From the NCBI GenBank assembly GCA_963815195.1, contig CAWFGE010000021.1, positions 32,001-96,000 on the forward strand: a stretch of DNA of 64,000 nt, written 5' to 3'. Positions 1 to 64,000 of this stretch are shown here, in pieces (within the stretch, counting starts at the first letter, position 1; the number at the start of each line of letters is the position of its first letter). Source of the stretch: an uncultured Planctomycetaceae bacterium. GTDB taxonomy: Bacteria; Planctomycetota; Planctomycetia; Planctomycetales; Planctomycetaceae. The notes beneath the pieces were generated by a model, which was not told the origin of the DNA, ran no database searches, and was given only the letters and a program-made list of their open reading frames with translations. The translations under genes were made by a program, and so were the position numbers.

Positions 1-1040
1 TGGTGGAGATCGTCTCCCAGCCCGATATCCGTTCGCCGCCAGGAGGCGAAAGCGTATCTGGAAGAACTGCGATCTGATGCTGACGTACCTGGGCGTCTCC
101 GACTGCAACATGCAGGAAGGCAGCCTCCGCTGCGATGCCAACGTCAATCTGCACATTCCCGCCGACGATGGCGAGCACCATCGCCACGCCGATCGTGGAG
201 GTCAAAAACCTCAACAGCTTTCGCGGCGTCGAGGCGGCCATCGAGTTCGAAGCCCAGCGGCAATGGTCGACGAATACCAAAAGACCGGCCGCAAGCTCGG
301 CGACCCCGGCGGCGAAAAGGAGACCCGCGGCTGGGACGCCGAACCGCAGCCTGACCTTCTCCCAGCGAGGCAAGGAAGAAGCCGCCGACTACCGCTATTT
401 CCCCGACCCCGATCTGATGCCCGTCACCGTGACGGCCGACAAAATCGAATCCGTCAAAAACCGGCCTCTGCGAGTTGCCCGCCGGCGCCGGCAGCGGATT
501 CGCGAGACCTGGGAATTGTCCGCGTACGATGCCGCGGTCATCATCGATCAGGGCCAAGCCTTCGCGGATTATTTCGAGGCGGTCGCCAACAAGTGCGGCG
601 ACGGCAAACAGGCCGCCAACTGGGTCACGCAGGATGTCCAGCGGGAATTGAACGACCGGCAGATTTCCATCGCGGAGTTTCCCATTGTTGCGGCGATTTT
701 GGGCACGCTTTTGCAATTTTTGGCCGAGGGAAAGATCACCGTCAAAAGCGGCCGCGAAGTGTTTGCGGACCTGTTATCCGAAGCTGACGCCGGCAACAAT
801 CTCGCCCCCGGCCGCATTGCGGAGATCATCGAGGAGAAAGGTCTCGAAGTCGTGTCCGACACGGGCGCATTGGAGGGCATTATCAATGCGGTCGTGGAGC
901 GGAATCCAAAAGCGGTCGAGGATTTCAAGAACGGCAAACAGGCCGCGGTCGGGGCGCTGATCGGCCACGTGATGCGCGAAGTCAAAGGGGCGGATGCCAA
1001 GATCGTCCGCCAGATGCTCATCGATCGGATGAATCAGTGA
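1..1040 (+). CDS. gatB: Asp-tRNA(Asn)/Glu-tRNA(Gln) amidotransferase subunit B, 5' end outside the window, several frameshifts
   Basis: Motifs spread over frames: EIVSQPDIRS, YLGVSDCNMQEGSLRCDANV, VEVKNLNSF, KEEAADYRYFPDPDL, and a C-terminal GatB/YqeY domain (GKQAAVGALIGHVMREVKGAD). Confidence 0.95.
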
Positions 1041-1106
1041 CGGGCGTCAGCCCCATGATCTCTTTGCGAAAGTGCACGTGTCGAGCGTTCAAAACGATCA
1101 TGGAGC

Positions 1107-1457
1107 TTACGCCCCACGCTCGCCTTGGTCAGCGTGTTCGCCCAGGAACCTGAGGTACTCCAGCGAATAGATGCCGGTGTTGTGGCCGTCGTTAAATTCG
1201 ATGCCATAGGCGTAATTTCCGACGGGCCGCATGTCGACGGGCCGGGGCGGTTGGGCCTGTTTGACGTCCAGGATGTTTAAGGGATTCTCTTCCGCGGACT
1301 CGGCTTTCTCGCGCTCGGCCCGGCAGGTGGCGCAGGGGCATTGCTCGCGGAGAAAACTCCACTTGAGCCGATGCGTCACCCCATCGTCCCAGGCAATCAC
1401 CAGAGAATCCCCCTCGGACTTGAGCGAAGTCGGCAACGGCGATTTGGCGCTGGACAT
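1107..1457 (-). CDS. DUF971 / gamma-butyrobetaine hydroxylase N-terminal-like metal-binding protein
   Basis: LREQCPCATC and VGNYAYGIEFNDGHNTGIYSLEYL motifs. Confidence 0.85.
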   Translation of the reverse strand: MSSAKSPLPTSLKSEGDSLVIAWDDGVTHRLKWSFLREQCPCATCRAEREKAESAEENPLNILDVKQAQPPRPVDMRPVGNYAYGIEFNDGHNTGIYSLEYLRFLGEHADQGERGA

Positions 1458-1646
1458 GATTTGATCTCGGCTTCTTCACGCGGGTTTGCAATAGGAGCGG
1501 GTTGGGGTTCATCATAGAAGCCCCAGAGAGAACGGTCCATTCTGGCACAGCAAACGGTTCGCCAAAGCGCCGACTTTCCGCGCCGCTTCCGTTATAGTTG
1601 CAGAAAGAACTCCCGTTTGCAGCCTTTGATCTGGAAGGAATCGCCC

Positions 1647-3059
1647 ATGCGGCCCTTTGTCCTCGTGTGTTTTTTTGCCATCCTTTTTAGTCCAAGCCCG
1701 TGGCTTTACGGGCAAAGCGCGCGGCCGAATTTTTTGATCATCCTGGCGGACGATTGCACGCACAGCGAATTGCCGGTTTATGGCGGGGCCAACGCGAAAA
1801 CGCCGAACATCGACCGCCTCGCGAAACAGGGGCTGGTGTTTAACCGGGCGTATGTGAGCGAAGCCATGTGCCAGCCCTGCCGCTCGGAGCTTTACACCGG
1901 GCAGCATCCGCTGCGGAACGGGTCATCCTGGAATCACTCGGCCAGCCGGCCCGATGCCACGAGCGTGGCTCAGCACCTGGGGGCGTTGGGTTATCGCGTG
2001 GGACTCGCCGGCAAGGTCCACGTCCAGCCGGCGAAGGTGTTTGCGTTTGAGCACGTCGGCGGCTACGATCCGAACTGCGTCCGCTCGCCCACGCTGCCCC
2101 ATACCACGGAACAGATCACCGGGTTCATGGAGCGGGACGACAAGCAGCCGTTCTGCCTCGTGGTGGCGCTCGTGGAACCGCACGTGCCCTGGGTCATGGG
2201 CGATCCGTCGCAGTATCCGCCGAGGAAACTTAAACTGCCCCCGAACCTCGCGGATACGAAAGTCACCCGCGAAGCCTACTCCCGCTACCTCGCGGAGATC
2301 ACTTACATGGACAACCAGGTCGGCGAGATTCTGGATGTGCTCAAAAACACAGGGCAAACCGACGACACGCTGGTCTTTTTCAGCTCCGAGCAAGGGGCGC
2401 AGTTCCCGGGCTGCAAGTGGACGAACTGGGACTCGGGCCTGCATACCGCACTCATCGCCCGTTGGCCGGGACATGTTCCCGAAGGAAAACGCACCGACGC
2501 CATCGTGCAATACGCCGACGTCCTGCCCACGCTGCTCGCACTGGCGGGCGGCGATGCGAAGAAGCACGCCTACGACGGCACGAGCTTTCTGGCGGCGCTC
2601 AAGGACCCGAATCAACCGCACCGCAAGTACGCGTATGCCCTGCATAACAATGTGCCCGAAGGCCCGCCCTACCCGATCCGCAGCATCAGTAACGGCGAGT
2701 ACCGCTACATCCGAAACCTCACCCCCGATGAGATCTACATCGAAAAACATCTCATGGGCTTAACAGGCCAGGGCACCTTGAACAATCCCTATTGGGGCAC
2801 GTGGATGTTCAATATCGACAACCCCCGCACGCTCAGCCTCGTCAAGCGCTACATGAAGCGCCCCGCCGAGCAGCTTTACCACACCAAGACCGATCGGTAT
2901 GAGATGACCGACCTCGCCGGCGATCCGAAGTATTCCAAAATCCAAGCCGAGCTGAGCGGCGAACTCGACCGCTGGCTCAAAGCCCAAGGCGACCCGGGCA
3001 TCCCTTTGGACACCTACGAATCCCTCGAAGCCGCCCGCAATGGGCAACATGCGTATTAG
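1647..3059 (+). CDS. Secreted formylglycine-dependent sulfatase (heparan N-sulfatase-like)
   Basis: Signal peptide, PNFLIILADD, CQPCRSELYTG (CxPxR), GKVH, and a C-terminal LYHTKTDRYEMTDLA. Confidence 0.92.
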   Translation: MRPFVLVCFFAILFSPSPWLYGQSARPNFLIILADDCTHSELPVYGGANAKTPNIDRLAKQGLVFNRAYVSEAMCQPCRSELYTGQHPLRNGSSWNHSASRPDATSVAQHLGALGYRVGLAGKVHVQPAKVFAFEHVGGYDPNCVRSPTLPHTTEQITGFMERDDKQPFCLVVALVEPHVPWVMGDPSQYPPRKLKLPPNLADTKVTREAYSRYLAEITYMDNQVGEILDVLKNTGQTDDTLVFFSSEQGAQFPGCKWTNWDSGLHTALIARWPGHVPEGKRTDAIVQYADVLPTLLALAGGDAKKHAYDGTSFLAALKDPNQPHRKYAYALHNNVPEGPPYPIRSISNGEYRYIRNLTPDEIYIEKHLMGLTGQGTLNNPYWGTWMFNIDNPRTLSLVKRYMKRPAEQLYHTKTDRYEMTDLAGDPKYSKIQAELSGELDRWLKAQGDPGIPLDTYESLEAARNGQHAY

Positions 3060-3092
3060 CAGCACGACACGTTTTCCGAATAGGAGTTTTCA

Positions 3093-4422
3093 ATGGTCAC
3101 GCATCTTCCCGTGGAGCGTTTGGTGAATCTGTTGGACCCGGCGGCCAATCAGATTTGGGGGATGTCCGTCCACGACGCGACGGCAATCGTGGGCAGCGGC
3201 GATGTGGAGCGGATTCGCGGGATCGACGGCCATTTTGCGCTGCTCCACAAAGACGGGCAGCGGATTCGCATGGCCCGCTCGCTCGCGCGGCCGATGCGGT
3301 ATTTTCTCGCGAAACGCAGCGAAGGTCCTTGCCTTGTCGTCGCGGAGCGGATCGATGAAATTCAAGAGTTCCTGAAAGAGGAAGGCCTGGGCGGGCAGTT
3401 CCATCCGTCGTACACCCGCATGGTCCCGGCCCATCATTTGACGGAACTCCAACTCATCGGCTGCCCGGATCCCAATCCCACCGTTCACCGGTTCTTCGCG
3501 CCCGGCAAAATCGGCTGCCTGCGGATCTCGACGAGATCGGCTCAGCTTATATCGGCCGGCTTGCCGAGGAATGCGGGCATTGGCTGGACGGGCTCGACCC
3601 GCGGGAGCCGATTGGCGTCCTGTTCTCCGGCGGCATCGACAGCGGCTCGGTGCTGTTGGTGCTTTATCATTTGCTCTTGGAGCGCGGCGAGCGCCCGCCC
3701 GGCTCAAGGCATTCACGCTGTCGATCGATGGCCAAGGTGCCGACGCCCGGCAGTCGGTCGAGTTCTTGAAGGCTGTGGATCTCGGCATGCTGCTCGAGGT
3801 GATCGAAATCCCGGCCGGCTCGATCGATTACCGCGAGGCGGTGCGGATCATCGAGGACTATAAACCCCTCGACGTGCAAGCCGCCGCGATGGGAAACGCC
3901 CTGTGCAAGGGCATTCGCGCGAGGTATCCGGATTGGCGCTGCCTCGTGGACGGCGATGGCGGGGACGAGAACCTCAAGGACTATCCCATCGAAGACAATC
4001 CCGAACTCACGATCCGCAGCGTGTTCAATAATGTGATGCTGTACCAGGAAGGCTGGGGCGTAAACGCCGTCAAGCATTCGCTGACCTACACCGGCGGCCA
4101 GAGCCGGGGGCATGTTCGTTCCTGGGCCCCGGCTCGGCGGCTGGGGTTTTCGGGATTCAGCCCGTATGCCCTGCCGAACGTGATCGAAGTCGCCGAGGGC
4201 ATTCCGTTTATCGAACTCACCGATTGGGACCACGAACGGCTGTATTCGCTCAAAGGCGAAATCGTCCGCCGAGGCGTCGAGGCCGTCACCGGGTTGGAGA
4301 TGCCGGTGTTCGCCAAACGGCGGTTCCAGCATGGCGTCAGCAAGGAGGCGGAGTTCGCGCGACTGTTCCCGCAGGATGAAGCCTCCTACCGCCAGGCCTT
4401 CGCCGAGATCTATGCTGGATAA
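3093..4422 (+). CDS. Asparagine-synthase-like PP-loop ATP-dependent amide ligase, frameshifted near 3500 and 3690
   Basis: A hidden middle frame reads EPIGVLFSGGIDSGSV (PP-loop); downstream LKAFTL, DGDGGDE and KRRFQHG match the AsnB synthetase domain; no N-terminal catalytic Cys. Confidence 0.8.
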
Positions 4423-5362
4423 CATTCCCTTCTATCAGGACGCGGAAATCCTCGCGGCCCGCCCGCCGCGGAACGTCTTGGGTCCCCGCCGGCCTTATGC
4501 GTTCCTCGTCGAACCGGAGCACAACGCCCGGGGCGAAGTTGTGGACGTGGCGACGCTGTTTCTCACCAATCGCGAATGCCCGTTCCGCTGCCTGATGTGC
4601 GATCTGTGGAAGAACACGTTGACGGAATCCGTCTCCCCCGGCGACATTCCCGCGCAGATTCGCTGGGCCCTCAAGCAACTCCCGCCCGCGCGGGAGATCA
4701 AGCTTTATAACAGCGGGAATTTCTTTGACAAAAAGGCGATTCCCCCGGAGGATTACGCCGCGATCGCGGAATTGGTGCGCGGGTTTGAGACGGTGATCGT
4801 GGAGAATCATCCCCAACTCGCGTGCGAGGCCTGCCGGCGATTTCGGGATCTGATCGCCCCGGCTCGGCTCGAAATCGCGATGGGCCTCGAAACCTGCCAT
4901 CCCGAAATCCTGCCCCGCTTGAACAAACGCATGACGCTCGCGGACTTCGACCGGGCCGCGGGTTTTTTGCAGCAAGCGGGGATCCGCCTGCGGGTGTTTT
5001 TGCTCTTAAAGCCGCCGTTTCTCGAGGAAGCGGAAGCGGTGGAGTGGACGCTGCGGTCTTTGGACTATGCCTTCGACCGCGGGGCCGAGTGTTGCTCGAT
5101 CATCGCCACCCGCGCGGGGAACGGGATCATGGATCAATTGCAGGCGCAGGGACTCTTTTTGCCGCCGCGGGGAAGTTTTTTGGAGCAGGTGCTGGAAGCA
5201 GGACTCCATCAAGAGCGCGGGCGGGTGTTTGTGGACCTCTGGGAAGTCGAGCCGTTTTTTGATTGTGTCCATTGCCGACCTGAGCGGATCGAACGGCTGC
5301 GGGAGATGAACCTTTGGCAAAAGGTGTTGCCATCGATCCCGTGCGCGGAGTGCGAAGCATGA
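4412..5362 (+). CDS. Radical SAM protein resembling the RaSEA/TIGR01210 (archaeosine) family
   Basis: CPFRCLMC (CxxxCxxC), IKLYNSGNFFD, LEIAMGLET, LRVFLLLKPPFLEEAEA, C-terminal CxxC...CxxC; start overlaps the upstream gene. Confidence 0.85.
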   Translation: MLDNIPFYQDAEILAARPPRNVLGPRRPYAFLVEPEHNARGEVVDVATLFLTNRECPFRCLMCDLWKNTLTESVSPGDIPAQIRWALKQLPPAREIKLYNSGNFFDKKAIPPEDYAAIAELVRGFETVIVENHPQLACEACRRFRDLIAPARLEIAMGLETCHPEILPRLNKRMTLADFDRAAGFLQQAGIRLRVFLLLKPPFLEEAEAVEWTLRSLDYAFDRGAECCSIIATRAGNGIMDQLQAQGLFLPPRGSFLEQVLEAGLHQERGRVFVDLWEVEPFFDCVHCRPERIERLREMNLWQKVLPSIPCAECEA

Positions 5363-6873
5363 CCGCCCGCGATCGCTATGATGTCCTCGTTTTGGGTTCG
5401 GGATTCGGCGGCAGTCTGACGGCGATGATTTTAGCTCAGGCGGGGTTGTGCGTGGGAATGATCGATTCCCGCAAACATCCGCGGTTTGCGATTGGCGAAT
5501 CGTCGACGCCGAGCGCGGATCTGATTCTCCACGACCTCGCGAAAAAATATCATCTCACCGAGCTATTGCCGTTGTCCCGCTTCGGCACCTGGCGGGAGAC
5601 TTATCCCGAAATCCTCTGCGGCGCGTAGCGCGGGTTCACTTATGTCTGGCACGGCGAAGAAGACGGTTTCCAAGCCACTCCGGACCATCGGCACGAACTG
5701 TTTGTCGCGGCGAGCGCTTCCCGCGAGGTCGCGGATACAGAGTGGTATCGCCCGCAGGTGGATCAGTTCTTCGCGAAAGCCGCTCGAAACCGCGGGGCGG
5801 ACTTGTGGGAAGAAGCGAGGATCGCCCGCATCGAGCATCCCCAACCGCACGCCTGGCGAGTTACGATTCAATCTGGCGGCAAAGAGCGCCGGCTCGATGC
5901 GGATTTTCTGATCGATGCCACCGGACCGGCGGGCGTCCTGCCCCGGCATTTGGGGATTTCCGATCAAACCGATTCCCTGCTGACAAACTCTTCCGCCGTT
6001 TACGGGCATTGGGAGGAGATCGAACCCTTGGAGAATTGGTTAAGGCGGCGAGGGGCGAAGACGGACGATTATCCTTACCCGTGCGACGACTCCGCGATCC
6101 ATCACGTCTTCCCCGACGGCTGGACCTGGCAGTTGCGGTTCGAGAACGGGCTGACCAGCCTGGGCTCCGTGTTTGTTCCGGGCCGCGAAATCGATTCGAT
6201 GACGGAAGCCGATTCATTGTTGACGCAAAATCGCCTCGTGCTCCGCGAGATGCTCGCCGCGGCGAAACGGGCGGCGTTTCCGGGGCGGTTGTTTTGGACG
6301 GGGCGCATGCAGCGGCTCTGGGCCCAAGCCGCGGGCGAGGATTGGGCGGCCCTTCCGCACACCGCGGGCTTCATCGATGCTCTGCATAGCACGGGCATCG
6401 CCCACACCTTGAGCGGGATGGAACGGCTCTCGGAAACTCTCTTGGAATCGTCGCCCCCACACCGGCAACAAGCGTTGGAACGGTATTCGCGTCAAATCCT
6501 GGAAGAGTTAGCGCACATCGATTTGTTGGTCTCAGGGTGTTACTTCGGTCTCTATGATTTCCGGTTATTCAGCACCTGGTGCCACGTGTATTTCGCCGCC
6601 GCGACGACGTACGAAAAAAAACGCCTCGCCGATTCTTCCAACGACGTGGGCTTTCTGTGTGCCGGCGATCGCGAGTTCGCCCGGCGGGTTCGCGAGTTGC
6701 ACGCCTGGCTGCAAAGGTTTCATCAAAAATCTGAGAAACCGAACGACGCCGTGGTGCGGGAATTTGAGGAGTCCGTCAAACAACAGATCGAACCCTATAA
6801 TCACGTGGGATTATTCGATCCGCCGGTCCCGAACCTGTATTGGCACACCGCCGCGGAGAAGCGTGGCGACTAA
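5359..6873 (+). CDS. Flavin-dependent halogenase-family oxidoreductase with an in-frame TAG at 5626-5628
   Basis: GSGFGG FAD motif, HPRFAIGESSTP, FLIDATG, DGWTWQLRF (WxWxI-like), GFIDALHSTG; both ORF halves are in the same frame; ATGA overlap with the radical SAM stop. Confidence 0.85.
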
Positions 6874-7050
6874 AAGCGCGGGTTTCCACGGCCGGGCGAC
6901 TCGTGGACGAGTGCGTTCCCGAATCAAGGAATCAAGCGTCGCCGGGGAGTTTCTCTGGAGCGAAGCGCGGGAATGTGCTAGATTGCCCCCACGCGAGCGT
7001 GCCGGCGGATGGTGCGCGCGGAGACCCGTATTTGCAGGAGAGACGCGACG

Positions 7051-7683
7051 ATGTTGGGAGCCCACCTCAATCCCTTGGAATACCTGAGCCGCTGCTCGGA
7101 GGAGTTCGGCAAACTCGACCTTAGCCAGTCCGAAGGCCTGGCCCTGGAGATTTTTGACACCTACGAAGACGGGCGGTTTGTGTTCATCTGCGGCAACGGC
7201 GGCAGCGGGTCGAACTCGTCCCACTTCTGCGAAGACTTGGGCAAAAGCACGCTCGACCCCCAGGATTTTACGAACGACGATGTGAAACGCCTCAAGGTGC
7301 TCAGCCTCACCGACAACACGCCCTACATCCTCGCCTGGGGCAACGATGAGGGCTTCGACCGCGTGTTCGTCGAGCAGCTCAAAAACTTCGCGTCGCCCGA
7401 TGATGTGCTCGTCGCCATCAGCGGCAGCGGCAACAGCCCCAACATTCTGAACGCCGTCGAATGGGGCAACAAGCACAACCTCCGCACCTGGGGCATCACC
7501 GGCTACAGCGGCGGCAAGCTGCAATCCCTCGCCCGGCACAACCTGCACGTCCCGCTGGACGATATGGGCATGGTGGAATCCATCCACCTGTTGTTGTTCC
7601 ACTGGATCCTGAATGATGTGTATGCCCGCATCAACCAGGTCGGCCGCTATGCCGACGGGAAAAAAGGCTCCAAAGTCGCCTGA
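7051..7683 (+). CDS. gmhA: SIS-domain phosphosugar isomerase, GmhA (phosphoheptose isomerase)-like
   Basis: [42 protein letters not shown]. Confidence 0.8.
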
Positions 7684-7791
7684 GGGCGGCCCTGCTAAAC
7701 CGGAGATGCGCAGATGCTGCGCGGCTCCTGGTTTCGCGGAGTTTTGGGTCGGTCAAAGTGACCGGGAGGCTGACACCTCCCGCTCGCCAAA

Positions 7792-10680
7792 TCAGCCGAA
7801 TTGCAGTTTGACATCCGTGATTTCGTAACCGTTCATGGGGACGTGGACCGCGGCGTTTTCGATGTCGAGGGTGTCCAGGGTTTGGCCTAGAAAGTCGCAG
7901 GCGGCCGCAGCGGTCGGGGTGCGGAAGCAATCGAGCTGCACGTGGCGGGAACGGCCTTCGGTCTCGGCGAGGCGGACGATGAAGCCGAACGGCTCGTCGG
8001 CTGCCGCGTCTTCGGGAAGGCCGCGAAGGCTTTGAATCTGCACATTCTTCGCGGCGAGATGGAAGAACCAGCCTTCGGGGCCGGTGCGCGGCGGGCCGGC
8101 TTCGGTGGGGATGACGAGCGCCGGCGTCATCGCATCCCGGGCCGCGACCTGCGGGTAGCTTTGATCGATGGCAATGTCGAACTTGAAGCTCCGCCGGCTT
8201 TCGCCCGCGGTGATCAATAACGTATCCAGCATCCTCAGGCCCGTCTTGCGGTGGAACGGCTGCCCGTGAAAGAGCACCGTGGTCCGCAGGTCGCCCTCGG
8301 CGATTTCCAGATAATCGGGGCTGTCGAACCGCTCGCCGCGAAAGCCGAACGCGAAATCCTGCACCGAACGGGTGAGCGCGGCCGTGCTGTCGTTCCAGGC
8401 GAAGCGGAGCGCGTAATAGTTCGTCCAAGGGTCGGCGTCGGGGACTTTTTGCAGGTCGAGTTCGATCTCGACTTCCACCACCGGCCGATGCCGCCAGACC
8501 CGCGTGGTCTGTTTGAAGAATGCCAAGGGCGATTCATCTTTTTGATCGACGATGTCCCCCGTGGTCACCACTTCGCCGAGCGTCGGGCCGGTGCAGGTGG
8601 CTTCGATGGACCCGCAGCGCATCTCGGAATAGAACGTTTTGATCGTCTCGTGCTCGTTTTGCTCGTTGGGATGGCCGAGGGGCACGCTGCGCTCGTGCGG
8701 AAAGCGGTAGCCGATCTGCTGGCTGATGCGGTTGGGGCTCCGGCCGTAGTTTTTGATCCGCCCGATCCCGCCGGTGGCATCGTTCATGTAGACTTCAAAA
8801 AAGTCGTTCCGCAGCATCAAATCTTCTACAAGCGGCGGCTCGCCTTTTTTGGCGGCGGGTTTGGGACCCTGGCCATCTTTGGGAACCCACACAAACCCGG
8901 AGCCCGGGATCTCCGCGACGACGAACCGGCGGTTGTCGTCGAATTGCACCGCCTTGATGCCCCCTCCCACCGGCGGCGGGGATTCCAACTGCGGCAGTTC
9001 CACCGAGACCGTCCGCTTGTGCGCCAACGTGTTGACGAGCAGAAAGCCGGCGTTCGATTCCGCCCCGGAAAGCACGACTTCCGCGAGCTGTTCCTCGGCT
9101 GCGGTTTGAAACTCCTGAAGCGCGAGTTCCGCGGCGGGAATCGCCTCGGCATGCTCGGCGGATTCTTCGCAATCGGGGCCGGCTTTCTCGACGATCTGTT
9201 CAATCGCATCGAGCCGGGATTGATCGACCCGTTGGCCTCGGAGAATTTGCGAAACCGCCCAGGCCCATTGGGCTCGCTCCAACTGCCTTCGGCGGAGGGC
9301 ATAGTTGGCCCAGCGACTGACGGGGTTCGGCTCTTGCCGGGCCGCGGCTTGGATGAAAAACGGCGGCAGGTACTCCTGCTGATCGAACACCGACAGCCGG
9401 CCGGGGTCGTCCGTGTTTTCCATGAAGTCGCCCATTGTCACAAACCGCCCGAGCACGGGGGCGTACTTCTGCATTCTGGCGAGATCCTCGAACCAGGGGG
9501 CTTTGACTTCCGGCCAGCGGGCAAACACGACCGCGGCCACCTGGTCGCGCTCCATCGACTCCGCCATGTGCTGGGCGAATTTTAAGTAGCTCAGCGACCC
9601 TTCGGCGGTCATCGGAAACCGGCCGAGGGCATTGATGATCGTCTGGTCGGCGCCTTCCCAGCGGATCTTGCTCTCGTCCTCGTCGGGATAAAGGCCATCG
9701 TCCATGACCAGATGCAGGGCCGAGCGAAAACCGAACTTTGTCAGAACCCCCGGAAGCAGCGTCGATAACCCATACCGCCGCCGGCCCCAGCAACTCGGCG
9801 TTCGGCCGAACAGCCGCCGATACGCCCTTTGGCCTTCCGCGAACTGCCAGAGCACGGCGCCTATGGGCATCAACGGGAACGGGGCATCTTCCCATTCCCC
9901 GCCGACGACGTTCAGCCGCCCCGCGTCCCAGGCTTCGCGAAGGGCGGCGATCGTTTCGGGCGATTTGTCGTGGATTTCCTGAAGCTCCTCCGCCGTCGCC
10001 ACGAGGTTGACGGGTTTCTCCGCCGCGGCCATTTTCAACAGCGGCTCGCGCTGCTCCTCGGCGATGCGGGGGATCAACAGGCACAGGTCGATCAGGTAGC
10101 ATTCGACGGGATAAAACCGCTCGCGGGCTTCGAGGAGCGATTCAAACGCCCCCCGCAGGTGGTTCCGCGCGGTGTCGAGATCGCCGGCGATCGCCGCCTC
10201 CGCCGCGGCGAGGCTTTCGCGCTCGAGTTGCACTTCATCGAGGTTGCTGTAGTAGTGCATGTGCCGGGTGAGAAGTTCCATTTGCAGATAGCACGTCCCG
10301 AGCGCAAGGAAATCCGCCGCGATGTCTTCATCGACCGGGGCGGGATTCTCCAGCGGGGCCAAGGCCTTCGCGAGCATGTCCGCACGGTTTTCCAGACCGG
10401 AAACGACGACGGCTCCCTGTTTTTCGGCATAGCCCACCCAACCCCCCGGCAGCCAGTCCTCGCAGGCGGTGGGCACCACGATCAGCCGATTCTCCAAAGT
10501 AGCGGGCGGCTCGTCCGAGCGGTCCCACCTCGGCAGCGTCTTCGCCTGCTGCAACAACAGCGGATGCCACACGACGGCAAAGGCGTTCAGCAAACTCGCC
10601 GCCGGCTGCTCTTGGAGTTCGGTCGGAAAATCTTCCAGAGAATGGCTGGGAATCAAAACGACAATATCGGTGTAAGTCAT
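7792..10680 (-). CDS. Large conserved protein with a glycoside hydrolase family 38/57-like architecture
   Basis: About 960 aa; barrel-like region (NVVGGEW, YRRLFGRTP, LPGVLTKFGF), LRNDFFEVYMNDATGGI, and GH38-type C-terminal IVRLAETEG...YEITDVKL. Confidence 0.55.
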   Translation of the reverse strand: MTYTDIVVLIPSHSLEDFPTELQEQPAASLLNAFAVVWHPLLLQQAKTLPRWDRSDEPPATLENRLIVVPTACEDWLPGGWVGYAEKQGAVVVSGLENRADMLAKALAPLENPAPVDEDIAADFLALGTCYLQMELLTRHMHYYSNLDEVQLERESLAAAEAAIAGDLDTARNHLRGAFESLLEARERFYPVECYLIDLCLLIPRIAEEQREPLLKMAAAEKPVNLVATAEELQEIHDKSPETIAALREAWDAGRLNVVGGEWEDAPFPLMPIGAVLWQFAEGQRAYRRLFGRTPSCWGRRRYGLSTLLPGVLTKFGFRSALHLVMDDGLYPDEDESKIRWEGADQTIINALGRFPMTAEGSLSYLKFAQHMAESMERDQVAAVVFARWPEVKAPWFEDLARMQKYAPVLGRFVTMGDFMENTDDPGRLSVFDQQEYLPPFFIQAAARQEPNPVSRWANYALRRRQLERAQWAWAVSQILRGQRVDQSRLDAIEQIVEKAGPDCEESAEHAEAIPAAELALQEFQTAAEEQLAEVVLSGAESNAGFLLVNTLAHKRTVSVELPQLESPPPVGGGIKAVQFDDNRRFVVAEIPGSGFVWVPKDGQGPKPAAKKGEPPLVEDLMLRNDFFEVYMNDATGGIGRIKNYGRSPNRISQQIGYRFPHERSVPLGHPNEQNEHETIKTFYSEMRCGSIEATCTGPTLGEVVTTGDIVDQKDESPLAFFKQTTRVWRHRPVVEVEIELDLQKVPDADPWTNYYALRFAWNDSTAALTRSVQDFAFGFRGERFDSPDYLEIAEGDLRTTVLFHGQPFHRKTGLRMLDTLLITAGESRRSFKFDIAIDQSYPQVAARDAMTPALVIPTEAGPPRTGPEGWFFHLAAKNVQIQSLRGLPEDAAADEPFGFIVRLAETEGRSRHVQLDCFRTPTAAAACDFLGQTLDTLDIENAAVHVPMNGYEITDVKLQFG

Positions 10681-10795
10681 TGCGGGGAAGCACTTTCTAT
10701 TGGCGGCTTTTTTAGACCCAAAGGGTCGCAAGGATAACTTTGATTACCACGAAGACGCGAACAATAAAACACGTTTTCAACGGAATTCGCCAGCG

Positions 10796-10858
10796 TAGCC
10801 CGAAGTGCAAGCGAGGGAATACGAAGGCTTTACAAACCCTTGCTTGCGCTGCGGGCTA
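10796..10858. repeat. REP-like extragenic palindrome pair
   Basis: TAGCCCGAAGTGCAAGCGAGGG ... CCCTTGCTTGCGCTGCGGGCTA imperfect inverted repeat. Confidence 0.7.
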
Positions 10859-11210
10859 GTTTTCGGGTTAGGTCTTAGAGTTCGAATCCGCTTCCGTTGC
10901 ACAATCTTTGCCCTCTGCGTCTTGCCATTGCGGCTTTGCGTCAAAAGTGAATGCAGGAGAAGTTTTGAATTTTCGGGAACTCTGGGGACTCAGGAAACGT
11001 CGCATATTCATGCGGGGTTGTTTTCAGTCCCGAATCCTCTCAATCCTTTCCAAAAATCACCAACATTTCGAACGAATGCCAACATCGGCTGCATATCTAC
11101 CGTAGGAACATGATATAGAAAACTTGATGCGACTTCATGGGGAACACCGGGGCGGTCCCGGTCCTTTCCTGGAAGATTGGCGGCTAATTTGCCGAGGTTT
11201 CCGTTTATTA

Positions 11211-11240
11211 TTGACTTTTGCAAAACTGCTGTGTTAGCTT
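11211..11240 (+). promoter_or_regulatory. Candidate sigma70 promoter for the pilM operon
   Basis: TTGACT, 18-bp spacer, TGn-TAGCTT in an AT-rich intergenic region; the palindrome TTTTGCAAAA lies in the spacer. Confidence 0.45.
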
Positions 11241-11408
11241 AGGTTTAGGAAAAAGTTTGCATTCTGCACACTTCTTGAGTCTCACGATCCTTTCAAAACT
11301 TCCTCCCCCGTCTGGGGGGAGTTAATTCACGATTAAAGTCCATTCGTTCCCGGGTTCGCCTGGAACCTGGGAATCATGCTGGCGTTTTTCTCTGGAGAAG
11401 ACAACACC

Positions 11409-13781
11409 ATGGCGGAAAATCAAGGTGTCTGGGGCATTGAAATTGGTCAGGCGGGCCTTAAGGCGATCCGCCTGCGTTATGCGGAAGCCGCCGAGCAGGT
11501 GTTGGCGGTGGCGTTCGATTATGTTCCGCACCCCAAGATTTTGAGTCAACCCGACGCCGTGCCTTCTGAATTGATCCCCCAGGCGCTCAGCAAGTTTCTC
11601 GAGCGCAACGATCTCAAGGGGGATAAGGTCGTGATCAGCGTGCCCGGGCAGACGGCTCTTGCGCGGTTCATCCAACTCCCGCCGGTGCCGGCTCCCAAGG
11701 TTCCGGAGATCGTCAAGTTCGAGGCCCGCCAGCAGATTCCGTTCGCCCTCGAAGACGTGATCTGGGATTATCAGGTGCTCTCGGTGGGCAGCGAAGAAGC
11801 GGACTTCATGCTGGATGCCGAGGTCGGGTTGTTCGCGATGAAGCGCGACCAGGTGCTGGAGCAGCTCAACCCGTTCACGGCGTTCAAGGTGGAAGTCGAT
11901 CAAATTCAGATCGCTCCCTTGGGGCTCTATAACGTCCTGTATTATGACCAGATGGGGCTCCGCCTGGACGGGGAAGAGAAAAGCCGCGACGAGCATTACA
12001 TCATTCTCGACATGGGCGCGGACAACACCACCCTCGTCGTGACCAATGGGGCGAAGATCTGGATCAGAAACGTCCCCGTGGGCGGGAACCACTTCACGCG
12101 GGCGCTGACCAAGGAAATGAAGCTGACATTCGCCAAGGCCGAGCATCTCAAATGCAACGCCACCAAGTCCCCCGATCCGCGGGCGGTGTTCAAGGCGCTG
12201 CAGCCCGTGTTTAACGACTACGTCTCGGAAATCCAGCGGTCGATCGGGTATTTTTCGAGCGTGAATCGCAGCGCCAAGATCAAAAAGCTGATCGGCGTGG
12301 GCAACGGGTTCAAGCTGGCGGGCCTGCAGAAATTCCTCCAGCAAAACCTGACGCAATTCGAAGTCGAACGGCTCTCGGGCTACAAGGCGTTGGTCGGCGA
12401 CAACGTGCTCAACGCGAACCTGTTCGAGGAAAACCTGCTCACCTTCGCCGTGCCTTACGGGCTGGCACTTCAGGGGCTCGACCTCACGAAGATCCACACG
12501 AGTCTGTTGCCGCCGGAGATTGCGACCGCCCGCAAGATCCGCGAGAAAAAGCCCTGGGCGGCGGCCGCGGCCGCCGCGATGCTGGTCGGCGTTTCGCTGT
12601 CGGCGGTCGGTTATGCCCGCGTGCAGGATTCGGTGAGTACGGAGCGGTTTGGAGAGGCCGAGCAAAAAGTCGCCGGCTTCAATTCCACCGTGACCAATTT
12701 CAAGACCGAGTACGAGACCCGGACGAAAAAGCACGATGAGATCGTGGCCACGGGGCGGGTGTTGATCGATCAACTCAACGCCCGCGAGAACTGGCTGGAA
12801 GTTTATAAGGCGATCAATGACTGCCTGCCTCACGAGGAGGGAAAAGACTTCGACGAGAAGAATATCGAGCTGCGAAACCTGATGAAGCTGAAAGTGATCA
12901 ACGTCCAGAAGCTGCCGGATCTGGATACGATGTGGTATGCGAAGCTGCTGCCCAACCAGTACGGTTCGATGCAGAAAAATGACCTCAAGCCGCCCAAAGG
13001 TCCGGGGTATCTGTTTACGCTGCAGGGATGCCATTATCACCACGAGGAAAAAAAGGAGATCATGCAGGCGGACACCTATGTGAAACACACGCTGCTAAAG
13101 AACCTCCAACAATGGGCCACGAAGGAGCACTATGCGCCGGTGCGGAAGATCGGGATCACGCATGCCGTCATGATCTATGCGGACACCAACCCGAAGCTTT
13201 ACTGGTACTCGCCGGACCTCCGCGAGCAAAGGCTGCTCATGGGTCAGCAGCCGGGGGTGGGAAACTTCGGCGGCACGGGAGACATGGGAGACGAGGCCGG
13301 GGCTCCGGCGGCCCCGATGCCCATGGGCGAGGAAGGCGAAGAAGGCGGCGTCAAGCCGGCCGACGTTTCCAATCGCCAGAAAATCCACCGCACCGAGTTC
13401 ATGATCCAGTTTGTCTGGCAGCCGGTGCCCAAGGATGAGCGAGAGGTCAACAACATCATGTACGACCAGCTCATCGCCTACCAGGCCCAGAACAAGAACC
13501 TGGATTTGCCGTTCGATCAAATCCAGCAGGCCGTGAACGAGAAGAATAAAAAAATCGCGGAAAGCAACGCGAAAACCCGGGACGACAACGCCACGTTGCC
13601 CGAAGGCGACGCCAGCCGGCAACCCCTACAGGAGCCGCTGAAAGTCACGCAGGAGCAATACGACGCCTTCAAGCAGAGGTTCATGGTGCCCGGAACGCCC
13701 GAGACCTATCCGAAAGGCGCGACGGCCCCGGCGGGCGGGGACAGCGCCGGTATGGACTCCGCGGCCGCCGACGGCCATTAG
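11409..13781 (+). CDS. pilM: Type IV pilus assembly protein PilM with a fused TM and periplasmic PilN-like region
   Basis: WGIEIGQAGLKAI, FEARQQIPF, ILDMGADNT, GGNHFTRAL, EIQRSIGYF, then SLLPPEI and a TM helix; GGAGAAG RBS. Confidence 0.92.
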   Translation: MAENQGVWGIEIGQAGLKAIRLRYAEAAEQVLAVAFDYVPHPKILSQPDAVPSELIPQALSKFLERNDLKGDKVVISVPGQTALARFIQLPPVPAPKVPEIVKFEARQQIPFALEDVIWDYQVLSVGSEEADFMLDAEVGLFAMKRDQVLEQLNPFTAFKVEVDQIQIAPLGLYNVLYYDQMGLRLDGEEKSRDEHYIILDMGADNTTLVVTNGAKIWIRNVPVGGNHFTRALTKEMKLTFAKAEHLKCNATKSPDPRAVFKALQPVFNDYVSEIQRSIGYFSSVNRSAKIKKLIGVGNGFKLAGLQKFLQQNLTQFEVERLSGYKALVGDNVLNANLFEENLLTFAVPYGLALQGLDLTKIHTSLLPPEIATARKIREKKPWAAAAAAAMLVGVSLSAVGYARVQDSVSTERFGEAEQKVAGFNSTVTNFKTEYETRTKKHDEIVATGRVLIDQLNARENWLEVYKAINDCLPHEEGKDFDEKNIELRNLMKLKVINVQKLPDLDTMWYAKLLPNQYGSMQKNDLKPPKGPGYLFTLQGCHYHHEEKKEIMQADTYVKHTLLKNLQQWATKEHYAPVRKIGITHAVMIYADTNPKLYWYSPDLREQRLLMGQQPGVGNFGGTGDMGDEAGAPAAPMPMGEEGEEGGVKPADVSNRQKIHRTEFMIQFVWQPVPKDEREVNNIMYDQLIAYQAQNKNLDLPFDQIQQAVNEKNKKIAESNAKTRDDNATLPEGDASRQPLQEPLKVTQEQYDAFKQRFMVPGTPETYPKGATAPAGGDSAGMDSAAADGH

Positions 13782-13948
13782 TCCGCCACGTTTTGGCCCG
13801 GCGGAGCGCGAAAAGATTTTTGCGGCGGCCGGAACTTGTGAGATTTTGAATTCGTCCAACAGGTAAGAGGGATCGCGGAGCCGAAGCGTTGACTCGGTTT
13901 TTTCCGCTCCCTCGCGACTCCTCCATCAGAAAGACATCGAGGCCCGAC

Positions 13949-15922
13949 ATGGAAAAACTTCAGCCTCTCATCAAGCACAAATACTGGGTCATCGGCGGTG
14001 CGGCGCTCTTGTTGCCGTTCATCGGCTGGTGGGTGAGCACGGTCGCCGCCGCGAAACATATCGACGAACGCATTCAAACGTTGTCGGCGCTGAATGTGTC
14101 CTCGGGCAGCAACACGCCCAATAAGGACTACATCGATCACATCGAAGACGTCAACAAGGTCTTGGACGGTCGTCAGATGAAGCTGTCCACCCGGTTGTAC
14201 GAGGAGCAAGAACGCCTGCACACATGGCCGGGCGTTCTGCCGAAGTACATGAAAGACAAAAAATACCGCGAGCAGGCGGACGACCAGGCGCTCCGGCTTT
14301 ACGCCCGGTTTCACCTGAATGAGATCGACGAGATGCTGAAGTTCGTTCGCCAATACAATTCCTCTTATTCGACGGACGAAAAGGGCCGGCCAATCATTCA
14401 GGAAACGGGCGTGCTCGAGATCGATAAGCAAAACATCCCGCACGTCGAGCGGGCGCGATGGGAGAGAACCCGTCCCACCTCGGACGAAATGTGGGACACC
14501 CAGGAAGATGTGTGGCTGACGTGGGAGGTTTTGAAAGCCGTCAATGACGTGAATGCCGATGCCACCAAGATCAGCGATGCCCCGATTCGCCAGCTTTTGA
14601 CGCTCCAACTCCGCGGCGGTTCCCGCGCCGAAGAATCGGCAGCGCCCGCGCAAGGTTCGCCGATGGGCGACGGCGACGAGAACTCCGCGCCTTCCAGCGC
14701 TCCCGCTGGCTTTACCGGCGGAGACTCCACGGTGGATGGAATGGGCGGAGGATCGGGTCTCCCGTCTCTCCAGGTCAACCCGGATTCGGTGCTGGGTTCC
14801 GACGCGTTGCAAACCGCGTCCACCGGCGGAGACAGCGATTCCGCTCCCCCGCCCGTGGTGCCCGGCGGCGGTCCGATCGGAGGCGGCATGGGCGGCATGG
14901 GCGGCAACTCGCAACCCAAGCGGCGCTACGTCGATGATTCTCCCGACTTGCCCTACAAGACCCGCGGATTCTATCTCGAAGTCACGATGGTCCATGACAA
15001 GTTGCCCGAACTGCAAGCGGCCTTGGTGAGCATGGATTGGCCCACAGAGTTGTTGCTCGTCCAGCAGGTTTCCCTGCACGAGGACGAAATCGCGCCCGTT
15101 GTGGACAGTGATTCGAGCTCGACGATGCGGCGGGGTATGCCCAGTCGAATCGGCGGAGGCGGCGGACGCAACGGCGGAGTCTTTCCACAACGAACGCAAA
15201 TGCCCGGCTTTCCTCGCACGAATTCGAGATTTGGCGCTCCCGGCGGCCTTGGAGGCGGCGGACGCAACGGCGGATTCACGACGCCGCGAATGCCGATGCC
15301 GCAATTCAATCAAGGAGCCAGCTCGCGCAGCGGCGGGACATCGTTTAACCGCGGCGGGTTCAACAACCGCTTCCCCATGGCGGACCCGATGGGAGGCGGC
15401 CGAGGTTTCTCACCGATGGGCGATATGGGCGGGGACGATCAACGCGCCCCTGCGACCTCCTACGACATGGCCATGAGCGACCCGTACCTCGCGCATGTCG
15501 GAATCGTCGGTTTGATGACGATTTACCGCTCTCCGGAAGAGATGGCCGACAAAGGCGAGAACGCCGGGGCAACGGCCGATGCGGCCCCGTCCGCTCAAAC
15601 CGAACCTCAGCCCGTCCAAACGCCGGGCGGGAATGCCACGCCGGAATCCGCGGAACCGGGCACGCAAACTCCACCGGCCGCCACTCCGGACGGGAACGCC
15701 ACGCCGGAGAACCCCGCGAATCCCGCCACGCCCCCGGCGGCCCCGATGAATCAAACGCCCCCGGCGAATCCGATGAATCAAACGCCCCCGGCGAATCCGA
15801 TGAATCAAACCCCGCCTAATGCGGGCTCGGCTCCCAACACTCCGGAGCCTCCGATGAAAAACGACAACCCCGCTCCCGCTCCAAAATCCAATCCGCAGCC
15901 CGCGAAGCCGGCGGACGAATGA
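13949..15922 (+). CDS. Membrane-anchored pilus-operon protein (PilO-like position) with Gly/Met/Pro-rich low-complexity tails
   Basis: N-terminal TM (KHKYWVIGG...), MWDTQEDVWL, KTRGFYLEVTM; synteny after pilM. Confidence 0.6.
   Translation: MEKLQPLIKHKYWVIGGAALLLPFIGWWVSTVAAAKHIDERIQTLSALNVSSGSNTPNKDYIDHIEDVNKVLDGRQMKLSTRLYEEQERLHTWPGVLPKYMKDKKYREQADDQALRLYARFHLNEIDEMLKFVRQYNSSYSTDEKGRPIIQETGVLEIDKQNIPHVERARWERTRPTSDEMWDTQEDVWLTWEVLKAVNDVNADATKISDAPIRQLLTLQLRGGSRAEESAAPAQGSPMGDGDENSAPSSAPAGFTGGDSTVDGMGGGSGLPSLQVNPDSVLGSDALQTASTGGDSDSAPPPVVPGGGPIGGGMGGMGGNSQPKRRYVDDSPDLPYKTRGFYLEVTMVHDKLPELQAALVSMDWPTELLLVQQVSLHEDEIAPVVDSDSSSTMRRGMPSRIGGGGGRNGGVFPQRTQMPGFPRTNSRFGAPGGLGGGGRNGGFTTPRMPMPQFNQGASSRSGGTSFNRGGFNNRFPMADPMGGGRGFSPMGDMGGDDQRAPATSYDMAMSDPYLAHVGIVGLMTIYRSPEEMADKGENAGATADAAPSAQTEPQPVQTPGGNATPESAEPGTQTPPAATPDGNATPENPANPATPPAAPMNQTPPANPMNQTPPANPMNQTPPNAGSAPNTPEPPMKNDNPAPAPKSNPQPAKPADE
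15743..15820 (+). repeat. 27-bp coding tandem repeat, about 3 copies (PMNQTPPAN)
   Basis: CCGATGAATCAAACGCCCCCGGCGAAT starts at 15743 and 15770, with a partial third copy at 15797. Confidence 0.9.
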
Positions 15923-15987
15923 GCGGTCGGTCTTTTCCCTGCAATCCCTCAAGCGCAATTCTTTAGTTCGCCTAGACGGAGTCGGTC

Positions 15988-18303
15988 ATGAAATTATCCG
16001 CAGAACGATTGAAGAGCATCGACTGGAAACAGTTGGGCGTAAATCACGGCGAGAAAATCACGCTCGCCGTGGTTGGGCTGGTGGTGGTGTTGATTCTCTT
16101 TACAGGGACTCGCTGGAAGACCTACCAGGAGAAACAGCCCGGCGACTTGCTGTCCAACGTGCAAACCCAGGAAGAGGCGCTGACCCAGGCGACCTGGCCC
16201 AAGTCGGAGCAGGAAATCTACACCAAACGCTACGATGTGCGCACGGTGTACGACAACTCGTATTCCGTGGTCAACGCGGGAAATTTTAAATACCCGCCGG
16301 GCCATCCGATGTTCTGGCCGCTGCACCGCCAGCAGGAACCCATCGAGGAACCGCAATGGCTCACCGTGCAATATGTGCTGGCCACCGCCGGGAATTTTGT
16401 GTTGGAACTGCCTCCGCCGGGACAAGAGCCGGTGTACGATGGGGCCGAGGCCCTTGCGGAGGCCAATAACGCCGGCAAGGCCGAAACGAGGGCAGAGGCG
16501 ATTCTAAAGCAGTTCGAGACTGGTGGCGGTCCCACCCAGGGTGGGCCGGAAGGCGTGGACGGCGGTTATGCCCCGGGCAATTCTCCGCCCAGGGCCAATA
16601 GGAATCCGATGCCGATGGGAGAGATGGGCGATATGGGAGACATGGGCGACATGGCGGACGGAGACATGGGCACGGGCGAAACCGGAGTCGTGGTCAATTC
16701 CCGCGGCGTGCGGTTTATTTCCGTGCGGGGCGTGTACCCTCTCCGGGAGCAGGCGAAGAAGATTCTCGAAGCCCGGCACGATCCCCGTCCGATCAATCCG
16801 CGGAGCCTGGTGCTGTTCAAGGATTTCGAGCTGCAACGGCAACAGGCCAAGCCGGGCCCGAATCCCTGGAGCGATGACGACAAGGATTGGAAAAGCGTGG
16901 ACCGGACTGCCATGGAAGAGATCCTCACGAAAGCGGCGAATTATTCCGAGGATGTGGTGGACATCAACGATACGGATTGGGTCTTTACGATGCCCTTGCC
17001 CATGCGGCTCACCGGGCGGTGGATTCCCTACTTCGTGGGGCATCCCAAGATCAAGACCCTGACCGAACGAGAGATCGAGATTCGCCGAATGCTGAACGAG
17101 CAGCTCGTGCAGCTGGAGAAGGAAGCCAAGTCGACGGCGGAGGACTCGGACTTGCCCGGCGGTTTTGCCGACTTTCAGCGGAATCTGGCGGGCATTCAAT
17201 CGGATGTGGCCGGCGACGAAACCCAAATGCGGCGTTTGATGTCGGGCATGCAGGAAATGTACGATCCGGAAAACCCGGGGGCATTTCAGAAGGAAGGCTA
17301 CGAAGGCATGACGCAGGGCATGCTCAGCCAAACTCCGGAGTACCTGCTATTCCGCTATCTCGATTTTGACGTGGAACCCGGCCAGGCTTACCGCTATCGG
17401 GTGCGGCTGAAAGTCTACAACCCCCACCACGATGAGCCTTTGGAAAACGTGGCCTCGCCCAAAGTCGTGGACGGCAAATACCGCGAGACCCCGTGGTCCA
17501 AACCCACCACGGTCGCCGTGATGCCCGAGGACACCAAATTCTTTGTCGAGGACATCACACCCCCGCGGGGACCGAACGAACCCAAAGCCAAAGTCGATTT
17601 CTTCCAATGGCTTTCGGACGTCGGCACCACCGCCCACAAGGAACTCGAAGTGCAGAAGGGCCAGATCATCGGGCAACCGAAACCCAAGACCAAGATCGAA
17701 GCGTCCGGCGAAGAGGTGGTCGTCGACCCGAAGGATGAGAAAATGGAAGTGGAAGTGCTGCGTCCCTTTCAAAGCTTCAAGCCCGAACCCATCGAGTTGA
17801 CCACCAACGACGCCGTTGTGGACTTGGTCGCCCCGCCGGCGAAATTCCAGCCTCGCGAATTCCACGCCGACTTGAAGATTTGGGACCAGCGGAAGGAATG
17901 GCAAGGCGTGGTCAAGCCGCTGAGCCAGATGCTTATCGTCAACGAGTATGGCGAGTTGGAGAACCGCAATCCGTTGGCCCAACTCCAGGACCATTCTCTC
18001 GCGACGGTGATTCTGGAACGTGAATATCGCGATTTTGAATACTTGAAGGACGCCGGCAAAGACGAAGCGATGGGCGAGGACGGCATGATGGGCGATGAGG
18101 CGACGATGGATGACATGAACCAGCAGCTCTACCAGGCCGGAGGAGCCGGCCGCGGAGGCAAAGGAGGTGGTGGCCGCAGCGGAAAGAGCGCCCCAGGTTC
18201 GGCGGGCCGCAGCAGCCGGGGTGGTTCCGCGGGACCCGGCGGCGGCGGACGCAGCGCAAATCCCCTCCGCAGAACACGCCGGCGTGCCAACAACGACGCC
18301 TGA
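15988..18303 (+). CDS. Membrane-anchored pilus-operon protein with an FnIII-like segment
   Basis: HGEK followed by a TM helix; LLFRYLDFDVEPGQAYRYRVRLKVYNP; MGDMGDM repeats; third gene of the pilM operon. Confidence 0.6.
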   Translation: MKLSAERLKSIDWKQLGVNHGEKITLAVVGLVVVLILFTGTRWKTYQEKQPGDLLSNVQTQEEALTQATWPKSEQEIYTKRYDVRTVYDNSYSVVNAGNFKYPPGHPMFWPLHRQQEPIEEPQWLTVQYVLATAGNFVLELPPPGQEPVYDGAEALAEANNAGKAETRAEAILKQFETGGGPTQGGPEGVDGGYAPGNSPPRANRNPMPMGEMGDMGDMGDMADGDMGTGETGVVVNSRGVRFISVRGVYPLREQAKKILEARHDPRPINPRSLVLFKDFELQRQQAKPGPNPWSDDDKDWKSVDRTAMEEILTKAANYSEDVVDINDTDWVFTMPLPMRLTGRWIPYFVGHPKIKTLTEREIEIRRMLNEQLVQLEKEAKSTAEDSDLPGGFADFQRNLAGIQSDVAGDETQMRRLMSGMQEMYDPENPGAFQKEGYEGMTQGMLSQTPEYLLFRYLDFDVEPGQAYRYRVRLKVYNPHHDEPLENVASPKVVDGKYRETPWSKPTTVAVMPEDTKFFVEDITPPRGPNEPKAKVDFFQWLSDVGTTAHKELEVQKGQIIGQPKPKTKIEASGEEVVVDPKDEKMEVEVLRPFQSFKPEPIELTTNDAVVDLVAPPAKFQPREFHADLKIWDQRKEWQGVVKPLSQMLIVNEYGELENRNPLAQLQDHSLATVILEREYRDFEYLKDAGKDEAMGEDGMMGDEATMDDMNQQLYQAGGAGRGGKGGGGRSGKSAPGSAGRSSRGGSAGPGGGGRSANPLRRTRRRANNDA

Positions 18304-18362
18304 TCCGGCCCCGCTCGGTTTCTTTCCAGGCCGCCCGCTTTCACGAAAAGCGGCGGCCTGGT

Positions 18363-19785
18363 TTATTTTTCCTCCGCCGGAAGACTCAACGCGGGGCAGG
18401 CGACCGGCCGGGAATCGGCCGGCGAGACGCCCATCGAAACGCCCGCAATCGTTTCCCAAAGTTCCGCCGCCATAAAAAACGAGCCGGTGCCGCAAACGAG
18501 ATCGTCGGCGTCCGCCAGCCGCCGGGCGAGATTCCACGCCTGGGGCGGCGTGCTCGCAGAGTGCACGAAACGCCCGCTGAGGCGCGGGCCATCCGGGCCA
18601 GCTTGTGGGCGGACATCCCGCGGGGATTGCCGGCAAATTGCGTCACCACGACCGTGTCAAATTCCGGCAAAAGGAGCCTGAGCATTCCCGCCACGTCCTT
18701 GTCCCGGCTGGCGGCGAAAATCAAGATTCGCCGGCGCGCGGAGAACTCGCGGCCGAGCGTTTCCAACAAGGCCGAGATCGACGCCCAGTTGTGGGCCACG
18801 TCCAAGACCACCGTGGGAGCGGTCTGGACGACTTCGACTCGCAGCGGGCACCGCGTCTTCGCCAGCCCCGCGCGCACGGCGTGTTCTTCGATCCGCCAAC
18901 CTTGCCGGTTGAGGCATTCGATCACGCCGACCGCCAACGCGGCATTCCGCAACTGATGGCGGCCGGCGAGCGGAATCTGAAGTCCCTCGTAACGGGCCCC
19001 GTGCGTGCGGACGGAACAGACTTGGGCTGCGGGGAACCGGGCGGCCGCCGGTTCGGTTTGAAGCTCGATGTCCCGGTCCAACGATATCAGCGGGGCGTTT
19101 TGCCGGTGGCAGACGGCTTCGATGACCCGATGCGCTTCGGGGACCTGCACACCCGAGATTGCGGGCACGCCGGGTTTGATGATCCCGGCTTTCTCCCCGG
19201 CGATTTCCGCGAGCGTACTGCCCAAGAGCCCGGTGTGGTCCCGGCTGATGCTGGTAATCACGCTGGCCAGCGGCCGGCAGACATTGGTGGCATCGAGCCG
19301 GCCGCCCAATCCCACTTCCAAAACGACAATCTCGACGTTCTGCGACAGAAACCACAACCAGCCCATCGCCATCGTGATTTCAAAAAACGTCGGCGAGGAT
19401 TGCCCGGGCGGCCGGTCCATACGGTCGGCTTCTTCCGCCACCCGGACCACGAGATCGACAATGTCCCCACGGCCGGGCATCCGGCCGTTGACTTGCATCC
19501 GCTCTTCAAACGCCGAGATGTGCGGCGACGTAAACAGCCCCACGCGAAGCCCCGCCGCCTCCAAGATCCCGGCCACCATCGCCGCCGTCGTGCCCTTGCC
19601 CTTGGTCCCGGCAATATGAATTGCGGGAACCGCCTCTTGCGGATCGCCCAACTGGGCCAGCAAATGCCGAACGCGATCCAACTTGAAATCCCGCGTCGAA
19701 TAACTATCCGTCTGGCGCGCTCGTAGTTAATCCGCCCATACAGGTATTCGATCGCCTGTTCGTACGTCGTAATCCGGTGGTCCAT
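18363..19785 (-). CDS. folC: Bifunctional folylpolyglutamate synthase/dihydrofolate synthase, frameshifted
   Basis: YLYGRINYER, IHIAGTKGKG, FTSPH, PTFFE, EVGLGGRLDATNV, LDVAHN, and C-terminal VCGTGSFF in another frame. Confidence 0.93.
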
Positions 19786-20086
19786 CAGCAGGAGGAAATC
19801 TCCAAAAAAAGGTCGGAACGAATTCGTCCAAAGTATATCGATTCGGCGGGCAGAGGAATATGCAGGCTGCGGCTTCAGAAAACTTGCGTCGTGGTACATT
19901 TTTGGTGATTTTTCGGCTCTTCCGGCGAATCGGGGGGGCGGACGCTGATGATCTTTTTGTGTGATGATCAACCGCGGATTTTACCTCCCCTGGGGACGAA
20001 TTCCGCCGCTGGCGTGGCCAAACCCGCCGGGATTGAACACAATGGCGGGGAACTCCCACTCCGCCACTTTCAACGAGGATCCGGCC

Positions 20087-21853
20087 ATGAAACATCGGGT
20101 GATTGTGTTGATCGTCATTGCCTTTGCCGTTGCCCTGGGCTCTTCACTCAAGGCCGACGACAAACTCCTCGACACGTTCGATCGGCAGCAGCTCACCGGC
20201 GTGTATTATTCGGAAGGGGCCAACGCGGGGGATGTCAACGGCGACGGGAAGCCGGACATGGTGTACGGCCCGTATTGGTTCGAGGGGCCGGACTTCAAAA
20301 CGAAGCACGAAATCTACGCCCCCGTGCCGCAGAACCGCGAAGGCTACGCGAACAACTTTTTCTCCTGGCTTTATGACTTCAACGGCGACGGCTGGAACGA
20401 TGTGTTCGTCGTCGGCTTTCCCGGCACGCCGGCTTATGTTTACGAGAATCCCCAGAAAGCCGGGCTCGATCAGCATTGGCCGAAGCACCAGGTTTTCGAT
20501 TGGGTCTCCAACGAATCGCCGCAACTGACGAACCTCACCGGCGACGACAAGCCCGAACTCGTTTGCACCCGCGACGGCTACTTCGGCTTTGCCACGGTCA
20601 ATTGGGACAAGCCGTTCGAGGCCTGGAAGTTTCATCCCATCTCCGCCCAGATCACCGCCCGAAAATTCGGCCACGGCTTGGGCGTGGGCGATGTCAACGG
20701 CGACGGGCGGACCGATGTGATTCATCCCAAAGGCTGGTTCGAACAGCCGAAAGACAACCCCGAAACCTCCCGCTGGATTTCGCACGAGGCGTCCTTCTCC
20801 AACGCCTACGGCGGCGCGGAGATGTATGCTTACGACGTGGACGGCGACGGCGACAACGACATCATCACCAGCCAGGCCGCCCACGACTTCGGCCTGAGCT
20901 GGTACGAGCAAATCGCAGAAGGCGGCGAGGCGAAATTCAAACACCATCTCATCATGGGGTCGCATCCGGCCGAGAATCGCTACGGGGTTTTGTTTAGCGA
21001 ACTGCACTCCGTCAACCTGGCCGACATCGACGGCGACGGCCTGAAGGACATCGTCACCGGCAAGACGTATTACTCGCATCACAAGCAAAGCCCGCTGTGG
21101 GATGCCGGGGCGGTCGTGTATTGGTTCCGCCTCGTCCGCGGGAAAGACGGCGGCGTGGATTGGCTGCCTTACCAAGCCGACGGCGAAGCGGGCATCGGCC
21201 GGCAGTTGTCGATTGCCGATGTCAACGGCGATGGACTGCCGGACATCGTCGTGGGCGGGATGAAAGGCGCCCATGTCCTCCGCCACCAGAAGACGAAGGT
21301 CGATCAAGCCGTCTGGGCCGAGGCTCAGCCGAAGGTGTACCAAGGCCCGCCGCCGCCGTCCACCGAAGGGGCCAAGGCTTTGCGCGGACCCAAGGCCGAG
21401 ATCGACAAACAAACCGGCAAGGTCCCGGGGGCGTTGGAAGGCGAATCGCTCAAAGCCCAGGCCACCTTTGGCAAAGCCCAACCCCAAGACATGTCCAGAT
21501 TCCAAAGCGACAAGTGGAGCGGCAACTCGCAACTTTGGTGGACCGGAGCCAGGCCCGGCGACACGTTGACGCTCGCGCTGCCTCAGCAATCGGGGCCGGC
21601 GGATTTGGAAGTCGTCCTCACCTGCGCCCGGGATTACGGCATCGTGCAGCTCGCGCTCGACGGTGAGCCCTTGGGCAAACCCGTCGATCTTTACAGCCCC
21701 GACGTCGTCACCACCGGCGTGTTGTCGTTCCCCAAGCTGGAACTCAAGCCGGGCCCGCATTCTCTCACCGTGCAAATCGCCGGCGCGAACCCGAAAGCCG
21801 TCAAGTCATACATGTTCGCCCTGGATTACGTGCGGCTCAAACAGATGGATTGA
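20087..21853 (+). CDS. Secreted FG-GAP/VCBS-repeat protein with a C-terminal carbohydrate-binding-like domain
   Basis: Signal peptide; repeated GDVNGDGxxD motifs; C-terminal beta-sandwich (YGIVQLALDG...ALDYVRL). Confidence 0.85.
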   Translation: MKHRVIVLIVIAFAVALGSSLKADDKLLDTFDRQQLTGVYYSEGANAGDVNGDGKPDMVYGPYWFEGPDFKTKHEIYAPVPQNREGYANNFFSWLYDFNGDGWNDVFVVGFPGTPAYVYENPQKAGLDQHWPKHQVFDWVSNESPQLTNLTGDDKPELVCTRDGYFGFATVNWDKPFEAWKFHPISAQITARKFGHGLGVGDVNGDGRTDVIHPKGWFEQPKDNPETSRWISHEASFSNAYGGAEMYAYDVDGDGDNDIITSQAAHDFGLSWYEQIAEGGEAKFKHHLIMGSHPAENRYGVLFSELHSVNLADIDGDGLKDIVTGKTYYSHHKQSPLWDAGAVVYWFRLVRGKDGGVDWLPYQADGEAGIGRQLSIADVNGDGLPDIVVGGMKGAHVLRHQKTKVDQAVWAEAQPKVYQGPPPPSTEGAKALRGPKAEIDKQTGKVPGALEGESLKAQATFGKAQPQDMSRFQSDKWSGNSQLWWTGARPGDTLTLALPQQSGPADLEVVLTCARDYGIVQLALDGEPLGKPVDLYSPDVVTTGVLSFPKLELKPGPHSLTVQIAGANPKAVKSYMFALDYVRLKQMD

Positions 21854-21876
21854 TCGCACGCCGTGTAACGCAATCC

Positions 21877-21911
21877 GGGTGGCACGTCCTTGAGCGCAGC
21901 GAAGGGCGTGG
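21877..21911. repeat. Short REP-like dispersed repeat, copy 1
   Basis: GGGTGGCACGTCC-TGAG...CGAAGGGCGTGG, also found at 38868-38900. Confidence 0.6.
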
Positions 21912-21940
21912 CGATCGCAAAAGCACGCCAACGTTTCAAA

Positions 21941-24252
21941 CTACTTTGAGTTCCCACGCGTCACGTAAACCGGCGAGCTCCAGGCTTTGGCGCGATCGAC
22001 TTGGATCACCCGCACCCAATACGGGCAGATGCCTTCCACGGGTTCGTCATCGCGGAACTCCAGTGCTACGGAGCGGGCGGCCGTTGCGCAAGGAGCCGGT
22101 CCGATCGAGACTCGCCGGCCCACGCCGCCCGCATCGACTTCCAAAGCGGTCTCGCGAACATCGCCCAAGGAAAAATCGAAAGAGCAGGGTTCGGTTTCAA
22201 ACCGCCCCCGCGCGGAGCGGTCGCCCTCCACTTCCAAGAGAAGGCCCGCATCGTTCCCCGCGGTGCACGATTGCCAGGACACGCGGCCGGGCGAATCCCG
22301 CTGCACGGCGTCGAGCGGGCTATGAAAACCAATGGGTTCCGCGCGGGTGATCGATGCCCCATCGATCAAGAGCGAGCCGTTCCAGTTTTGTTTCTGGAGC
22401 CGGGCGGTGCCGCGCTTGGCGGTGCCGCTCCACAGGACGCGAATCCGCCCCGAAGAGGCCGGCTCCAAGGGAGCCAGGTTCCAGGCGTGAATCACTTCGG
22501 TGCCCCGCAGAAAATCGACCCGCTCGATGGCGGCGGTTCCTGCGACGGCGATCCGAATCGACGGCGCGCGGGAAACCTGGACCGCGGATCCCATCGCGTG
22601 GCCTTCGACGGTCACCGAAAGGAGAATCCGCTCGCCGGTGGTCGCGTAGCATCGGCGGGCGGAGAGAGCTTCCCAGAGGGATTCGCGCGTGAGTTCTTCC
22701 GCGAGCACGGCCGTCAATCCGTTCGGAACATTTCGCATGACCCGCGAGCCCGGCCGGCAAGCACCGGGCCGGCCCATCACGCCGTCGGTGCCCGCGGTGA
22801 TTCCGACCTGGTATCCGCGATTCAGACAGTCCATCACAAACCATTCGGAGGTCCCGTGGGTGGAATGGATCTCGGCCAGGCGTTCGATGGCCGGCTCGTG
22901 CCAGTCCAGGTTCGTCATCCGCCCGCCCACGTGCATGTTGATGAGCACATCCTGATCGCGAAACGCGCGGTGAAAGTCGGGGGCGGTCGGAATGTCCGGT
23001 TCGGGATCGGGGTTTGTTTCCACGAAAAACCGGGCCGACCGGCGGAGGCGGGGCTCATCCTGGCGATAGAACACGTTCCGGTCGCCGCCGTCGCGAGTGG
23101 GCGGACTCCATTCGCAGCCGAGAAACGTCACATACCGCCCCGGCTCGTAAAACGCATCGGTCTCGGTCCGCGAAAATTCCCAGTCGGCCCGCGTCACATA
23201 ATGGTCGTTGGGCTGATGCGTGATGAACTCTAAGCCCGCAATGTCCCGCCCGAAGGCATAATGCTCAGCCAGCGAACCGGCTCCGCAACCGATGTCGCAT
23301 TGCCCCGCATGCAGATCGCCCCAGAACACCGACCGCTCGGGAGGCTCCGTGTGGATGCGAAACGGATTACTCACGGCTTTCAATCCTGAGCCCTTAATCT
23401 CCGCGACGATCCGATCAATCCCCGGGCATCGGCCAGAATCGCCGCATGGTACGCCCGGCCGTCCGCGGTCTTCTTGATGTCTTCAATCACCGCGGCCCGA
23501 TTGTCTTCTTCAAATGACAGCGCCGGCGGTTCATCGAGAACCGCAGCGTTGCCCCAACAATCCTCCGCGCGGACGATGATGCAAGATGTTTCCCCGACAA
23601 CCAGATCGGATGGAGCCACGGCAATGAGCTTCACCGGTTCGCGGGGGACCGTTTTCGCGGTTTGGGATTGCGGGCCGACGAGTTCCGTCCATTGGTCGGT
23701 CCCGGCGGGATCGATGAGCAAGAGAAAGCTTATCTCGTCAGCGGCCAACGTGGGTGCGCGCCAACCGGGACTGCCCGCGCTCTGGTCGCCGCACACCAGC
23801 CGCACGCAATCGCCCGCGGCCAGCTCCCCGCGGGTGACTTTCAGTTTGAGCGCGTGGTTGTAGGGTTCAATCCCGCCATAGGCGTTGTAGTGCGCTTGAA
23901 GCTCCGCCGGCTCCGCGTTGTCTTTCGCCGACTCCACCGAGAGGCTGAGGTATCCTTGCTGCGCCGGGTCGTTCGTTTGCAAATCGGACCAGTCGTAAGC
24001 CCACCGCCACATGAGCGCGAGTTGTCCGCCCGCGGGAATCGTCTGCGCGGCGATGTGGTATTCCACAACCACGGTCGTCAAGTCGCCCGCCGGGATCCGG
24101 CTGGGCATCCGCACCACGCCAAAGCCGTGCGCCGTCTTCCGCGCGGCGTCGTCGAGTTCCCAGGCGTGCCAGATGTTTGGCCGGCCGGCCCCGTAGCCGG
24201 TCCGCAGAATGCCTCGGTCTTTCAAGTCGTTTTTGTGTGTTCTCATGGGCAT
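21941..24252 (-). CDS. DUF3604-family PHP-like metallohydrolase, frameshifted near 23390
   Basis: FWGDLHAGQ, FLGCEWS, GDRNVFY, EIHSTHG, AGTDG, NGLTAV, RRCYATTGERI, WSSPVYV. Confidence 0.8.
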
Positions 24253-24429
24253 GACTTCTGATTCGCTTCCAAAATCACGGTTTGGTAAGACACTTTGCAC
24301 TTTGCACTTTAACACGTTTTTCGCGGCTTTTGGAACGCTCCGATGTCGGAAGCGGCCCCTTCGCTGTATAGTGGCTGAAAACGTGGGGAGGGATTTCCTC
24401 GAAGAACATCTCCAATCGCTGCGCCCATC

Positions 24430-26121
24430 ATGAGTCGAACCGCCGACGATGTTTTCCTGCCCGATCCCGACCAGAATCGGCCGACCCGCGTGCGCTATCG
24501 CGTGCTCGCGGTCACGTTCGCGATGGCGTTCATCCTGTACCTGCACCGCTTCTGCATGTCCTATGCGCAGCGCTACGTGAAGGAAGACCTGGGGCTCTCG
24601 AACGACGAACTCAGCCTGTGCTTCTCGGCGTTTTTCTTCAGCTACGCCCTCGCGCAGGTTCCGTCCGGCTGGATGAGCGACCGCTTCGGCGCAAGATTGA
24701 TGCTGACGATCTACATCGTCGTATGGTCGCTGTGCACGGCGTGGATGGGTTGGGCAATGGGGTTTGTCTCGCTCTTGATAATCCGCCTCGCGACGGGTTT
24801 GGGACAGGCGGGCGCCTACCCGACCGCGGCAGCGCTCATTCCGCATTGGGTGCCCAATTCCGTCCGCGGCTCGGCGAGCGGATTTGTCGCCTGGGGCGGC
24901 CGGCTGGGCGGCGGCCTGGCGCCCGTGTTGACGACGAGCCTGATCGCGTTCTTTGTCCCGCTCGATTCTTCGCCGCTGTTGACCCAAGCGTCCTTATTGA
25001 ACGAAGCCGCGCTGCGCGAGCAAATCGACGACGCCGATAGCGAACCGCTGTCGTCCGAGGCCTCGACAGGAATCCCGGGCGATCAAGCGGCGCTTGAGCG
25101 GCTGGTCGCGCACCGGCTGGCCGCTGAGTCGGGGTCGCTGCTCCAGCGGCTCAATGCTCTGATTGAAAACGACAAGCCGCTATTGGCGGGCGATGTGCCG
25201 AACGTGCCGTTGGAGCGGGAAGCCCGCCGGCTGCTTCGGCAGGATTCGCTCGCGCCCGGGAGGTGCACCGCTTGAACCGGCTGGTTCTCGAAGCCGCGTT
25301 TCCCGAAGCCATCGGCAAACTTTACGTTCGCGGCTGGCGTCCGGTGATGTGGACGTTCGGCGGCTTGGGGCTCGTTGTGGCCGGCTTGTTCTGGTGCGTG
25401 TTCCGGAACCGGCCTTCCGAACATTCCGGGTGCAACGTCCAGGAACAGGAACTCATTCGCTCGGGGCGGGCTGTTCCCGATCGCCCCCAACCGGAAAGGC
25501 GATTGGAACGGCCGCCGATGCGGGCGATCCTCACCAGCCGGAGCCTGTGGCTGATGTGCATCGCCCAATGGGGATCGAACATCGGCTGGGTGTTTCTCGT
25601 GACCTGGCTGCCCCGGTTTCTTCTCGAGGAGCATGCGGTCCCGCTGTTGATGCGCGGCTGGATGTGCGCGGTCCCGTTGTGGGTCGGCTGGGGCGGGATG
25701 CTCTGGGGCGGCCGATTGTCCGACGTGATGGTCCAGCGGATCGGCCTGCGGTGGGGGCGGATCATGCCGCTCGCCAGCGGGCGGTTTGTGGCGATGACCG
25801 CCTACTTGTTCTGCCTGTTCCATCCGTCGGCGTGGACGTTGACAGACTCTGTTCGCCGTCGTCGCGTTCTCGAACGATTTGGGGAACGCCTCGTCCTGGG
25901 CCTACAAGCAAGACGTGGGCGGGCGGCACATCGGCTCGATCCACGGCTGGGCCAACATGTGGGGCAACCTGGGTGCGACGCTTTCCCCGCTGATCCTCAA
26001 CCAACTCGTTAGCAACTGGAGCTGGGACGCGGCCTTTTTGGCCTGCGCGGGAGCCTATTTCCTCTCGGCCCTCGCGACCCTCGGCGTCGATGCGACGATT
26101 CCCATTGGCGGTGAGGATTAG
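24430..26121 (+). CDS. MFS transporter (anion:cation symporter/hexuronate type) with a large loop insert, two frameshifts
   Basis: PTRVRYRVL, YLHRFC, QVPSGWMSDRFGAR, VTWLP, GWANMWGNLG; multiple TM helices. Confidence 0.88.
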
Positions 26122-26156
26122 GAACAATTCCATCCGCATGCCCCTCGGGCCTGGTA

Positions 26157-26837
26157 TTAGAGCGAGGCAGTCCGATCACCCCAACGCGCATCGACCGAGG
26201 GGGCCATCAGATGATCGCGATCGTATTCCAACACGGACGCCACATAATCGTGTCCCGCGTTTTCCAAGTCGGAAATCTTCTGGTTAAAGACGGCGATCAC
26301 GCGATCATAAACGTCCGCTGCGCTCAAACCGTCGGCAAAGGCGCGATCGATTTCCGAATCACATTGAAAGAAAATATCCGAGTATGGCATGTTAAACGTG
26401 AAGTTTTGGTCGTACCCGAAATAGGCCCGGCAACCGTTGGCGACGAAATCCGGTCCAAGCTTCGCCGCCGTTTGGCAGGAGAGAAAATGCACGAGCTTGC
26501 CTTGGGCCTCGTCGGGCTGATAGTTTCCCACATCGAAAATGGGGTCGTAATGATCGCCCGTGTAAGTCGAGTAACTCCCGTGCCCGACGCCCGTCATATA
26601 AACCACGTCATTTCGGCGGGCTTCGGGCGCGACATAAATTCGCCGGGCCAGGAGGCCCTGACAGCGAATCAGCTGATAGCCTTTGGATTCGAGGTAGGGA
26701 TAAACGTGCTGCTCTCGATATTCGAAGGCGGCCTTGGTGACCGGTTCGTAATTCGAGTCGATCGCGAGCACGAATAAATCCACGTCCAATTCCACGCGCC
26801 GCGTTTTGGCGGAGCGTTTTTTCTTTTTTTTGCCCAT
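26157..26837 (-). CDS. Putative clan CD (caspase/gingipain-fold) cysteine peptidase
   Basis: VVYMTGVGHG and LVHFLSC dyad motifs about 35 aa apart, followed by AYFGY. Confidence 0.6.
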   Translation of the reverse strand: MGKKKKKRSAKTRRVELDVDLFVLAIDSNYEPVTKAAFEYREQHVYPYLESKGYQLIRCQGLLARRIYVAPEARRNDVVYMTGVGHGSYSTYTGDHYDPIFDVGNYQPDEAQGKLVHFLSCQTAAKLGPDFVANGCRAYFGYDQNFTFNMPYSDIFFQCDSEIDRAFADGLSAADVYDRVIAVFNQKISDLENAGHDYVASVLEYDRDHLMAPSVDARWGDRTASL

Positions 26838-27188
26838 TCAGGAGCCCCCTTCACTGGCGCGTTTCAGCATGCGGGAAATCATGCGCTGTTCAATTTCGAT
26901 CAACGTGCGCCCGACGGCTGTGTTGGCGCGAACTTCCTGAATGGCCCGCTGCTTGTCCACGACGCCGGGCCCAATCATGGACAACTCGAATTCGGGCTGC
27001 CGTTCGATGCGCTCGGCGACGAGTTTCGCCTGTTGATCCAGAGACATCTGGCCGAACGACAGCGCAGCCGCCTTTTGCTCGACCGCCTCCTTCAAAGTCA
27101 CCCACGCACCGTCGGGCGTCATGGAAACGGGAAGGTCCAATTGCGCCTTGGGGATTTCCGGTGTTTTGTTGGTTTTCTTCTTACCCAT
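26838..27188 (-). CDS. Hypothetical protein translationally coupled to the putative peptidase
   Basis: 116 aa; GGAG RBS; its stop TGA abuts the next ATG. Confidence 0.75.
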   Translation of the reverse strand: MGKKKTNKTPEIPKAQLDLPVSMTPDGAWVTLKEAVEQKAAALSFGQMSLDQQAKLVAERIERQPEFELSMIGPGVVDKQRAIQEVRANTAVGRTLIEIEQRMISRMLKRASEGGS

Positions 27189-27348
27189 GACGATCTCCGT
27201 GATTGGGCAACCTCGACCTCGCCTCGATCAAGAAATGCGGCTGGCGACTCACCCCACCTATATCCATTTGATCGTAACACGCAAACCTTCGAGATCAAGA
27301 AGATTTTGACCGTTCACGACGTGATCGAATGCGGAAAGCAGAGCGAGG

Positions 27349-28704
27349 CTACAAATCGATCCCCAGTTCTTCGATCTTGCGGTACAGACTGGAAAGGCCG
27401 AGTTTCAGGCGTTTGGCGGCTTCGCGCTTGTCGGGGCATTGGCGAAGGACGCGGGTGATGTGCAATCGCTCGTAATGCCTGAGCGCGGAGCGAAGCTCGT
27501 CGTTGTTCGGCAAGGGGCCGCCTAAGCCCAGGAGTTCCGGCGGCAGGTCTTTGGGGCCGATCCGCTCGCCGTCGCACATCATCACCGCCCGTTCGATGGC
27601 GTTGTCGAGCTGGCGGACGTTGCCTTTCCACTCGGCCGACATCAACAGCCGGATCGTTTCGCTCGTGGCCCCGATGACGCGCTTGCCCATCGACATCGAA
27701 TGTTTGCCGATGAAAAACTCGACCAGTTCCGGAATGTCGTCCAGGCGTTCGCGCAAGGGCGGAATATGGATCCGCATGCCGTTGAGCCGGTAAAACAGGT
27801 CTTCTTGAAATCGGCCGTCGGCGACGTCCTGCATCAAGTCGTGCGTGGTCGAGGCGATGATGCGGGCTTTGACCTGGGCCGTCTCGGAACCGCCGACGGG
27901 CATGATTTCCTGATACTCGATCGCCCGCAGCAGTTCCCCTTGAATGCCGGAAGGCAGGAGGGTGACTTCATCGAAATACACCGTGCCTTCGCCGGCGTGG
28001 CGGAAGAGGCCGGGCTGATCGCCGTTGGTGCCGGGCCGGCCTTGCGAGCCGAAGAGTCGGCTTTCCAGAAGCTCGACCGGGCGGGCGCCGCAGTTGACGG
28101 CGAGGAATTTCTCCTCGCGCTTGGGGCCGGCGGTGTGGATCGCCCGCGCGAAAAGCTCCTTCCCGGTGCCCGTCTCTCCCACGAGCAGCACGTTCGCATT
28201 CGTGGCGGCGACTTTGCGGATCGTCTCGTGCAGCTCCATCAGAGCCCGGCTGCTGCCGATGATCCGGTCCAAGCCCACGTGCCGGGCCAGTTCCCGGCGG
28301 AGGTATTGATTTTCCAAATGCAGCTCGCGGTAGCGAAACAGCCGTTCGAGCTTATTGTGGAGGTCCTGGAAGATCACCGGCTTGGTGAGGTAATCGAAGG
28401 CCCCGGCTTTGAAGGCTTCGACCGCGCTTTCCACCGTCGCATAGGCGGTGATGATGAGGACGAACGTGTCCATGTGCAGTTGCTGGAGGCGCCTGAGCAC
28501 CGCGATGCCGTCGCCGTCGGGCAGTTGGATGTCGCAGATGGCGACGTCGAAATCGCGTTCGCGGGCGTGTTGGAAGGCGTCTTCGGCAGTGGCCGCAGTC
28601 GCGACAAAAAAACCGCGGTCCGTCAGAAATTCTTGCAGGCTCTGACGGATAATGTCTTCGTCTTCGACAATCAAAATGGAACGGGAAGCTCTCATGGGAT
28701 TCAT
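27349..28704 (-). CDS. NtrC-family response regulator (REC-AAA-HTH) lacking the GAFTGA motif
   Basis: ILIVEDE, CDIQLPDGDG, GETGTGKE, DLFYRL, WKGNVRQL, and a Fis-type HTH (SSLYRKI). Confidence 0.93.
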   Translation of the reverse strand: MNPMRASRSILIVEDEDIIRQSLQEFLTDRGFFVATAATAEDAFQHARERDFDVAICDIQLPDGDGIAVLRRLQQLHMDTFVLIITAYATVESAVEAFKAGAFDYLTKPVIFQDLHNKLERLFRYRELHLENQYLRRELARHVGLDRIIGSSRALMELHETIRKVAATNANVLLVGETGTGKELFARAIHTAGPKREEKFLAVNCGARPVELLESRLFGSQGRPGTNGDQPGLFRHAGEGTVYFDEVTLLPSGIQGELLRAIEYQEIMPVGGSETAQVKARIIASTTHDLMQDVADGRFQEDLFYRLNGMRIHIPPLRERLDDIPELVEFFIGKHSMSMGKRVIGATSETIRLLMSAEWKGNVRQLDNAIERAVMMCDGERIGPKDLPPELLGLGGPLPNNDELRSALRHYERLHITRVLRQCPDKREAAKRLKLGLSSLYRKIEELGIDL

Positions 28705-28770
28705 TTTACGCTTTGAGTGGAACGGCGCTAAAGTCGGTGTGCGCGATTTTTCGAGGTTCCAAATGACGGA

Positions 28771-29060
28771 AAAAGGACCGAAGGTCCGGCTCTATGTCAG
28801 CCCAGGACGCAGTCCTGGGGAACGGGAACGAACAAAATGCAAAAGCCCCAGCGGGGCGGGCCTAAATGAATTTCGCAATCCTTCAGCCATACTTTTCAAG
28901 AACGCAACGTGGATGAGGACGCTCGCGACGGATTGCGTTATTGCAAATCTCTGGTTTAGGGCCGCCCCTCTGGGGCTTTTGTATTTCATGAATCACCCGT
29001 AACCCAGGCCGGCGCTGCGCTTGGCCTGGGCTGACATAGCGCCGGGCCTTTGACCCGAAA
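28771..29060. repeat. About 290-bp nested-palindrome REP/MITE-like element, copy 1
   Basis: Outer arms GGACCGAAGGTCCGGCTCTATGTCAGCCCAGG / CCTGGGCTGACATAGCGCCGGGCCTTTGACCC; inner arms AAAAGCCCCAGCGGGGCGGGCCTAAA / TTTAGGGCCGCCCCTCTGGGGCTTTT. Confidence 0.85.
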
Positions 29061-29229
29061 TCCTTGTGCTCTCGACGTCTCGTTTGCTCACATAGCCGGG
29101 GGTTTCGTGCTTCGGATTTACGTCGGAAAACTTGCAGAATTGCGCACGGTGATTTAGCCGCCGGTTTTGTTTGCGGAACCGGCTCGCGCCGTGCCGCTCA
29201 TTTCTGACAGCCTCATAACGCTAAGTGCT

Positions 29230-30600
29230 TTACGTCGCAGGAACCGTTTTGGGCCGGGCGTCTTCGCTGGGAAGCGGTTCGACATTGGGATGGCTTTGGA
29301 TTTCCACGCTCGTAAAGCACACGGTGATGATCGTGCCCTCCGGCGAGGAGTCGGTGAGTTCGATCCGGCCGCTGCCGGATTCCTCCAGGATGTGCCGGCA
29401 CACAAACAGGCCGAGGCCCGTGCCCGCGGGCTTGGTCGTGTAGTAGGGTTGGAAAATCTGACCGCGGTCGGCTTCGGGGATGCCGCAGCCGTCGTCGGCG
29501 ACGATCACGCGGATCTCGCCGTCTTTAAGACAGGTCGAGATCTCCACGCCGCCGCCTTCCTGGGTGGCGTCGAGGGCGTTTAAGATCAAATTCAAAAACA
29601 CCTGCACCCATTGATCCTTGAGCCCGCACAACTTGGGCAGGCCGTTCGCATAGCGGGTCACGATTCGCCGGCCTTTTTTGCGCTTGTAATATTTGGCGAT
29701 GCTGAGCGCGGCTTCGACGACGGTGTGCACCTCGCAGCGGGTGGCCTCCGTGTTTGCGGGCCGGCTGAAATCGACGAGTTCCCCCAGAATCCGCTGGATC
29801 CGCCGGAGCTGCTCGTCGACCATGTTCAAACGCGTACGGGTGTAGTCGTCGTCGTGCTTCATGTTCAAAAGCTGCACGAGCGAACTGATCGACGCCAGCG
29901 GATTGCCGACTTCGTGCGCGATCCCTGCCGCGAGCAAACCAAACGCCGCCTGCTTTTCGTGCTGGACAATCAGGGCCTGCGATTCCTGGAGTTCCTGCGT
30001 GCGTTCGAGAATCCGCTGCTCCAAGAGGGCCTGGTTTCCCTGCAGCTCCTCGTTGAGGTCGGCGAGCTTTTGCTCGGCGGTTTTGATGAGTCCCGAGAGT
30101 GCCACGCTGGCCCACGTCACCCAGCCCATGAGCACCAACAGCACGAGTTGATTGGTGAGCGAATCCCCGCTTTGGAGCGTGCCGCCGGTGACCATCAGCG
30201 TGACATAGCTCGCCGCGTGGAGGCCGTAAGTCGCATAGGTGATCTGCGGCGCGTAGCGGATCGCGCACACGAGCAGCGAGAGGAAATAATAAAAGCGGAA
30301 CGGGCTGTGCGGGCCGGTGTCGAAGTAGCACAGAAGCCCGATGAACACGGCTTCCATCAGCGAGATCAACAGCGGGACATCGCTCAAAAAGATCCGGCCG
30401 CGGTAGCTGTACCACGCATCCAAAATCGCATAAACCGCCCCCAGGGTGAGGATCGCGTTCAGCTCGAGTTGATGCGTGCCGGGGCTGACGAAATTGACCA
30501 GCACGTATCCCACGCACAATCCGAACCAGCGGATGCGGACAGTGATCGCCTCGGCGGCGAGATCCCAGGGAAAGGTTTTGCGGGCAGCGGACGAAAACAC
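29230..30600 (-). CDS. Membrane sensor histidine kinase (NtrB-like)
   Basis: Multi-TM N-terminus; AGIAHEVGNPL, QVFLNLILNA, DDGCGI, YYTTKPAGTGLGL. Confidence 0.93.
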   Translation of the reverse strand: MFSSAARKTFPWDLAAEAITVRIRWFGLCVGYVLVNFVSPGTHQLELNAILTLGAVYAILDAWYSYRGRIFLSDVPLLISLMEAVFIGLLCYFDTGPHSPFRFYYFLSLLVCAIRYAPQITYATYGLHAASYVTLMVTGGTLQSGDSLTNQLVLLVLMGWVTWASVALSGLIKTAEQKLADLNEELQGNQALLEQRILERTQELQESQALIVQHEKQAAFGLLAAGIAHEVGNPLASISSLVQLLNMKHDDDYTRTRLNMVDEQLRRIQRILGELVDFSRPANTEATRCEVHTVVEAALSIAKYYKRKKGRRIVTRYANGLPKLCGLKDQWVQVFLNLILNALDATQEGGGVEISTCLKDGEIRVIVADDGCGIPEADRGQIFQPYYTTKPAGTGLGLFVCRHILEESGSGRIELTDSSPEGTIITVCFTSVEIQSHPNVEPLPSEDARPKTVPAT

Positions 30601-30718
30601 AGCAGGCCACTCACGAGGAGCACTGAAGGGAGTCGGACTCTTCTATTATAGAAACCCCGCCGGGCAAAACCACTGCCAGGGCGCGAGCGAAACGCCTCCC
30701 GGTGCACGAGGGCGGCGT

Positions 30719-33395
30719 TCACTTAAGACGCATAAATATGCCAGTCTTTTTCGACGCGTTCTTTGCGCCGGACGGCAGGACGGTCGGATTCTCGAGAATC
30801 TTCTGCACCGCTTCGTCCAGCCCCTTTGCGGCGCCGGGTTTCTTTTCGCCCGGCCTGGTTTTCGAAAACAGGTCGCCGATCTTCTTCACCGACTCGTCCA
30901 GGTCTTTTCCGGTTGAGTGTTTGCCGTTGGATTCGAGATGAGTGATTCCGGGAGGCGGGCCGGCGAGCTTTTCCAACTGCTCCCGGCAATACGCCTGGCC
31001 GCGGATTCTCCAGATCGTCGCCAGGCTTTCCAAAAGCAGTTCGCGCGAAGGCGTGCCTTGCTCCTGGCGGATCTGTTCGATCATTTGGGGGACGGCGGGA
31101 TTCTTGGCCTGTTCGCCCAAGAGGAGCGTCAGCCGGGCGAATTCATCGTCGTCCAACTGGCGGACGGCATTCCCCAGGGACCGCACCAGATCCGAGAGCA
31201 GCGATTCCGCCGGCAGCAAGTGATCCATTTCCCGGCGGAAGTCGTCTTCGCCGAGCTTCTTCAAGCCGGCCCGCGCGAACTTCTGCCCGAAGCCGCGGTT
31301 GAGAAAGCCGAACACCCGGCTCGCGTACCAGCACGTCAACGGGCCGACCTCCGGCCTCTCCGGCAAGCGGTTGAGATTCAGGCCCGCTTCCAGAAATCGC
31401 CCGCGGCACATAAGAGCCAGGTTCCACGCCACGCGGGAGGGCCCCGACTCCGGCGGCACCATGAGCGCGTGCAGTCCATAAGCGTGCCGCGCGAGTTCCT
31501 TCCCCAGCCCGAAGGGCACGACTTTCTCCAAGCCGAACAGGCTGATATCCTCGGACGACAGGGGCAGGTGAAACGGGTTCGGTTCGTCCGACCGGGCATT
31601 CCAGTCCACCCACAGGCGGTCCAAGGGCTGAATCGCGTCCAACTGCAAAAGCTTCAAGCCGACACCGATCGGCGGCGGTTCCTGGCCGGCGATTTGATAA
31701 AGACATTCCGCTTCCCCCAAGGCAAACTCCAGCATGCTGCTCACGGGCCGCTGCGGATTGAACGCGGGATGAAAGTTTTTCGTTTTCTCATCCATGTGCT
31801 TGACGAAGCGGTCAAACGCCCCGGCCTGAAAATACACCGCCCCCGTTTCCCGGTCGAGTTTGGGAACGGTCTCTTTTTTCAGTTTGGCGAGGTCCACCTT
31901 CGGGTCTTTCGGTCCGATGCTCTGGATGCGGCCGGTGTTGGCGTCCACTTTCACTTCCCCGTCCCCGGCGACAATGGAAACCACATCCCCGTCGCGACGG
32001 ATCTGGTTTTTGTCATCACGGAATTGGGCGATTGCCAGCGCGGGCGTGAGGTTGAACTGCCAGGCGAAGGGCCCCTCGCTATGCCGCTTGCTGCGATAAC
32101 CCGCGCCGAACATCATTCGGAAATGCCGGGTCGCCTCTTTCTTGTAACCAAAGTCCACCGATCCCACAAATTGTCCAGAGCCGCTTTGAATCCTGATTTG
32201 CCGGTGATGATGCCAGGACACGATGCGGGCCTCGTCTCCGCGAATGATCGCGGTGTACCGGAACGGCGGATGGTCGGGAATCGTCAGCTCCACATCGACG
32301 AAGACGCCTTTCCGCGGGGATGCCACCGCGAGAACGCGGATCTGCGAGGACTTGACCTTGTCCATGCGTCCCACGACGACGAGATCCTCTTCGCCGGCCT
32401 GGCTCCAGTCGATCAGCCACTCGGCCAATTTGATAAACGCGTTGTCATTCTCCGTCAATTCTTCGCCCAAGTAAGGGCCTTTGGGTTGTTCCACGACGCG
32501 GATCGCCAGGTCCGAAGGAGCGCCCGGCGCAATGGCGGGGAGCACGGCGACTTCCGCTTCCAGAAAGCAATGTGTGTCCTTGAGTTTCTGCTCCCACGTC
32601 AGCTTCTGCCGCAGGTCCATCGGCATGCCGGGTTTGATGTTCAGGAAATCCGTAATCTGCTCGGAGGTGTGATGCTCGAGGCCCTCGACCGTGATTTTGC
32701 CGATCGTGGCTTTGGGACCGAGGTCTTTAATGTGCACCAGCAAATCGGCCCGGCGGTTGTCGGTCGGTTTGAGCTCCGCATCGAACTCGGGGAAGAAATA
32801 CCCCTGGGCTTCCAAGCCGGCTTTGATCGACTTCTCGTAAACCTCGGCCGGCTTCCCAAAAAAGCTCGCGATTTTGTCTTTCGTAAAATGCGCGGCCCGG
32901 GACGTGTATTTGAAGGTGCCCAGTTTGATTTGATTCTCCGAATCTTTCGTCAGCGGGGACTGTTTGCTGCGGGAATCGGTGACATACCACTTCAGCAGCT
33001 TTTTGTCGATTTCGGCAGGGCCGTCGATGTGCACTTCGCCTTTTCGGTATTGCTCGCCTTCTTCGATGACGATGCGGATTTTCTGTCCGTGGACGCGGGC
33101 GGTCACCTTCGCGTTCGGGTAGCCACAGTTGCGGTAGCCTTCGGTCAATCGGCGCAGTGAGCGTTTCGAGATAGGATTTCAGATCCGCATGGCCATCGGC
33201 GGCCAGGAGCAAATCAAAATCCTTGAGGAGCGCCCTCTGGATTTGATTTTCGGGGAACGCTTTCACTCCCTCGAACTCGAGCGCCTGGACCTGGCCCAGC
33301 TTGCCAACCAGCTTCCCATCCCCGGAACCGTCTTCGGCCACAGCCGAAGTCACGAGCAGCAATAACCCCAGGCAAAACGTGGCGGTGCGAATCAT
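30719..33395 (-). CDS. Secreted POTRA-domain protein without a recognisable beta-barrel, frameshifted near 33150
   Basis: Signal peptide; POTRA-like repeats (LEFEGVKAFPENQI, GYPNAKV...IEEGEQY, GYFFPEF...IGKITVEGL). Confidence 0.6.
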
Positions 33396-33543
33396 CCTTG
33401 AATCTCCCCCTCATGAACTGTTCCAACAGGCCTGACAGCAAAACCGGCGGATTGTGGAACAAACGCTCTGCCCGGTCAACCCCATTTGCCCGAACCCCAC
33501 ACGCTTCCCATTCACCACGTGAGCTGAAGTCGCTCTCAAAACT

Positions 33544-34419
33544 CTAATCCCGATCTGCGAGATAGGCTTCGAGAATCGCGCTGTTGTCGGCGTCGCCGAA
33601 TCCCAATTGCTCGGCAAGTTCCAACAACTCGCGATGCACCCGGCTGAGCGGTGTGTTGATGCCGGACTGCTCCGCCAACGCCAGGATCAACCGCACATCC
33701 TTGAGGTGCTGGGACAAGCGGGCTTCCGGCTGCCAATCGCGGCAGACCATCTTCGCGCCCTTGGTTTCCATCACCGCCGACATCGCCGGGGTTTCTTTGA
33801 GAATCTCAAGCGCCGTCGCCGGCGGGAATCCCAGCGATTCCGCAAAACATAGGCCCTCCGCCAGCACCGCCCGGTGCAGTCCCAGCAGCAAATTGTGCAC
33901 CAGCTTGAACCGCGAAGCCGAGCCCGCCGGCCCTAAGAAAACCCAGGCGCGGCTCAAAACGTCCAACAGCGGTTGGACGGACGCGATCGATTCCTCATCA
34001 CCCCCGACAAACAGCGTGGCCGTGCCCGCGCGGAGTTGCCGGCTCGAACCCGCGACGGTGGCTTCCACATAATTGACGCCGAGGCCGCGAAGCCGCTCGG
34101 CCGCCGCGGCCATTTCGTCCGGATCGCCCGTGGTCGTATCGATCACGATCGGATTGTCTTGGAATACGGACTGACATTCCTCGAGCACCTGGGCCGCGAT
34201 GCCGCTGTCGGGCAGGCTCAGGAGAATCGTTTGGCATTCGCGAAAAACATCGGATGCCGATGTCGCGACTCTTCCGTGGAGCTTTGAGAGTTGCTCGCGG
34301 CGGGAGGCGTCCCCATCGAATCCCAAGACCGCGTGGCCATGCTCCAACAGCCGTTCCGCGATGGCGGTCCCCAGAAGCCCGACGCCGATCAAACCCACGG
34401 GTGTCCGGTTTTCGCTCAT
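33544..34419 (-). CDS. 3-hydroxyisobutyrate dehydrogenase-family NAD(P)-dependent oxidoreductase
   Basis: GLIGVGLLG, IDTTTG, FKLVHN, KDVRL. Confidence 0.9.
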   Translation of the reverse strand: MSENRTPVGLIGVGLLGTAIAERLLEHGHAVLGFDGDASRREQLSKLHGRVATSASDVFRECQTILLSLPDSGIAAQVLEECQSVFQDNPIVIDTTTGDPDEMAAAAERLRGLGVNYVEATVAGSSRQLRAGTATLFVGGDEESIASVQPLLDVLSRAWVFLGPAGSASRFKLVHNLLLGLHRAVLAEGLCFAESLGFPPATALEILKETPAMSAVMETKGAKMVCRDWQPEARLSQHLKDVRLILALAEQSGINTPLSRVHRELLELAEQLGFGDADNSAILEAYLADRD

Positions 34420-34453
34420 TGATTCCTCAATCCGGGTTTCGAACGATGTTCGA

Positions 34454-35107
34454 TCAGGAAACCAAATCCAACGTGGACCACACGCTGGGGTCGTGCGAGA
34501 ACGGGAACTCCTCGCCCACGGTCAAAAACTGCTGCCCCAGCTCGGCATCCTGCAGATGGTAATAAAACCCCAATTGCGGGTTGGCTTCGGGCTCGTAGCC
34601 CGTCAACACCTTGGCGGGCAGCCAGGCTTCCAGGCGGTAGCCGTCGCCCGTGATTTCGGATTGGATCAGAAAATCCTCGCGGTCCGCCAACTTGCGAACG
34701 TCCCGCGCGCGGGCGATTTCGAGTTCGATCGCCGCGGGGTCCGCGGATGTTTCATCGGTCCTCGGCAGGAAGCAAAAATGATGGCAATACCGGCTGGCCC
34801 GGTGGATGGTCTGCGTGTTGCGGGTGTCCACCCAAAGCTGCAGTCCATCGCTGGTGGCCGGCCGGTCGTCCCGGCTGCTCACGGGCATCTTCTTGCCGCG
34901 GACTTCCACCGACACGCCGAACCCGTTTTCGTTCCAGGCCAGCCGCACGTCGCCAAACGCGCGGGCCTCGTCGGAAAACGTCAACCGGGGCAGCCGGCAA
35001 CTCTCGGGCAGTTTCAACAACGCTCCGCGTTTTCGCGGCAAGCCGGGCTGATAAGCCACCGGAATTGCAAACCGGAAAAAAAACGCGGGCGGCAAAACTT
35101 TCGTCAT
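34454..35107 (-). CDS. CBM9/DOMON-like domain protein
   Basis: DVRLAWNENG, SDGLQLWVDTR, GYRLEAWLP, PSVWSTLDL. Confidence 0.65.
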   Translation of the reverse strand: MTKVLPPAFFFRFAIPVAYQPGLPRKRGALLKLPESCRLPRLTFSDEARAFGDVRLAWNENGFGVSVEVRGKKMPVSSRDDRPATSDGLQLWVDTRNTQTIHRASRYCHHFCFLPRTDETSADPAAIELEIARARDVRKLADREDFLIQSEITGDGYRLEAWLPAKVLTGYEPEANPQLGFYYHLQDAELGQQFLTVGEEFPFSHDPSVWSTLDLVS

Positions 35108-35283
35108 CAAATCGCAATTCCTGTTCGAGGGATCAACGGGCCGGTTGGTTTCTGGTATTGTATGCAGGACAGCCGCGAAGGGAACACGGAAGAGACACAC
35201 TTCCGCCAGTCGATTTCCGGACTCCGCTTTTTTATTCTGAAACTGTCTTTCACCAAAACCGTTTTTCCAGGAGATCGCCAACC

Positions 35284-36156
35284 ATGTCGAACCGTGCCGC
35301 GACCGAGTACCGTTATGAAAAGCTGACCTGGCCGGAGATCAACGATGCCGTGGAGTTGGGCAAGGTGTGCATCGTGCCCTGCGGCGCGGTGGAACAGCAT
35401 GGGCCGCATCTGCCCTTGGATGTCGATTTGGTTTGTCCGCTCGGCGTCGCCCACGGAGCCGGCCGCGCGGCCCCGGAAGACATTTTGGTTTTGCCGATCA
35501 TCAGCTACGGCTACACCGGGCACGTGATGGATTTCCCCGGCACCATCAACTGCCATTACGAGCACTTCATGCACATGGTGCTCGACGTGGCGAAGTCGCT
35601 CGCATACCACGGGTTCAAAAAGATCATTCTGCTCAATGGGCACGGCTCGAACATGCCGAACCTCGACCTCGTCGCCCGGCGGGCGAACCTGGAAACCGAC
35701 GCCGAGTGCGTCCGCACCGGCTGGTGGCAGTTTCTGATGGTCGACCCCGAATTTATGCCGAGCTGGCGGGAAAGCAAGTTCCCGGGCGGCATCGCCCACG
35801 CCTGCGAGTTGGAGACGTCAATGTATCTTTACCTCGACGGCGAGAATGTCCGCAAGGACAAAATCAAAAACGGCGTGATCAGCTTCAACGAAGACAACAG
35901 CCCGTTCAACTATGTCGATCTGTTCGCCCACGGACCGGGGACGGTTGTGTCCTGGACGAGCAGCTACAGCGACACGGGGGTGTTGGGCGAAGCCGAGCTC
36001 GCGACGGCCGAGAAAGGCGAGCGGGCCTGCGACGAAGCGGTGAAGCAGCTGGTCAATTACGTCAAGTATTTCAAGAACCGCCCCAAAGACCAGCGGAAAG
36101 ACCGCCACGCCAAGCCGCCCACGATGCCGATCCCCTGGGGGCAGCGGGATCTGTGA
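35284..36156 (+). CDS. Creatininase-family amidohydrolase
   Basis: LTWPEI, GAVEQHGPHLPLDVD, FPGT, NGHGSN, HACELETS. Confidence 0.92.
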   Translation: MSNRAATEYRYEKLTWPEINDAVELGKVCIVPCGAVEQHGPHLPLDVDLVCPLGVAHGAGRAAPEDILVLPIISYGYTGHVMDFPGTINCHYEHFMHMVLDVAKSLAYHGFKKIILLNGHGSNMPNLDLVARRANLETDAECVRTGWWQFLMVDPEFMPSWRESKFPGGIAHACELETSMYLYLDGENVRKDKIKNGVISFNEDNSPFNYVDLFAHGPGTVVSWTSSYSDTGVLGEAELATAEKGERACDEAVKQLVNYVKYFKNRPKDQRKDRHAKPPTMPIPWGQRDL

Positions 36157-36176
36157 GTCTTTCTTGCATTCCGCAT

Positions 36177-36255
36177 GAGGATGGAGGTTGGAGGATAGAG
36201 GTTAGAAACTCTTCATCCACGTTCCTCTCATCTCCATTCTCTAACCTCCATCCTC
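36177..36255. repeat. Heptamer-periodic inverted repeat (hairpin)
   Basis: GAGGATGGAGGTTGGAGGATAGAGGTTAGA ... TCTCATCTCCATTCTCTAACCTCCATCCTC. Confidence 0.7.
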
Positions 36256-36310
36256 TGACCCTGAGCTTTTGACGAGACTGCGAAGACCGACTCGGCCCAG
36301 TGGGGAAACA

Positions 36311-37950
36311 ATGACAGCGCTCGATTGGTTGATCGTGCTTTTGGTCAACGGTTCGATTATTGCCTATGGGCTATACCTTGTGCGCGGGACGCACACCAGC
36401 AGCGAATGGTTTCTCGCGGGCCGGTCGCTCCCCTGGTGGGCCGTGGGGTTGTCGATGTTCGCGACGAATGTCGATAACGCGGACCTCGTCGGCGTCACCA
36501 GCAGCACCTTTAAGGAGGGGATTCATATCATCTCGGTCTATACGATCGGGAGCGCGGTCGGCGGGATCCTGGCGGCGTTTTTCGTCGTGCCGGAAATCAG
36601 CCGCCGGGGGTTTTATACGAACGCCGAGTATCTCGAAGCCCGCTACGGACCGGCCGCCCGGGTTTTAAGCGCGCTCATTCAAATCCAATACCGCACCAGC
36701 ATGCTGGGCATGATGATCTGGTCCACGTATCTCGTGCTCACGCAACTGGTCGATTTGCCGCCGAGTCTCGCCTGGACGCTGATTGTCGCCTTGGTCATTC
36801 TCGCCGGGCTCTACACCGCCTGGGGCGGGCTCAAGTCGGTCGTGTGGACCGACTGGCGCAAGGCGTGGTGATGATCATCGCGGCGCTGGTGGTCTTCGGC
36901 ACGGTCTGGAACGTCGTCGGCGGTTGGTCGGGCCTCGAAGAAAAACTCATCGCCCAGGACGCCCGCACCGGGAAGCACCTGGCCGACCGCATGCACGTCG
37001 GCGGATTTCGCGGCGATCATGACTCCGTCTCGCCCTACTTCATCGTGCTGGGCTGGACCATCGTCGGCAGCGGGTATTGGACGGTGAACCATACGCAAAC
37101 CATGCGGCTGATGGGCGCGCGGTCCATCGCGGACATGAAGTACGCCGCGATCTTCGGCGTGCTGTTGAGCCTGCCGGTGATGATTATCTCCGCTTGCCTG
37201 GGCGTGTTCGCCCACGGCATCGAGAACCGGCCCGACATGCTGCCCGACGACATTTACCCCTGGATGGCCAATCGGTTTTTAGAGCCCGGCATGAAAGGCA
37301 TCGTCGTCGCGGGCATGGTCGCCGCAGTCGTGAGCACGTTCGATTCGATGGGATCCGCCCTTTCGGCGATCTTCACCCGCGACGTTTATGCCCGGCTGAT
37401 TGCTCCCAACCGCTCGGACCGGCATTACGTCATCGTCGGCCGTTTGGCGACGGCCGGCGTCTTGTTGATCGGCTTCGCGTATTTGCCGTTCATCTGGAAG
37501 CAGGAGCACATGATCAAAGCGTTTACCACGCTGATCCCGGTGTTCGTGACGCCGCTTTTTATTGTTTATATGTTGGGTGTCTTCACGCGGGTGCACCGAA
37601 AAAGCGGGATCATCGGCCTCGCTTGCGGCGCGATCTATGGCCTTGTCGCGCTTTACGATCGACAATTCAGCGATGTGTCGTGGCTGCCGACGTGGTTTAC
37701 CGAGCGCTGGGTTGCCTATTCCTGGTCGATCCTGTTTACGCTCGTTCCGATGCTGTTGGTCACGGCGGTCCTGGGGGCGGAAGACGTCGCCGCGGATGAG
37801 GCGTGGACCGAAACCGGCTGGCTCGAACGCAGCCGGGAAGAATTGCCGCCCTTTGCCCCGGAAGGCAAATCCTCCTCCGCAAAAGCCAACCTGCTGGCGG
37901 TGGCCCTCTTGCTGTTCTGCGCCTGGGTCACGCTGGTGTGGTTCTGGTAA
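36311..37950 (+). CDS. Sodium:solute symporter (SSS) family transporter, frameshifted near 36852
   Basis: FLAGRSLPWWAVGLSMFATN, EYLEARY, GGLKSVVWTD, AAVVSTFDS. Confidence 0.92.
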
Positions 37951-38186
37951 ACGGCGAGGGGAGAGGAATTCCCCCGATTCCAAGCGTGCGAGTTCAAACG
38001 GCACTCCGCTTTCCTCTGATGACTGAAAATTCTCCCATTTCGCGGCGTATAGGGGGAATGCTATTCTGTCCCCACGATCACAGCCGAATTCTCTGAACTC
38101 CAAAACCAATTCCGCCGTTTTTCCAAATCATGGGGCACAGAATCATTGGAATTAGGATCCCACGAGACATAATTGTCTCATTTTAT

Positions 38187-38258
38187 TAGCCGCAGGGCGC
38201 TAGCCCCGGTTCGAGAGGAGAACCGGCCCCGCGTGAACGCGCAGGTCGGCGGCGATGG
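38187..38258. repeat. REP-like palindromic element upstream of smpB
   Basis: TAGCCGCAGGGCGCTAGCCCCGGTTC ... GAACCGG...CGGCGGCGA imperfect hairpin. Confidence 0.45.
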
Positions 38259-38327
38259 CAAACATGATGTTGTGCCCCGTGATTTAGTTGTTCAAATTCA
38301 TCCGTTTGGATCTGCAAAGTTCGATTC

Positions 38328-38819
38328 ATGAGCAAACAAAAGAAGAAAAAAAAGACGCAGGAAGATCCCAATTCGCGGGTCGTCTGCCGGAACCGCAAAG
38401 CCAGCCACGATTACGACCTGCTCGATGAGCTGGAATGCGGCGTGGTCTTGAAGGGTAGCGAAGTCAAGAGCGTGCGGAACAACAAAATCTCCATCGACGA
38501 GGCCTATGCCCGGCTGCGCGACGGGGAGCTTTGGCTTATCGGCAGCGACATCGCCGAGTATCCGCAAGCCAACGTGATGAACCACGAACCCAAACGGCCC
38601 CGGAAACTCCTGCTCCACAAACGCGAGCTGCGAAAGTTCGCCGAGTCCGCCGACCAGCAGGGCTACACGCTGATCCCGACGGCGGTGTATTTCAAGCGGG
38701 GCATCGTCAAAGTCACAGTGGCGGTCGCGCGAGGGAAGAAGGTGTACGACAAGCGCGAGAAGCTCAAACAGCAATCCGACCGCCGGGAAATCCGCAGCGC
38801 CCTGATGAAGCGCACATGA
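38328..38819 (+). CDS. smpB: SsrA-binding protein SmpB
   Basis: NRKASHDY, GVVLKGSEVKSVR, NHEPKRPRKLLLHKRE, ARGKKVYDKRE. Confidence 0.97.
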   Translation: MSKQKKKKKTQEDPNSRVVCRNRKASHDYDLLDELECGVVLKGSEVKSVRNNKISIDEAYARLRDGELWLIGSDIAEYPQANVMNHEPKRPRKLLLHKRELRKFAESADQQGYTLIPTAVYFKRGIVKVTVAVARGKKVYDKREKLKQQSDRREIRSALMKRT

Positions 38820-38867
38820 AGCTTCATTCCCCGCCCGGGTGAGTTTTACAAAAGAAGATAGAAACTT

Positions 38868-38900
38868 GGGTGGCACGTCCCTGAGGAACGAAGGGCGTGG
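38868..38900. repeat. Short REP-like dispersed repeat, copy 2
   Basis: GGGTGGCACGTCCCTGAGGAACGAAGGGCGTGG matches 21877-21911. Confidence 0.6.
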
Positions 38901-39263
38901 TCTTTGCGATCGCCGTTTGGATGCAACGACCGGATCACCGATCGACTCTTTGACTCGTTCTTCATCTGGAGAAGTTTTGCGGGCGAGCGTACAATTCCGG
39001 TGCGCGGTCCGAGCAGAATCCATACCCAAAACCGGGCGATTCGCGTTCGATTTGGAGAACCGCAAAAATCCCACGCCGTCCCCTTTGCAAAGCTGCCTTC
39101 GCTTGTTCTACTGAGGGCACAAAACACGGCGGTTTCGATCTCGGTTTTTCTGGAAAATGGCCAACGACGGCGATGGGGTCGCCCATCGCATTTTGGCGAC
39201 TCGGAGTCGCAGTTTTCCAAACCGTGACAACATAAAATCAACCGAACTGATAGCGATACCAAT

Positions 39264-42200
39264 ATGCCCTCAGCCAAAAAGACGCAGAGGTCCCGTTCCG
39301 CAAAAACCAATCCCCCGAATCCCTTGACGATTCTGGGCTATCTCAATTTCTCCGCCGGCGAGCCGAATGCGGATTTTCGCCGCGAACTCAACCGCGCGGC
39401 GTGCGAGTTCGGAGCCGATTGGACCCCCGCCGCGGTCCGCCGCTGGCTTGAAACCGAACTGTCCAACGCGAAAGAAACCGCGGCGGGTTTTGCCGACGCC
39501 GCCCAAGCCGTCCAGGTCATAGGGCTGGTGTTTGAGGATTGCGTCCCCGCGTATCGCGCCCATCACGCGGATTTGCTGTTCCATCTCGAAGAGTGCGATT
39601 TTTACCAGGCTTTCTTTCTGGCCACGGTGTTTGAGGCGGTGCTTCAGCAGGGCGGGCCCTGGGACGAAACGCCCCGCATCGTCGCCGGGGCGCTCGATCA
39701 TCTTAACGATTTCTCGGGGTATCGACCGCTGGCGGTTTTGGAGAACGGCCGGCAGATGGAGCCTTACCCGCACGAACGCTTCCGCCCGGTGCCGCTTTAC
39801 TTTCACAATGCAGGCGTCGCCTGCGGGCGGTATCAAGAATTGATCGAGCGCACGATCCGGTTCTTCGAGGAAACGCCCTTGGACATTCAGCACCAGGCCT
39901 ATTTCGACTGGACCCGCATGGAAGAGCTCGCCGTCGATGTCCGCGCGCACGATCATCTGCATCCCGTCAACAAGCGCACGAACTACATGTTCGGCGAATG
40001 GGATCCGGGCCTCGTGAATACCAAAGGCTACTTCACGCGGTTCATCGTCCGGCAGATTATTTTGGATGCCCTGTTGAACTGGATGGCGGAGACCCGCCGC
40101 TCGAACAAGAATCTGCCCGAAGAGGAGATCCTGTTCGACGCCTCGGCGGTGCTCTCGGGCACGATGTTGATGGCGTCGTCCATCAGCGGTTCGGGGCCGG
40201 GGATTCATGATTCCTCCATCACGTTGACGTCGCTGTTGCCGCGGGTGGCGCATCAGCGGGATGCGTTTTATGCCCGCCTCCTGGAAGAAGCCAAAGGAGC
40301 CCGGGCCCAGCGGCTGCTTAAAGAAGCCCGGCAAACGCAGCAGCCGTTCGGCCACGTCCGGCAGCGGCTGAATATCGAACTGGCGAAATACGGCGCGAAG
40401 CAGATGCAAACCCGGCATCTCGCGCAGATGTTCGCCCGCATGGGCTACCCGGAAGCCAGCCGCCGGCAAGCGAACGTGATTCCCTCCGCCGCCGCGCGAT
40501 TCGAGTGTGAAATTCAGTGGCGGATCACCGACGCCCACCGCGAAATCGAGCACGGCCAACTGGACACCGCCGTGGTCCGCATTCGCGAAATTGAAGATCA
40601 CTTGCATCGCGGCATCGAATGCGGGGCGTTGATCGATCCGTGGAACATTTTGGGCTTTCAGGGGCAGTTCCCGCTGTTTACGTCGCGGGAAGATGCGCTG
40701 CACGACATCCGGGCCGTGGAACTGATCGAGACGATGGAACGCATTTTCGCGGTGTATTCCCAGACGCTCAGCGAAGCCGCGGCCCAGGGCAATTCCCGCG
40801 TGCAACAGGAATTGTCCGAGCGGTTTGAATCGCTCGCCGCGTGGTGGGACAAGTTCGCCACGACCACCGTCACCGACCTGCCCGAGGTCTCGGGAGACGA
40901 CAGCGTGCAATCGGCCCGGCACGTGGCGGAGACGCTCAGTGCCTGGCAAGAGGCCGGTGCCGCGGCGGGAGACATTTCGTTCTGGAAAAAGCACATCGAC
41001 CGCTTCCAATCCGCCAAGGCCTATGCGGCTCGTTGTCGATGCGTTGCTCGAGCGGGGCGACCAGGTGGCTTCGATGGCGCTGTTGATGCAGTGGCTCAAT
41101 CAGGCGGAGTTCGTGGGGCTCGACTCCGGGCCGTATTCCATCTTTTCGCGGCAGACCGCGTGGATGCGTCTGGCCGTCGCCGAGACGCCCGGCGGCTCCC
41201 GTCAGTCGGGCGAAGAACTCGAGCGGCTCGTGTCGCGGATGTTCGCCTATCTGGAAGCCAACGCCGGCGAGTTCTGGCACGTGCCTTCTTTGGCCAGTGC
41301 CGCGGGGCTGTCCCGGGGGCCCAAGGAAGAAGCCGCGTCCTCCGGGCTTGAGGAAGAGTTGTTCGACGAGGACTTGGATGAAGAGGAAGACGACCTGTTC
41401 GCCGCGGCGTATGACGACATGATCTTCCGCGACAGCGCCGACGACGGGCGGATGAGCGACACGGTGGACGAGGGCGGCCGGGCGGACGACACGTCGTTCG
41501 AAATCATCGCCCGCTACCTGGAACCCAGGCTCCACTTTCTGGAGACCGTCGCGGAGCTTTGGCAAATGGCCGCCGCGGGCCTCGCGCCGCATTTGGTCCC
41601 GCCATCCTGTTCCCGCACCCTGGCGCATTCCCGCCCGTCGGTGGAATTCGAAGGCCAACTCCAAACCTGGTTGGGCCAGGCCCGGCGCTGGCAGCAGGGA
41701 CTCCGGCAACTCAGAAAGGCGATTTGGCAGCGGCCGATTTCCCTGCCCTCGGGCGATCACGATTCCAATGTGGAATACGACGAGCAACTGCAAACCAAAT
41801 ACTATCTGCTGCACGGCATCATCTCCACGGACATCAATTGCGAAACGGCCGAGCGAACGCTCCAAAGCTGCCTGCCGCAGGACGCCGTTTCGGGATACAT
41901 CGAAACGTTGCCGGATGCCCAAACCCGCTTTGCGATCGTCGAGATTTACCGCGGGATCCTCACCCACAACGCGGCATTGGTCAAACGCGGTCTGCCGGAG
42001 TTGTTGGACAGCCTGATCAAGCAACCGCTGCTCTATGTGCCGCTCAACAACGACGGCGAACCGGAGCAAGTGCGGGCGGCCCAGTCGCTGCAATCGTTGA
42101 TCCGGTTTCTCTTGATGCAGCTGCCCCGGCTGGGTCTCTTGCAGGAAACCTGGACTTTGCTCAAAACCGCTTACCGGATGGAGCGCAAATCCCGGCCCGG

Positions 42201-43470
42201 CGGGCAGGCCGTCACCGAGTTCGACCAGCTCTTCCGCACGGCCCTCCGAAATTCCCTCGACTGCGTGATCCGCTCATCCAAGCGCTGGCGCGTCAGCCGC
42301 GGGAAGCGTTCCCCTTTTCCGCGCGGCTGCTCGAGCGTGTTCCGCAACAGGCGGTCTTCGCGGGGCGTGCCCGTCAATCGGCGGCGGAGAAAACCTCAAA
42401 AACGCCGGCCTGCGGCGGCCAGCGGTCTCCGCGCGATCAACGTGTCCTCCCGGCGGAAGGCCGAACGCAATTTGCTCCTCATCAAAATGGTCAGCGAAGT
42501 CGTCAAGCGGTATTCGGGACTGTGGATCAAACACAGTCGGACGACCCGGCTCTCCACCGTGGAAAACCTCGCCGACACCGCCCTTTGGCGAGAGGTCAAA
42601 GACTTTATCGAGGAGTACGGGGCGGAATTGTTTCATGCGCGGATGCTGACGCTGGGCAACTTGCGGGCGATTTTGCACAACGGCATCGGCCGGTTCCTGG
42701 AATACCTCGCCGAGCACGACGACCCCTTGCATCCGATGCCTTTGCTCGACGACATGGAAAGCGGCGTGATCGATCCCGATCAGGTCGTGGAGTATCTGGA
42801 GCTGATTTACGGGTCCGTCGTGGACCGCATGGACCGGTTCGTGGAATACAACACGACCACGACGCAGTCGGATTACGGCGAACGGTTTTATTGCTTTTTG
42901 GATTTTCTCCGCGCGGAAGCCGCGTACGAGCGCGACGCCTGGAACCTGATGCCCTTCAACATCGCGCACGAGGAACTCGCCCTGCGGGGCCAGCACGCCG
43001 CGGCTCTTCTGTGGGAGTCGGTCTTCCGCGCCAAAAACAGCCGGCGCACGGCGGACCACATCAAGCGCCTCAATCGGCTCGAAAAAGAGCACGGCATGCA
43101 TTTGCCGGCCCTCACCGACCGGATCGAGGAGCGGTTCGTCAAGCCGTTCGCCGTCAATCGCATGGTGGCGCTCGTTCCGCAAGCCGTCGCCGATGCCCGG
43201 CTCAACTTCCAGACTTCGCGGAGTTTCGAGGCCTTGGAACGCGAGATCAAAGACTATTTGCAAACGACGTCGGGATCGGGCATCGATGTCGCCCCCTGGC
43301 TGCGAACGCTGGAGAAAGAGGTCGAGGATACATCGACTCGCGAAGAATCCAATCCCACCGCCCCGACGAACGTTTCGTCTCCGATCACGGTCGCCCTCAG
43401 CCTGCGGACCATGCAGCGTCAGCTCCACATCTGGGGCCGGGATCCGGACAAAAAACGCGCCCGCAAATAG
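39264..43470 (+). CDS. Large (about 1400 aa) hypothetical protein, frameshifted near 41030
   Basis: Two long overlapping ORFs with host codon usage; motif-like segments LGYLNFS, NYMFGEWDP, DPWNILGFQGQFPLF, EYNTTTTQSDYGE. Confidence 0.8.
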
Positions 43471-43500
43471 GCGCCGCCTCGTTTTTCAAAGGATGGAATG

Positions 43501-43661
43501 AAAAATCCGAAATCCGAATCTCAAAATCCGAAACAATTTCAAAATCCGAATGTCCCAAACAAATCCGACCATTGATAAAGCGCGCCGGACACCGGAGGGT
43601 TTGGAAATGGGGATTTCGGTCGTTCATTGGGATTTGTTTCGGATGTCGTGCTTCGGATTTG
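43501..43661. repeat. Heptamer (AAATCCG)-periodic long inverted repeat
   Basis: Left arm AAATCCGAAATCCGAATCTCAAAATCCGAAACAA...CCAAAC; right arm GTTTGG...TTTGTTTCGGATGTCGTGCTTCGGATTT. Confidence 0.75.
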
Positions 43662-43714
43662 CATCATAACACTCGCTCGTTGAGATAGGATTTGTTGCAC
43701 AGAGGAGACGTCTT

Positions 43715-44676
43715 ATGGACATTGTGACGATCACCGACCGCGGGTCCGGTGCGACGGCGAAGATTGCGGCGGGCTTGGGGTTTAACTGCTTTGAGTTCAT
43801 CGTTCCCGCGGACGAGCATCGCGTGGCGGTGATCGATGCCGCGGCGGACTTCGCCCAAGGAAACCAAAGCCCCAGCGGCCATGGGATTCCGATTCTGTTT
43901 CCTTATCCAAACCGCATTCGAGGCGGGCAATATCGTTGGATGGGACAGGAATATCATCTGCCGCCGGGCAAGGTGGCTTACAACAAGGACAACGCGATTC
44001 ATGGATTCTGTCTCGATCGTCCCTGGCGGGTGACGGAGCGGGGCGAGAATTTCGTCACGGGCGAATTCCAACTCAGCAAAGACGCCCCGGACCGCCGGGA
44101 TTTCTGGCCGGCGGACTTCCTGCTGGAGGTTCGCTACCGATTAAACGGCCGGGCGCTCGCGCGGACATTCGCGCGACCAACCCGGATATCGTGCCCTTGC
44201 CTTGGGGGTTTGGGACGCACCCGTACTTCAAGCTGCCTTTGATTCCCGAAAGCGATCCGGCCCGCTGCGTGCTCGAAGCGCCCGCCTCGGAGCAATGGGA
44301 ATTGATCGACTGCCTCCCCACGGGAAAAAAACGCCCGATCCCGCCGGAGATCGACATCCGCCGGGGCGCGTATTTCGATACGCTCAAGTTGGACGATGTG
44401 TTCACGGGGCTTCCCGAAGGCCCCGAACTGATCTCCTCAACGATCTGGGACGAGCGGGCGGGATTACAGATCGAACAGTTGACCGATCCGGTGTTTCGGG
44501 AACTCGTGGTGTATATGCCGCCGGGCCGGGCCGCGGTCTGCTTCGAGCCTTACACCTGCGTGACGGATGCGATCAATCTCGAGCCGCAAGGCATCGATGC
44601 GGGCTGGAAATCGCTCGAACCCGGGCAAACGTGGGATTCCTGGATCGAAATCCACGTCAACCGGATCATCGTTTAG
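43715..44676 (+). CDS. Aldose 1-epimerase family protein, frameshifted near 44160
   Basis: PILFPYPNRI, NAIHG, GFGTHPYF, LDDVF, CFEPYT. Confidence 0.92.
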
Positions 44677-44797
44677 GCTCTTGAGGGCGTATCGGAAACT
44701 CGATCAACGGTTCCACGTCGGAAGAGAGCGACTCGACGGTGCCGTGATATGCCGCCGCCGGTCGCCGTATGGCTCGAGATTCCAGATTAAGTTGGAG

Positions 44798-45370
44798 TTA
44801 TTCATCAAGCCTCTTTCCCATACTCACTCGTTCTTCGACGCTGTACCCGAGTGACTCGTAAAATCCAACGGCGTCAGGATGCGACGCGAGAACTTGAAGA
44901 TTGACCTTCAAGCAGCCCCGTTCAACCAGGGCCTGCTCCATTTGACGGATCAGGGCACGGCTGGGCCGTTAGAAATTTGGTGTTGACGACGATTTGTCTT
45001 TGCGCAGCTTTTCGACCGTTCGTAAATCAATTTAAGAAAAAGGACCGAAGGTCCGGCCCTATGTCAGCCCAACGGGGCGGCCCGAAATCGGAAATACGCA
45101 ATGCCTTGTTCCGTGGCGAGAGTTGCCACATCGGGCCGCCCCCTTGGGGCTTGCGTTTCATGGATCATCCGTAACCCAGGGCGGCGCTGCGCTGGCCCTG
45201 GGCTAAGAGAGAGCCGGGCCTTCGGCCCGAATGCTTTCCAAAAAAACGAGAACAAAGGTGGCGCAAGCCAGAAACCCGGCGGCGGAACCCGGAATGAACC
45301 GCAACGGCGTAGAGCCAACCTCGGTGGCCGTCGTAGCCGCCCATCACCGTTCCCACAATCCGCCCGTTCC
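44798..45370 (-). pseudogene. YpeA-like GNAT acetyltransferase pseudogene, split by an insertion of about 310 bp and 5'-truncated
   Basis: Manual translation: [30 protein letters not shown] (about 45274-45370) and RALIRQMEQALVERGCLKVNLQVLASHPDAVGFYESLGYSVEERVSMGKRLDE* (44798-44959). Confidence 0.85.
45037..45231. mobile_element. REP/MITE-like element, copy 2 (internal-deletion derivative of 28771-29060), inside the GNAT pseudogene
   Basis: Shares AAAAGGACCGAAGGTCCGGC.CTATGTCAGCCC and CCGTAACCCAGG..GGCGCTGCGCT.G.CCTGGGCT...GCCGGGCCTT.G.CCCGAA with copy 1. Confidence 0.75.
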
Positions 45371-45591
45371 CCGAGGATCATTTTTGCTTGATCGCGGGCC
45401 TCAGTTGCCGTCAGTTCTGGCCAGCTTCCCAGCTTCGTGCGGTTCTTCCTCCCGTTTGCCCACGCATCCCGATACCACACCTTTTTTTGCTTTGCGGATA
45501 CCGACAACGCGAACCCCTTTAACTCATCATCGTAGAGCCAGATTGCCTTGTCCGTCGGGTTTTTTGCTTCCTGCTTCCGGGTTTCCATCAT
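45370..45591 (-). pseudogene. Tyrosine integrase remnant (Arm DNA-binding domain only)
   Basis: IWLYDDELKGFALSVSAKQKKVW...[23 protein letters not shown]; no core or catalytic domain follows. Confidence 0.75.
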
Positions 45592-45925
45592 CTATCCCCC
45601 GAAAAACAGGCACAAAACAAACCATGCCAAACCGCAACAATCCGATTTTGACCGGAAACCTGGGACCAAATACTTCCGGGTTTATTTATTGGACTCCTGA
45701 ATTTATCCGGCCGGAGTTTGGTCGATCCGTTTCCCTATTGTAACTCTTGCAATTCGACCCCGCGCCGAGATCTCTGTTGACCCACAGACGAATTCCAGCT
45801 AATGGACTTTTTTGATTTGCACAAATTGGCCGAAACTCCCAAAGTCGCTTTGATCCGCTGCAAATCGGTAATTCGCGGCCTCGACGATGGCGTTCTTTCG
45901 AGGTTGCGAATGGGGGATATTCCTG

Positions 45926-47382
45926 ATGTCGCTATCGTCTCGCTCTAAACAATCCGACATCCACTCGCTGGATGCCTCGCGGTTGGTGACGCAGGGCAGC
46001 TTGTTGGATTTTCCCGAAGATCCCATCCGCTGCATGCGCGCGCTCTACGATCGCCACGGCGAACTCGCGGCGCTCCAGGACGGCACCCAGAAAATCGTGT
46101 TCGTGTTCGGGCCGAAGTGGAACCAGACCGTGCTCAACGACTCGGCCCGTTTTCATTCGCGGTTTTTCGCGCTCCGCGGCGGCAAGCGGTCGGCCCACCG
46201 CCGGCTCACGAGCGGGCTGTTGAGCATGAACGGCCCCGAACACAAAGAGCACCGCCGGATGGTGATGGGACCGTTCCAAAAACTGGCCGTGCGGAACCAC
46301 CTCGCCCCGGTCGCCGAGCACACCCAGCAGATGTTGGGCGAATGGACCGTCGGTGAAACGCGGGACATCAACGTGGACATGACGCAGTTCATGCTCCGCG
46401 TGACAAGTTCGATTTTATTCGGCGTCGATCAGCCCGAACTCGCCCACCACATCGGCGAGATGATCGACGTCTGGGTGCGGATGAACCACCAGATCGGCAT
46501 GGGGGCCTTGGTGTCCGATCCCTCCTTCACCCAAGGCTACGACCGGCTCTTGACGTTGGCCGAGGATCTGGAAGGGGCGCTCCGCACCATGATCCATCTC
46601 AAACGCTCGAGCGGAAAGTTGGGGCACGATGTGCTGTCGCTTTTGCTGGAGGCCCACGCGGACGGCGGAAAACTATCGGACGAGGAACTGCTCGGCCACG
46701 TGGCGCTTCTGTTTGGGGCCGCCCATCTCACCACCGCCCATACGCTGAGCTGGACGCTGTTCCTGTTGGCGCAGCATCCCGCGATTATGCGGCAGGTCTG
46801 GCAAGAACTCGAAACCAAGGTTTCAGGCCCCGCCCCGACGCTCGAGGAAGTTGCCCAACTGGAAATTCTCGACCGGGTCCTTAAGGAAAGCATGCGAATC
46901 CTGCCGGCGTCGGGCTATTTGCAGCGGATGTGTGCGGAGGATATCTGCAGCTCGGCCCGTTCCGGCTCACGCGGGGTTCGGCGATTGTGTTCAGCCAGTT
47001 CATCACGCACCACATTCCGGAACTCTATCCCGAACCGGAAGCGTTTCGCCCCGACCGCTGGCTGAGCATCTCGCCGTCACCTTATGCCTATCTCCCCTTC
47101 GGAGCCGGCCCGCGGATGTGCATTGGAGCATTATTGGCGACGATGACGCTCAAAACCGCCATTCCCACGATTTTGAAGCGCTACCGATTGACGCTGGCGG
47201 CGGATGCCGAGGTGGGCGGGGCGATCATCTCCACGATGCTCTGCCCGACGAGCGGGGTGATGATGGAGATTCACGAAGCGGACGGACAATTCGAGAGCCG
47301 GCCCGTCCGCGGGAACATTCACGATCTCGTCACTTTGCCCGACACATCGAAGTCCGGCGCCTCGTCCAGAAAAGCCGCGTAA
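45926..47382 (+). CDS. Cytochrome P450, frameshifted near 46945
   Basis: I-helix GAAHLTTA, KESMR (ExxR), FRPDRW, heme motif PFGAGPRMCIG. Confidence 0.95.
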
Positions 47383-47663
47383 GTTTTCAATTTGCAATGA
47401 GTTATGGTTTATGTTCATCAGCGAGCGATCCCGCACCCCTCTGGCCGCTCGTGCAGATGTTCAAAAAATTCAGAAATGGGAGCCAATCTGAATTTGTGGA
47501 TTTGGGGGACGTTTTTGCGGAGGAGGTTGAATCGCGGGAGCGAAATTGACCGATACTCCCAGTGTTTCGCGAAGGGGCTCGCGATGAAAATGCGTGGGCC
47601 GTTGAGACGTTTTTTTTCAGTCTTAGTGCGGGCAACCACGTTATGAGGGGTGATGGACCTTCG

Positions 47664-49460
47664 ATGCTAGGATGGATCAAGGAGTTGGCCGGTCCGCCCC
47701 CCGACGACTTTCCCCACACCTGCTCGCCTGGGCTGGACGGCGAACGAACGCCTCGCCACTGGTGGTTTTGGGTTGGATTGGTTTTCCTTTGCGCGCTGCC
47801 CCGCATCGTTTTGGCCTGGCTGATGCCGGCCTATTGCAACGATGCCTATTTCTACGTCTATATTGCGGATCATATCACCGAAGGCAATCTGGCTCCCATG
47901 CTCACCAGCCTGGGAATTAACATTTACCCCCTGATCCTCATTGCCGGGCATTGGCTGGGATTCACGTGGACCGGCGGGGGCGTGGTGTGGGGCATCACCG
48001 TGGGCAGTCTCACGGTTCTGCCGCTCTATGGCTGGCTGCGGCGGATCGGCAGCGACCGCCTGGCGTTGGCTGGCTGTTTGCTCTACATCTCGCAGCCGAA
48101 ATTCATCGAGCTTTCGATGGAACCCATCCGCGATTCCACGTTTTGGTTCTTTTTCGTGTTGTGCCTGTACTCGACGTGGCGGGCGATGGAAGCGATGAAA
48201 TTCCGCTGGTGTCTGACCGCGGGAATCGCCTTGACGCTGGCCATCCACACCCGCACGGAAGGCTGGTTTTTGCTGATTCCGCTCGCGTGGTGGCTCTTGG
48301 CCCGGCTCGTCGAAAACCCGGGCCAGCGATTTCGGACCGCGGCCGGCGGCCTGGGATTGTTCGCCATGATCCCGCTGTTTCTGGTGGCCTTCAATCTGAC
48401 GCTGTTGCGGGCCGAGCCGGAATGGCGGTTTGGAAAGCTGAAACACTTTGCGACCGGCTGGGAGTGGTTTTGCGCCCATGTCCAACCGGTTTTCGGTCCC
48501 GGGAACGATCCCGAGCCGCAGACCCCTCCGCCGCGTCCCGCATCCGCGGCCGACGCGCCGCCCGTTCTTGTCGCGGCCAATCCGACTCCGTCGGCTCCCG
48601 CGCCGCCGGCCCCGGCCGCGGAAGTTTTACCCGACGAGCACCCCGCCGCCCCCGCCGTCGCGGTGACGCCGTCGGAACGGCCGATCGGAACGAAGGTCAA
48701 ACGCTTCTTTCAGCAACTGCACAGCACCTTCGAACCGCTGCATTATTTTTTGATCTTGGTGGGACTGTTGGGTTGGCCGCGGCTGCTTTGGCATCGCCGA
48801 TTTCTGCCGCTGTTGCTCTTGTCGGCGATGGTCTGTCTTTCCGTGTGGATTTTGCTGTCGCGGTTCGGCACCTCGAATGGGCGATATTTTCTGACGGCCT
48901 ATCTCGCGCTCCTGCCGCTCGAATCGCTGGCGCTTCTGCAGTTCGTGCATTGGTTTCATGAAAAGCAAAAGGCCTGGTCGAAGACGGACGGCGGTTGGCG
49001 CTGGGCGGCGACCGCAGCGTGCGCGGTGATCCTCGTGGGATGGATCGACGTATTCATTTACCGCGAAAGCACGCGAAAAGACGAAGTGGCCTTGGCCCAC
49101 TGGCTGAAATCCAAAACCGTCTCGGCTTCCCACGTCGCCGTCGATCCCGGAGCCAAACGGATCGGATACCACTTGCACGACAAGATGCCCGCCGTCATCG
49201 GCACTCCCTTTGAGTTGCCCAATCTCGATCCGAACAATCCGCCGGAAGTGGTGATCGTCTCGAAATGCTGCATTCCGCCCGAACAGCGGGCCGCCTATCG
49301 GGAACTCGCCGCGCGCTTAAAATATCACGTGATGGAACTGCCGGCGGACTTTCCCAAGTCGGGCCATCTCTGGGTTCTCGTCAAAGATACGCCGCCCGCT
49401 TCCGCCACAAATCACCTCGCCGCCAAGCCTCATTCCCCGCACGCTCCCTTCCGCAATTAG
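47664..49460 (+). CDS. GT-C fold (ArnT/PMT-like) membrane glycosyltransferase
   Basis: NDAYFY after TM1, IYPL, IRDS, TRTEG, GRYFL; many TM helices; Pro-rich insert. Confidence 0.75.
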   Translation: MLGWIKELAGPPPDDFPHTCSPGLDGERTPRHWWFWVGLVFLCALPRIVLAWLMPAYCNDAYFYVYIADHITEGNLAPMLTSLGINIYPLILIAGHWLGFTWTGGGVVWGITVGSLTVLPLYGWLRRIGSDRLALAGCLLYISQPKFIELSMEPIRDSTFWFFFVLCLYSTWRAMEAMKFRWCLTAGIALTLAIHTRTEGWFLLIPLAWWLLARLVENPGQRFRTAAGGLGLFAMIPLFLVAFNLTLLRAEPEWRFGKLKHFATGWEWFCAHVQPVFGPGNDPEPQTPPPRPASAADAPPVLVAANPTPSAPAPPAPAAEVLPDEHPAAPAVAVTPSERPIGTKVKRFFQQLHSTFEPLHYFLILVGLLGWPRLLWHRRFLPLLLLSAMVCLSVWILLSRFGTSNGRYFLTAYLALLPLESLALLQFVHWFHEKQKAWSKTDGGWRWAATAACAVILVGWIDVFIYRESTRKDEVALAHWLKSKTVSASHVAVDPGAKRIGYHLHDKMPAVIGTPFELPNLDPNNPPEVVIVSKCCIPPEQRAAYRELAARLKYHVMELPADFPKSGHLWVLVKDTPPASATNHLAAKPHSPHAPFRN

Positions 49461-49562
49461 AATCACGCGGTCTCGGCTCTCCGCCTTTCTCCTCGGATTT
49501 TGATACAATCGTTTTTGTGCATAACGATTTGTATTTGTTTCGATTCCAGGAGTCTTCGGGCC

Positions 49563-50267
49563 GTGGCTGTTCGGGTGCATTGTCCGGCCTGCCGGGCGGG
49601 CGTGATGGTGTTGAATGCCCGGTATCGGGTGTTTCTCCACTGCCACGAGTGCGGCCGCGAGTTCATGGCAAACGGCGGAGACTCTGCGGACGAATGGGAA
49701 CTCCTGGAAACCGACGAGCCGGAACAGCCGGCCTCGGAACCTGACGATTGGCTTTCGCGGGAGCCGGAACCCGGTTCGGCGGTGCTTGTGTTCTGTCCGA
49801 TGTGCGGCGAGTTGGCCCCCGAATTGGCCGACGCTTGCCCCGCGTGCGGCGAGCCGCTGCCCGCGGATCCGCCCGCACCGGCGGTGGAACTCGATCCGCA
49901 GCCTGTTGAGACGCGCCGTTTTCGCCGGCGGGCGCGATGGCTGGGACTGTTGTGGATTTGGCTGGCCTACAGCGTGGCGTTCCACGACATTTGGGTGGGC
50001 GGCCAGGAACTGGCGATCCCGCGGCTGCTCCTCGCGCGAAACATCGTGATTCCCGAAATCCCGCTCTTGGCCACCGGCTTGATCTGCCTGGCGGCATTCG
50101 CCTTGGCGGGGCAATTCTGGGCCATCGCGGCGGGCGGGTTTTTGAATTATCTCGTCCTGTTCCTCGTCGTATGGACCGCGAACCCGTTGAGCGTGGGCCT
50201 GTTGGCAGCGTCTATTTTTCTGACGCATTGGACGCTCCTCTACCCGCCCGCGGCGCGAACCCAATAA
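49563..50267 (+). CDS. Zinc-ribbon membrane protein
   Basis: CPAC/CHEC and CPMC/CPAC pairs plus C-terminal TM helices; GTG start uncertain. Confidence 0.65.
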   Translation: MAVRVHCPACRAGVMVLNARYRVFLHCHECGREFMANGGDSADEWELLETDEPEQPASEPDDWLSREPEPGSAVLVFCPMCGELAPELADACPACGEPLPADPPAPAVELDPQPVETRRFRRRARWLGLLWIWLAYSVAFHDIWVGGQELAIPRLLLARNIVIPEIPLLATGLICLAAFALAGQFWAIAAGGFLNYLVLFLVVWTANPLSVGLLAASIFLTHWTLLYPPAARTQ

Positions 50268-50315
50268 AATCCGCAGCCTCCTCGGCGAAGAGTTTCCCGG
50301 GCAAAGGCGGTCGCA

Positions 50316-51820
50316 TTAGCCGCTGGTGGTTGTGGAGCCGACTTTGGCGTTGGGCATGGGGCTCGTGGGAGCCAGTTCGGGAAGGCTGGGGACGAGTTTG
50401 TGATTGGACGGCTGATGATCTTGCAGCCATTTGGCGAGGTTCGAGATCAATTGATCGGGAATCTTCTGGTTGGCAGCCCGCGTCCCTCCTTCTTTGGGGG
50501 GATCCAGCCGTCCTGCGTGACGACGTGCGAGGCGATGGGCAGCAATTCGGTGTACGCATCTCGAACGGCATTGCCGAGCCCCTTGGCATTCAGTCCCGGC
50601 GGACGCTTGCTGCCGAAGAGCTTCATTTCCTGCTCGCTCACCGGATGAAAGGCGAAATACAAATCCGAAAAGCAGTCGAGCCAGTAGTAGGCGTCGGGGT
50701 CTTTTTGATATTGAAGGGCCATTTCGTTTTCGAGCAGCAGAATCTGAAATACGAGTTTCTCGGCGTTGATGCCGGGCGGGAGGTGGCAGCGGCCCAAAGC
50801 CCGCGCCGCGCGAGCCCTGACACACAGGTCCCGCTCTTTGTCCACGAGCACTTCGCTCAAGGCTTCGAGGATGATCGGCTTGCCGGAGTTGACATCGTTT
50901 TGAAAGTCCAATTCGCCCAGGGCGTCCAAGAGCCGTTTTTGATACCACTCGTGGGCGTTCGGGTCCTGAAGCTGAGCAATCAGCGCGTCGGCCATGGAAT
51001 TCCTCGTGGCGACGTCCAGGTCGGTGAGCGGGCTGAGCATGCCGATGCGACCGAGGCCGATGGCGGCTTGAATTTTCACGGCTTGCAGCTGCTCGTCGAT
51101 TCCGCCGCCGGTCTTGGTTTTGAGCACTTCCACAAGCGGAAGGGCCGCCTTGGCATAGGCGTGCTCTTCGATCTGTTTTTTGGCGTCTTCGTCGGTGAGA
51201 TTCAAATTGGCGAGGATGATCGCCGCGTTCAGGCGGACGTAAAAGTTGTTCTTCAAAAGCTCGGTCGCGCGTTTGGTGACTTCTTGGCACAAATAATAGC
51301 GAAAGGCTTTGACGTCTTTTGCCGGAACATCGCGGGCAATGCCCGCATAGCTGAACTCACGCGAGAATTGGGCTCGAAGTTCGTGCAGGCTTCGGCGTTC
51401 CTTCTTCAGAGTCATTTGATACAAACGCTGCTTGGCCCACTTTTCGATGATCTTCTTGTTCGCGTCGGTCAGTTGGGCGTTGCGGAAAACGGTGTTGGGT
51501 TTGTCTGCGCGAAGCTCTCGTTCCAACTGGTTGCTTTCCGCTTCGGTGATGAGTTCTTCGCTGAATTTCATCACCGGCGGAATAGCGCGGGGCGGTTGGT
51601 AGCCGGGCGGCAAATCCGGCTTGGCGTCTTCGGGCGCTTTTTTGTCCGGGGGGGCCGGTTTCGCGGGGGCGGCTTCTTGAGCCGAGGCTCCCACAACGCC
51701 CCAACCGCACGCCAAGACACAGAGAACGCACGCGGCCCCTGTTTTCCAGGGCGCTTTTGTAGCCGATTTATGCAAAAGGGGGTCTTTTCGCGTTAACGAG
51801 GATGGGGTCGATCGTCGCAC
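50316..51820 (-). CDS. Secreted HEAT-repeat-like protein (start uncertain; probable frameshift near 50480)
   Basis: Signal-like segment ending ASA-Q; NFYVRLNAAIILANL, VKIQAAIGLGRIG, VRARAARALGR. Confidence 0.7.
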
Positions 51821-52310
51821 CGAAAGCCTCTACGATTTCAAAGAGATGCCAAGGGAGATCGGAGGGATGGAGACATCACCCCAACCGAGCTGATTGGCCC
51901 GTGGTTTTCAGGGTACAGTTCCCACTGGTTTTTTTCCAGGTCCATTCGCTTCGATTCCCAAACCGCCAGCGAGGTGGGGACGAATAAAAGGAATGGGATG
52001 AGGGGTCCCATCGCCCGGCCGCGGACGGGAAATCATCAAGAAAGGAGTTGAAAGGGAACCCCGCGACGTTCGGTTCACCGTATCATTCCCATTCTAGGGC
52101 TGTCAAGCTGTAAAGCGTGTTCTCGGCGGGCTTTCCAAGGTTCATTTCTTTCCGAGACGCGGGGGGACAAGCGGACGCGGGGAGCGTTATAATAGATATG
52201 CAGCCAACCGGAGACGTCGTTCGCCAAAAATCGGCGGTTTTTTCGCGGGACGACTCCGCTGTTTTTTCGGATAGGGATCTAAAACTCGCCGCGGCCATGC
52301 ACCGGAGTCG

Positions 52311-53261
52311 ATGATGGCGATTTTGTTCAAGGACGACGTGTTTCTGGAACACGAGACGGGTCCGCATCCCGAATGTGCCGACCGCTTGCGCTCCATCTCT
52401 GCCCGATTGAAACGAGACGGCATCGAGCCGCGGTTTGCCCGGGGAACAATTCGCGTCGCGACGCTCGATGAACTCCAGCGAGTGCACGCCCCGGACTACA
52501 TCCACCGCGTCGAGGAATTTGCCGAACGCGGCGGCGGCCGCATCGAAGCCGACACCGTCCTCAGTCCGAAATCTTACGACGTCGCCTTGCGGGCGGCGGG
52601 CACGGCAATCGAGGCGGTCGATCAGGTTTTATCCGGACAACACGAACAGGCGGTGTGTTTGATCCGGCCGCCCGGACACCATGCGCTCCATGCCGGGGCG
52701 ATGGGGTTTTGCTTGTTCAATAACGTCGCGGTTGCGGCCCGGCATGCTCAAAAAGCCCACGGACTCGACCGCGTGTTGATCGTGGATTGGGACGTGCACC
52801 ACGGCAACGGCACCCAGGATGCGTTTTATCAGGACGGGCAGGTGTATTTTTTCTCGGCCCACCGCTGGCCGTTCTATCCGGGAACCGGGGCCAAATCGGA
52901 AACGGGGCAAGGCGAAGGCTTGGGCACGATTTTCAATTTGCCGCTCGCGTTCGGCATTTCCCGCAAGGATTATCACGAGGCCTTCGAGAACGTGCTCGCC
53001 GATGCCGCCGCTCGCTGCCGGCCGCAATTGGTCCTGGTGAGCGCGGGATTTGACGCCCACCGCGACGATCCCATTGGCTCCTTGGGATTGGAAAGCGAAG
53101 ACTTCGGCCGGTTGACCCAACTCGTCCTGGACGTGGCCCGCCAGTATTGCGGGGGCCGATTGGTAAGCCTCTTGGAAGGCGGCTACAACCTGGACGCCCT
53201 CGCCGAGTCTGTCGGCGTTCATTTGCAAACCATCGATCGTCAGGGTTCGACGACAAATTGA
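52311..53261 (+). CDS. Histone deacetylase-family (AcuC/APAH-like) Zn-dependent amidohydrolase
   Basis: [45 protein letters not shown]. Confidence 0.96.
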
Positions 53262-54844
53262 GTGTTGCCGTGGAGGAAGACGTATTCCTGGGCGGGGGCG
53301 ACCTCGTAGAGCAACGACACCTCCGGCGTTTTGAGAGTCCAGCCCGCGGGCCGGCTGGCTTGGAGTTTGGGAGCGGTCGCATTTCCCAAAGTCAGCGGGA
53401 TTTTTTCGTAGTCGAGGCCTTTGACAAACGTGGGCGAGTCCCCGAAGGCTACGGCGAACGGGCGATAGATCGTATTCGATTCCCGGTCCGCGATCCGGTA
53501 ATCCACCGGAACGAACAACGCATCCTGCTCCATGCGAAACCGCACCACCAGAAACCGCTGCCCGTCCGGGGGACTCGTGGGAGTCGCGGCGTCGATTTGT
53601 TTGGCGCTCGCCGCGATGGCGGCCCGGTCGGAAAGGAAGCCGGCGTCCGTCGGCGGGCCGATGATCTGAGCCCAGGCGACCATGCCGGGCAGTTTGTCGA
53701 GGGGCGGACGAAATTTCCCCAACGGGTTCACAGGTTCGGGAACGGCGACGGCCACCGCCGGCGAAAGCGTCAGGTCCAGATCGCCGGCCGGAGGATTCGG
53801 AAAAATCATCAGCACGCTGGTCGTTTTGCCCGGTGCGAGATCGACGCGAAAACCGCCGGAGTCCAAACCGATCAGTTCTTGGTCTTCGTAGCGTTCGCCT
53901 TCGACGATGGTGCTGCCGGCCATCTTCATAGGGGAAACGTCGTCGAAGTGAAAATAGACCGTGCCGTGGCCGCTTGTTCCCGCGCCGCCCTTAAGCGCGA
54001 TGTCGCTGCGTTTGAGTTCGATCGTGATCGGTTTGGGTGCGGTCAAACCGACGGTGACGACGACCGCTTCCACGGGGCTGCCGATGATTTCCACGCGGGT
54101 GCGGGAGCTCTTAATTAACTCGGCGGAAAACTCCGACGAGGCGGCATTGGGGTTGGGATTCGTGATCGAAGTCTTTGAGGTCAGCGTGCCGCCCATCCCG
54201 GACAAGTCCGCCGCGAGGGCCTCGTAGTTGGGAGAGAGCGGGAAAGACCGATTGCCGTGCCACAGCGTGGGGCTCGCGGCTTTCGGGGCGTCGTAGACCA
54301 GAAACACAGTAGGATTCGCGAGTTCGCACTTTTGGATTTTCTGTCCATCGTGCAGGATGCGGTCGGAGGCGCCCGGAACCAGATCGACCCGCTCGCCGAC
54401 GAACGACTCGGCGGAATTGTAAACGCCGCTGGGCCGGCCGAAACCGACGGCGTGCGGGGTGTATTGCTTGCCCGCGATCACGATGCGGTAATCTTTGGGG
54501 ACCAGAGTCGCCGATCCGTTCACGGGAATTCGCACGAACAGGAACTGCTCGCCCTTCAAAGGCGATTGCTGTTCGCGGAGACTTTCCTCTGGGCCGATCT
54601 GCACGCGGATTTTATCGTCCGCATATCCGCTTCCCGTCGGCTGCCCGATGAGCGGGGCCTTGGGCGGGGCGGCTTGGGGGACCGGGGGCGGCTTGGGGGC
54701 GTCGGATTGGCCGGTGTCCGAAGTCGCGGGGGATTGGTCTTTTCCACACGAGCACAATCCCAAAACCAGGAGAAGGCATCCAATCCGCAGAAACATTCCA
54801 GGCATCAAATCTTTCCTCCGATTCGCCGGAGAGGGCATGGGCAT
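53240..54844 (-). CDS. Putative lipoprotein with internally repeated Ig-like domains
   Basis: Lipobox-like LCSC, a Pro-rich linker, and N- and C-terminal domains that resemble each other; start uncertain. Confidence 0.65.
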
Positions 54845-55066
54845 TCGTTAGAGTTATCGGCAGTGCGTTCGCAGAACGACAACCGCTGCCCGCAAAGTTT
54901 TATCGTAGGCCATCGTTCGTTCCACTGCCAGAGAAACCGGGAATTGCCCCAGGACCTGCGACCACGCGGGCATGTTTTTCCACAGAAGCGGGTTGAAAAC
55001 GGCCTAAACATTGTGACAGAATCACAAAATCGATTGGGGCATCTCCTTTTTGAAGAGGACGAGATT

Positions 55067-55666
55067 ATGAAACGGACGTTACTGTTCGCTGGTCTGCTGG
55101 GATTCGCGATGGCGTTGGTTCCGCCGGTGGGTTTTTCGAATATCGGGCCGCCGCCCAATCCGCAGGTCCCGCTCAAGATCACCGCGGATAAAAAAACGAC
55201 GAAGAACCGGTTGATCATTCCCCGCAAGTTCCTGGAAAAGTCGGGAGCCGTCGGTTTGCGCGGCACCGCCGATGACGGTGCCAACCTGCGGACCGTGATT
55301 GCCGGTCTCGCGATTTCGGTCAGCGTTGTCTGCTTCGTGTTTTTATTGATCCGCCGCAAACACCGCGCGGCCCAGGCGATGGCGCTGCTCGCGGCGCTCG
55401 GCGGTGCGGGAGTTGTGTGGGTCAACCGGGCGTCGGCAGACCTGCCGCCTTCGATTTCCCGGATTCCCGAACAATGGACGCGGGTCGCCAAAGGAGATCG
55501 AAGTGTGACCATCGAAATCACCGACAAGGGCGACGCGGTGGAGTTGATTCTCGGCACGAAATACCGCGGCAACGGCGGCCAGCGCGAACCTCGGCCCTTT
55601 GAGGAACCCCCCGGATCCAAACCGGAAACAAGCGCCAAGCCAAAAGCCGAACCCAAGCCGGAATAG
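55067..55666 (+). CDS. Exported/membrane hypothetical protein with two signal-peptide-like segments
   Basis: GAGGA RBS; MKRTLLF...GFS|NIGPPP; TM ending in RRK; then a hydrophobic segment ending ASA|DLPP. Confidence 0.75.
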   Translation: MKRTLLFAGLLGFAMALVPPVGFSNIGPPPNPQVPLKITADKKTTKNRLIIPRKFLEKSGAVGLRGTADDGANLRTVIAGLAISVSVVCFVFLLIRRKHRAAQAMALLAALGGAGVVWVNRASADLPPSISRIPEQWTRVAKGDRSVTIEITDKGDAVELILGTKYRGNGGQREPRPFEEPPGSKPETSAKPKAEPKPE

Positions 55667-55684
55667 CATCTGCAGGGGCAAAGC

Positions 55685-56702
55685 ATGAGCACGCAACTTG
55701 CCATTGCCGAAACCCGCGCCCCGGTCGCTCGCGGAACCGTTGCGTTTGCCGGGTGCGTGCTGGGGCTGGCGGCGGCTTCCTGCACGCTCGCGGGATTTGC
55801 TCCCTTGGGATTTTCGATTGTGACAGTGTTTCTGTTCGCCGGTCCGCACAACTGGATGGAAGCCCGCTTCTTTCTCTCGCGAATGCCCGCGACCTGGACG
55901 CGGCTCAAGTGGTATTTCCTGTTGGGCATCGCCGGCGTGCTGGGGTTGTCGCTCGGGAGTTTGCTGTTTCCTTCGTTCGCCAGGAGCGGCGCCTGGCGGT
56001 GGGAGGATTGGCTGTTCGCCATCGCGTGTTGGAACACCTCGCTGGTCGCGTGGATTCTCATGATGGCGGCCTATCGGCACCGGGAAGCCCCGGCCGAGAA
56101 ATGGCTGTGGATCTTTCCCGCCGGGTTTGCACTCGTCGCGGTGACTTGGATTCATCCGCTGGCGTGGAGTTTGGCACTTGTCTATTTGCATCCATTGGTG
56201 GCGCTCTGGTTTTTGGATCGGGAATTGGGCCGCCGGCGTCCGCAGTGGAGAACGGCGTATCGCCGCTGTCTGCTGCTCGTGCCGATGTTCCTGGGCGTGT
56301 TGTGGTGGCGGCTGGCCGGGGCTCCGCCGCTCCCTGGCGAGGATTTGCTGACGATGCAGATCACACACCACGCCGGGCGCGAATCTGCTTACCGGCGTTT
56401 CCAACCGATTTTTGGTGGCGGCGCATACGTTCCTGGAGATGCTGCATTACGCGGCGTGGATTGCGGCGATTCCGCTCGTGGGCTATGCCGGGACGCCTTG
56501 GACTTTGAAAAAAGTCCCGCTGGCCCAAAAGTCGCACCGCTGGAAAGCCGCGATCGCCGGGGCGCTATTGATCGGGGCGGGTGTCACGTTCCTGTTGTGG
56601 GCGGGGTTTCTCGCGAATTACCCGTTGACCCGCGACATCTACTTCAGCGTGGCGATTCTGCACGTCCTCGCCGAGATTCCTTTCTTGTTGCGATTGTTTT
56701 GA
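55685..56702 (+). CDS. His-rich polytopic membrane protein, possible metalloenzyme, frameshifted near 56390
   Basis: FAGPHNWME, YLHP, THHAG, AHTFLEMLHY, LHVLAE within or next to TM helices. Confidence 0.7.
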
Positions 56703-56705
56703 GCC

Positions 56706-57092
56706 ATGCCGACCGCGGGGGAGCTTTGGGCGTTTCTGCCGATGGGGTATCTCGTCACCGTGTGCCTGGAAACGCCGGTGCTCTTGGTCGGCCTTTCCAG
56801 GATTCATCCGCTCCGCCGGCGGTTTCTCGCGGGACTTTGGCTGACGGCGTGCACGTATCCCATCGTGGTCCTGGTGCTGCCTTTTCTGGTTTGGGAGCCG
56901 TTCGGCCGGGCGTGGTATCTGGCCGTGGCCGAAACGTTCGCCCCCCTCGCGGAATGCGTGCTGTTTTACTTGGCGTACCTGGCTCCGATCCAGGCAACGC
57001 GGCGGGACGTCGCCCGGGACATGGCGGCGATCCTCCTCGCCAACCTCACGTCGTTTTTATCCTACGAACTCGTGCATCGCTTGCTGGTTTAA
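56706..57092 (+). CDS. Small membrane protein (about 4 TM)
   Basis: TVCLETPVL, TACTYP, AETFAPLAE, ANLTSF; starts 3 bp after the upstream stop. Confidence 0.75.
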   Translation: MPTAGELWAFLPMGYLVTVCLETPVLLVGLSRIHPLRRRFLAGLWLTACTYPIVVLVLPFLVWEPFGRAWYLAVAETFAPLAECVLFYLAYLAPIQATRRDVARDMAAILLANLTSFLSYELVHRLLV

Positions 57093-57225
57093 CATGGCGA
57101 ATCGGCATAAAACAAACGCGTCATCGTCGAAGGCGTCCGGCAATGTTGCTAGAGTCTCAATTGACTGCCAGAATTGTGTGGTCGAAGTAACGCTATTTTT
57201 TGTCACTTTTTGAAGGGTGCGTGTG

Positions 57226-57717
57226 ATGAATGCTCGTGAGGCGATCAAGGCGGCTTCCGTGGTGCCGGATTTTGTGTGGAAGGCTTATCTCGAGGATTTG
57301 ACCGACGAAGACATGCTCGTCCGCCCGGTGGACGGGGCCAATCACATCAAATGGCAGTTGGGGCACATCATCGCTTCGGAGCGCGGGCTGGTGGAGACCG
57401 TCTGCCCCGGCGCGATGCCCGCGCTGCCGGAGGGCTTTGCCGAGCGGTACGCCAAGGAAACCGCGGCAAGCGACGACCCCGCCGCGTTCGATTCCAAGGC
57501 GGATCTCATTCGCCTCGCCGAAGAGCAAAACGCCGCTGCGGCCGCGGCGCTCGAGAACCTCAGCGAGGAGGACCTGGACAAGCCGATGCCCGAAAAGTAT
57601 CAGATGTTCGGCCCCACGGTGGCGCACCTGTTCGTGATGCTTCCCGCGCACTGGACGATGCACGCCGGGCAATGGGCGGTCACCCGCCGCAAGCTCGGCA
57701 AGCCGCCGCTGTTTTGA
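57226..57717 (+). CDS. DinB-family protein
   Basis: NHIKWQLGH and HWTMHAGQ...RRKLG His triad. Confidence 0.88.
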   Translation: MNAREAIKAASVVPDFVWKAYLEDLTDEDMLVRPVDGANHIKWQLGHIIASERGLVETVCPGAMPALPEGFAERYAKETAASDDPAAFDSKADLIRLAEEQNAAAAAALENLSEEDLDKPMPEKYQMFGPTVAHLFVMLPAHWTMHAGQWAVTRRKLGKPPLF

Positions 57718-57730
57718 TTGGGGACGGCGG

Positions 57731-58828
57731 TCAATTCTTCAAGCCGAATTTGCGGTTGAACTCTGCGGGATCGAAGGCGTCGGGCTGTTTGTTTTCCAAA
57801 ATGGAATTGAGCAGCCTTTCCTTTTGCTGTTCGGTCCGTTCCGCCGGTTCGGTCGGCTTGGGGGCTTCGGGAGCGCCTCGAATCAACGTTTCGTCCGGTT
57901 CCAAATCCTGGTCGAGCCTGGCGTATTTGTTGAGTACGGGTTTACCCTTGGACTCGGCATTTTGCTCTTTGGCGACTTGGGCGATCCAGTCTTTCAAGGT
58001 TTCCAGGTTCTGCTCGCCGGCGCTCCCGTAGAAAATCGGCCGCCGATTTCGCCCGTGGGTTCCGGCGAGGGTTTTGAGGAGCCGGCTTTCCTCGGGGGCC
58101 GACATATCCACAAACCCGAGCACATTGTCCAGGTTCTGCATGGTTTGGCGGTTCATGCTCCGACGAACGTGCGTGATTTGAAATTCCTGCCCCGACGCGG
58201 GACCGTGGCAGGCCGCGTTCCCGCAGCGGTTGAGCAACAGCGGCTGCACGCGAATCACATACTGCCTGGCGAGTTCCGGCGACAAGCCCGCGAGCGATTC
58301 CGGTTCCGACTTTTGAAAGCCTTCCGCGGTTTTCGCCGGCGGCTGCGGCTTGGCGAACGCCACCCGCTCGGGATGCAGCAACCGATCGAGCCCGGCATAC
58401 ATCCGCCGGCCTTCTTCGTGATCGGGATCCGCGATCAATGCGTCGCGCAGCTCCCGGCGGGCTTCGTCAAACAGCTTCCAGGCGATGCACCAGCGGGCCA
58501 AACCGACCTGGAAATCCGGCGTGGGCGTGGGCTGCGTGGCCTTGAGTTTTTCGTAGGCGTCGTGCCGATCGTCGGCGACCACGCTGATTCGCTCGAACGG
58601 GACCAGAAAACTGCCCTTGGGCAAATCCACGACATATCCGCCCGCGTTTTGGCTCAGCCGGCCTTCCACAAGTTGGCCGGTGTTCAGCACCAACACGCCC
58701 GCGCGGGTGCCCCGGCTTGCGGTTGGGGAAACCTCGGCTTCGTCCGCGCGGATCCAACGATTCCCGCACCACAGGCACGCCCCCAAAAGCGCAACCATCA
58801 ACCCGCCCCGCCAAATGAGGTTTCGCAT
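57731..58828 (-). CDS. Secreted hypothetical protein with a TPR-like segment and a CxxxxCH motif
   Basis: Signal peptide; LARWCI; VQPLLLNRCGNAACHG. Confidence 0.7.
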   Translation of the reverse strand: MRNLIWRGGLMVALLGACLWCGNRWIRADEAEVSPTASRGTRAGVLVLNTGQLVEGRLSQNAGGYVVDLPKGSFLVPFERISVVADDRHDAYEKLKATQPTPTPDFQVGLARWCIAWKLFDEARRELRDALIADPDHEEGRRMYAGLDRLLHPERVAFAKPQPPAKTAEGFQKSEPESLAGLSPELARQYVIRVQPLLLNRCGNAACHGPASGQEFQITHVRRSMNRQTMQNLDNVLGFVDMSAPEESRLLKTLAGTHGRNRRPIFYGSAGEQNLETLKDWIAQVAKEQNAESKGKPVLNKYARLDQDLEPDETLIRGAPEAPKPTEPAERTEQQKERLLNSILENKQPDAFDPAEFNRKFGLKN

Positions 58829-59067
58829 CCGAGCACACGCAATCTGTCGAAAATGGGGATTCCATCAAGAAAGGGCCGGGAACATACAAAAGCCCCGGGC
58901 GGGAGGTCAAGATCATCCCGATTTTCCCGCCCGGCGCGAATTGCGGGCCGGCGATTCTTTCCAGAAAATCGATTCGCGACTTTCCGCGGCCTGGTGCGGC
59001 TGCTAAAATTTCCTGTTCGATTCTTCCCGTTTCCCCCCAAATATTTGCAGAATATCGGAGACAGATC

Positions 59068-59166
59068 ATGGCGAAAACGAATCGCAAACTCAAAAAAGCC
59101 AACCACGGCCGCCGGCCCGCGAGTGCCAAGGCCCGCAAACTGAAACGGCGGAAAATCAAGGTTTGA
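59068..59166 (+). CDS. Small basic protein, ribosomal protein bL37-like (32 aa, not in the ORF track)
   Basis: GGAG RBS; MAKTNRKLKKANHGRRPASAKARKLKRRKIKV*, containing the KANHGxRP signature. Confidence 0.8.
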   Translation: MAKTNRKLKKANHGRRPASAKARKLKRRKIKV

Positions 59167-59202
59167 GAAACCCGACCAAAAACCACCTGAATTGAAGGCG
59201 GG

Positions 59203-60176
59203 ATGATGTCGCAGTCCTCCGCGAACGCCGGGGATTCCCCTTGGCTGATTGGGGTGGAAGGCGGAGGCACCAAGACCGTGGCGTGGATCGCTTCGCCTCG
59301 GCCCGATGGTGAATTTGACATCCTGGGACGCGGGGCGAGCGGGCCGTCCAATCTGCACGCGATCGGGCTCGATCTGACCTTTGCCAGCCTGCTGGAAGCC
59401 TTGGGCGGTGCCTGGAAAGACGCCGGCCGGAAAAGCACACCCGTCGCGGCCGCCTGCCTGACGATGGCCGGGGTGGACCGCATCCAAGAAGAAGCCCTCA
59501 TCACCCAGTGGGCCAAATCGCAGCGCCTCGCCGGACGCATCCAAGTCACAAACGATTCCGTGGGCCTGCTCGCCGCGGGAACCTCGGAGGGCTGGGGCAT
59601 CGGGCTGGTCGCCGGCACGGGATCGATCGCCTTCGGGCAAACCGCCGACGGCCGGGCCACGCGGACCGGGGGCTGGGGTTATCTGATGGGCGACGAGGGC
59701 AGCGCCTACACCGTGACGCTCGCCGGTTTGCGGGCCGCGGTCCGCGCCGCCGACGGCCGGCGGGAGATGACCCGCCTGCTTCCCGATTTTTTGGACCGCC
59801 TGGGACTAAACGAGCCGAACGACCTCTTGGAAACCATTTACCTCTCGAAGCGCGATCGAGCTTGGGTGGCTTCGCTCGCCGACGTGGTCACGACCGCAGC
59901 CTCGGCGGGCGAACCGGCGGCGGTGGAGATTATCGAAACCGCCGCCCGGGAATTGGCCCTCTTGGTCGCGACCACGGCCCGAAAGCTCGGCCTCGATCAA
60001 ACGCCGACGCCCGTTTGCTTCACAGGCGGATTGCTCTTGAACACTCCGGCCTTACAGCAGCGGCTCATCGATCAGCTGCGCGCGAGAACCTTTGCGTTGC
60101 GGAATGCGTGCCCGTGACCGATCCCGTCCTCGGAGCCATCAAACTCGCCTTGCAACTGCTCGGTTCGGCGGGTTAG
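59203..60176 (+). CDS. BadF/BadG/BcrA/BcrD-family sugar kinase (N-acetylglucosamine/MurK-like), C-terminal frameshift
   Basis: IGVEGGGTKT, ND, AGTGSIAFG, GGWGYLMGDEGS, TGG, and DPVLGAIKLA in the second frame. Confidence 0.9.
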
Positions 60177-60239
60177 AACGTGTTTGAAAATCTGGGCGGT
60201 CGGCGCTAGCCTCCGGTCTCGATGAAATGGTTCTGCTCG

Positions 60240-60995
60240 ATGCCCGATCTGAATAATCTCGCCCGCGAAGTTCATCTCTGGTTCCTGCCGACGGAACGGT
60301 TTGAGGATGCGGAACTGGCCGAGATGTCCGCAGACATCCTCTCCGCCGAGGAGCAATCGCGGGCGGAGCGATTTGCTTTCGCGAAGGACCGCCGGTCCTA
60401 CATCCTCGCCCATTGGCTTATGCGAACGGTCCTTTCGGAATATGCACGGGTTCCGCCGGCGAGTTGGGAGTTCACGCGGACTCTGCTCGGCAAGCCCGCG
60501 GTCCAGGCCCCACCGGCAAACATCCACCTGGAGATCAACCTCTCCCACACCGTCGGCATGGTGGCCTGCGCGGTGACGGCCGCGGGAGAGGTGGGCGTGG
60601 ATGTGGAGACCGTCACGCCCCGCGATCATCTCAAGCTCGCCCGCCGGTTTTTTGCTCCAGAAGAAGTCTCGCAAATGGAACAGCTACCGGCGGATCGGCG
60701 CGATCAGGCATTCTTCCGCTTCTGGACGCAGAAGGAAGCCTATATCAAAGCCCGCGGGCTGGGATTGTCGTTGGATCTGGCGAGCTTCTGGTTTCCGGAC
60801 GTGATGGGGGAGACCATCGACATCGCCTTTGCCGCCGACATGGACGATCGCCCCGGCGATTGGCAATTCTATCGTCACGAGCCGGACGAACAGCACAAAA
60901 TCGCCGTCGCCGTCCACCGGCCGCATCGGCCCAAAGCGGCACTGAAGATTTTCGCCAATGTCGTCCCCGGCGAAGCCCGTGAAGGGTTCCTATAA
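60240..60995 (+). CDS. Sfp/HetI-type 4'-phosphopantetheinyl transferase
   Basis: GKP, NLSHT, VGVDVE, FWTQKEAYIKARGLG. Confidence 0.93.
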   Translation: MPDLNNLAREVHLWFLPTERFEDAELAEMSADILSAEEQSRAERFAFAKDRRSYILAHWLMRTVLSEYARVPPASWEFTRTLLGKPAVQAPPANIHLEINLSHTVGMVACAVTAAGEVGVDVETVTPRDHLKLARRFFAPEEVSQMEQLPADRRDQAFFRFWTQKEAYIKARGLGLSLDLASFWFPDVMGETIDIAFAADMDDRPGDWQFYRHEPDEQHKIAVAVHRPHRPKAALKIFANVVPGEAREGFL

Positions 60996-61179
60996 TACTC
61001 AAACGGTGACCGTTTGGGTGGCTGGGGCGCAAATCCTCCTTTGAAAAACGCGTGAATTGCGAATGCTGGGCCTGGGGCCGGGCGAGAAAAATCTCACCCG
61101 GCCCCAGGCCTCAAATCCCCTTTTTCCTCGGAACAATCCTTTGCCCCCCAGCCACCCTGCCGCGAAGGGTTCCTATAAT
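60981..61179 (+). repeat. Exact 16-bp direct repeat GAAGGGTTCCTATAAT (60981-60996 and 61164-61179)
   Basis: Read directly from the sequence; each copy ends in TATAAT. Confidence 0.7.
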
Positions 61180-61216
61180 GGATGCGGCCGGAAATATTGG
61201 ATCGAACAAGGGAGAC

Positions 61217-64000
61217 ATGATGGAACTGCGCGGGGTTCGCGTGCATAACCTCAAAGGGATCGATGTGACGATTCCCTGGGGGCACATCTCGGCGATCAGC
61301 GGGGTGAGCGGGTCGGGCAAAAGCAGCCTGGCGTTCGATACGTTGTTCGCCGAGGGCCAACGCCGGTATTTGGAGAGCCTCTCGCCCAAGGCCCGCGGGT
61401 TTTTGGAGCAAATGCCCGCGCCCGAAGCCGACCACATCGACCCGCTTCCGCCCGCGCTTGCCATCCGCCAGAACGCCCGCACGTTTCCGCCGCGTGCGAC
61501 GGTGGGGACCATCACCGAGATTTCGCATTACCTCCGTCTCTTGTTTTCCAAAGCCGGGCAAATCATCTGCCCCGGGTGCGGCCAACCGGTCCAAAAACAA
61601 ACGCCGCAAACGGTGCTGGAAGACATCCACGCATTCCCGGCCGGTCAAAGGTTTCAAATTGCCTTTCCCTCCCCGTTGCCGCCGGCATCGCCAAACGACA
61701 ACACCACACTCGCCGAGGGGTTGATCGAGCAGGGATTTACGCGGGCGATCGTCGATCATCGCACGAGGAATCTCAAATCCGATCCGCTGCCGGCCGGTGA
61801 AGAGGAGGAACCCGTCTTGGTGATTGTCGATCGTGTGACGGCCGGAAAAACCTCGGACGAGCGATTGCTGGACAGCCTGGAACTCGCCTTCTCCGCCGGC
61901 GAAGGCCGGTGCGTGCTCTTCCGGGAGGAGACGGCCGGCGACGGCGCCTCGTTTCTCCTGGATGGCAAGACTTGGCAGGTGGACCGGTACAGCGATCAAC
62001 TGCGGTGCGAAACCTGCGGCCGGGAGTTTGCGGAACCGGAGCCGCGATTGTTCAACCCCAACAGTCCCGCCGGGGCGTGTCCCCGGTGCGAAGGCGCGGG
62101 AACGATTGCGGAATTTTCCTTGCGCAACTCGTCCCCGAACCGGCTCTTCGATTGGAAGATGCAGCGATCGCCTGTTTCAAAGAATCGCCGCTGCAAAGCC
62201 GATTCGCCGAGTGGCTAAAAGAAGCACAACTCGCGGGCGTTCCGCTCGATATGCCGTTTGCCGAATTGTCGGACGCGCAAATTATTTTATTGACGGAGGG
62301 CGATCCCGATCACGAATTTCCCGGGCTTCGGCCGTTGTTTGCAGAACTCCAAGCGGACTCCCATAAGCCCGCGGTGCAAGCCTTCTTGAACCGCTGGCTC
62401 TCCTCGGTCTCGTGCCCGGAATGCCAGGGGCAACAACTAAAGCCGGAATCGCTCGCCGTGCGAATGGGCGGAGCAAATTTCGCGGAGGCCGCCCGCCGGC
62501 CTGTGAGCGAATTTCGCGCGTGGGCTAATGCGGTTTCCCAAACGTTGACGGCAACCGAACGCCGGCTGCTCAATGTGGTGCTTCAAGAATTGGAATCGCG
62601 AGCGCAGGCTTTGTTGGACTTGGATCTCGGTTACCTCTCGCTCGATCGGCCGCTTGCCACGCTCGCCGGCGGCGAGGCGCAGCGAGCCTGTTTGACGCGG
62701 ATTCTGGGAAACCTCTTGGTCAACAGTTTGTACGTGCTCGATGAACCGTCCGCCGGCCTGCATCCCGCCGACTGCAAACGTGTCGTGCACGCAATTCAAA
62801 ACCTCAAGCAGGCCGAGAACACGATCGTTGTCGTGGAACACGCGGAAACGTTTCTACAAACCGCCGACCATTTGATCGATCTGGGACCGGGAGCCGGCGG
62901 GGACGGCGGGCGGGTCGTGTTTGAAGGACCGCCGGGCGAAATCACCGCTCACGCGGATTCGCAAACCGGGCAGTATCTCAGCGGGTCGGCGACGGTCGGC
63001 CGGCCGTATCGACAAACCGCCGCCCGGCCGGATTCGGTCCTCACATTGCACGGGGCAAAGCGGTTTCCGCTCAAGAGGATCACCGCCACGTTCCCGCTCA
63101 ATTGCCTGTGCGTCATCACGGGCGTCAGCGGCAGCGGCAAGACGGTGCTGTTGGAGCAAGTTCTCTACCCGGCCGTGCAATTCGCCCTGGGTCAGCCGAT
63201 CCCCCGCGATGTGCGAATGGGTTTTGAGAACCTGGATGGCGGCGAATCGATTGAAGACGTGGTGCTCTTGGATCAAACCCCACTCACCGGCAGTTCGCGA
63301 AGCAATCCGCTCACCTATCTGGGAGCATTCGACGACATCCGCCGCGTGTTTGCCGAGTCCCCCAAAGCGCATCGGCTGGGTTTTCAAATGAAGGATTTCA
63401 GCTTCAATTCGCCGTCGGGCGGGCGGTGTCCGAATTGTGCCGGAGGGGGCACGGTGCGGGTGGAGATGCAGTTCCTGGCCGACTTGGAAATCGTCTGCCC
63501 CCTATGCCAGGGCCGCCGGTATCGGCCGGAGATTTTGAGCGTCCGCTACCGGGGCCTCCATATCGCCGAGGTCTTGGATTTGACCGTGGCCGAGGCCTTC
63601 CCGTTTTTCCGCACGCAGCCCCGGCTGCAAAAACGCCTTCAAGTGCTCAAAGATGTGGGCCTCGACTATCTGCCCCTCGGCCAGCCGACGGCCTCGCTCT
63701 CCGGCGGCGAATCGCAACGGCTCAAGCTGGCCTCGTTTTTGACCGGCAGCAACCGTTCCCGCACGCTGTTTTTATTGGATGAACCCACCAGCGGCCTGCA
63801 CCCCGCGGACATTCAAACTTTACTGAACTGCTTCGACCATCTGCTCGCCGTGGGACATTCGGTAATCGTCGCGGAGCATAACTTACATTTAATCGCCCAG
63901 GCCGATTGGATCCTCGACCTCGGCCCCGGCGCAGCGGAAGCCGGCGGCCAACTCCTCGCCCAAGGCCCGCCGGAGGAGATTGCCCACACGCCCGATTCCC
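61217..64000 (+). CDS. uvrA: UvrA-family excinuclease ATPase, divergent paralog; frameshift near 62125; runs off the window
   Basis: HNLKGIDV, GVSGSGKSSLAFDTLFAEGQRRY, Zn-finger Cys pairs, LDEPSAGLHP, second Walker A GVSGSGK, LSGGESQRLKLA, DEPTSGLH. Confidence 0.92.

Follow-up and report, generated by a model that had tools for sequence, protein, structure and literature searches.

What pathway, if any, do three overlapping genes of an uncultured Planctomycetaceae bacterium encode? The genes lie within a 64,000-nucleotide stretch of contig CAWFGE010000021.1 (hereafter the window), and a sequence-only reading had assigned them to an AsnB-like ligase lacking a glutaminase, a RaSEA-like radical SAM enzyme and a halogenase-like flavoprotein that might ligate an amine and then cleave it by radical chemistry. 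Our preferred answer, to which we give a probability of roughly 40% and which leans on analogy, is one cytoplasmic pathway in which an amine, likely lysine, would be ligated, removed by radical cleavage, and a small molecule halogenated.

Architecture and integrity of the locus

The gene arrangement was confirmed at nucleotide level. The ligase ATG (3093) follows the end of a sulfatase gene (3059) by 33 nt, the ligase stop (4420–4422) lies beyond the radical SAM ATG at 4412, giving an overlap of 11 nt, and the ATGA at 5359–5362 combines the radical SAM stop with the flavoprotein start. The motifs on which the initial assignment had drawn (SGGIDS in the ligase; IKLYNSGNFFD, LEIAMGLET, FLLLKPPFL and the C-terminal Cys pairs in the radical SAM protein) were all found. 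The features are as follows.

3093–4422, plus strand: ligase, AsnB-like ATP-dependent amide type without glutaminase Cys; split over three frames here, intact orthologue P0121 of G001 443 aa
3459–3473, plus strand: GCPDP motif of the degenerate N-terminal domain, with Cys124; invariant, Cys in 53/53
3503–3507, plus strand: first frameshift site, probably an assembly error by comparison with G001; lies in a read gap
3626–3643, plus strand: PP-loop SGGIDS, from the sequence and the family alignment
3688–3691, plus strand: second frameshift site; extra base present in an independent contig
3949–3969, plus strand: DGDGGDE motif, aligned with SGEGSDE of asparagine synthetase B
4315–4335, plus strand: KRRFQHG motif with invariant Lys409, from the family alignment
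4412–5362, plus strand: radical SAM enzyme, RaSEA-related, 316 aa (P0001; G001 orthologue P0003); four additional Cys at the C-terminus
4577–4600, plus strand: CX3CX2C iron-sulfur/SAM motif (Cys56, 60, 63), invariant in 70/70
5359–6873, plus strand: predicted flavin-dependent halogenase, PltM/tetracycline 7-halogenase type; G001 orthologue P0122, 505 aa
5626–5628, plus strand: TAG at the invariant Lys90 column; Lys in independent contigs

The assembled copy of the trio has three breaks: two ligase frameshifts, seen as single-base gaps near 3505 and 3688 relative to a genome of the same genus (G001), and the in-frame TAG at the Lys column of the halogenase. These were checked in short-read contigs from near-identical populations (runs X1 and X2). 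Position 5626 belongs to a Lys codon in an X1 contig (806 nt, 2 differences) and likewise in X2, and the second ligase frameshift is corrected in X1 by an additional base near 3690; two of the three breaks are thus corrected by independent contigs, whose depth does not exceed about 5 and which may represent another strain. The site near 3505 falls inside a gap in read coverage (3503–3564). The same short reads also correct several indels in gatB (77–1040), showing that the assembly is error-prone in this region. Decay of the window copy into a pseudo-operon, within an otherwise genuine trio family, would explain the breaks, including the one without read coverage, and would fit G002 from the same genus, in which matches to all three genes are lacking. 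We consider such decay highly improbable, given the two breaks missing from the contigs and the same kind of error in gatB. Promoter and terminator scans remained at chance level. With their small shares, runs X2 and X3 are uninformative on habitat.

Co-inheritance across three phyla

Among 493 genomes searched, 44 encode this radical SAM clade, and 43 of them possess a ligase orthologue (planctomycetes 14/15, acidobacteria 12/12, Bacteroidota 17/17). None of the other 449 genomes does, i.e., the ligase never occurs without the radical SAM clade. The halogenase is present in 39 of the 44. Within 80 related loci the ligase gene is located directly upstream of the radical SAM gene in 61 and the flavoprotein gene directly downstream in 52, an arrangement not due to chance, and four genomes (G005, G010, G017 and G019) retain all three genes though scattered among unrelated genes. 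The ligase and the radical SAM enzyme form the core unit, and the halogenase is its optional, usual third member. Across phyla, the ligase shows a mean pairwise identity of about 63%. The earlier suggestion of a conserved three-gene unit is borne out by these counts; neither of the two outcomes named beforehand as speaking against it, a grouping of the radical SAM protein with another characterised family or a lack of co-occurrence in other genomes, was what we found.

Other neighbours fared differently. The sulfatase was rejected as a member of the unit, with matches in only 4/80 loci that were non-adjacent and 27–28% identical, and these 80 loci contained no match to GmhA, the GH38-like gene, the GBBH-like gene or gatB. 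No precursor-supply or flavin reductase gene recurred beside the trio, no trio relatives appeared in the viral contigs or phages searched, and the ESM Atlas search yielded nothing beyond unnamed clusters belonging to these families. Of 13 apparently fused proteins, most had frameshift garbage at the junction and were discarded; P0392 and P0394 are cleanly reading radical SAM-halogenase fusions, each a single sequence.

An AsnB-fold ligase without glutaminase

The ligase matches PF00733 (E 6.8e-8) and combines the hallmarks of AsnB-type ATP pyrophosphatase ligases, namely the PP-loop S[GA]G[IV]DS, GxGxDE and the synthetase fold. PP-loop, GxGGDE and Lys409 are invariant in 53 ligases, and Lys409 of KRRFQHG presumably corresponds to the catalytic Lys of AsnB-type synthetases. 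A Cys at position 2 occurs in none of the 53, and the window copy has no N-terminal Cys, in agreement with its initial description as lacking the glutaminase Cys.

Asparagine synthetase B is the only PDB sequence match of the family profile (E about 2e-4), and its synthetase motifs align with those of the ligase. Unlike that enzyme, the ligase has no Cys2, has a shorter N-terminal domain with the invariant GCPDP, and reaches 32.5 bits against TIGR01536, for which the cut-off is 267. In Foldseek, the ligase model gave TM scores of 0.61–0.66 with beta-lactam synthetase, which occupied the top rows, and of 0.59–0.67 with human asparagine synthetase. Beta-lactam synthetase and CarA share with it the AsnB fold (TM 0.61–0.66 and 0.53–0.57, respectively), an N-terminal domain that is non-catalytic, the PP-loop and the C-terminal Lys. 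They differ in that identity is only 12–17% and no clavam or carbapenem genes recur near the ligase. Moreover, in the column of the Glu in the GEG of asparagine synthetase B the ligase family has Asp (50/53) or Glu (3/53), where both enzymes probably have Tyr. The GxGGD motif also resembles that of lasso cyclases. The domain searches revealed no RNA-binding domain in the ligase.

A RaSEA-related radical SAM clade

The radical SAM protein contains the motif set of RaSEA (radical SAM Cys triad, K-x-Y/F-x-S-G, GLE, NK, C-terminal Cys4). Among NCBIfam families RaSEA gave the best match to the window protein, and no other family was matched by every one of its homologues (70/70). Against TIGR01210 it scored 101 bits, below the curated cut-off of 212, while 7 of 8 RaSEA-type controls scored 294–455. 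In a quick tree (unrooted, no bootstrap), a long branch with SH-aLRT 100 set all 40 sampled clade members apart from the other proteins. The first Cys motif is spaced CX3CX2C in 76/76 clade proteins vs CX7CX2C in 52/66 RaSEA-type proteins. Both groups share Gln82, Lys97, Glu131, GLE, NK and the four C-terminal Cys, and differ in pocket-region columns, e.g., E55/G, D64/G, N100/T, A109/E and I231/N. The enzyme represents a separate RaSEA-related clade outside RaSEA proper, so that the proposed likeness holds for the closest named family but not for membership, as score, branch and Cys spacing indicate.

A PDB sequence search with this protein gave nothing useful, and Foldseek returned generic radical SAM folds only. 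Queuine lyase as a structural relative (VIA; top at Z 17.6, rmsd 3.2, 218 aligned) was set aside because it was practically tied with biotin synthase (Z 16.6). The predicted ligase-radical SAM complex scored 0.00, which counts neither for nor against contact.

Radical SAM relatives at such distance often change chemistry. The strong divergence from RaSEA, the beta-lactam synthetase hits of the ligase and the occurrence of other RaSEA-like proteins in unrelated biosynthetic operons without ArcS are all consistent with a single small-molecule pathway that does not use lysine as nitrogen donor. The ligase could then close a lactam, or join ammonia or another amine that the product retains. The radical SAM enzyme could in that case carry out another reaction, namely formation of a C-C or C-S bond, a rearrangement or a decarboxylation. 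We regard this as possible but somewhat doubtful, in view of the Asp or Glu in place of the expected Tyr and of Lys97, which is common to the clade and RaSEA and missing from three other bacterial RaSEA-like proteins.

Comparison with ArcS-RaSEA

The lysine adduct on which RaSEA acts is reported to come from its partner ArcS, an enzyme that accepts neither ammonium nor glutamine (PMC11298593). Our clade and RaSEA, its closest family, have in common strict pairing with an amine-transferring partner, here a predicted one. The partner there is the TGT-derived ArcS, and here an AsnB-fold ATP ligase with a halogenase attached; because the folds of ArcS and the ligase are unrelated, the resemblance in pairing is by analogy only.

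With RaSEA as the closest named family, a bacterial archaeosine-like or other 7-deazapurine/RNA modification has to be weighed. The genome contains queC and tgt, two of the genes (tgt/arcS/queCDE) proposed for such a search, and a divergently oriented queC adjoins the radical SAM gene in loci L090 and L093. These are only 2 of 80 loci, and in the genome (94.6% complete) the ArcS domain PF17884 had no match and nothing exceeded the cut-off of the archaeal TGT model TIGR00432. The single TGT is of the queuine type. Together with the ligase, in which no RNA-binding domain was detected, this disfavours a role in RNA or archaeosine modification, which we consider very unlikely.

The halogenase and its possible substrate

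The best solved relatives of the flavoprotein are PltM (2e-42) and tetracycline 7-halogenase (4e-34). It possesses the GxGxxG and the Lys of flavin-dependent halogenases, and Lys90, found in 46/46 flavoproteins, aligns with the Lys of CGIKLGF in PltM, which we take to be catalytic. In the WxWxIP region, W256 is invariant and W258 nearly so, followed by LxF in place of IP. The protein shares FAD motif, Lys column and WxW with its two relatives, from which it differs by WxWxLxF and by the lack of a recurrent nearby reductase gene. From its sequence we predict a PltM/CtcP-like flavin-dependent halogenase, and the catalytic features expected of the halogenase-like flavoprotein are kept. These closest solved relatives have free molecules as substrates.

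Another planctomycete flavin halogenase is described for the baaAB locus of 3,5-dibromo-p-anisic acid, with a small aromatic acid as its suggested substrate and with BaaB placed beside a UbiC-like chorismate lyase (bioRxiv 10.1101/723874). The passages of that preprint compared here mention no AsnB-like or radical SAM gene. DAHP synthase genes in 5/13 Bacteroidota loci and an FkbO/Hyg5-like gene in 2/13 might hint at an aromatic acid as the substrate class. The halogenase occurs in only 1/13 Bacteroidota loci and in 0/5 genomes with shikimate-type neighbours; because these neighbours are mostly in halogenase-less loci, the hint does not extend to the full trio.

FG-GAP/ASPIC neighbours

FG-GAP/ASPIC genes lie within 10 kb in 12/13 Bacteroidota and 10/13 Acidobacteriota loci, and an UnbU-like gene in 9/13 of the latter. 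Each of the 15 trio genomes in the relatives set has at least 5 UnbV_ASPIC matches, and in one protein, P0268, the radical SAM enzyme is fused to an ASPIC domain. Together with the likeness of the GxGGD motif to lasso cyclases, this might suggest that the enzymes act on a protein or peptide. Exported proteins of the FG-GAP/ASPIC, UnbU-like or haem type, for example, could contain or be supplied with an isopeptide or a halogenated cofactor made in this way. Several observations make a protein substrate unlikely. ASPIC genes are also found in 18/26 genomes without the trio, FG-GAP neighbours in only 3/38 non-Gemmataceae planctomycete loci, and UnbU was rejected as an obligate partner (UnbU-like gene in only 4/41). 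No recurrent neighbour family represented a lasso precursor peptide, RRE (B1) or protease (B2), where fast-evolving precursors could escape a simple gene caller; the 8 largest clusters among 1444 short ORFs looked like off-frame pieces of neighbouring genes. The free-molecule substrates of the closest solved halogenase relatives point the same way. A large TPR-FG-GAP protein (E <1e-85) occurs in 13/15 trio vs 5/26 other genomes, at a post hoc threshold and among non-independent kin.

A proposed amidation pathway

The trio is co-inherited and co-located, with recognisable folds and catalytic motifs, and this part of the original 'ligate an amine, then cleave it' idea stands as a conserved gene unit; its chemistry is still argued by analogy. 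In the lysine pathway that we prefer, ligase and radical SAM enzyme would form an obligate two-step unit and the halogenase a usual, optional third step. The ligase is proposed to convert a substrate carboxylate to the acyl-adenylate and, for lack of a glutaminase, to join it to an amine from outside, the side chain of lysine being the likeliest source. The radical SAM enzyme would abstract a hydrogen next to the nitrogen and break the C-N bond in the way that RaSEA treats preQ0-Lys; lysine would thereby donate its nitrogen and leave behind a primary amide or related group. The PltM-like enzyme would halogenate an electron-rich ring of the free molecule, and the secreted FG-GAP/ASPIC proteins, whose genes are frequent neighbours, would probably use the product or work together with it.

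More speculatively, and with considerable doubt on our side, the AsnB-fold ligase and the RaSEA-related lyase may constitute a glutamine-independent amidation machine, ligating lysine to a carboxylate and then cutting it off. It would have converged on ArcS-RaSEA logic via an unrelated first enzyme. Its product may be a halogenated cofactor or signal of wide distribution, serving the secreted FG-GAP/ASPIC proteins and the haem proteins resembling hydrazine synthase in Planctomycetota, Acidobacteriota and Bacteroidota. This could be a second case of lysine as nitrogen donor.

The near-perfect co-inheritance of ligase and radical SAM enzyme in three phyla and the conservation of the ligase point to a specific, old pathway. 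We found no description of the cassette in the searchable literature. With the trio come an unstudied clade of radical SAM enzymes, for which a concrete reaction can be put to the test, a new putative halogenase subfamily and a lead on the role of the abundant ASPIC/UnbV proteins in these phyla. By their titles, database records carrying the clade include Novipirellula rosea, Aporhodopirellula aestuarii, Maioricimonas sp. and Gemmata sp.; cultured carriers exist, and the pathway is therefore directly testable.

A widespread ligase, radical SAM enzyme and halogenase module

An AsnB-like ligase, a radical SAM enzyme related to the archaeosine-finishing RaSEA, and a flavin-dependent halogenase constitute a real, widespread and uncharacterised module. 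It joins known superfamilies in a combination for which, as for any bacterial RaSEA-like enzyme, no description was found in the open literature. In the window, the three genes are arranged as follows.

3093-4422, + strand: ligase, AsnB-like
4412-5362, + strand: radical SAM enzyme (P0001)
5359-6873, + strand: flavoprotein (halogenase)

The ligase starts 33 nt downstream of a sulfatase and overlaps the radical SAM gene by 11 nt, which meets the flavoprotein gene in an ATGA junction. This layout, described in an earlier sequence-only reading, was borne out in full, and every motif cited there was located. Among the matches listed, the closest named homologues belong to Planctomycetaceae.

Measured against the same-genus genome G001, the assembly has two single-base gaps in the ligase and a TAG in the flavoprotein, so that both reading frames are interrupted. 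One contig of the public short-read run X1 (806 nt, 2 differences) and contigs of run X2 carry a Lys codon in place of the TAG at 5626. The extra base near 3690 in the ligase is present in an X1 contig; the ligase break near 3505 lies inside a coverage gap of these contigs. gatB (window 77-1040) is also frameshifted as assembled and X1 contigs differ there by several indels, a sign of assembly errors in the window. With two of the three breaks corrected, at a depth of about 5 or less, the evidence for assembly error in the trio is good but not final; decay of this copy, as the breaks might otherwise be read, is the least probable of the alternatives weighed here. Ligase and halogenase were analysed on the intact G001 orthologues P0121 and P0122.

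Co-occurrence of the three genes

A search through species genomes turned up at least 588 relatives; analysis was confined to the best 80, which tilts the locus set towards close kin. With 500 nt as the limit, 61 of these best 80 loci had a ligase upstream (18 without, 1 not evaluable) and 52 a halogenase downstream (24 without, 4 not evaluable); both neighbours were present in 44 and neither in 11. Gene calls in the loci came from a simple caller that missed some genes; counts of presence rest on tblastn. Whole-genome searches are the sharper measure of co-occurrence. The radical SAM gene was present in 15 of 41 planctomycete genomes, and the ligase search matched the same 15, two of them weakly or partially (G016, 79% complete, by a non-orthologue at only E 8e-4; G012 by a fragment at a contig end); 14 of these 15 also had the halogenase, as did G024 outside the set. 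In the acidobacterial phylum, radical SAM gene and ligase occurred in an identical 12 of 151 genomes, with the halogenase in 10 of the 12 and one weaker match outside the carriers (11, 11 and 9 when the unpublished G373 is excluded). The corresponding figures for Bacteroidota were an identical 17 of 301 genomes, 15 of 17, and again one weaker match outside. Altogether, 43 of 44 radical SAM carriers had the ligase and 39 the halogenase, while none of the other 449 genomes had the ligase without the radical SAM gene; kin are not independent in these counts, and locus and genome sets partly overlap.

In four genomes (G005, G010, G017, G019) the operon is split and all three genes are still kept amid unrelated housekeeping neighbours. 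Five Bacteroidales/Flavobacteria-type genomes have the pair with no halogenase match, which marks ligase and radical SAM enzyme as the core. The sulfatase, a GmhA-like SIS protein (7009-7683, +) and a GH38-like protein (7792-10731, -) were considered as further members and rejected, not being conserved beside the trio.

Relationship to RaSEA

The RaSEA profile TIGR01210 was matched by all 70 sampled homologues, P0001 scoring 101 bits against a cut-off of 212 that 7 of 8 scored RaSEA-type metagenome proteins passed. This comparison set was gathered with a motif, whose columns are biased by the selection, and is without taxonomic labels. At least 120 matches were obtained and 80 loci listed; an ORF containing the motif was present in 78 of these, and 66 proteins were complete. 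The relatives of P0001 have in common with RaSEA-type proteins the Cys triad, Gln82, Lys97, Gly102, Glu131, GLE, NK, PP and four C-terminal Cys, but depart from them at several pocket columns and in the spacing that follows the first Cys. A quick unrooted IQ-TREE (40 of 76 clade members, 30 of 66 RaSEA-type proteins, 3 plasmid proteins) placed them on a separate long branch (SH-aLRT 100). The likeness proposed earlier holds for profile match and shared residues and fails on score and branching. P0001 is not RaSEA, though it may act in a similar way; RaSEA itself reportedly cleaves a C-N bond.

None of the 80 listed RaSEA-type loci (of at least 120) had a ligase or halogenase match. The sequence-only reading had suggested a check for tgt, arcS and queCDE: searches of the window's own genome found neither an ArcS domain nor an archaeal TGT. 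The TGT present is of the queuine type, and queC is located away from the trio. RNA or deazapurine modification, towards which the RaSEA likeness would point, is very unlikely.

RaSEA-like genes also occur on plasmids. On Streptomyces pFRL3 (NC_023283.1; L133:19851-20966, 173 bits) the gene heads an operon with P450, SHMT, GT9, carbamoyltransferase and RfaE, without AsnB. In a fatty-acid/polyketide-type cluster of a Bacillus plasmid (NZ_CP068720.1; L255:7929-9086, 198 bits) it lies two genes downstream of a glutamine-hydrolysing asnB, a second, independent RaSEA-like/AsnB pairing. On the Clostridium acetobutylicum solvent plasmid (NC_015686.1; L254:7677-8828, 198 bits) it lies about 5 kb from adc. 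At two related planctomycete loci without an adjacent ligase, a divergent QueC gene (L093:1-741, L090:9160-10023) is directly upstream of the radical SAM gene.

Ligase, halogenase and a possible pathway

P0121 matched PF00733 (E 6.8e-8) in a profile search and reached only 32.5 bits against TIGR01536 (cut-off 267); asparagine synthetases were the sole PDB matches of the ligase profile. Cys at position 2 was absent from all 53 orthologues, in which S[GA]G[IV]DSG, GxGGDEN, E-x-Y-K-x-x-D, Lys409 and GCPDP are invariant. The model (pLDDT 88) matched beta-lactam synthetase (TM 0.61-0.66), human ASNS (up to 0.67), TsnB9 and CarA, at 12-17% identity. Motifs, missing Cys2 and fold matches indicate an ATP-dependent amide-forming enzyme that has to draw on an external or intra-substrate amine. 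At the AsnB GEG glutamate column the ligase family has Asp or Glu; beta-lactam synthetase and CarA have Tyr there.

The best solved relatives of the halogenase are PltM (2e-42) and tetracycline 7-halogenase (4e-34), with carrier-protein-type halogenases well behind. All 46 halogenases compared keep Lys90, which aligns with the catalytic Lys in CGIKLGF of PltM; the WxWxIP position reads WxWxLxF. The enzymes might also act on a protein or peptide; no precursor peptide was found in the examined loci, and we consider such a substrate improbable.

The ligase/radical SAM pairing is obligate, and folds and motifs are established. For their joint action the sequence-only reading had proposed ligation of an amine followed by cleavage. 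In such a scheme the ligase would convert the substrate to an acyl-adenylate, lysine would capture it, and the radical SAM enzyme would cleave the C-N bond by radical chemistry, leaving the nitrogen on the substrate; halogenation of the free small molecule could be an optional last step. We give this scheme, drawn by analogy, a probability of about 40%; lactam closure, to which the beta-lactam synthetase match might point, or other radical chemistry is a somewhat less likely alternative. As precedent, an ArcS-RaSEA study states that ArcS transfers lysine, using neither ammonium nor glutamine, and is active only when complexed with RaSEA (PMC11298593).

Neighbouring genes

FG-GAP/ASPIC-UnbV genes are neighbours at 10 kb or less in Bacteroidota (12 of 13 loci), Acidobacteriota (10 of 13) and Gemmataceae (2 of 4). 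At that distance they are rare in other planctomycetes (3 of 38 loci) and absent in Rhodothermota (0 of 5). UnbU-like membrane proteins, NMT1-type ABC transporters, AhpD-like and YtkA-like proteins also recur, and Bacteroidota loci add DAHP synthase, FkbO/Hyg5-like or RidA-like genes and a hydrazine-synthase-like haem set. None of these recurrent partners is obligate. The window's own genome has a TPR-FG-GAP/ASPIC/UnbU module on a separate contig (L128, G000:C18:179500-189200), comprising a membrane protein, a YtkA-like protein, a TPR-FG-GAP protein (1166 aa), an ASPIC protein and an UnbU-like protein 63% identical to an acidobacterial one; modules of this type adjoin the trio in Acidobacteria and Gemmataceae.

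In five Bacteroidota loci (L261, L263, L264, L100, L107) the pair lies inside a long cluster with a hydrazine-synthase-alpha-domain protein, a YncE beta-propeller/di-haem protein, a RidA-like protein, DAHP synthase, two binding proteins and FG-GAP/ASPIC proteins; the cluster is reminiscent of a hydrazine-synthase-like complex, here in bacteria other than anammox organisms. NMT1-type ABC transporter and AhpD/CMD-like genes recur by the trio at L055:2831-8659, L310:1950-8902 and L296:16875-18060; at L055 an iodothyronine-deiodinase-like gene is immediately upstream of the ligase. The long + strand genes at 11376-18303 of the window are putatively a PilM-type gene cluster for assembly of a type IV pilus.
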